Sequence record: SRR31156797_6926 | Reading direction: 5' to 3' (one strand) | Length of the DNA stretch: 32,802 nt | Shown here: one piece after another, positions 1 through 32,802 of the stretch | Layout of the letters: each line of letters opens with the position of its first letter | Numbering within the stretch: position 1 is the first letter of the stretch | Position numbers and translations under genes: made by a program | Notes under the pieces: model-generated | Database searches by the model: none | What the model was told of the DNA's origin: nothing | What the model saw: only the letters and a program-made list of their open reading frames with translations

Positions 1-12
1 ATTCGTTAACAT
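1..12 (-). CDS. Probable 5' end of a gene running off the left edge (MLTN...), product unknown (possibly the GerKB subunit)
   Basis: AAGGAG RBS at 23-28 (minus). ATG at 12-10 is open to the window edge, whereas ATG at 17-15 gives only M-K-C-stop. Confidence 0.35.
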
Positions 13-22
13 TTCATGTTAA

Positions 23-180
23 CTCCTTGTATTGTACCTAGATAGAAATTAACTGTTTTGCACATAACCGCTAATGTATGCCTAGTCACTAGTTATTAGT
101 GAACCAGTGACTAGCTATACTATAGCTGTGTAATGCATATATTGGCGTTGGTTTCGCTTTTACTCTATAAAAAGTTCCTT
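23..180 (-). repeat. Copy 1 of a duplicated ~150-nt non-coding leader element
   Basis: 23-84 aligns to 25256-25319 with 55/62 identities and one 2-nt gap. Weaker similarity continues to ~180. Confidence 0.85.
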
Positions 181-190
181 GTATTATTCG

Positions 191-391
191 TTAGTATTGA
201 ATACCTAAAGCATCCATAATAATTGTAACCAAGCTAGTTTCATTCATATTTGTATAATAGTAGATAGTAAATGCTATAGTAATAACAGCAAATGAAACCC
301 AGACAATCATTTCTTTCTTTAAGTTTTGTTTAGATAAACTTCGTATTTCGAAAAATCCAACAATGATTATAGTTAGAATAACGTATATCAT
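191..391 (-). CDS. Small two-TM membrane protein of the germinant receptor operon (GerKD/'D subunit'-like)
   Basis: 66 aa with two hydrophobic segments. Start overlaps the gerKC stop (ATGA). Confidence 0.75.
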   Translation of the reverse strand: MIYVILTIIIVGFFEIRSLSKQNLKKEMIVWVSFAVITIAFTIYYYTNMNETSLVTIIMDALGIQY

Positions 392-1566
392 TTTTTCTTT
401 TCCGTATTTGTTATAGGCTCATTGATATTGTAAGTACGATTAATAGTAGAATCAATTTCTAATGAAATCTGCATATTATGAAATACTTCCTTCCATGAAT
501 CTTCAAATTGTTTTGTTTCTTTTGGGTATTTATGATAAATAGCAGAGCATATTCCTATTGCATCTAATCCTCTGGACTGTAAGAAAATAATCGTTTTGGA
601 TATTTCTCTTTCTATATATTTGTTCTGTTCTTCAACTATGTATTGAATCATTTCATCTGTAAAAATATCGTCGTTGCCTTGATATTCACCAATATTAGTA
701 GTAAATTCAATTTTTATATTTGCTGATGGTAAGTCGGATGAAAATTCAGGCTCAATTTTAGTTTTACTGCTGATAATTTCTAAAGATATATTATCACCAT
801 CTTTATCCTTTACTATAATTACTCCAGATTCTATTTCGTCAATCACCCAGTTCATTCCTCGTGCCATTTTATCATCAAGATAGCAAAATAGTTTATCTTC
901 ATCAAATATACCGTATCCCCTGAGAACAATATCTTTCTTATCCTTATCTTCTTCACTTCTTTCTTTGTACATACCAGTATCTACATACGGAATATACAGA
1001 CAGCCTGTATCGTTACTTAACATTTGCATATAATTTAATATTGAAATATCAGTGCTTTCTGAAAGGTGCTCAGTATCCCCTATAAGAGAAACCAGAGTGC
1101 TATCGATTGAGTGTTTTTCAGTATTTGTAGCATTTATGAAATCATATGCTGTATATCCTCTTGCAATTAAAATGTCGCAGTTTTGATTGACTTCATGATC
1201 CCTGGACAAATAATCAAGATACTTTGCTATACCATTCTTCGCTGTTTCTTCACCAATAATAACAAAATGCATATGTCCTAGCATAATATCCCTATCAACA
1301 TAAGAGTGAAAATTTCTTATTGCATCAAACATTGTTTCTCCATTGGAAACGAATACAGAGGATGTTGGTCCACTGGAATCGGTGCCGCCTGCATGCATTA
1401 TCTCAACCAAAACTGCTGTCAGTTTAACTGATTCTCCTTCTTGATCAATGCCTAATACAGCTACAGTTTCTCGAAATTCAATTTCTGCTTTAGGTGTAAT
1501 TAAGCAGCCAGATGTACAAGTAGCTAAAAAAATTAATAGGACTAAAAACATCTTTTGTTTTAACAT
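388..1566 (-). CDS. gerKC: Ger(x)C family spore germination lipoprotein
   Basis: Signal peptide with lipobox TSG-C; motifs 'EIE...AVLGID', 'G.TMFDAIRN' and 'GH...VIIGEETAKNG...LDYLSRD'; directly downstream of gerKA. Confidence 0.92.
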   Translation of the reverse strand: MLKQKMFLVLLIFLATCTSGCLITPKAEIEFRETVAVLGIDQEGESVKLTAVLVEIMHAGGTDSSGPTSSVFVSNGETMFDAIRNFHSYVDRDIMLGHMHFVIIGEETAKNGIAKYLDYLSRDHEVNQNCDILIARGYTAYDFINATNTEKHSIDSTLVSLIGDTEHLSESTDISILNYMQMLSNDTGCLYIPYVDTGMYKERSEEDKDKKDIVLRGYGIFDEDKLFCYLDDKMARGMNWVIDEIESGVIIVKDKDGDNISLEIISSKTKIEPEFSSDLPSANIKIEFTTNIGEYQGNDDIFTDEMIQYIVEEQNKYIEREISKTIIFLQSRGLDAIGICSAIYHKYPKETKQFEDSWKEVFHNMQISLEIDSTINRTYNINEPITNTEKKK

Positions 1567-1567
1567 A

Positions 1568-3058
1568 TTATGACTGCCTCTTCTTATTCTTTGGTTTTAG
1601 GTGATAGGGGCGGAATTTCATCATAAACTGTGGTAGCCTGATAAATGAATCATCAATTTGGAATTTTCTAGCTCCTGCAAATGGTGATAAGAATGGTACA
1701 CCCAAAGATTCCAGAGTGGCAAAATGAAATAGTATAATTAAAAAGCCAACTACTATACCAACAAGACCTAGTATAGTACCAAGAATTACATTTGCAAGCA
1801 AACATATCCATAGAGAGAAGTTCATTTGCTTATTGGGAATAGCTAGACTGGCAATAGCAGAGCCAGCAATTACGACAATAACGCCGGGTGAGACCAGCTT
1901 TGCATTAATTGCCGCTTCTCCTAATACAAGACCTCCAACTATTGATATAGTTGCATTAATTGAAGCTGGTATTCTACTACTTGCTTGAATTAATGTGAAA
2001 AATGTAAATATCATAAATAGTATTTCCACAAAAATCGGAAATGGTGTTTCTATCTTTGATACAGAAATTGCATATAGTAAGGATTGAGGTATCATTTCTG
2101 GGTGAAATCGTGTAAGTGCAACATAAAATCCCGGCAGTATAATTGATATGAAAAATAATACATAAGTTAAAAATCTAAACATAGATGATACAATATAGTT
2201 TGTTCCATATTCTGTAGTAGTCTGGAACATGTCTGCAATTACTACTGGCATTACCAGCCCATATGGAAGCCCATCTACAATAACACAAACTTTACCTTCT
2301 AGTAAGCTTGCCGCTACAGCATCTGGCTTTTCTGTAGATTGGACTAGAGGGAACAGAGTATATTTATTATCAGATAAATGAGGTACTATATCGGATAAAA
2401 ATGCGATTCTGTCTACCTGCAAATCATTTAGTTTTCGCTTTACAGTCTCAACAAATTCCATATTACAGATATTTCTCATATACAAAACAGATATTTGAGT
2501 ATTTGTCTGTGTTCCAAAGGTACTTTCTTCAATAGTTAAGTTTGGATTTTTTATTATCAGTCGTACGAGGGAGGTATTTGTTCTTAAGTTTTCTACAAAA
2601 CCCAGCTTCGAACCAAATTCACTGCCTTCTTCCTTTGATTCTCCTAATGCACGTACTTCATATCCTCTGGTTTCAAATGCAATTGCCTTTTCTTCGCTGT
2701 CAAATAAAAGCAGAGAAAAACCAGACATTAGCATATTTAATGCTTCTTCAGCATTATCCATCACTTTTGTTGTAGGGAAATAGGCAGCTCCGTCTAGGAT
2801 TCTGATTATTGCTGTTTTTTCAGATTTTACATCTTTAAGTATATCATTAATATTAATAGGTTTTAAAATAAAATCACTAACCTTGTCAATATCAGTCAGA
2901 CCATCAATGAAAATTATTGTAAGAGGCAGCTTTTTGTTACCGCATACAAAAGTTTGCTTATATACGATATCGTTACTTTCACCCAAAATCGACTTTAAGT
3001 TTTCTAATGTAACTTTTATGTTTTTTGATTCTTCATTTTTCTCTTGACTATTATTCAT
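1568..3058 (-). CDS. gerKA: GerA family spore germination receptor subunit A
   Basis: Motifs 'GFVENLRTNTSLVR', 'TEKPD..AASLLEGKV...VDG.P', 'FHPEMIP' and 'SIVGGLVLGEAA..A.LVSP'. Confidence 0.95.
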   Translation of the reverse strand: MNNSQEKNEESKNIKVTLENLKSILGESNDIVYKQTFVCGNKKLPLTIIFIDGLTDIDKVSDFILKPININDILKDVKSEKTAIIRILDGAAYFPTTKVMDNAEEALNMLMSGFSLLLFDSEEKAIAFETRGYEVRALGESKEEGSEFGSKLGFVENLRTNTSLVRLIIKNPNLTIEESTFGTQTNTQISVLYMRNICNMEFVETVKRKLNDLQVDRIAFLSDIVPHLSDNKYTLFPLVQSTEKPDAVAASLLEGKVCVIVDGLPYGLVMPVVIADMFQTTTEYGTNYIVSSMFRFLTYVLFFISIILPGFYVALTRFHPEMIPQSLLYAISVSKIETPFPIFVEILFMIFTFFTLIQASSRIPASINATISIVGGLVLGEAAINAKLVSPGVIVVIAGSAIASLAIPNKQMNFSLWICLLANVILGTILGLVGIVVGFLIILFHFATLESLGVPFLSPFAGARKFQIDDSFIRLPQFMMKFRPYHLKPKNKKRQS

Positions 3059-3089
3059 AAAATTTCCTTAATTCTAAGTCTTTTGTGAT

Positions 3090-3118
3090 TATTATTGGTA
3101 AGCACAGGAAAAATATTC
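3090..3118 (-). promoter_or_regulatory. Putative sigma-G (forespore) promoter of the ger operon
   Basis: Minus strand GAATA-N17-AATAATA resembles the SigG consensus (GHATA-N17/18-CATAHTA). It lies ~30 nt upstream of gerKA, and ger operons are typically SigG-controlled. Confidence 0.55.
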
Positions 3119-3328
3119 AATAAAAATCGATTTAACTATTAATTATCTATATTAGAATCATCATTAGGTTATTTTATATTATGAATTTGAATATACCTTG
3201 TTTTAGTAATATGCTATTTATAAATAAATATAGAATACAAAATAAGTATATTTATTGTAGCAAAAAATGTTTTGTGTTAAGCTAATTATAAAGACTTATA
3301 TATATTGATATTTGAAGATGCGGAAATT

Positions 3329-3808
3329 ATGAGTTTATATAATACAAATATACATATAGCCAATATGAGTGGTGAGGTAAAAAACATATCTTCATATAAA
3401 GGTAAAATTTTGGTGATTGTAAATACTGCCAGCAAATGCGGATTCACACCTCAGTTTGAAGGACTAGAGCAATTATACGAAAAGTTTAAAAATGATGGTG
3501 TTTTGGTTCTAGGCTTTCCGTGCAATCAGTTTAAGCAGCAGGATCCAGGTACAAATGATGAGATACTTGACTTTTGCAAAGTTAATTATGGAGTTACATT
3601 CCAGATGTTTCAGAAAATTGAGGTTAACGGAGAGAATAGACATCAGTTATATGAATACTTGATAGAAAATGCACCGCAAAGAACGGGTACAGATATTAGA
3701 TGGAATTTTGAGAAATTCATAATTGATAGAGAAGGCAATGTTGTAAATAGATTTGGATCACCTAAATTACCTAAGAATATAGAAAAATTAATTGAAAAAT
3801 TATTATAA
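3329..3808 (+). CDS. gpx: Glutathione peroxidase family protein (Cys-type)
   Basis: Motifs 'VNTASKCGFTPQ', 'LGFPCNQF..QDPG' and 'IRWNFEKF'. ATG 3329 preferred over the upstream TTG. Confidence 0.95.
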   Translation: MSLYNTNIHIANMSGEVKNISSYKGKILVIVNTASKCGFTPQFEGLEQLYEKFKNDGVLVLGFPCNQFKQQDPGTNDEILDFCKVNYGVTFQMFQKIEVNGENRHQLYEYLIENAPQRTGTDIRWNFEKFIIDREGNVVNRFGSPKLPKNIEKLIEKLL

Positions 3809-3820
3809 TAGGAGGATTAT

Positions 3821-4159
3821 ATGGATAAATATGTATTTTTTACATTTAAGGGACAAAGCATGTGTTTCATTCATGTTTTACTTAATGCAATTGACATGAA
3901 AGAAAAAGGTATGGACGTAAAAATTGTAATGGAAGGAGAGTCAGTAAAGTTAATTAAAGAGCTTAATGATTCAAACAATCAACTATTTACAAAAGCAGTA
4001 GAGATGGGATTAATAGATTGCGTTTGTAAGGCTTGCTCTGCAAAAATGGATGTATTGGAATACAATGACTTTTCAAATATTTTGGTTAGCGGAGATATGA
4101 ACGGACACCCATCAATGGAATCGTATCTTAAGAAAGGCTATAAGATAATTACTATTTAA
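3821..4159 (+). CDS. DsrE/DsrF-like small redox or sulfur-relay protein
   Basis: AGGAGG RBS; motifs 'MCFIHVLLNA', 'KIVMEGESVK', 'CVCKACS' and 'GHPSM..Y...GY.IIT'. Confidence 0.75.
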   Translation: MDKYVFFTFKGQSMCFIHVLLNAIDMKEKGMDVKIVMEGESVKLIKELNDSNNQLFTKAVEMGLIDCVCKACSAKMDVLEYNDFSNILVSGDMNGHPSMESYLKKGYKIITI

Positions 4160-4165
4160 GTTATA

Positions 4166-4196
4166 AGACCACCCTGGAAGGTGGTCTCTCTCTTTT
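4166..4196 (+). terminator. Intrinsic terminator between convergent genes
   Basis: AGACCACC-ctggaa-GGTGGTCT stem followed by a pyrimidine-rich tail. Confidence 0.7.
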
Positions 4197-4211
4197 AATT
4201 CAGCTCAGTAT

Positions 4212-6482
4212 TTACTTGAAGTAGTTTACTAAGTATACAAGTGGTGAGTTCCAATATATAGCTATTTCGTTGGTGGAGAAGCTGGATTCACTGTCTGCAT
4301 AGCATTGGGCATGAGGTCTGTTCGCTAATTCATATTTTGCATATGAATCTTCTTTATCAAAATTTGGTCCGCCTACAACAAGTCCGGGAAATGCTTTGCC
4401 CACAGTTTGAACAATTCTATGATGCGGGCGTTCTGCAGCATTTGTACCAAATCCGGTAATATATGAAATTCCAAGAGCGTTTTTACCCAAGAGATAGTTT
4501 AGCTGTTCAAATGCAGTATCAACATAAATACTGTTATTCTCACAATCATTTGCTATTAACAGCAGCATTGCATTATCGGCGACAATTCCATTGCTGCCCC
4601 AAACATATTGGGATTTGTGCAGTGTAGTTTGATACATGTCTTTGCGGCTATCGAGTACGATGTCATCTGCTGTACTTATCAATGTCTCTTTCATTTCTGT
4701 GTAAAGTGCTTTATCCTGCATTTCCTCAGGAAGCTTGAGGTACGCAAAGACACCATATAATCCCATTGAAGCCCAGCTCATGCCAGTTTCTATTTCATTA
4801 TTCTTTAGATAATCGTGATACTTTTCATCTTTTGTTATGCTGTATAATTCAGCTGCAGCCCAAAATCTTTCATCGTTTGAGCTTGAGTCCCCATACTCAC
4901 CAGTGGATATATTTGAAGGATTCTGGAAGCCATGTGCATCTGGATTGTCTTCTAGCCATTTCCAAGCTAGTAGTGCACGTTCAATACATGTATCGGCAAA
5001 ATCTTCATCTATTTCTCTGTACATCCTAGAAGCCTTTGCCATAACAGCTGCAAAATCCGCTGTTGCCATTGCAGATACCGGAGAGATGTATTGCTTTTCT
5101 GTAATTTCATCCGGCATATGATCATAGGTAAATGTTGCAGTTGAGACTTTGTGATATACTCCGCCTGTGGAAGTATCCTGCATCTTCAGGAACATATCTA
5201 GTTCATACCGTACTTCATCCAAAATATCTGGTATACTATTACCTGATTCGGCAATGCCATTATTGTCAGAATAGATACTGGGATTTCGTTCATAAGACAG
5301 CATTAGGTCTATGACTGCCTTTGAGCCAGGAGTTATATACCTGCCAAAGTCGCCAGCATCATGCCAGCCACCCGTTACATCTTTCATGATGCCAGAATCT
5401 ATAATCTCTGCTTCGTTTGTATGACATGCACCATGTGCAAAATCACCAACTAAATCTGATGTAAGATCCATTGAACATCTCTGATAGTAGAACATTTTCA
5501 TTACTGCTGATGATAATTCATCATAGACAGTTGGTGAGATATCAAAGTCATAAGAGCTTTCGTAACCATCTACTTCAATATGATATCTTCCTGATTCAGA
5601 AAGCATAGAGAAGTCCCCAAGCCTTATAATTTCACCGCTTATAGGATTCTCATATGGCTCACCCATACTGCCAATTAAGACAACTTCACTAGTATCAGAA
5701 ACAATTTTGAATTCACTTATTTCAGTATCAATATTTGCAAATGCAGCTATTTTTACGTCACTTGGTTTGTAGCCAACTTGATTTATTCTGATATTATTTT
5801 CAACATCCAATTTACTTAGTACAAAGGGTATTTGGACATCATCAGTTTTTTTAAGTGAAACATTATCAATTCTAATTTCATGTGTTTCTAGGCTGCTATC
5901 ATCAGTTTTACCAAGCAGAAAAGTAAGAGTACATGAAGTATCAGTTGGATAATCCATGATAAAATCCATTGTAAATGTAGAAGATTCTTCGGTTATTTTA
6001 ATATCTGACTGAAAATATTGTGTGTAAGGATCGCTGCTTTTTTGCAGGCTGACTATGCCAGTGCGTAAAGTAGTAGATGATGCATCGAATTCTAATGTGT
6101 AGCTTATTCCTTTTTTTAGAGTAATTTCATTTTGTAAGAGCTGAACGGCGTGTTCTGTGTCACCTGTATTATCAATTTTTAGTAATGCATCTTCCTCAGA
6201 ATCGACTAATTCACATAAAGCATCTTCTGTATAAATATTCCACCCATCGTGTTCATTGCTGAAATTACCATTTGATATCATTTCTGTGGGTATATCCATT
6301 GTCATGTCGGAAATTCTTGTACTTACATTTTGAACAATTATATTATCTTCAGGTGATTCAGTTGATTGAATATTATTATTTTCAGATAAGTTATCTCCAA
6401 TATTCGTATTCTCACATCCGTAGAATATAATCAGCGTTATAAATAATAGTGCTATAAGTAATGTAATGCTCTTCATCTTCAT
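4212..6482 (-). CDS. Lipoprotein glycoside hydrolase family 9 (CBM4/9 + Ig-like + GH9 catalytic domain)
   Basis: GAGG RBS before ATG 6482; lipobox FYG-C; CBM4-like 'NGNFS...W'; Ig-like 'IRINQVGY'; GH9 motifs 'GGWHDAGD', 'RPHHR' and 'NEIAIYWNS'. Confidence 0.93.
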   Translation of the reverse strand: MKMKSITLLIALLFITLIIFYGCENTNIGDNLSENNNIQSTESPEDNIIVQNVSTRISDMTMDIPTEMISNGNFSNEHDGWNIYTEDALCELVDSEEDALLKIDNTGDTEHAVQLLQNEITLKKGISYTLEFDASSTTLRTGIVSLQKSSDPYTQYFQSDIKITEESSTFTMDFIMDYPTDTSCTLTFLLGKTDDSSLETHEIRIDNVSLKKTDDVQIPFVLSKLDVENNIRINQVGYKPSDVKIAAFANIDTEISEFKIVSDTSEVVLIGSMGEPYENPISGEIIRLGDFSMLSESGRYHIEVDGYESSYDFDISPTVYDELSSAVMKMFYYQRCSMDLTSDLVGDFAHGACHTNEAEIIDSGIMKDVTGGWHDAGDFGRYITPGSKAVIDLMLSYERNPSIYSDNNGIAESGNSIPDILDEVRYELDMFLKMQDTSTGGVYHKVSTATFTYDHMPDEITEKQYISPVSAMATADFAAVMAKASRMYREIDEDFADTCIERALLAWKWLEDNPDAHGFQNPSNISTGEYGDSSSNDERFWAAAELYSITKDEKYHDYLKNNEIETGMSWASMGLYGVFAYLKLPEEMQDKALYTEMKETLISTADDIVLDSRKDMYQTTLHKSQYVWGSNGIVADNAMLLLIANDCENNSIYVDTAFEQLNYLLGKNALGISYITGFGTNAAERPHHRIVQTVGKAFPGLVVGGPNFDKEDSYAKYELANRPHAQCYADSESSFSTNEIAIYWNSPLVYLVNYFK

Positions 6483-6536
6483 AATAAACCTCAAAAATAT
6501 ATAATAAAGTGTATAGATATAAATAAGTATATTTTT

Positions 6537-6565
6537 ATAGTAGCACTTTAGTATTTCCTTGTAAA
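6537..6565 (-). promoter_or_regulatory. Putative sigma-A promoter of the GH9 gene
   Basis: TTTACA-N17-TACTAT with extended -10 TG. Confidence 0.5.
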
Positions 6566-6749
6566 TAATAGAAAACATTTCATATGAAATAGCTTGATTG
6601 CTTTCGGTGATTTTAGTTAAATTATAAATAATACAGCGTATTTATTTCTATTATTCTATTATAATATATAAAATAGAGTTTCTTGATTTCTTTACTACTA
6701 CACAAATAAATGCTATATTTATTACATTATCAGCAGTAAGGGGATAATA

Positions 6750-7313
6750 ATGAAATACGGATTTTCGATAGAATTATTATTTAATAAAGAATTTAATGAT
6801 TGCATAAGGTACATTTGGAAGCAGTGTGCTGATAGTAATTATTCTGATTATTTTCTAAAAATAAAAGGTGACATAGTGCCGCATATTGCACTAAGTGTCT
6901 ATGAAGACATAAATAAAAGTGAAATAATGGAGCTATTTGATAGATATAAAAGTATTGATGAAAACAGGTCATCATTTCAAACATCTTCTGTCTGTCTATT
7001 TAAGGCAACAAATGTAACTTATTTAAATGTAAATGTTAATCGGAATATGCTGAATTACTTTGAAAATGTATACTACTTTTTTTCTGAAATATCAGATAAA
7101 TGCAGTAAATATTATCTTCCTAGCGTAATCGTTCCTCACATAACAATTGGCAGAAACAAAAATTTGGATGACGCAAAAAAATGCTGGAATTTCGTTACAG
7201 ATATTTTTACTCCACAGGAATTGTTAATAGAAAAAATCGGTTTGTATGAATTAAAAGGGGGAAAAGATTCTTTTGATGAAGCAATTAAATTGGATGAGAA
7301 AATACTAAAATAA
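6750..7313 (+). CDS. 2H phosphoesterase (2'-5' RNA ligase family) protein
   Basis: Two spaced motifs, PHIAL and PHITIG; 187 aa; AAGGGA RBS. Confidence 0.8.
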   Translation: MKYGFSIELLFNKEFNDCIRYIWKQCADSNYSDYFLKIKGDIVPHIALSVYEDINKSEIMELFDRYKSIDENRSSFQTSSVCLFKATNVTYLNVNVNRNMLNYFENVYYFFSEISDKCSKYYLPSVIVPHITIGRNKNLDDAKKCWNFVTDIFTPQELLIEKIGLYELKGGKDSFDEAIKLDEKILK

Positions 7314-7347
7314 AAAAGTTCTGGTAAAAATACTATACCAGAACTTT
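7312..7347. terminator. Bidirectional intrinsic terminator
   Basis: Perfect 12-bp stem AAAGTTCTGGTA/TACCAGAACTTT between convergent genes. Confidence 0.85.
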
Positions 7348-7357
7348 GCTGGATTTC

Positions 7358-8386
7358 TTAAATTGAATTAGCGATGTCAAAAACCAATTCTTTAGTTGCG
7401 TTCCATCCTAAGCAAGGATCAGTAATAGACTTACCATATACATTGTTGCCGATTGGCTGAGAACCTTCCTCTAAGTAGCTTTCAATCATTAATCCTTTTA
7501 TCATTTTGTTCAAAATCTCATTATAATTCTTACTCTTCATAATTTCCATGGCTATTCTAGGCTGCTCCATATATTGCTTTGCAGAGTTTGAATGATTGCA
7601 ATCAACTATAATAGCTGGGTTTATTAGATTTCTTTCTTCATATTTTTCTGCTAGATTAATAAGATCCTCATAATGATAGTTCGGAATGCTTCTGCCATAT
7701 GAATCTACACATCCCCTAAGAATGGCATGAGCGAACTCGTTGCCAGTGGTTTCTACCTCAGTACCGTTGTAGATGAATCTATGCTGAATCTGTGCGGCCT
7801 TAATGGAGTTAAGCATAACTGATAAATCTCCAGAAGTTGGATTCTTCATACCAACTGGAGTATCTATTCCGCTGGCTGTTAACCTATGCTGCTGATTCTC
7901 TACTGAACGAGCACCAATTGCATTATATGCTAATAAATCAGTCAGATAAGCATAATTTTCTGGATAAAGCATCTCGTCTGCTGCTGGCATATGATAATCT
8001 TTTAGTGCTTTTATATGCAGACTTCTTATAGCCTTAACGCCTTCACAGAGGTCAGTTTTCTTTTCAGGATCAGGTTGATGAACCATTCCTTTGTAACCCT
8101 CGCCGGTTGTCCTTGGCTTATTTGTATATATGCGAGGTATGATTACCAGTTTATCATTAACTTTATCCTGAAGTACTTTTAGTCTGCCTATATACTCAAG
8201 TACTGCTTTTTCGTTATCTGCTGAACATGGACCGATTATTAGTATTAGCCTTTTATCAGAGCCGAGCAGTATATTCTTGATATCATCTATTCGTTTTTTT
8301 CGGATTTCAACCAGGCCTTTGTCCAGAGGAAGTAAATCCATGATTTGATTTGCTGTTGGTAATTTTTTAAGTACTGAAAAACTCAT
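7358..8386 (-). CDS. aroF: 3-deoxy-7-phosphoheptulonate (DAHP) synthase, class I-alpha
   Basis: Motifs 'IIGPCS', 'KPRTTG.GYKG', 'IGARS.E.Q.HR..ASG', 'GMKN', 'DCNHSNS' and 'YGKSITDPCLGW'. The aroF/G/H paralog type cannot be resolved. Confidence 0.93.
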   Translation of the reverse strand: MSFSVLKKLPTANQIMDLLPLDKGLVEIRKKRIDDIKNILLGSDKRLILIIGPCSADNEKAVLEYIGRLKVLQDKVNDKLVIIPRIYTNKPRTTGEGYKGMVHQPDPEKKTDLCEGVKAIRSLHIKALKDYHMPAADEMLYPENYAYLTDLLAYNAIGARSVENQQHRLTASGIDTPVGMKNPTSGDLSVMLNSIKAAQIQHRFIYNGTEVETTGNEFAHAILRGCVDSYGRSIPNYHYEDLINLAEKYEERNLINPAIIVDCNHSNSAKQYMEQPRIAMEIMKSKNYNEILNKMIKGLMIESYLEEGSQPIGNNVYGKSITDPCLGWNATKELVFDIANSI

Positions 8387-8575
8387 TTTAAACCTCAGTT
8401 AGTTATTTTGTATTCTTTGATATTGTCCAATATACATACAGTTTAGGGTATTTTACCATTTTTTTTAACTAATAACTACCCTTAGTGTAAAAAATAACAG
8501 CATTTTTGTATGGTAACAAAATACAGACTTATAAAAATAAGCCTGCATTATAATTTCTTTATGATTTAACAGCTA

Positions 8576-9433
8576 CTAAGATGGCTGCGTTTCAAAAGCT
8601 ACAATGCCAAGTAATCCCGGTCCAGTGTGCATACCAAGAACAGGACTAACCTGAGTAATATACGATGCACCAATATTTAATTTGTCCTTTAATGAATTTA
8701 GCAGATTTTTAGCTCCCTCTAATTGTGTACCGTGGACTACAGCAATTGTTATCTCCTTATTTTGATAGCGTTCTTTGATTTCCTCAATCATCGTATTAAT
8801 ACTCTTTTTGAATCCTTTACCTTTCTTAACTGTATAGTAAACACCTTCGTCATTTACAGCGATAATTGGTTTTATGTTCAGGAGATTACCAACCGTGCCT
8901 TCAACTTTTCCTATACGTCCTCCTTTGCGCAGATAATCCAAGGTATTAAGCACAAACATTACACTCATAGACTGGCGAACATGATTAATTCTTTGTTTAG
9001 CCTTTGCTATGTCTCCTGTTTCTTTAATGACTTTTGCAGCCTCCATTACCAAGAAACCTAAGCCCATAGAAAGTGAAGTTGAATCAATTACTTCAATATT
9101 TAGTTTCGTATATTCCATTGCCAGCAGACGAATTAGATTGTATGATCCGCTTAAACCTGCTGAGATAGAAATATAAAGGATATCCGTATAGCCTTCATCT
9201 ACTATTTTGTCTAGTATTTTTTTTACATCTTCAGGAAGCGGTAAACTGCTTTTTGGAATTTCCTGTTTTAGAAGATCAAATACCTTTTCGGAAGTAATCT
9301 CCATTCTGTCTCTATAGCTTCTTGTAGAATATACAATTTGCATAGGTACTAGAAATATGTTATTTATTTTTAGCATTTCATCAGACAAATCACATGTGGT
9401 GTCTGTAACGATAGCGATTTTCTTATTTTTCAT
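8576..9433 (-). CDS. DegV family fatty-acid-binding protein
   Basis: Motifs 'IVTDTTCDL', 'SAGLSGSY', 'LDYLRKGGRIG', 'IKPII' and 'HTGPG'. Confidence 0.95.
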   Translation of the reverse strand: MKNKKIAIVTDTTCDLSDEMLKINNIFLVPMQIVYSTRSYRDRMEITSEKVFDLLKQEIPKSSLPLPEDVKKILDKIVDEGYTDILYISISAGLSGSYNLIRLLAMEYTKLNIEVIDSTSLSMGLGFLVMEAAKVIKETGDIAKAKQRINHVRQSMSVMFVLNTLDYLRKGGRIGKVEGTVGNLLNIKPIIAVNDEGVYYTVKKGKGFKKSINTMIEEIKERYQNKEITIAVVHGTQLEGAKNLLNSLKDKLNIGASYITQVSPVLGMHTGPGLLGIVAFETQPS

Positions 9434-10284
9434 AGTTATAATTTCCTTAATATATTATTATGTATACAACACTATATAGTATAGTAGACTACATAACGAA
9501 ATGTTAACATAGTAATATGTAAAAATCAATACGATAATGTTAATTGAAAGTGAAGTAATTTTGTCATAAATGTGAAATATTATGACAAAAAAATGATAAA
9601 AAAGTTTAAATTTAATTAATAGATTAATAGTTTTAGTGTGATTTGTTCATGTCTTATTGACTTTTACCATCCAGAGAATAATACTATATGTGAGCTGCTT
9701 ATATTATTATAATATATTTTATTATTAATATTTTCTAATGCGTTTTGTAATTATTAATTTAAGTTAATAAAGTTATTTTGGAGCATAATATATAAGAGAT
9801 TATATAACACTGATTATCATTAGAATAAATTCATTTTTATTTAGAGGTAATCGACTTGTATAGATTGCTTTTTAAGTTTTGGTGCAGGTAATATTGTAAT
9901 GCAGTAATTTACCAAATAAAATAAGCAGGAAAGCCAGAATAATTAGGAAATGTATACATTTAAGGTATTTTTAAGGTAAATAACTATAATATATACTGAT
10001 AAACTATATTGATTAATACGAAGAATGAAAATAATCAAAGAAAAATGGAAAGCATTAGATAAATATGGTAATATAGTCAATGTTGTAATTTAGAGATGAG
10101 CTAAATCAGAAATTATATACTATACGTATAGTAATTGATAATTTAGACTTTAATATTATTATTATAAGTTATTTCAGAAATACAGAAAAATATAAAAACT
10201 TAACTATCATGCAAGGTAAGTAACTAATTATTATTTTATTAATTAAATTGATTAGATTGGACAAAGAAAAGAGAGGGCATCAAA

Positions 10285-10956
10285 GTGGATTGCATACAAA
10301 CCACAGTAATTAATAGAGAGCAACTGAGTGAAATATTGGAAGATTTCGATGTAAGCGGAGGAATGTATCATAAACTGGAAAACTACAATATTTATCTCAG
10401 TATTCTAAATAAATTTCGTACGAAAAACACTGGATATTTTACTCGTTTGAATAAAATTATCAAGGCAGATGATATCGAACGTGCTACTACAGATATACAT
10501 ACTTTTAAAGGCGTAGTAGGAATGATAGGGGCTGTTTCTTTGTACAAAAAAGTAGTTAGTATTGAGAGTAAACTTAAAAATAATGATATTAATGGAATTT
10601 TTGTAATGATAGATGATGCATCTTTTAATTTAGACAGAATTATGAAGCAGATAATAAGTTTGGATAGTTATATAAGTAAAATTAAGGTAAGTGAGAAAAA
10701 ATTGGGGAAAATCTGTGTTGATCATTTTCTGAATTTATTAGATGAATTAAATGCACTGCTGATGGATGGAAATACTAAAGCTGACGATATATGCAATGAA
10801 ATTTTAAGATATGACTTATGCAACGATATACTTGATGATATGAAGAAAGTTCAGGATAGTATAAGCGATTTTGAATTTGACATAGCCAGTGAAATATGTA
10901 CTGACATAAAGTCAAACATATTTTCAATGAAGGATAAGGTAATAAAATATGGATAA
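10285..10956 (+). CDS. Stand-alone Hpt (histidine phosphotransfer) domain protein
   Basis: Hpt motif 'HTFKGVVGMIGA'; helical C-terminal part resembling hybrid-kinase tails; GAGAGG RBS with GTG start; overlaps the next gene. Confidence 0.8.
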   Translation: MDCIQTTVINREQLSEILEDFDVSGGMYHKLENYNIYLSILNKFRTKNTGYFTRLNKIIKADDIERATTDIHTFKGVVGMIGAVSLYKKVVSIESKLKNNDINGIFVMIDDASFNLDRIMKQIISLDSYISKIKVSEKKLGKICVDHFLNLLDELNALLMDGNTKADDICNEILRYDLCNDILDDMKKVQDSISDFEFDIASEICTDIKSNIFSMKDKVIKYG

Positions 10957-11962
10957 AAAAAAGATTTTAATAGTAGATGATGTTACTGAGAACATAATAA
11001 TGCTCAATGGAATATTAAAGCCTACATATGATATATATGTGGCAAAAAGCGGGAAATCAGCACTTGCATCTGTAGAAAAAAATAAACCTGATTTAATACT
11101 TCTAGATGTCATGATGCCGGAAATGGATGGCTATGAAGTATGTAGAATATTAAAATCTAATCCTAAGACTAGTAAGATTCCAGTAATTTTTGTAACTGCT
11201 ATGGATCATGACAAAGATGAACTCAAAGGATTTGGCTTAGGTGCTATTGATTATCTTACAAAACCGGTACATCCATCTATTGTAAGAGCTAGAGTAAGCA
11301 CGCATTTACAATTGCAGGAGCAAAAAAACGAATTGGAAGCAAAAGTACTTGAGAGAACGGATGAGATTGATAAGACAAGGAGATTGATAATTCAAAAGCT
11401 TAGTATGGCAGCTGAGTATAAAGATAAAGACACTGCATCCCATATTATGAGAATGAGCAAGTACTGCTATGAAATAGCAAAGGCATATGGCTTTGAGGAA
11501 AATGAATGTAATCTGATATTGAATGCAGCACCGATGCATGACATTGGGAAAATAGGAATTCCTGATGATATTCTTCATAAAAAAGAAGAATTGACAGATA
11601 GAGAAAAGGAAATCTTCCAGCAGCATTGTGAAATCGGAGCAGTAATCTTAGGTGAAGTAGAGACAGAATTGCTAAAAGTAGCACATATAATAACTATGCA
11701 GCATCATGAAAAATACGATGGCACAGGCTATCCTAATGGATTAAAAGGCGATGAAATAGATATTTATGCTAGAATAGCTTCAGTTGCAAATGTATTTGAT
11801 TCTTTGGTTTTCGGCGGAGAATTCACTAAGCCGACAACAAAAGAAAAAGCAATAGAGTATATTAAAAGGAACTCAGGAACGGCATTTGATCCAATTGTTA
11901 TAAATGCATTTAACTCGGCTAAAGATAGTATACTAGAAATAGTTGAAGAGTATGGACAATAA
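10949..11962 (+). CDS. Response regulator with REC + HD-GYP domain (RpfG family)
   Basis: REC motifs 'ILIVDD', 'DLILLDVMMP' and 'DYLTKP'; HD-GYP motifs 'HDIGKIGIPD' and 'HHEKYDGTGYP'. Confidence 0.93.
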   Translation: MDKKKILIVDDVTENIIMLNGILKPTYDIYVAKSGKSALASVEKNKPDLILLDVMMPEMDGYEVCRILKSNPKTSKIPVIFVTAMDHDKDELKGFGLGAIDYLTKPVHPSIVRARVSTHLQLQEQKNELEAKVLERTDEIDKTRRLIIQKLSMAAEYKDKDTASHIMRMSKYCYEIAKAYGFEENECNLILNAAPMHDIGKIGIPDDILHKKEELTDREKEIFQQHCEIGAVILGEVETELLKVAHIITMQHHEKYDGTGYPNGLKGDEIDIYARIASVANVFDSLVFGGEFTKPTTKEKAIEYIKRNSGTAFDPIVINAFNSAKDSILEIVEEYGQ

Positions 11963-12025
11963 CTCTTGTATGATTTCAAATATATTGATATTATGATATA
12001 ATACCTATGTTATAAGGAGGTCATA

Positions 12026-12427
12026 ATGTCACAGCCACGCAGATCAAATGGTAGAAAGAATTATTTCAGAAACCCATCAGTAGCTCCAAAACGTGCGAAA
12101 GAACCCTCAAAAGAAGGCAGAATTTCTCTAAATGCATTAGGGAATAAAAGGGCGTTCTTTATTTTTTTGCTGTGCTTTTTACTGTTAGTTGTGTTCTTTA
12201 CGTCTTTATATATTAGGAATGTTAGAACATTACATGAATTACAGCAAACTAGAGATGAGCTGATGGTTGAAAAGCAAAATCTTATTTTAACTAATCAGGA
12301 ATTGAAAGAAGTTTACGGATTTATAAATACTAAAGAGTATATAATATATATGGCTAGAAAACTATTAGGATGGGTTATGCCAGATGATGAAAAATACACT
12401 TTAGTACCAGAAGGGGAATCGAATTAA
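12026..12427 (+). CDS. divIC: Septum formation initiator family protein (FtsB/DivIC)
   Basis: Basic N-terminus, single TM, coiled coil and 'EYI...ARKLLGWVMPDD'; AAGGAGG RBS. Confidence 0.8.
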   Translation: MSQPRRSNGRKNYFRNPSVAPKRAKEPSKEGRISLNALGNKRAFFIFLLCFLLLVVFFTSLYIRNVRTLHELQQTRDELMVEKQNLILTNQELKEVYGFINTKEYIIYMARKLLGWVMPDDEKYTLVPEGESN

Positions 12428-13075
12428 ATGTCAAAATTGTATTATAGGTATGCAGTAATGGGAGCAGGCAAATCAACTCAGCTTCTGCAGATAGCATATG
12501 ATTATGAGAAAAATAATAATAAGAGAATATTGTGCCTAAAACCTAAATCAGATACAAAAGGTGACAATTATATTGTAAGCAGATTAGAGGATGGTACTAT
12601 AAAAAGAGAGTGCGACTTCCTGATTGAATCCCAAGAAAACTGGCTGTATTCTACGCTGGAGAGCTGGATAAGTTTATCCATTACAGAAGGTAATCCAATT
12701 AAATTAATACTTATTGATGAATCCCAGTTTATGTCAAAAGATAATGTATGGGATTTGGCAAGAGTAGTAACCTATTTAGATGTGCCTGTAATCTGTTTTG
12801 GTTTAAAGGTAGATGCGCTGGGCGAGCCGTTTATCGGCAGTACTCATCTATTTGCTTTAGCTCAGGATATTGAGGAAGTTACAACCAGAGCTATTTGCAG
12901 AATTTCAAAAAGACCTAAAAAGGCAACAATGCAGATACGATATGTTGATGGCAAGGCTGTATTTGAGGGAGAACAAGTAGTTATTGAAAACAACGTTGAC
13001 GTTGTATACGAGCCAGTATCTTTGACAGAATATATTAGGATAAGGGACAAAACTTTTGGGAAAAAACAAGACTGA
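12428..13075 (+). CDS. tdk: Thymidine kinase (TK1-like)
   Basis: P-loop 'MGAGKST', plus 'LIDESQF', 'PVICFGL..D' and 'F.GS..LFALA'. Confidence 0.93.
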   Translation: MSKLYYRYAVMGAGKSTQLLQIAYDYEKNNNKRILCLKPKSDTKGDNYIVSRLEDGTIKRECDFLIESQENWLYSTLESWISLSITEGNPIKLILIDESQFMSKDNVWDLARVVTYLDVPVICFGLKVDALGEPFIGSTHLFALAQDIEEVTTRAICRISKRPKKATMQIRYVDGKAVFEGEQVVIENNVDVVYEPVSLTEYIRIRDKTFGKKQD

Positions 13076-13673
13076 CAGAAATGAACTTAAAAAGAATAAC
13101 GATTACTCAAAACTAAAAACACTTTTTTTCATTTGCCTGAGATTGGGAGCATTTACTTTTGGCGGCGGTTATGCAATGTTTCCGCTGATGGAGAAAGAAT
13201 ATGTTGATAATCGTAAATGGTTCAATGATGATGAAATGATTGATATATTAGCAATTTCACAATCATTACCAGGGATGATATCAATAAATGCATGTATCTT
13301 AATTGGGTACAGAGTATGTGGTGCTTTAGGTTCAATCATTGCTGTTTTGGGGCTGTCTTTGCCGTCACTTGTTGTCATGTCAATAGTTTCATATTTTTAT
13401 GTTCAGTTTAGTTCAAATGAATATGTACTAGCTGCCTTGAAGGGTATAAGAGTAGCTGTAATAGCATTGCTGGTGCAGGCAGTAATTAAACTAGGTAAAC
13501 CGGGAGTCAAAGGAGCTTTTGGATGGATTATGGCAATTGCTGCATTCTTGCTCTCTATTTTATCTTCAGTTCATTTGATATTTATTATTTTATCCAGCGC
13601 AGTAATTGGAATTATATATACTTATATCAAGGAGAAAAACGACCTTAATACAGTAGAGGAGGGGAACAAGTAA
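13056..13673 (+). CDS. chrA: Short-chain chromate transporter (CHR), first half
   Basis: Motifs 'GAFTFGGGYAM' and 'SQSLPG.ISIN'. The TTG start is uncertain. Confidence 0.9.
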   Translation: MGKNKTDRNELKKNNDYSKLKTLFFICLRLGAFTFGGGYAMFPLMEKEYVDNRKWFNDDEMIDILAISQSLPGMISINACILIGYRVCGALGSIIAVLGLSLPSLVVMSIVSYFYVQFSSNEYVLAALKGIRVAVIALLVQAVIKLGKPGVKGAFGWIMAIAAFLLSILSSVHLIFIILSSAVIGIIYTYIKEKNDLNTVEEGNK

Positions 13674-14251
13674 TGCTTTTGAAAATGCTTTTTACCTTCT
13701 TTAAAATAGGATTATTCACTATAGGAGGCGGTTATGCAATGATACCGCTTATATCCCAATATTTAACGGATAATAATTGGATGACAACTAGTGAGATTGC
13801 TGATATAATAGCCATTGCGAAAATGACACCTGGACCTTTTGCTGTAAATACTGCAACCTTTTCGGGGATGAAGTTGTTTGGAGTTTTAGGTGCAGTTGCA
13901 TGTACTATCGGGGTTATACTTCCCTCATTAATTATTACAATTATCGTAGCAAAATTTTTCTTTAATTTTGGAAAGCACAAAATAGTACAGGGAGCATTAG
14001 CAGGCATCAGACCTACTGTAGTAGCACTTATTGCTAGTGCGATAATATCAGTTTCACTAATTACTTTATTTAAGGTAAGTGAATTATCCCAAGTATTATC
14101 AGGGCTTAATAATCTGGATGCATTTTCAGTTATCATCTTGATTGTTAGTTTATACTTGTTAATAAGAAGAAAAGCACATCCGATCTTTGTTATAGCTTTA
14201 TCTGGAGTGATTTCAATTGTGATGTATATGTTTATTCCCAATATGTTTTGA
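13673..14251 (+). CDS. chrA: Short-chain chromate transporter (CHR), second half
   Basis: Motifs 'FFKIGLFTIGGGYAM' and 'MTPGPFAVNTAT'; TAATG stop-start coupling. Confidence 0.92.
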   Translation: MLLKMLFTFFKIGLFTIGGGYAMIPLISQYLTDNNWMTTSEIADIIAIAKMTPGPFAVNTATFSGMKLFGVLGAVACTIGVILPSLIITIIVAKFFFNFGKHKIVQGALAGIRPTVVALIASAIISVSLITLFKVSELSQVLSGLNNLDAFSVIILIVSLYLLIRRKAHPIFVIALSGVISIVMYMFIPNMF

Positions 14252-14383
14252 TTTGTTTAATTAATGTAATATTTTTAATATAGTCGCATTATTTAAAAAT
14301 ATTTAATTTAAACAGATTATATTTATCTTATAGCATGTGTATAATTTATAATTTGTGATATAATTTATATTGAGGTGAAAAAT

Positions 14384-14671
14384 ATGAACGCAGAAGATTT
14401 TATTACCCTTCATGATGAAGAAGGCAATCAGATAGATTTAGCAATACTTGAATATTTCCTTTTGGATGGTCAGGAATATGTACTGTTGTCTGATATGCAG
14501 GAAAATGAACAAGGAAAAAATACCATTGATATCTTTGTGATGCAGGTAAATATTCTAGATGACGATACAGAGGAATTTGTTAATATTGATACGGAAAACG
14601 AGGATGAAGTCTATAGCTATGTAGAGAGTTTAATCAATGGTGCTGTAGATGATCCTGGTGAGTTTTACTAA
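14384..14671 (+). CDS. DUF1292 family acidic protein
   Basis: Motif 'ITLHDEEGN...F.LDGQEYVLL'; GAGGTG RBS before ATG 14384. Confidence 0.8.
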   Translation: MNAEDFITLHDEEGNQIDLAILEYFLLDGQEYVLLSDMQENEQGKNTIDIFVMQVNILDDDTEEFVNIDTENEDEVYSYVESLINGAVDDPGEFY

Positions 14672-14698
14672 AGATTACCGAATAAGGCGACTGATAAT

Positions 14699-15325
14699 AT
14701 GAACGTAACGCTGCAAAATGTACCAGCAGATAAAGCTGATAGAATAATAAATGCTTGCTTGGAAGAATTCTCAAGGCTTGGTTTTGAAAATTCATCTACT
14801 AATACTATTGTAGAAAAAGCTGGTATCTCAAAAGGACTGCTGTATCATTATTTTGGCAGCAAGGAAAAACTATATAAATTAATTGAGGAATATTCAATTG
14901 AAATTGCATATAAGCAGTTAGTGGACAAGATTGACTGGACCATATCGGACATTTATATCCGTATTAAGCAGTATTGTCAGATAAAAATTGATATTGCAAG
15001 AAAACATCCTTATATCTTTAAATTTGTTCAGAAAATGAAATATGAAAGGGGAGAGGAGCAATTTAGAGAATATATTGCTAGTATTTCTCCTATGATATTT
15101 GATAATATGATGACATACAATGTTGATTTTACTAAGTTCGATGATAGCATTAATATAAAATATTCAATAAATATTATACAATGGACAATTGACCACTACG
15201 TAAATGACGCAATTGAGGATATTATTCATAAAGGTGACTGCAAAGAGGATGAAGTCTGGCATAATGTCGATGAATATATTGGAATTCTAAAAAAAGCATT
15301 TTATAAACCAGCATTTAAAATTTAG
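14699..15325 (+). CDS. TetR/AcrR family transcriptional regulator
   Basis: HTH 'GFENSSTNTIVEKAGISKGLLYHYFGSKEKLY'. Confidence 0.93.
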   Translation: MNVTLQNVPADKADRIINACLEEFSRLGFENSSTNTIVEKAGISKGLLYHYFGSKEKLYKLIEEYSIEIAYKQLVDKIDWTISDIYIRIKQYCQIKIDIARKHPYIFKFVQKMKYERGEEQFREYIASISPMIFDNMMTYNVDFTKFDDSINIKYSINIIQWTIDHYVNDAIEDIIHKGDCKEDEVWHNVDEYIGILKKAFYKPAFKI

Positions 15326-15334
15326 TATTATTTC

Positions 15335-15369
15335 CAAACAAGGTTGACCTTAGTGGTCAATCTTGTTTG
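15335..15369. terminator. Hairpin terminator between convergent genes
   Basis: CAAACAAGGTTGACC-ttagt-GGTCAATCTTGTTTG, a 15-bp stem with one G-U pair. Confidence 0.8.
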
Positions 15370-15405
15370 ATTATTGAGAAATTTTAAATGACTAATATAC
15401 CGTAT

Positions 15406-15711
15406 TTAGTGGATAAATAGCATTGCTGGTGATATCTTTAGCCGTACTCCATCAGGTTCGGCATAATAGAATCCTACGAATGATGGAGGTTTATTTTGTC
15501 TGACAATTTGCTTTGCTCTTTCAAAATCTTCATAGTCAAATGCAGCTGACAAACCACAACCGATTTTTATTTCATGTGGGGTGTTCATTACCCTAGCTTT
15601 AGCTCCATGTGCATTTAGTTCCTTTATAAACAGCAAGACCTGCTGTCTAGAGCGAAATGCACCAATAATAAAGTCTCTGTTCATTGTACCTATACTTATT
15701 GTTTCTTTCAT
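15406..15711 (-). CDS. DUF3343 family protein (putative S/Se carrier-like)
   Basis: Motif 'F.S.......K.L.......TP.EI..GCGLS'. Start is either 15711 or 15684. Confidence 0.8.
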   Translation of the reverse strand: MKETISIGTMNRDFIIGAFRSRQQVLLFIKELNAHGAKARVMNTPHEIKIGCGLSAAFDYEDFERAKQIVRQNKPPSFVGFYYAEPDGVRLKISPAMLFIH

Positions 15712-15786
15712 TTCTATCACCAATTTTTTAAGTTTTAATATAATATATTATACTTTAGATTTTTTTGTGTATGAAGGGATAATCCT

Positions 15787-16914
15787 ATGATATATTTAGA
15801 TAATGCTGCAACTTCATTTCCTAAACCTGATATAGTAAAAGAAGCCGCAGTCAGGGCAATGAGTAAGTGCGCTAATCCTGGACGAAGCGGTCATAAATTA
15901 GCTTTGACTGGTGGGAATGTTATTCTTGAAGCGAGACTTAGGCTAGGTAAATTTTTTAATGTGAATGACCCTACCAGCTTTGTATTTACTTTAAACTGTA
16001 CTGACGCATTGAATATGGCAATAAAGGGAGTACTGAAAAAAGGCGATCATGTAGTTACCACCGCTCTGGAGCATAATTCTGTTCTGCGGCCTCTTCATAC
16101 TCTAAATAGCTGTGGCTATATAAGCTATACAATTGTTCTTCCGGACAAAAATGGCATTATTCAAAGTGATAATATTATTTCATCTATAAATCCTCATACT
16201 AGATTAGTAGTTGTAACTAATGCATCCAATGTGTTGGGAAGGGTTCAACCTATAAAAGAAATTATCAAAGCTTGTCATGAGAGGAATATTCTCGTCTTAG
16301 TGGATGGGGCACAAGCTGCAGGTAAGTGTAGGATTGATTTAAATGACATACAGGCTGATTTATATGCATTTCCAGGTCATAAGGGACTGCTGGGAACAAT
16401 GGGCTGTGGTGTGCTTTTTGTGTCTCCTAAAGTTGGTATTATATCAACTAGACAGGGAGGAACAGGGTCAATGAGCATGTGTCTGTATCAACCTAATGAT
16501 ATGCCTGACAAATTAGAAAGCGGTACACCAGCAGTTGACGCTGTGGCTGCACTGGCAGCAGGCGTTTATCTGGTGGATAATTATTACGACAAATTTAAAA
16601 AAAATGTTAGTGCGCTGAATAAATATCTTCACTCAGAATTAGCTAGAAATAATAAAATTGTTCTGTATTCCACAAGTAACCAGACAGGAGTTGCAACATT
16701 TAATGTAGAAAATACACCATCGTATATTGTAAGTGAATATCTGAGTGAGAATAATATTGCATGTAGAGCAGGTTACCATTGTGCACCGCTTTGCCATAAA
16801 TATATGGGAACAGTAGAGCAGGGAGCTATCAGGTTCAGCATTGGTCCGTTCAATACAAAAAGAGACATCGATTACGCCATTGACTGTTTACGTAAATATA
16901 CAAATAGATTATAA
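15787..16914 (+). CDS. Class V PLP aminotransferase, cysteine desulfurase family
   Basis: Motifs 'IYLDNAATSFPKP', 'EHNSVLRP', PLP-Lys 'FPGHKG', 'ESGTP' and catalytic 'RAGYHCAP'. Confidence 0.93.
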   Translation: MIYLDNAATSFPKPDIVKEAAVRAMSKCANPGRSGHKLALTGGNVILEARLRLGKFFNVNDPTSFVFTLNCTDALNMAIKGVLKKGDHVVTTALEHNSVLRPLHTLNSCGYISYTIVLPDKNGIIQSDNIISSINPHTRLVVVTNASNVLGRVQPIKEIIKACHERNILVLVDGAQAAGKCRIDLNDIQADLYAFPGHKGLLGTMGCGVLFVSPKVGIISTRQGGTGSMSMCLYQPNDMPDKLESGTPAVDAVAALAAGVYLVDNYYDKFKKNVSALNKYLHSELARNNKIVLYSTSNQTGVATFNVENTPSYIVSEYLSENNIACRAGYHCAPLCHKYMGTVEQGAIRFSIGPFNTKRDIDYAIDCLRKYTNRL

Positions 16915-16948
16915 TGAAATTATATTTATAGTAAAGGTTAGGTATAAA

Positions 16949-17281
16949 ATGAATATACAGATTTTTGGTAAGAAGAAGTGTTTTGATACGAAAAAGGCTG
17001 AACGCTATTTCAAGGAGCGCAGAATAAAATATCAATATATAGATATACTGGATAAGGGATTGAGCAAGGGTGAATACAGAAGCGTTTCTCAGGCTGTAGG
17101 AGGCTTCGAAAATATTGTTGATAAAGATCATAAGGATTATTATATGATTGAGCACTATGGCAGTGAACAGAAATTGGACAAGCTGATGGAAATGCCCAAG
17201 CTATACAAAACACCTATTGTGAGAAATGGTAAAAAAGCAACAATCGGCTACCAGCCTGATGTATGGAAAACATGGGATTAG
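16949..17281 (+). CDS. ArsC/Spx-like thioredoxin-fold protein
   Basis: Motifs 'IQIFGKKKCFDTKKAERYF' and 'PKLYKTPIVRNG'; AGGT RBS before ATG 16949. Confidence 0.85.
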   Translation: MNIQIFGKKKCFDTKKAERYFKERRIKYQYIDILDKGLSKGEYRSVSQAVGGFENIVDKDHKDYYMIEHYGSEQKLDKLMEMPKLYKTPIVRNGKKATIGYQPDVWKTWD

Positions 17282-17321
17282 ATATATTTTGATATACATA
17301 GCTTATATGGATATCTTGTAA

Positions 17322-17350
17322 TTGACATAGTAATTTCATTAATATATACT
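17322..17350 (+). promoter_or_regulatory. Sigma-A promoter of the GT2-DUF2304 operon
   Basis: TTGACA-N17-TATACT. Confidence 0.7.
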
Positions 17351-17357
17351 TTGAAAT

Positions 17358-18080
17358 ATGGTTGAAAAAGCTGATAAAAATAGAGTGTTGGTTATTGTAC
17401 CAATGTTTAATGAAGAAGAGAATGTAGAATATGTGCTAAATGATTTATCTGATATAGATTATGATGTGATTTTTATTGACGATAAATCTATCGATAATAC
17501 AGCAACTGCTCTGAACGGACTAAATGTTAAAGTACTGCATCTTCCAATTAACCTTGGAATTGGCGGCTGCATTCAGGCTGGTTACAAATATGCTTTGGAA
17601 AATGGCTATGACGTTTGTGTTCAATATGACGGTGACGGACAGCATATTGCAGAGCACATTCCTAGACTTGTAAAAGAAATAGAGAATGGATATGACTATG
17701 TAGTCGGTTCACGATATGTGCGAGACGAAAAGGGGTTTAAGTCAACTAAACTTCGCAGATTTGGAATATGGCTATTATCTTTGGAGATAAATGTCTTGTC
17801 CGATACAAGAGTCTATGATGTAACCTCAGGCTTTAGGGCATGTAACAGAGATTTGATAAAGGCATTTTGCAGGTATTATCCTAAGGATTATCCAGAACCT
17901 GAAGTACTTGGTGCTCTTTCAAAACAGGGATATAAGATTAAGGAAGTTTCTGTTAAAATGAGAGAACGACAGGGTGGGGTATCTTCTATAAAACCATTAA
18001 AGAGTATTTATTATATGATAAAAGTCGGCTTCTCAATACTTGTAAAATCTAACTCGTACGCAAAGGATAATAATCAATGA
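17358..18080 (+). CDS. GT2 family glycosyltransferase (DPM1/GacI-like, polyprenol-P-sugar synthase type)
   Basis: Motifs 'VPMFNEEE', 'IDDKS.D', 'NLGIGG', 'DGDGQH', 'VGSRY', 'DVTSGFRA' and 'YPEPE'. Confidence 0.9.
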   Translation: MVEKADKNRVLVIVPMFNEEENVEYVLNDLSDIDYDVIFIDDKSIDNTATALNGLNVKVLHLPINLGIGGCIQAGYKYALENGYDVCVQYDGDGQHIAEHIPRLVKEIENGYDYVVGSRYVRDEKGFKSTKLRRFGIWLLSLEINVLSDTRVYDVTSGFRACNRDLIKAFCRYYPKDYPEPEVLGALSKQGYKIKEVSVKMRERQGGVSSIKPLKSIYYMIKVGFSILVKSNSYAKDNNQ

Positions 18081-18475
18081 TTAGTAAAGGATTTCAAATA
18101 ATATTAATTGCAGTAATGTCTGCAAATCTTTTTGTTACTATAATGCTTATCAAAAAGGAGAGTATGCGTGTAAAATACGCATTGGCTTGGATATTTATCA
18201 GCATTGGTACGTTATTCATTGCGATATTCCCAAAGACTCTTAGAATTATATCAGATAAGTTATATATTTATAATGATGCAAATACATTATTCATGTTTGC
18301 TATCATTGTACTATTCGTTATGGCATTTAGCTTCTCACTTTTATTCTCTAAGAATTCATATATGATTCAGTCATTAGCACAGGAGATAGCAATTCTGAAA
18401 CTACGGATTAATGAATTGGAAAAGAAACTGGATGAAAAGAATGAAAGTTTAAAGAATAAAGATACAAAAGAATAA
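18077..18475 (+). CDS. DUF2304 family membrane protein
   Basis: Three TM segments, 'KYALAW' and C-terminal 'LAQEIAIL' coiled coil; ATGA overlap with the GT2 gene. Confidence 0.82.
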   Translation: MISKGFQIILIAVMSANLFVTIMLIKKESMRVKYALAWIFISIGTLFIAIFPKTLRIISDKLYIYNDANTLFMFAIIVLFVMAFSFSLLFSKNSYMIQSLAQEIAILKLRINELEKKLDEKNESLKNKDTKE

Positions 18476-18498
18476 TAATTTTTGTAGTAATATTAGAT

Positions 18499-18543
18499 AA
18501 AGCATAGATTAGTACTGTTATACTAGCTAAACTATGCTTTTTA
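18499..18543 (+). terminator. Probable terminator of GT2-DUF2304
   Basis: AAAGCATAG...CTATGCTTT stem followed by T residues. Confidence 0.55.
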
Positions 18544-18599
18544 TGTTAGAATTGCTTATTGTTATGTAAATAACATATTTTATTACGGAGGACATACTA

Positions 18600-19364
18600 T
18601 TGGAAAATAAAGTAATGGCTACAGTAGACAATCAGCCTATAACAATGGCTGACATTTTGTATTTTATACAAGCTATGGGACAACAAGGTGCTCAATACAA
18701 CAATGAGCAGGGACATAAGTTGATTTTGGAACAATTAATCAGCCAAAGATTATTATTTTTGGATGCAACGAAAAATGGTTTGGCATTTGATGTTGAATAT
18801 AAACAGCAATTGGAGATGGCAAAGAGAGATTTACTTACTTCTTATGCAATAAATAAGTTACTTTCAGCAGTAACAGTCACTGAAGAAGAATGTAAAAAAG
18901 AATTTGAAGATAACAAGGATAGCTATAACAAAGGTGAAACAATTTCTGCAAGCCATATCTTGGTAGATGATGAGGATAAGGCAAAATCTATTGCTGAAGA
19001 GATAAAACAAGAGAAAATCAGCTTCGAAGATGCCGCAAAAAAGTATTCATCATGCCCGTCATCAGCTAATGGCGGAAGCCTTGGTGAATTTGGCAAAGGT
19101 CAGATGGTACCTGAATTTGAAGAAATGGCCTTTGGCATGGAATCTGGTGAAATATCAGATGTTGTTAAAACACAATTTGGCTATCATATAATAAAAGTTA
19201 CGCAAAAGAATGATGCAGCTACAGCAAAATATAGTGAAGTTAAGGATCAGATAAATCATAATTTGCTGGGAAAAGCTAAACAGGATGCTATTGAAAAGAA
19301 AGTTAATCAATTGAAAATTCTATATCCAGTTAATATGAATAATGATTCTGGAATTATCGTTTAA
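18600..19364 (+). CDS. Parvulin-type peptidyl-prolyl isomerase (PrsA-like, no signal peptide)
   Basis: Motifs 'ASHILV', 'YSSCPS...GGSLG', 'GQMVPEFE' and 'TQFGYHII'; GGAGG RBS with TTG start. Confidence 0.92.
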   Translation: MENKVMATVDNQPITMADILYFIQAMGQQGAQYNNEQGHKLILEQLISQRLLFLDATKNGLAFDVEYKQQLEMAKRDLLTSYAINKLLSAVTVTEEECKKEFEDNKDSYNKGETISASHILVDDEDKAKSIAEEIKQEKISFEDAAKKYSSCPSSANGGSLGEFGKGQMVPEFEEMAFGMESGEISDVVKTQFGYHIIKVTQKNDAATAKYSEVKDQINHNLLGKAKQDAIEKKVNQLKILYPVNMNNDSGIIV

Positions 19365-19382
19365 TAAATATAATAAGCTAGT

Positions 19383-19413
19383 AAACGCAGGAAGCAGCCT
19401 GCGTTTTGCTTTT
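19383..19413 (+). terminator. Intrinsic terminator after the PPIase gene
   Basis: AAACGCAGG-aagcag-CCTGCGTTT followed by a T-rich tail. Confidence 0.8.
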
Positions 19414-19723
19414 GTATTATTTGAATCGATTAGTTTTATGGGGCATTTATCAAATGATAGATGCCCTATTAGTATTCAACTATAACTTTGAAATCATTCA
19501 TTCTTCATATAGTTTGATATGTAAATTATTGAGCATTTTTATTGTTGTTGCAAGGTAATGTACATGTCTAATAATAGGTAATCATCTGCAAAAAAATTAT
19601 TGATTGCAGATTGACAGTATAAAAAGATAAACTGAAATCGTAGTGTTTATTTAAGAAATTTTTACAGTATTTTTATACTGTTCGTATTATTTAGTGGGAT
19701 TTTGATGATATTTTTAAGAATAA

Positions 19724-19751
19724 TTGTATAAATGATATATTATGCTATAAT
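19724..19751 (+). promoter_or_regulatory. Sigma-A promoter of the small membrane protein gene
   Basis: TTGTAT-N16-TATAAT with extended -10 TG. Confidence 0.6.
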
Positions 19752-19798
19752 TTGTATTGAGGATTAACCTCAAATATTATTACTGGAGGGTATTATTT

Positions 19799-19969
19799 AT
19801 GAAATTATCAGCACCAAAGGCAATCGTATTCTGGATTGCAGTAGCACTTGCAGTAGTTGCAGCACTTATGGCACTAAGCATATTGCCTATCAGCTTTATC
19901 AGCGCAGTATGGGTAGCATTGATTGCTTTCGTACTATTAGCACTAGGAAACATGCTAAAGGGCTTCTAG
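19799..19969 (+). CDS. 56-aa two-TM hypothetical membrane protein
   Basis: GGAGG RBS with ATG 19799; strong GCA/GTA codon bias; own promoter and terminator. Confidence 0.85.
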   Translation: MKLSAPKAIVFWIAVALAVVAALMALSILPISFISAVWVALIAFVLLALGNMLKGF

Positions 19970-20005
19970 AAGCAACGTATAGCAAAATAGTATGACATTA
20001 AAGAC

Positions 20006-20039
20006 AAAGCTCAGTGACTTATGGTTGCTGAGTTTTTTT
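20006..20039 (+). terminator. Intrinsic terminator
   Basis: GCTCAGTGAC-ttatg-GTTGCTGAGT followed by a T run. Confidence 0.8.
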
Positions 20040-20058
20040 ATGTATTATATCCTTTTTA

Positions 20059-21084
20059 TTATCCAACTAATTTGAAGATTAGATTCTCAATAGCTGTATT
20101 GGCATCTTCTTCTCCAATCTTTACTAGATAGTCAGCATCTATTATACTATTAACTATTTTTTTTCTATCATCTTGGCTCAATCTTTTGCCTTTGCTGTAC
20201 ATTGTCTTTATAACAAAATGTTTTATGCCTAGCCTTTGTTCAAGTTCGTTAAAATTAATCGCTTTGTCTGCAAAATTTTTGTCTATATCCTCGATGAATG
20301 CATATACACGATACTGTCGAGCAATGAGTGATAGTATGGCACCGACATATTCACCATTTCGTATCATATCACGGTAAATGCTGAATGCACCATTGCTGTT
20401 TTTACTGGTTATAGCTTTTATCATCTGAAAAACGTTATAGTCTATGCTAGGAGAACAAATGGCTTCAATATCTTTTCTAGTGATAGCTTCACTTGAATAA
20501 TCGACTAGTTTATCCAATTCATTTTTGATTTTGAACATTTCACTGCCTACATATTCCACTAAGAAAGCAGCATCGGACAAACTCAATTTCTTATTATATT
20601 TTTTGGCTAAGTTAACAGCGATTTTGCTTCTTTCGCTATCTGTTATTTTATTGTATGAAACGATGCAGTCGTTTTTTTTCAGCAGTTTGACTATTGGATT
20701 TGATGCAGTAATTTTGTCCACAGAAACAAACAAAACCAACACGTCATTGTTTTCACTGTGTATCAAGCTGTCTGTCAAATTAAGCATATTTTGAAAAATT
20801 TCACTTTCATATCGAGATTTCGGACATGTGAAGTATTCGTCATCCTCAATAATAATTATTCGCTTATCTGCCATAAATGGAGGAGTCATGCACCCATTCT
20901 TAAGTCTTTTATAATTTTTTGTATTTAAGCTTACAACATTTAAGTCATTCATACCAGTTGGGACATATTTATCTATTGATTTAGTAATGAAGTCATTTAT
21001 CAGATATTTTTCACTGCCATATAATAGGTATACCTGTGATAAAGTATCATTATTTAATTTGTCTAGTATCTCATTCCAGTTCAT
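20059..21084 (-). CDS. holA: DNA polymerase III delta subunit
   Basis: Motifs 'VYLLYGSEKYL', 'TPPFMADKRIIII', 'NELDKL' and 'NVFQM'; conserved position after comEC. Confidence 0.9.
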   Translation of the reverse strand: MNWNEILDKLNNDTLSQVYLLYGSEKYLINDFITKSIDKYVPTGMNDLNVVSLNTKNYKRLKNGCMTPPFMADKRIIIIEDDEYFTCPKSRYESEIFQNMLNLTDSLIHSENNDVLVLFVSVDKITASNPIVKLLKKNDCIVSYNKITDSERSKIAVNLAKKYNKKLSLSDAAFLVEYVGSEMFKIKNELDKLVDYSSEAITRKDIEAICSPSIDYNVFQMIKAITSKNSNGAFSIYRDMIRNGEYVGAILSLIARQYRVYAFIEDIDKNFADKAINFNELEQRLGIKHFVIKTMYSKGKRLSQDDRKKIVNSIIDADYLVKIGEEDANTAIENLIFKLVG

Positions 21085-23262
21085 TTAGTTATCCTCTATT
21101 GGTATACAAAGTGCACCATTGTTATTAATATTATGAATAGCAATTCCGCTTTTAGCTGCTTCATTATTATATAGATCCATGCAGTAATTACTGCTGTTTA
21201 TTATAACATATTTTGTATTAACATATGGTATATTTTTTATCCTTGCCTTTGACCACCTAGAGCATATCAAGATGTGCTCTCCCTGCAGTGCACCCTCACG
21301 TAGTTTATAGGTATCTAAATATGCATAGGAGCTGTCGTCAGTCTCAATAATAGCATAATAATTGATTATTGCTTTTTTGTTTGCTTTAAATTCATCAATA
21401 ACTACTGATACATTGCCTATTTTAATAAGTTCATTAATTGGGTGGTGGTTTTCGCCTAAAGTATCACTGCACAGAGTTTCGGGAAGGTAGAAATCCGAAA
21501 TTCCCAATACACTTAGGTTATCAATTAGTTCATAATAATCTTCCATATCATTTCCAGAATATATAAGTGTATCGAGTTGTTTAATGTTTAAATCTTCTGC
21601 TACCCTTAATGCACCTTTGTCAAGGTTATTGATTACAATAGCATTTTGATTGCCAGATTCTATAAAAACAAATACATCGTCATAGCCTGCAAGTATTGAA
21701 ATCTCTTCTTTATCCGAGTCGATTGCAGAAAAAGTTAAAAGTGCAGCAAGTAATGTAATTCCAACTATCAGTCTTAGTCTTTGCCTGTTTTTTACCAGAT
21801 AATTTGTCATCAGAAAAACTATTAACATAAGAGCTATAACAGCAAAAATGCTAGGGGTATCTATTGATATTGTAAAATTTAATTTATGAAAAAAGTTTAC
21901 TAATTTATTAATGCCTGATGATAATAAGTCAATTACTTTAATAATAGCTAAACCTATATATGGAATATAGAACGTCACTGAATAAATAAGCAGAAGAATT
22001 ACCATTATGGTTATTAAAGGTATAAAAATAATGTTCCAAATAGGGGACAACAAAGATATATGCCCAAAATACCTCATGAGCAATAAAAAATTGAATAAAC
22101 TAATAGCTGTTGATGTTAAGAAAATAGCAATAGGATAGAATGTTAATAGCTTTTTATCACTAAATCGTTGATTTAATGGACCAATGACTACAATTATTGC
22201 AAATACTGAAGATATAGATAGAATAAAACCAGTATCAATAATGTATAGTGGATTTATTAGCAGCAGTATCAGAATAGTTATTGATAATATATTTATTGCA
22301 TCTTTTCGTATACCATTCATATTATATATCAATATAATGAGTGCCATTATACTGGCTCGTATTAATGAAACCCGGTTTCCAATAACAATTATCATCAGCC
22401 CGACGACTGCTATGGTTACAAGATTACGTAATAGATACCGCATTCTAATTTTTAAAGTAATAAATACGAAAACACCAATAATGATTCCCAAGTGCAGGCC
22501 AGATATAGCGAATACATGAGATATGCCTAAATCGCTGCATTTATCATAGAATTCGTCATCTAGATAGTCTTTTTCACCAGTGGATAGGGCGTACACAAGC
22601 CCCAGATTTGCTCCGTTTAGAGACTTTAGCAGATTATTATATATGCTTTTATTAATTCTTTGAGTTATACTGGGAGTATAATCACTTGAACTAATAATAG
22701 CTATTCGTTTCTCAAAGACGGTTGCTGTATATTGGATATTATTTGTCATATAATATCTTCGCTCGTTGAAAAATCCATCTAATTGGGCAACTGCAGGCAA
22801 TTCCAATTCCGCAGATGTAAGTATTCGGTCACCAGCTTCAACCTTGTTTTTTGGCGAAACATTGGTGATTATTATATCTGAATCAATATCATCATTTCCA
22901 ATAGTTACATTAGTCAGATGATATTTTGAATATTTTGCGTAATTACTCACTTCAATCACATCTCCAGTAATATGACACTCATCAACAGGGGTTACTGGAT
23001 TTTGATACCATTGGGGTATTACATTAGAACATAATAAATAGCCGACAAACAGGCTAAACAACGCAATAAAATATCTGCATTTCTTTAACCTTAATGTTTG
23101 AATTAAAATAATAATTCCTAAAACATCTAGCAAACCATATATTATAAGCATGTTTACATTGTAGATTAATGCCAGATAAGTACCGATTGCATAAAAAAGA
23201 GCATACCCTACAAAGGGACGCTCAATCATTAATACGAATTTAATACTATCTTTTTTACTCAT
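21085..23262 (-). CDS. comEC: ComEC/Rec2 competence protein with degenerate C-terminal beta-lactamase-like domain
   Basis: Competence-domain motif 'GISHVFAISGLH', plus 'SLIRASIM' and 'NPL...D.GF.LS'; upstream of holA. Confidence 0.9.
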   Translation of the reverse strand: MSKKDSIKFVLMIERPFVGYALFYAIGTYLALIYNVNMLIIYGLLDVLGIIILIQTLRLKKCRYFIALFSLFVGYLLCSNVIPQWYQNPVTPVDECHITGDVIEVSNYAKYSKYHLTNVTIGNDDIDSDIIITNVSPKNKVEAGDRILTSAELELPAVAQLDGFFNERRYYMTNNIQYTATVFEKRIAIISSSDYTPSITQRINKSIYNNLLKSLNGANLGLVYALSTGEKDYLDDEFYDKCSDLGISHVFAISGLHLGIIIGVFVFITLKIRMRYLLRNLVTIAVVGLMIIVIGNRVSLIRASIMALIILIYNMNGIRKDAINILSITILILLLINPLYIIDTGFILSISSVFAIIVVIGPLNQRFSDKKLLTFYPIAIFLTSTAISLFNFLLLMRYFGHISLLSPIWNIIFIPLITIMVILLLIYSVTFYIPYIGLAIIKVIDLLSSGINKLVNFFHKLNFTISIDTPSIFAVIALMLIVFLMTNYLVKNRQRLRLIVGITLLAALLTFSAIDSDKEEISILAGYDDVFVFIESGNQNAIVINNLDKGALRVAEDLNIKQLDTLIYSGNDMEDYYELIDNLSVLGISDFYLPETLCSDTLGENHHPINELIKIGNVSVVIDEFKANKKAIINYYAIIETDDSSYAYLDTYKLREGALQGEHILICSRWSKARIKNIPYVNTKYVIINSSNYCMDLYNNEAAKSGIAIHNINNNGALCIPIEDN

Positions 23263-23275
23263 AGGAAAATGCTGA

Positions 23276-24001
23276 CTAAATATTGATTACTAACTCAGGC
23301 TCTGCTGCAGCTGTATACTTAAATTCATCTTTTGCTTCATGCAGACGCTGTTCAACATCAACACCAGGTGCAAAATGAGTTACCAAAAGCTTTGCAACTT
23401 CTGCTTCACGTGCCATCATTCCTGCCTCTTTGGCTGTTGCATGAGGTCTGTTAACAGGAGCATCACCAGCTGAAAAAGCTGCATCGCATATTAATAAATC
23501 GCAGAACTTGGCAAATGATGGTATTTCATCAGTGTAACATGTATCTCCAGTGTAAACTAATTGATTGTTATCACACTCTATCTTTGTAGCGTAGGATAAT
23601 ATAGAATGCTTAACCTGACGGAAACTTACCTTTACATCTTCGATTTCAAGCATTCTGCCAGTATCAATGATACTTACATTGAAATACTCAAATGTTCTAA
23701 GTATATAGCTCTCTGCTTCCGGACTGTCAGGAATGTATAGCTTTATTGGTGGAATTTCATTCAGCATTAGTGCGTAGCCAAGTACCATCAAATCTGACAT
23801 ATGATCATAGTGGAGATGACTGATTATAATAGCGTTTAATTCCGCTAGATTAATTTTGCTTGTTAATTTGGGTAATATGCCGCTTCCGCAGTCAAGTAGT
23901 ATCTTTGCTTTATCTGTTTCAACTAAATAGCCTGAACAAGGATTATCCTTGGTTGGATATGCACCGCTGTTACCTAAAACTGTTATTTTCATTTTACTCA
24001 T
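23276..24001 (-). CDS. MBL-fold metallo-hydrolase (YhfI/RNase Z-like)
   Basis: Motifs 'SGYLV', 'LLDCGSG', 'SHLHYDH', 'YTGDT' and 'LLVTHF'. Confidence 0.9.
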   Translation of the reverse strand: MSKMKITVLGNSGAYPTKDNPCSGYLVETDKAKILLDCGSGILPKLTSKINLAELNAIIISHLHYDHMSDLMVLGYALMLNEIPPIKLYIPDSPEAESYILRTFEYFNVSIIDTGRMLEIEDVKVSFRQVKHSILSYATKIECDNNQLVYTGDTCYTDEIPSFAKFCDLLICDAAFSAGDAPVNRPHATAKEAGMMAREAEVAKLLVTHFAPGVDVEQRLHEAKDEFKYTAAAEPELVINI

Positions 24002-24530
24002 TTTTAATATCTTCTTTCCAATTGATATAGGGGTTCAGGGATTTTATCTTGTTTAATGTATTAATAATTAAACTACCCAGTATTACACCTGCTAATCCCT
24101 GCAGTATGTTGCCATAGACAGCAGCTACAGCACCACCTAAACCAGATAGGAATATATCACATGCAAAATATCCCGCTACAAGTATAACTGCGGCTATTAT
24201 CATACCTAATAAATTAGTTCCGAATTTGTAATTACCTTTTTTCATTATTATAAAGCATACTAAAGCCATTACGGACTTAACTATCAATGTTGCTATTGCA
24301 TACTGAGGATATCCTAGCAATATGTCAGCAAGCATTGAGCCTATGCCGCTGGCTACTACAGCAGCCAATCCGCCAACAGCCCAGGCACATGCATATATCA
24401 TTGAGTCGCCTAAGTGGATGTATCCGCCTGCAAATGGGAAAGCGACAGATGTTAATGCAGTTATCATAGCTAGGAAAAGACCAGAAACTACTAATCTTTT
24501 TACAATTTGTGATGTTTTCTTCTTTTTCAT
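23994..24530 (-). CDS. ECF transporter S component (PdxU/HmpT-like; substrate uncertain)
   Basis: 'GGYIHLGD....A......G.......GIGSMLAD...GY...A..TLIVK' and five to six TM segments. Confidence 0.88.
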   Translation of the reverse strand: MKKKKTSQIVKRLVVSGLFLAMITALTSVAFPFAGGYIHLGDSMIYACAWAVGGLAAVVASGIGSMLADILLGYPQYAIATLIVKSVMALVCFIIMKKGNYKFGTNLLGMIIAAVILVAGYFACDIFLSGLGGAVAAVYGNILQGLAGVILGSLIINTLNKIKSLNPYINWKEDIKNE

Positions 24531-24536
24531 AAGCAT

Positions 24537-24565
24537 ATTATAAATGAAAGTTATAATTATTACAA
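24537..24565 (-). promoter_or_regulatory. Sigma-A promoter of the ECF-S/MBL/comEC/holA operon, overlapped by a Fur-family-like palindrome
   Basis: TTGTAA-N17-TATAAT; TTATAATTATTACAA at 24551-24565. Confidence 0.6.
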
Positions 24566-24628
24566 CAAAATTAAGATATCCATAGCATAATGTTACACTA
24601 ATTAATTTGTAATCTGATTGGTGTAATA

Positions 24629-25249
24629 TCAGGATTCTTCAGAATTCTGTATTTTTTTAGTTGTCAGGTTCCCTTCGTAGGAACTTCCCAGCGATACAAC
24701 CATGCTTAGAGCCGCTTCAACTGGAATATCTACCATGATTACATCCTCAATATTATAGAGCATCAGGAATCCATTGGTGGGATTTGGAGTTGTAGGAACA
24801 AATACAAATATTTTATCCATATTGTCAATAGATATATTATCATTCGTAATAAATCCTACACTATAGCTTTCCTTATTTGGAAACTTTACAAAGACGACTT
24901 GCTTAAAATTATTGCTGTCTTTGTTAGAGAAATTCCTAAGCATAGTTCTTAATGGTTTATACACGATTTTTATTATTGGAATATTCTCCAGCATTTGTTC
25001 AAACTTTTTTGTAATACTGTGTCCTACAATGCGATTTGATATAAAGCCGATAATATATACTAATGAAATTGTAACTACCAGACCCAAGCCTGGTACGTCT
25101 AATTGAAATTTTTCATATATTATATTCCCCAGGATTGAGTCAAGTAAATTGAATACCTTTGTAATAATCCAGGCACTTATACCTATAGGCAACACCAGCA
25201 AAAGACCTGTAATAAAGCTGTTTTTTATATTATTTAATGCCTTTTTCAT
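24629..25249 (-). CDS. DUF502 family membrane protein
   Basis: Motifs 'FITGLL..LP', 'IPIIKIVY' and 'VFVPTTPNPTNGFL'. Confidence 0.92.
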   Translation of the reverse strand: MKKALNNIKNSFITGLLLVLPIGISAWIITKVFNLLDSILGNIIYEKFQLDVPGLGLVVTISLVYIIGFISNRIVGHSITKKFEQMLENIPIIKIVYKPLRTMLRNFSNKDSNNFKQVVFVKFPNKESYSVGFITNDNISIDNMDKIFVFVPTTPNPTNGFLMLYNIEDVIMVDIPVEAALSMVVSLGSSYEGNLTTKKIQNSEES

Positions 25250-25255
25250 ATTTTG

Positions 25256-25406
25256 CTCCTTGTATTATGTACTTAGCTAGAAATTAATTGTGTTACACAT
25301 ATCCACTAATGTATGCCTATTTTTAATTTAAACAGAGATTAATCATACTATCGCTATGCAATTCATCCTTTAGCCACAGCTTGGTTTTTATGTAATAAAA
25401 CTCCTT
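25256..25406 (-). repeat. Copy 2 of the duplicated non-coding leader (5' UTR of the DUF502 gene)
   Basis: Aligns with 23-180; preceded by TTTACA-N16-TATAAT (25440-25413); ends at the AAGGAG RBS. Confidence 0.85.
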
Positions 25407-25495
25407 AGTGTAATTATATAGTAATTATAAAATATGTAAATTCATTTTTTAGCAGACTTTGCAATAGATACAGTATTATAATTAATTAATGTAAA

Positions 25496-26743
25496 ATGCA
25501 TATTTATTCTGTATTCTTAAATAATAAATTGATGGGGATATTAAATTCTGAAAAGTACAATGAGATTATTAAGTACTATATATTATTTTTTGTATATGCT
25601 GTATGTATAGGCGGCTATGTACCATACTCTACACTTTTTTTACGGAATCTTGGACTAAACAGTCAGCTTATTGCCAGGATAGTTATGATAATTCCTGCTG
25701 CAGCAATAATTTTGCAGCCTCTATTGGGTAAAGCTGCAGATAAGATGAATAAACCCAAAATTATTGTAACAATTCTAGTTTTAGTTATACTTGTGGGTAT
25801 TCTAAGCTTAATAATCTATCAGAATACAGTTATAATCACTATTGTTATGTCATTTATTGCTATATCGAATGGTGCCGTATACTCAATATTGGTTGCACAA
25901 TCTCTTATATATTTAAGGAAACATGATCTGCTATCGAAATTTAGTACTGTCAGATTACTGTATTCTATAGGTTATGGTGCTGTGAGTCTAATCATGACTT
26001 TTTTGTTCAAGGATAATATTTCATTAGCATTTAGGATATCTGTTGGATTTGGTATTGTTACATTGATAATGGTACAGACAATAAAATGGCACAGCGAAAA
26101 ACCGTATTATAACAAAATAAAGATTCTGGGTATTCTAAGGAAAAGGGAGCTGACATTTTTTCTTGTTTTTAGCTTGCTATTATCCATAAGTACAGCTCAG
26201 ACATATACTTATTTACCTATATTATACAAGGAGCTTAATATTTCTGACAATATGTATGCTCTTAGCTCATTACTGATGATAATTAGTGAAATTCCAATCT
26301 TCTTAGTATTTTCGAAGTGGTATAAGAAATTATCGGTACATAAGATAATCTTAGTTCCAATAGTCAGCATTTTAGTAAGGACTTTGTTGCTGGCTATGAC
26401 TGACAATTTGATAATAATTCTTCTGTCAAATTTATTAAACGGTTTAGGATTTGTATTAATACAGCTTACCATTACTCTGTACGCCAAGAATAAAGTAAGA
26501 GAAGAAGAATTGTCTACTCTACAGTCATTTATAACCAGTGTGATATACAGCGGTGCAAGGCTGATATCTGCGCTTCTTGTTATGGTACTTATTAAATCAT
26601 ATAGTATAAAGCATATACAAAAGTTAAATTCAATGTATATGCTTGTTGTCTTAATTATCTATTTCATTTATTATGTAAATCGTAATGGTTTTATCGCAGA
26701 TAATACTTCATTACACGATAATCCCCCCAATAAATCTTGTTAG
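25496..26743 (+). CDS. MFS transporter (LacY/nucleoside:H+ symporter-like)
   Basis: About 12 TM segments; motifs 'QPLLGKAADK', 'FSTVRLLYSIGY' and 'SEIP'. Start may be 25532. Confidence 0.85.
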   Translation: MHIYSVFLNNKLMGILNSEKYNEIIKYYILFFVYAVCIGGYVPYSTLFLRNLGLNSQLIARIVMIIPAAAIILQPLLGKAADKMNKPKIIVTILVLVILVGILSLIIYQNTVIITIVMSFIAISNGAVYSILVAQSLIYLRKHDLLSKFSTVRLLYSIGYGAVSLIMTFLFKDNISLAFRISVGFGIVTLIMVQTIKWHSEKPYYNKIKILGILRKRELTFFLVFSLLLSISTAQTYTYLPILYKELNISDNMYALSSLLMIISEIPIFLVFSKWYKKLSVHKIILVPIVSILVRTLLLAMTDNLIIILLSNLLNGLGFVLIQLTITLYAKNKVREEELSTLQSFITSVIYSGARLISALLVMVLIKSYSIKHIQKLNSMYMLVVLIIYFIYYVNRNGFIADNTSLHDNPPNKSC

Positions 26744-28106
26744 GATGAAGGAAATCGTTTGCAATATCCTCTGGCAAAGTAATATTCTCAGTTTCAATAC
26801 TTAAATCAGAGAGATTTTCCATGACTTCATTCTGCTGAGTACTGAAAGCAGCTAATTCGCCGGAAGAAATCATGTCCATCATTTTATATGATGTATATTC
26901 ATTCACATTAGTGGTATTTAAGGATAGGCATAGTAGTATAACAGCTATTATTACAGATGCCACTTTGCTAAAACCTATATCAATACCTTTTTGAGAATAA
27001 TACCCCATAGTGTTTATGCTAATCAGAATAATAGCAATTTGCAGTATCATAAATCTCATATTTTCAACTCTTAAGGGACCTTTACTGCCGAGACCATACA
27101 TAACAGGAACATATTGTGCCAAAAACAGCAGTCCGATAATAGCTGAAGCAATTAAAGGATGTACAAATTTTATCTTACTGTTGCCTGTAATTTTTTTATA
27201 ATTTGGAATTAGCAATATCATAACCGGCAGTACTAAAGATAATAATATCCATTTTGGCAGTTCTATAAACATATCCCGCACACTATAGAGCGCAACATTG
27301 ATAAGCGAAATGCTTTCATATTCTGATGCTCGCATACTGTTGCCGGGAGCAAGTACATTTAATAAGAAACATACAATAAATATTACAAACAATGATAGGT
27401 AATAGTATCTGTCCCTTGTTTTCTTGATTAAATTATAAAGTGTGAAAAGAGCAAAGCCACAGGCGAAAACTAGACCCATTGGATAGTTTGAACCGCCTAG
27501 ATATACTAATATTAATGTAAGTAATATGAATAATACAACTCTCCAGAATTTCCTCTTGCTATATGTAAACCAAGTAAGTCCAGCAATAAATAAACAAAGC
27601 AAGCTAAATGCAAACTGATAGTGTATACTGCCATTATGCCAATAATACGCCTCATATATTGAGGGCATAAGCTGTGTGATTGTAATAAAGTAAGCACACA
27701 GGATTATTGTAATGTATTTGGACTTTGCTTTTAGGAAATACTTATTCAATGTATAGGCGACAATTGACTGAGAAGCAAGGCTTAGGATAAACATTGCAAA
27801 CAGACAGAACCTGTAGAATTCTATGGAAAATACTCCGGGCTGTAATGACATCATAAACATGGAGGAATAAGTACCCTGCCATGTAAAATAGTCGTTCTTA
27901 ACTCGCTCAATTGCTACCTTTACTGTTGCAAATATATCGTGAGAAGTCTGGTATTCACTTCTGGCATACCTGCCGTATAAGAAATCGTCAGTATTTATTA
28001 TTGCATGATTGAACAAAACCAGCATGGGTGATATTGCTATCAGGATAATCAGTGCACAGATAATATTAACTTTATGCTTGTTTAAAAAGAGAATAAACTT
28101 ACTCAT
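26691..28106 (-). CDS. DUF6056-like multi-TM protein (putative GT-C glycosyltransferase)
   Basis: N-terminal TM followed by 'DDF.Y', 'YFTWQGTYSS', 'EAYYW..GS..Y' and 'APGNSMR'. Confidence 0.65.
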   Translation of the reverse strand: MSKFILFLNKHKVNIICALIILIAISPMLVLFNHAIINTDDFLYGRYARSEYQTSHDIFATVKVAIERVKNDYFTWQGTYSSMFMMSLQPGVFSIEFYRFCLFAMFILSLASQSIVAYTLNKYFLKAKSKYITIILCAYFITITQLMPSIYEAYYWHNGSIHYQFAFSLLCLFIAGLTWFTYSKRKFWRVVLFILLTLILVYLGGSNYPMGLVFACGFALFTLYNLIKKTRDRYYYLSLFVIFIVCFLLNVLAPGNSMRASEYESISLINVALYSVRDMFIELPKWILLSLVLPVMILLIPNYKKITGNSKIKFVHPLIASAIIGLLFLAQYVPVMYGLGSKGPLRVENMRFMILQIAIILISINTMGYYSQKGIDIGFSKVASVIIAVILLCLSLNTTNVNEYTSYKMMDMISSGELAAFSTQQNEVMENLSDLSIETENITLPEDIANDFLHPNKIYWGDYRVMKYYLR

Positions 28107-28213
28107 ACTAACCTCATCAAATAATATATTAGATAAATATCAACATATTATACCATAATATATATTTGTGATAAAGCCAGTGTGTTGTCATTAATCAATT
28201 ATATTAGTTTCTT

Positions 28214-28642
28214 TTATTCTTCGCCAATAGCAAATGCCAGCTTGGCAGTAGCAGCAACGTCATCTCCAACCTTTACAGTGCCTTCGCCAAAGCCAATACC
28301 AAATTTGATTTTATCAATAGAAATGAATATATCCAGCAAGTCACCTGGCTTAACCATTTTGCTAAACTTTGCTTTATCAATCTTTACCAAAAAAGCAAGT
28401 TTGTTTTTCATTTCCTCCATTGTCATCAATGCAATTGCTCCAGTTTGTGCCATTGCTTCTATCAGGAGCACACCGGGCATAACCTTCAATTTGTCAAAGT
28501 GTCCCATGAAAAACCACTCATTACAGCTGATTGCTCTTTGACCATGAGCTGTTTTACCGGGTTCAAATTCTAGAATCCTATCCACCATTATAAATGGCTC
28601 TCTGTGGGGAATTATCTCTTTTATCTCCTCAATATTTAGCAT
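28214..28642 (-). CDS. fabZ: 3-hydroxyacyl-ACP dehydratase
   Basis: Motifs 'IPHREPFIMVDR' and 'FF.GHF....VMPGVLLIEAMAQ'. Confidence 0.95.
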   Translation of the reverse strand: MLNIEEIKEIIPHREPFIMVDRILEFEPGKTAHGQRAISCNEWFFMGHFDKLKVMPGVLLIEAMAQTGAIALMTMEEMKNKLAFLVKIDKAKFSKMVKPGDLLDIFISIDKIKFGIGFGEGTVKVGDDVAATAKLAFAIGEE

Positions 28643-28678
28643 ATATATATCTCCTTTTTGCTAAATTATAAAATATTA

Positions 28679-29635
28679 TTAATTAAATCTGGTTGGATCA
28701 AGACGCTTGTTGTCCTCCATGTCCATCCACATGCCGAAGAATATGAACTGACAGCCCATAAAAAAGGCTAGGAAACATATTAATGCCGTTGTCTTTGGTA
28801 AATCGTGAAGCCAGATTATTCTATACAAAAATCTTATAAGCATTATAACTGATACTAAAATGCCTAAGAAACCAAATTTGTAGAATAGAACAAGAGGATT
28901 GAAAGAGCGAACCATGTATTTGCGCCACATTCTCCTGTTAAACCATTTTACTTGAAGGTATAAGGTCTTAACTATATATCTTCCTAATTTGATTTTTGAT
29001 TCTTCTTCGCCGTATACAGCTTTAACTGGTACATCTTTTAATTTGAAATCTGCAATATTGAGCAAATTCATAAGGTCAGTGTTATAGCCGTATCTTGGGG
29101 TCATTTCTTCAAATGGGATTGACTTTATCGCTTTTAAACTAATTGCAGAATATGCACATTGAGAATCCAGAGTATGGAAATATCCAGAACTCATCTTTGA
29201 CATAAATGAAAGCACGCTGTTACCAAAGAATCTTAGCTTTGGCATATTAACAACGGATTCTGTGGTTAGGCGATTACCCTTGCAGAAGTCAACTTCACCA
29301 TCTACAACAGGTCCAACTACTGTGGGTAAATCATCAGGATCCATTTGTGCATCACCATTCATAATAGCAGTTACATCCATTTCCAGCTCTATTGCCTTGG
29401 CAAAACCTGATTTGATAGTTGATCCCAAACCTTTGTTTACTTTATGCTCAATTAAGACCACTCTATCATCTTCTTTTTGATATTCCTTTATTCTGTCTAA
29501 AGTATCATCTGTTCCACAGTCATTGATAACAATTATTTTGTCAACGAAATCGGGCATTGTAGATAGAGTTTTTGTAATCAAATGACCTTCATTGTATGCA
29601 GACACAAGTGTTGCAATTGTCTTACCCTTTAGCAT
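28679..29635 (-). CDS. GT2 family glycosyltransferase with two C-terminal TM helices
   Basis: Motifs 'AYNE', 'INDCGTD', 'N.GLG', 'NGDAQMDP', 'KGNR' and 'DSQC'. Confidence 0.9.
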   Translation of the reverse strand: MLKGKTIATLVSAYNEGHLITKTLSTMPDFVDKIIVINDCGTDDTLDRIKEYQKEDDRVVLIEHKVNKGLGSTIKSGFAKAIELEMDVTAIMNGDAQMDPDDLPTVVGPVVDGEVDFCKGNRLTTESVVNMPKLRFFGNSVLSFMSKMSSGYFHTLDSQCAYSAISLKAIKSIPFEEMTPRYGYNTDLMNLLNIADFKLKDVPVKAVYGEEESKIKLGRYIVKTLYLQVKWFNRRMWRKYMVRSFNPLVLFYKFGFLGILVSVIMLIRFLYRIIWLHDLPKTTALICFLAFFMGCQFIFFGMWMDMEDNKRLDPTRFN

Positions 29636-29688
29636 ATACTGCTCCTATAAATTAATGTACTATTTTTTATATCTTGATAACTTAAAAT

Positions 29689-29717
29689 ATTGTAACAGTA
29701 AATAAAATCAAAGTCAA
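29689..29717 (-). promoter_or_regulatory. Sigma-A promoter of GT2-fabZ
   Basis: TTGACT-N17-TACAAT with extended -10 TG. Confidence 0.6.
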
Positions 29718-29825
29718 ATTACTTTGTTTTAAATATGTTTATGGTATTTCTTACTAATTCTAATTCGTAATGATGTACTGTGATTCTACAAGTTTAATTA
29801 ATTGCAATTTAGGGTTTTGTTCAAT

Positions 29826-31190
29826 TTAACGTCTGTCTGCAACGAGATTATTAATCCATTTTCCGCTTTTTACCCTAATTATAGATGGAATGACTTTGAT
29901 TATTTCATACCCTATCAATATAATTAAAATAACAATATTAGGAACTGTGAATATTTTTACACTCACAAAGCAAAGAAAAACAGCTGCAAATTGAGGTATT
30001 ATATCCCAAAATAAGACATACATAGTATCTCCGCCTGCTCGCATTACACCACCAGTCAGTATTTTTATAGGACCTCTAAATATTATGAAAAATGAAAAGA
30101 TACTTAGATAAAGGCTAGCAATATCTTTGGTTTGCTTAGATACATTGAACATACTTATAATAGAGGGAATACTAATTATGAGTATTATTGCTAGTATAAT
30201 GCTTAATACTAATCCGCTCCATAAGAATTTGTTAGCATATCGTTGCGCTTTTTTATATTTTGATTCTCCAATTAACTTTCCTATTGATACAGATGCAGCT
30301 GCACACATGCTCCAAAAGAATATCCATATAAGTGTTTCTACCTGCTTGGCTATATTTGCTCCAGCAAATAGTTCTTTACTGATTTTACCTATGATTGAGA
30401 AAAATAAAGCATTACCAAATCCATATAAAAGTTCATTTATGAACACACTGCCAGATGTATCAATAAAATTTTTTGCTAGATTTTTTTCTGGTAAATATCG
30501 TTTAATGTGCTTTATTGCAATTGCTGTTTTTTTGGAGTATATTACGACAATTATTGAAAGAGCTTGAACAGCTCTTGATATCAATGTAGCTATAGCAGCT
30601 CCTCGTACTCCTAGTTCTGGGAAAATGCTAATACCGAATATAAGAATATAGTTTAATAACACATTCAATGCTAAAGCAAAGATTGTTATATATACTGAGA
30701 TTTTTATTTTTTCAATAGAACGAAGAGAATAGCTCAAAAATATTGACAGAGCAGCTGGAATATATGAAAAGCATACAATTTTTAAATAATCAGTTCCTAT
30801 ATTAATTACATTTTCATCTTTTGTGAAAAATCGTATGATTGTTTCTGCAGACAATAAAATATAGACTGTAACTATTAGCATAAATGGAACAAGTATACTC
30901 AAACCAAATACAACACTTTTCTTTAATCCTTCTATATCTTTTTTACCCCAATATTGAGCCATAAATATTGCTACACCGCTTGACACCCCAAGAATTATTA
31001 AATTCAGTATAAAATAAACTTGATTTGATGCACCTACAGCTGCAATTGCATTGTCTCCTAATGTACCTACCATTACGGTATCAATTAGATTCACCATTGC
31101 GCTTATCATATTTTGTGTAAGAATAGGGAATCCGATAACTATTAATACCTTGAAGAATTCTTTGTTGCTGCTGCTAACAATGTTTTTCAT
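29826..31190 (-). CDS. MATE family efflux transporter
   Basis: Motifs 'NLIDTVMVGTLG..AIAAVG', 'AQYWG', 'LNYILIFG...PELGVRGAAIAT' and 'RAGGDT'. Confidence 0.95.
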   Translation of the reverse strand: MKNIVSSSNKEFFKVLIVIGFPILTQNMISAMVNLIDTVMVGTLGDNAIAAVGASNQVYFILNLIILGVSSGVAIFMAQYWGKKDIEGLKKSVVFGLSILVPFMLIVTVYILLSAETIIRFFTKDENVINIGTDYLKIVCFSYIPAALSIFLSYSLRSIEKIKISVYITIFALALNVLLNYILIFGISIFPELGVRGAAIATLISRAVQALSIIVVIYSKKTAIAIKHIKRYLPEKNLAKNFIDTSGSVFINELLYGFGNALFFSIIGKISKELFAGANIAKQVETLIWIFFWSMCAAASVSIGKLIGESKYKKAQRYANKFLWSGLVLSIILAIILIISIPSIISMFNVSKQTKDIASLYLSIFSFFIIFRGPIKILTGGVMRAGGDTMYVLFWDIIPQFAAVFLCFVSVKIFTVPNIVILIILIGYEIIKVIPSIIRVKSGKWINNLVADRR

Positions 31191-31217
31191 TATTTACCTC
31201 TTTTATTATTATCAATA

Positions 31218-31253
31218 CAATAAGAAAAGCGATAAAATTTAATTTATCGCTTT
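31218..31253 (-). terminator. Intrinsic terminator inside the MATE 5' leader
   Basis: Perfect 11-bp stem AAAGCGATAAA/TTTATCGCTTT, followed on the minus strand by TCTTATT; ~35 nt upstream of the MATE ATG. Confidence 0.7.
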
Positions 31254-31394
31254 GTTATATTTATCTATTCTATTTAAACTATTTAAAATCTCTTTTATAC
31301 ATAAATAATTACTTTGCTTTTTTATTATCTTCGTTCTTTTCAAATTGAAATTATTTATTGATGTATGAGTAATTTGAGATAGTAGTTTATACAT
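31239..31394 (-). CDS. Unannotated 51-aa uORF or small protein upstream of MATE
   Basis: AAAGGA RBS 6 nt before ATG; encodes MYKLLSQITHTSINNFNLKRTKIIKKQSNYLCIKEILNSLNRIDKYNKAIN; upstream promoter TTGAAA-N16-TATAAT (31450-31423). Confidence 0.5.
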   Translation of the reverse strand: MYKLLSQITHTSINNFNLKRTKIIKKQSNYLCIKEILNSLNRIDKYNKAIN

Positions 31395-31496
31395 TTTTAT
31401 TCCTTTGTCATAATTAAAAACAATTATACTATATAAATGGTAATTTTCAAGAAAAAATTCAGCGTGATAATATACAAAGTTTTAAATATTCAAATA

Positions 31497-31525
31497 TTGA
31501 CAGTGGAATAATCATATGATAGCAT
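31497..31525 (+). promoter_or_regulatory. Sigma-A promoter of rex
   Basis: TTGACA-N17-TAGCAT with extended -10 TG. Confidence 0.65.
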
Positions 31526-31566
31526 ATTTATGGATATAGAATTATCTGATACAGAAGAGGGGGAAT

Positions 31567-32193
31567 ATGCCAATTACACCAATTCCAGAGCCTACTTTGC
31601 GCAGGCTTCCAATGTATTATCATTATTTATCAAAACAAAAGGCTAAAGGCAGGGAGAGCATCTCCTGTACTTATATTGCAAATGATTTAGATTTGATTGC
31701 AATACAGGTTAGAAAAGACCTGCAGATAGCAGGTGCTGTAGGTAAACCAAAGATAGGATATAATATCAGTGAACTTATTGATGTTATAGGAAATACACTA
31801 GGGTATAATAATATAAACGATGCTTTTTTAGTTGGAGCAGGTAATCTGGGGCAAGCATTGCTGGGGTATAAAGAATTCAGTAAATATGGACTCAATATTG
31901 TAGCTGCATTTGATATTTCTCCATTTAAAATCAGTAAAGAATTCTTTGGCAAAAGAGTCTTTCCAATTACAAAAATGACTGATTTAGCAAAAAGAATGAA
32001 TATACAAATCGGTATAATAACAACAAATGCACCAAGTGCTCAAAAAGTAGCAGATGCAATGGTGGAATCAGGGATAAAAGGTATCTGGAATTTTGCACCA
32101 GTACATTTGAATGTACCGGAAAATATCATTGTTCAAAACGAAAACCTCGCTACCTCGCTTTCTATGCTGTTAAGCAAAGTAAAGAATCAATAA
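31567..32193 (+). CDS. rex: Redox-sensing transcriptional repressor Rex
   Basis: Motifs 'IPEPTLRRLPMY', 'QVRKDL', 'VGAGNLGQAL' and 'GIWNFAP'. Confidence 0.97.
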   Translation: MPITPIPEPTLRRLPMYYHYLSKQKAKGRESISCTYIANDLDLIAIQVRKDLQIAGAVGKPKIGYNISELIDVIGNTLGYNNINDAFLVGAGNLGQALLGYKEFSKYGLNIVAAFDISPFKISKEFFGKRVFPITKMTDLAKRMNIQIGIITTNAPSAQKVADAMVESGIKGIWNFAPVHLNVPENIIVQNENLATSLSMLLSKVKNQ

Positions 32194-32201
32194 ATTTAGT
32201 G

Positions 32202-32230
32202 TTGTTATACTATGAAAAAGATGTTATAAT
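32202..32230 (+). promoter_or_regulatory. Sigma-A promoter of rpsF-ssb
   Basis: TTGTTA-N17-TATAAT with extended -10 TG. Confidence 0.7.
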
Positions 32231-32243
32231 ACGTCGTTGAGAG

Positions 32244-32296
32244 CCCATCTTCTCCGGTATAAAAAATATCGGACAATTGACCAAGGAGGTGAAAAA
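32244..32296 (+). ncRNA. S6:S18 ribosomal protein leader-like cis-regulatory RNA
   Basis: CAUCUUCU (32246-53) pairs with the SD AGGAGGUG (32284-91); inner hairpin CCGGUAU/AUAUCGG; located in the rpsF 5' UTR. Confidence 0.65.
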
Positions 32297-32599
32297 ATGA
32301 ACAAATACGAAGTTTTATATGTCATTGATGCAACTGTTGCAGAGGATCAAATCGCTGCAAGTGTGCAAAAATATGAGGATCTTGTAAAGCAGCATAAAGG
32401 CGAAGTCCTAAATGTTGATAAATGGGGCAAGAGAACTCTGGCATATCCTATTGACTACAAAACAGAGGGTTTCTACGTCTTAATGGATTTTATGGCAGAA
32501 CCTGATTTCCCATCAGAAATGGAACGTGTTATGAAAATATCAGAAGATATTATACGTTACATGGTTGTTCGTAAAGAAGACAAAAAACCACAAGAATAA
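32297..32599 (+). CDS. rpsF: 30S ribosomal protein S6
   Basis: Motifs 'MNKYEVLYVI', 'WGKRTLAYPI' and 'IIRYMVVR'; AGGAGG RBS. Confidence 0.97.
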   Translation: MNKYEVLYVIDATVAEDQIAASVQKYEDLVKQHKGEVLNVDKWGKRTLAYPIDYKTEGFYVLMDFMAEPDFPSEMERVMKISEDIIRYMVVRKEDKKPQE

Positions 32600-32619
32600 T
32601 TTATTAAAGGTGGCTAATT

Positions 32620-32802
32620 ATGAATAGATGTTTCCTAATAGGTAATTTGACAAAAGACCCTGAGCTTCGCACAACAGGCACAGGATTGAGTGTATGCTCA
32701 TTTTCAATTGGAGTCAGCAGAAGATTTTCCAATCAAAACGGTGAGAGAGAAAGTGATTTCTTTAATATAGTTGTCTGGAGAAAGCAGGCAGAAAATGCTG
32801 CA
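32620..32802 (+). CDS. ssb: Single-stranded DNA-binding protein (partial, runs off the right edge)
   Basis: Translates as [19 protein letters not shown]...[17 protein letters not shown]; follows rpsF. Confidence 0.95.

Follow-up and report, generated by a model that had tools for sequence, protein, structure and literature searches.

Two diverged copies of one upstream cassette with a conserved Shine-Dalgarno-proximal core in a clostridial genome

In the 32,802-nt stretch of DNA analysed here (record SRR31156797_6926; hereafter the window), two similar non-coding sequences lie about 25 kb apart in one genome, each 5' of a gene, and they raise the question of what kind of element would be kept in this way. 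The initial annotation, made from the letters alone, took them for an undescribed structured leader RNA co-regulating two loci, with a shared regulatory module or a leftover of gene duplication as fall-backs; the two fall-backs are both possible in the light of the results below.

Host lineage and genes around the two copies

The window (G+C 32%) belongs to a spore-forming member of the Clostridia that is scarcely covered by public data. An operon of the GerA family shows that the organism makes spores. Exact look-up of window proteins in a collection of 15 billion proteins found none of the six; the closest homologue of the DUF502 protein is 46% identical (65 matches among 360 candidates) and that of the cysteine desulfurase 69%, and the named cysteine desulfurase matches, e.g., from Paramaledivibacter, Gottschalkia and Caloranaerobacter, are 44-48% identical. 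With the nearest homologues of window proteins at 46-69% identity, the lineage is very thinly represented publicly.

The gene behind copy 2 encodes a membrane protein of the DUF502 family, and its predicted N-terminus matches the N-termini of homologues when these are aligned by eye. It is followed 3', on the minus strand, by genes for an ECF-type S component, an MBL-fold protein, ComEC and HolA (Pfam). ComEC (725 aa; 21085-24001, minus strand) carries Competence and DUF4131 domains only, and the 241-aa MBL-fold protein is encoded separately just upstream of it, with a gene start that overlaps the ECF S-component gene at its end. An MBL domain is often found at the C-terminus of ComEC itself, and ComEC with the separate MBL-fold protein may represent a split arrangement. 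On the far side of copy 2, an MFS transporter gene (25496-26743, plus strand) and a DUF6056 gene (26691-28106, minus strand) are convergent and, as called, overlap by 53 nt (26691-26743).

Copy 1 lies at the end of a germinant-receptor operon (191-3058, minus strand) that has the A and C subunits, the B subunit (spore permease) being nowhere in the window; that the gene past position 1 might be the missing B subunit is speculation. The 66-aa ORF nearest to copy 1 found no match in Pfam, NCBIfam or homologue searches. Between the two loci are a GH9 cellulase with CBM4_9 and Ig-like domains (4212-6578), a selenium/sulfur-carrier cluster (15406-16914) and two neighbouring half-size chromate-transporter genes (205 and 192 aa; 13056-14251, plus strand), a tandem pair of paralogous halves with a common 64-nt repeat of 72% identity. 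The features that bear on the repeat are collected in Table 1.

Table 1. Positions of the two cassette copies, their parts and the adjoining genes in the window
Feature	Position	Strand	Basis or remark
Copy 2 of cassette, -35 hexamer to SD and ATGAAA of DUF502	25244..25441	-	blastn against 209..12; two-sequence nhmmer profile
Copy 1 of cassette	12..209	-	3' end 11 nt from window edge; homology limits by shuffle tests
Putatively constrained core, copy 2, TAGGCATACATTAG to AAGGAG	25256..25319	-	55/64 columns identical
Putatively constrained core, copy 1	23..84	-	repeat search, shuffle test, column identity
Invariant 14-mer TAGGCATACATTAG, contains CATACATT(A)	25306..25319; 71..84	-	exact in both copies
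Invariant 10-mer TTAATTTCTA	25278..25287; 43..52	-	exact in both copies
Shine-Dalgarno (SD) AAGGAG of DUF502	25256..25261 (copy 1: 23..28)	-	read from sequence
5'-proximal SD-like AAGGAG, then weak A/U hairpin	25401..25406 (copy 1: AAGGA 176..180)	-	read from sequence
Sigma-70-like promoter TTTACA-16-TATAAT, copy 2	25413..25440	-	11/12 match
Hairpin of 13 bp, 7-nt loop, one G-U pair, copy 1 only	82..114	-	accounts for the fold of copy 1 (z -5.0; 0/200 shuffles as good)
Perfect 19-nt palindrome, two GTTAAC sites, copy 1 only	5..23	-	-6.2 kcal/mol; 0/200 shuffles as good
DUF502 membrane protein gene, behind copy 2	24629..25249	-	Pfam PF04367, E 9.6e-27
GerA, upstream of copy 1	1568-3058	-	Pfam
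GerAC, upstream of copy 1	388-1566	-	Pfam
Orphan 66-aa ORF, upstream of copy 1	191..391	-	long hydrophobic stretches

Extent of the repeat and conservation of its core

A blastn comparison aligned the two copies at 69% identity over ~200 nt (E 7.8e-22). In the repeat search an ungapped core, 33-84 against 25268-25319, was identical at 45 of 52 positions (87%), and the local alignment of the core scored 44 as against 8.4 +/- 1.6 in dinucleotide shuffles, with none of 500 shuffles as good. The 55 identities in 62 positions first noted between 25319-25256 and 84-23 were reproduced, as 55 over 62/64 positions including a 2-nt indel, and the weaker similarity noted for ~90 nt further 5' proved to be significant alone: the 5' flank scored 27 in comparison to 10.3 +/- 1.7 in dinucleotide shuffles (0/500 as good). 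The extent of 23-180 originally given for copy 1 is indeed duplicated, but the homology is longer and runs through the promoter up to the -35 hexamer (~209 in copy 1, ~25441 in copy 2), its 3' limit being the SD and ATGAAA. In the 120 nt upstream of the -35 limit no similarity between the copies was detected (375 of 500 shuffles as good). Since homology reaches from the -35 hexamer to the ribosome-binding site, the duplicated unit is a complete promoter-to-SD cassette, whose 5' end in copy 1 overlaps the final 18 nt of the 66-aa ORF.

A nhmmer search of the window with the two-sequence profile recovered no copy besides these two. A candidate third copy at 8462-8490, resembling 25385-25413 at 79% of 29 nt (E 0.047), was not recovered by nhmmer and is probably a chance match; it falls in the region upstream of a DAHP synthase gene (7358-8386, minus strand), and its partner is the 5' end of the DUF502 leader. 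Outside the window, a 20-nt degenerate pattern of the core matched two loci in public genome contigs, without likeness beyond the pattern; plasmid and phage collections gave no match. A MITE or target-site duplication, considered on account of AATACAAGGA on both sides of copy 1, found no support: the same motif is present in both copies, and no terminal inverted repeat was evident.

Conservation is distributed unevenly along the cassette. In the core 55 of 64 columns are identical (86%), as against 73/129 (~57%) in the 5' flank (Fisher p = 4.2e-5), and the copies differ within the core by seven substitutions and one indel. Inside the flank, identity is alike in the promoter part (18/31) and in the distal leader (55/98); the distal 90 nt have thus fared no better than the promoter, which in copy 1 has decayed, unlike what would be expected of a 150-nt structured element. 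The change from ~57% identity into the perfect block formed by the 14-mer, at the 5' edge of the core, is sharp. This 14-mer has no other site in the window at up to two mismatches, and TTAATTTCT, the first nine bases of TTAATTTCTA, occurs twice in the window, once per copy. From this pattern the core appears to be under purifying selection, although a gene-conversion tract of later date would look alike when there are just two copies to compare. No known binding motif for a protein or an RNA was recognised in it.

The same pattern could be a neutral leftover, in which a gene, perhaps DUF502, was duplicated with its upstream region and the identity of the core reflects later gene conversion or chance unevenness. 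Homology of the entire unit from -35 to ATGAAA fits such an origin, as does the abrupt passage from the flank into the perfect block; the core has however accumulated substitutions and an indel, hence any conversion was not recent, and the high-identity block stops at a functional landmark, the SD, as drift would not predict. Of the 11 nt visible behind the ATGAAA of copy 1, seven agree with the DUF502 coding sequence after a 4-nt gap, in phase with the second ATG of copy 1, as a duplicated gene would have it, but this match is not significant because 22-30% of control 11-mers do equally well (7/11 is reached by 29.7% of 330 11-mers taken from 33 other genes and by 22.3% of 5000 random ones). 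No MLTN start was found among the eight best DUF502 homologues. We consider a purely neutral origin doubtful, with a real chance nonetheless of being right. If the second gene is a DUF502 paralogue, the case is one of plain gene duplication, and if it is an unrelated gene, one of promoter or leader reuse; it could be either.

Predicted folding, ribosome-binding sites and reading frames

A riboswitch-like leader of ~150 nt, sensing some signal and governing the two genes, would suit the long 5' UTR of ~157 nt that the sigma-70-like promoter, if genuine, predicts for DUF502, and the presence of a common sequence in the upstream regions of two genes. No known family accounts for the sequence: Rfam 15, run over the whole window, gave no match at gathering score and at E <= 10 returned nothing beyond noise, with scores of 15-23 bits where the cut-offs are 45-140 and all from eukaryotic or enterobacterial families. 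That the initial annotation could not match the leader to T-box, SAM, lysine, glycine, c-di-GMP, c-di-AMP, fluoride or Mn riboswitches agrees with this.

The folding results point away from such an RNA. The minimum free energy of the DUF502 leader is -22.1 kcal/mol, in comparison to -25.6 +/- 3.2 for shuffled sequences (z +1.06, 176/200 as good), so that copy 2 folds worse than its shuffles. The leader of copy 1 reaches z -5.0 because of the 13-bp hairpin listed in Table 1, which is missing from copy 2; strong hairpins are thus found in copy 1 only. The RNAalifold consensus of the two sequences has an energy of -7.55 kcal/mol, and three of its 33 pairs are changed on both sides, a point in favour of a conserved fold; the structure conservation index from the two sequences is however 0.23 (leader) and 0.26 (core), and the consensus energy was reached by 49 of 300 column-shuffled alignments of the leader and by 211 of 300 of the core. 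Taken separately, the A/U-rich cores fold like shuffled sequences (143/200 as good for copy 2, 45/200 for copy 1). The predictions place GCAUA/UGUGY, the only stem that had been proposed for the core, in a different register in each copy. Of the 5' elements described for both copies, the AAGGA(G) and UUUUAU-nnn-RUAAAA sequences are present in each, but their hairpins are of marginal stability, at -0.9 kcal/mol (105/200 shuffles as good) and -2.0 kcal/mol (37/200). No terminator-like site was found on the minus strand in either leader.

The ribosome-binding sites are likewise without sign of a switch. The SD zone of DUF502 has a mean unpaired probability of 0.77, ranking 30th of 34 genes in ascending order (4 of the 33 other genes are more open), and that of copy 1 a probability of 0.80; the models thus show the ribosome-binding site to be open in both copies. 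A switch by SD sequestration, with UUUCU pairing to AGGAG and the 5' AAGGA as decoy, was considered, in which the helix of TTAATTTCTA with the SD would have 10 bp in copy 1 and five weak pairs in copy 2; it was rejected because the SD is predicted to be open in both copies and the pairs in copy 2 are few. Together, the models show the copies to be without a common RNA fold, and the evidence speaks against a structured RNA: Rfam family, stable fold in copy 2, conserved structure and expression platform are all missing (terminator absent, SD open), and the distal leader is conserved no better than the decayed promoter. The structured leader RNA put forward originally is therefore unsupported, and we regard it as very improbable.

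Translation signals and short reading frames were compared as well. Both copies do end at an SD followed by ATGAAA, as first described, but in copy 1 this ATGAAA (17..12) runs on to TGT TAA and opens a three-codon dead end; the frame of a second ATG (12..10) is open up to the window edge. The palindrome of copy 1 spans both candidate starts, ATG 17..15 and ATG 12..10, and could be a copy-1-specific operator or a translational block. The hairpin of copy 1 is situated 3' of the 66-aa ORF and directly 5' of the core, whose first 3 nt it overlaps, at a position where copy 2 has a 7-nt alignment gap; no U-run follows it, and it may be a small palindromic insertion or mark where the ger transcript ends. 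In agreement with the statement that the copies have no ORF in common, none of at least 20 aa is shared. A leader peptide was also considered, from a 7-codon ORF at 25300..25277 that aligns with a copy-1 ORF reading on to 8..6, and found unsupported: its stop is unconserved, its SD poor, and only four substitutions fall inside it. The sequence AUACAAGGA resembles the CsrA SELEX consensus; a CsrA site was set aside, the motif being largely identical with the SD itself. Downstream of the 5'-proximal AAGGAG (25406..25401) no ATG, GTG or TTG occurs within the next 15 nt.

Promoter elements, the role of the core and known systems

The TTTACA-N16-TATAAT promoter reported before copy 2 was found again, reading from 25440 to 25413 on the minus strand. 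Its aligned counterpart in copy 1, TTTAGG-15-AATAAT (~209..183), is degenerate and falls within the end of the 66-aa ORF. The window holds five sigma-70-like matches of at least 11/12 as against 3.2 +/- 1.8 in shuffles, so the promoter of copy 2 is not statistically exceptional.

A second kind of promoter could overlap the core. At the invariant 5' edge, GCATACATTA agrees in both copies with CATAnnnT(A), the -10 pattern of mother-cell promoters, CATACATTA being exact in each, and the -10-like site CATACATT lies ~60 nt 5' of the start codon. In C. difficile, the promoters of sigma-E and those of sigma-K have a common -10 and different -35 elements, ATA versus AC (PMC3789822). The octamer CATACATT is given there (Table S7, PMC3789822) as the -10 of the sigma-E promoter of CD2864, mapped by its transcription start site, and GCATACAATT as the -10 of CD2865. 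The core could accordingly be read as chiefly a proximal sporulation promoter (sigma-E or sigma-K) with a ~50-nt 5' UTR, both genes being turned on in the mother cell and the sigma-70-like promoter of copy 2 serving as a second, vegetative start. Copy 1 adjoins the GerA-family operon and, with an AC (TTCAC) 18 nt upstream of the -10, counts among the eight strict sigma-K-like sites of the window; in copy 2, ATA and AC are both absent at 16-18 bp upstream. Of the sigma-E/K alternative raised in the initial annotation, the -10 thus holds exactly in both copies and a fitting -35 is seen in copy 1 only. The -10 pattern is moreover common by chance (on both strands of the window, CATACA.T n = 11 and CATA...TA n = 57; CATAnnnT in the window, n = 165), and the region upstream of the -10, with a 7-nt indel, is the least conserved. 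Conservation continues for 45 bp downstream of the -10, not upstream, so that the block is more than a promoter alone can account for. Among the literature matches listed for DUF502, none deals with its leader, its regulation or a link to sporulation. We consider it unlikely that the core is mainly a sporulation promoter. When compared by eye with consensus sequences, no promoter of sigma F, G, H, 54 or A within the core fitted both copies, and neither did an operator for Rex, CodY, cre, SpoIIID or GerE.

If the transcribed proximal leader works at the level of its sequence, a single cause covers the whole block, and we infer that the core acts by its primary sequence, not by structure. The reading that we prefer, and to which we give about an even chance, is that one ~200-bp 5' regulatory cassette is present here in two diverged copies, and that its SD-proximal core is constrained and acts through its sequence rather than a fold. 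An old duplication would have put the ~200-bp cassette before two genes 25 kb apart. The core would then be the transcribed, unfolded, A/U-rich proximal part of the leader with a perfect AAGGAG at its end, giving both genes equal translation-initiation and mRNA-level behaviour, and it might possibly be read by a trans-acting factor. In a variant at the DNA level, the edge GCATACATTA would double as a mother-cell -10 of the sigma-E/K type, with a fitting -35 in copy 1 only. A more specific reading, which we hold to be quite improbable, is that the 64-nt core is a new, essentially unstructured 5'-UTR element of an unsampled Clostridia lineage, through which a trans factor (a small RNA or RNA-binding protein) switches DUF502 and the second gene post-transcriptionally, or that a low-GC tertiary fold is missed by the energy models.

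If the core is functional, it would tie DUF502, an uncharacterised membrane family, to a second gene beside a germinant-receptor operon and would offer a first handle on the timing of DUF502 expression. At present the locus is another upstream region used twice within a genome. The chief value of the result is negative, namely that the leader is to be kept off lists of riboswitch candidates until relatives in this lineage have been sequenced.

The cassette can be set against several known systems. 5' mRNA stabilisers of the STAB-SD type were reportedly described by Agaisse and Lereclus in 1996. The likeness would lie in the SD-like AAGGAG at the 5' end of the copy-2 transcript as predicted from the promoter match, far from any start codon and followed by a small hairpin; the difference is that the poorly conserved 5' end is concerned, not the core, that the motif of copy 1 is weaker (AAGGAA) and that the hairpins are marginal. 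With riboswitches and other structured leaders (Rfam 15) the copies have in common the position in a long 5' UTR and the recurrence before more than one gene, and they differ in having no model match, no stable or shared fold and no expression platform. The sigma-E and sigma-K mother-cell promoters of Bacillus and Clostridium (PMC3789822, PMC517825) resemble the core in the exact -10 CATACATT(A) of both copies, its distance of ~60 nt before the start, the spore-forming host and, in copy 1, the AC at 18 nt; they differ in that copy 2 is without a -35 and that conservation lies downstream of the -10, not upstream.

Reuse of similar upstream regions within one genome has been documented at large scale (Nijveen, Matus-Garcia and van Passel, 2012; PMC3575422), and the repeat described here looks like an ordinary case of it. 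The putative mobile promoters of that study are the closest concept. They were sought at -150 to -50, whereas the core here lies at about -70 to -7 and the -150 to -50 zone, part of the 73/129 flank, is ~57% identical; they were also required to precede unrelated genes, and here the window takes in only 11 nt of the gene behind copy 1. The ungapped core exceeds the threshold set for them, 80% over 50 nt, most of them, as here, are without an Rfam family (PMC3575422), and in both cases highly similar non-coding DNA stands before two separate genes.
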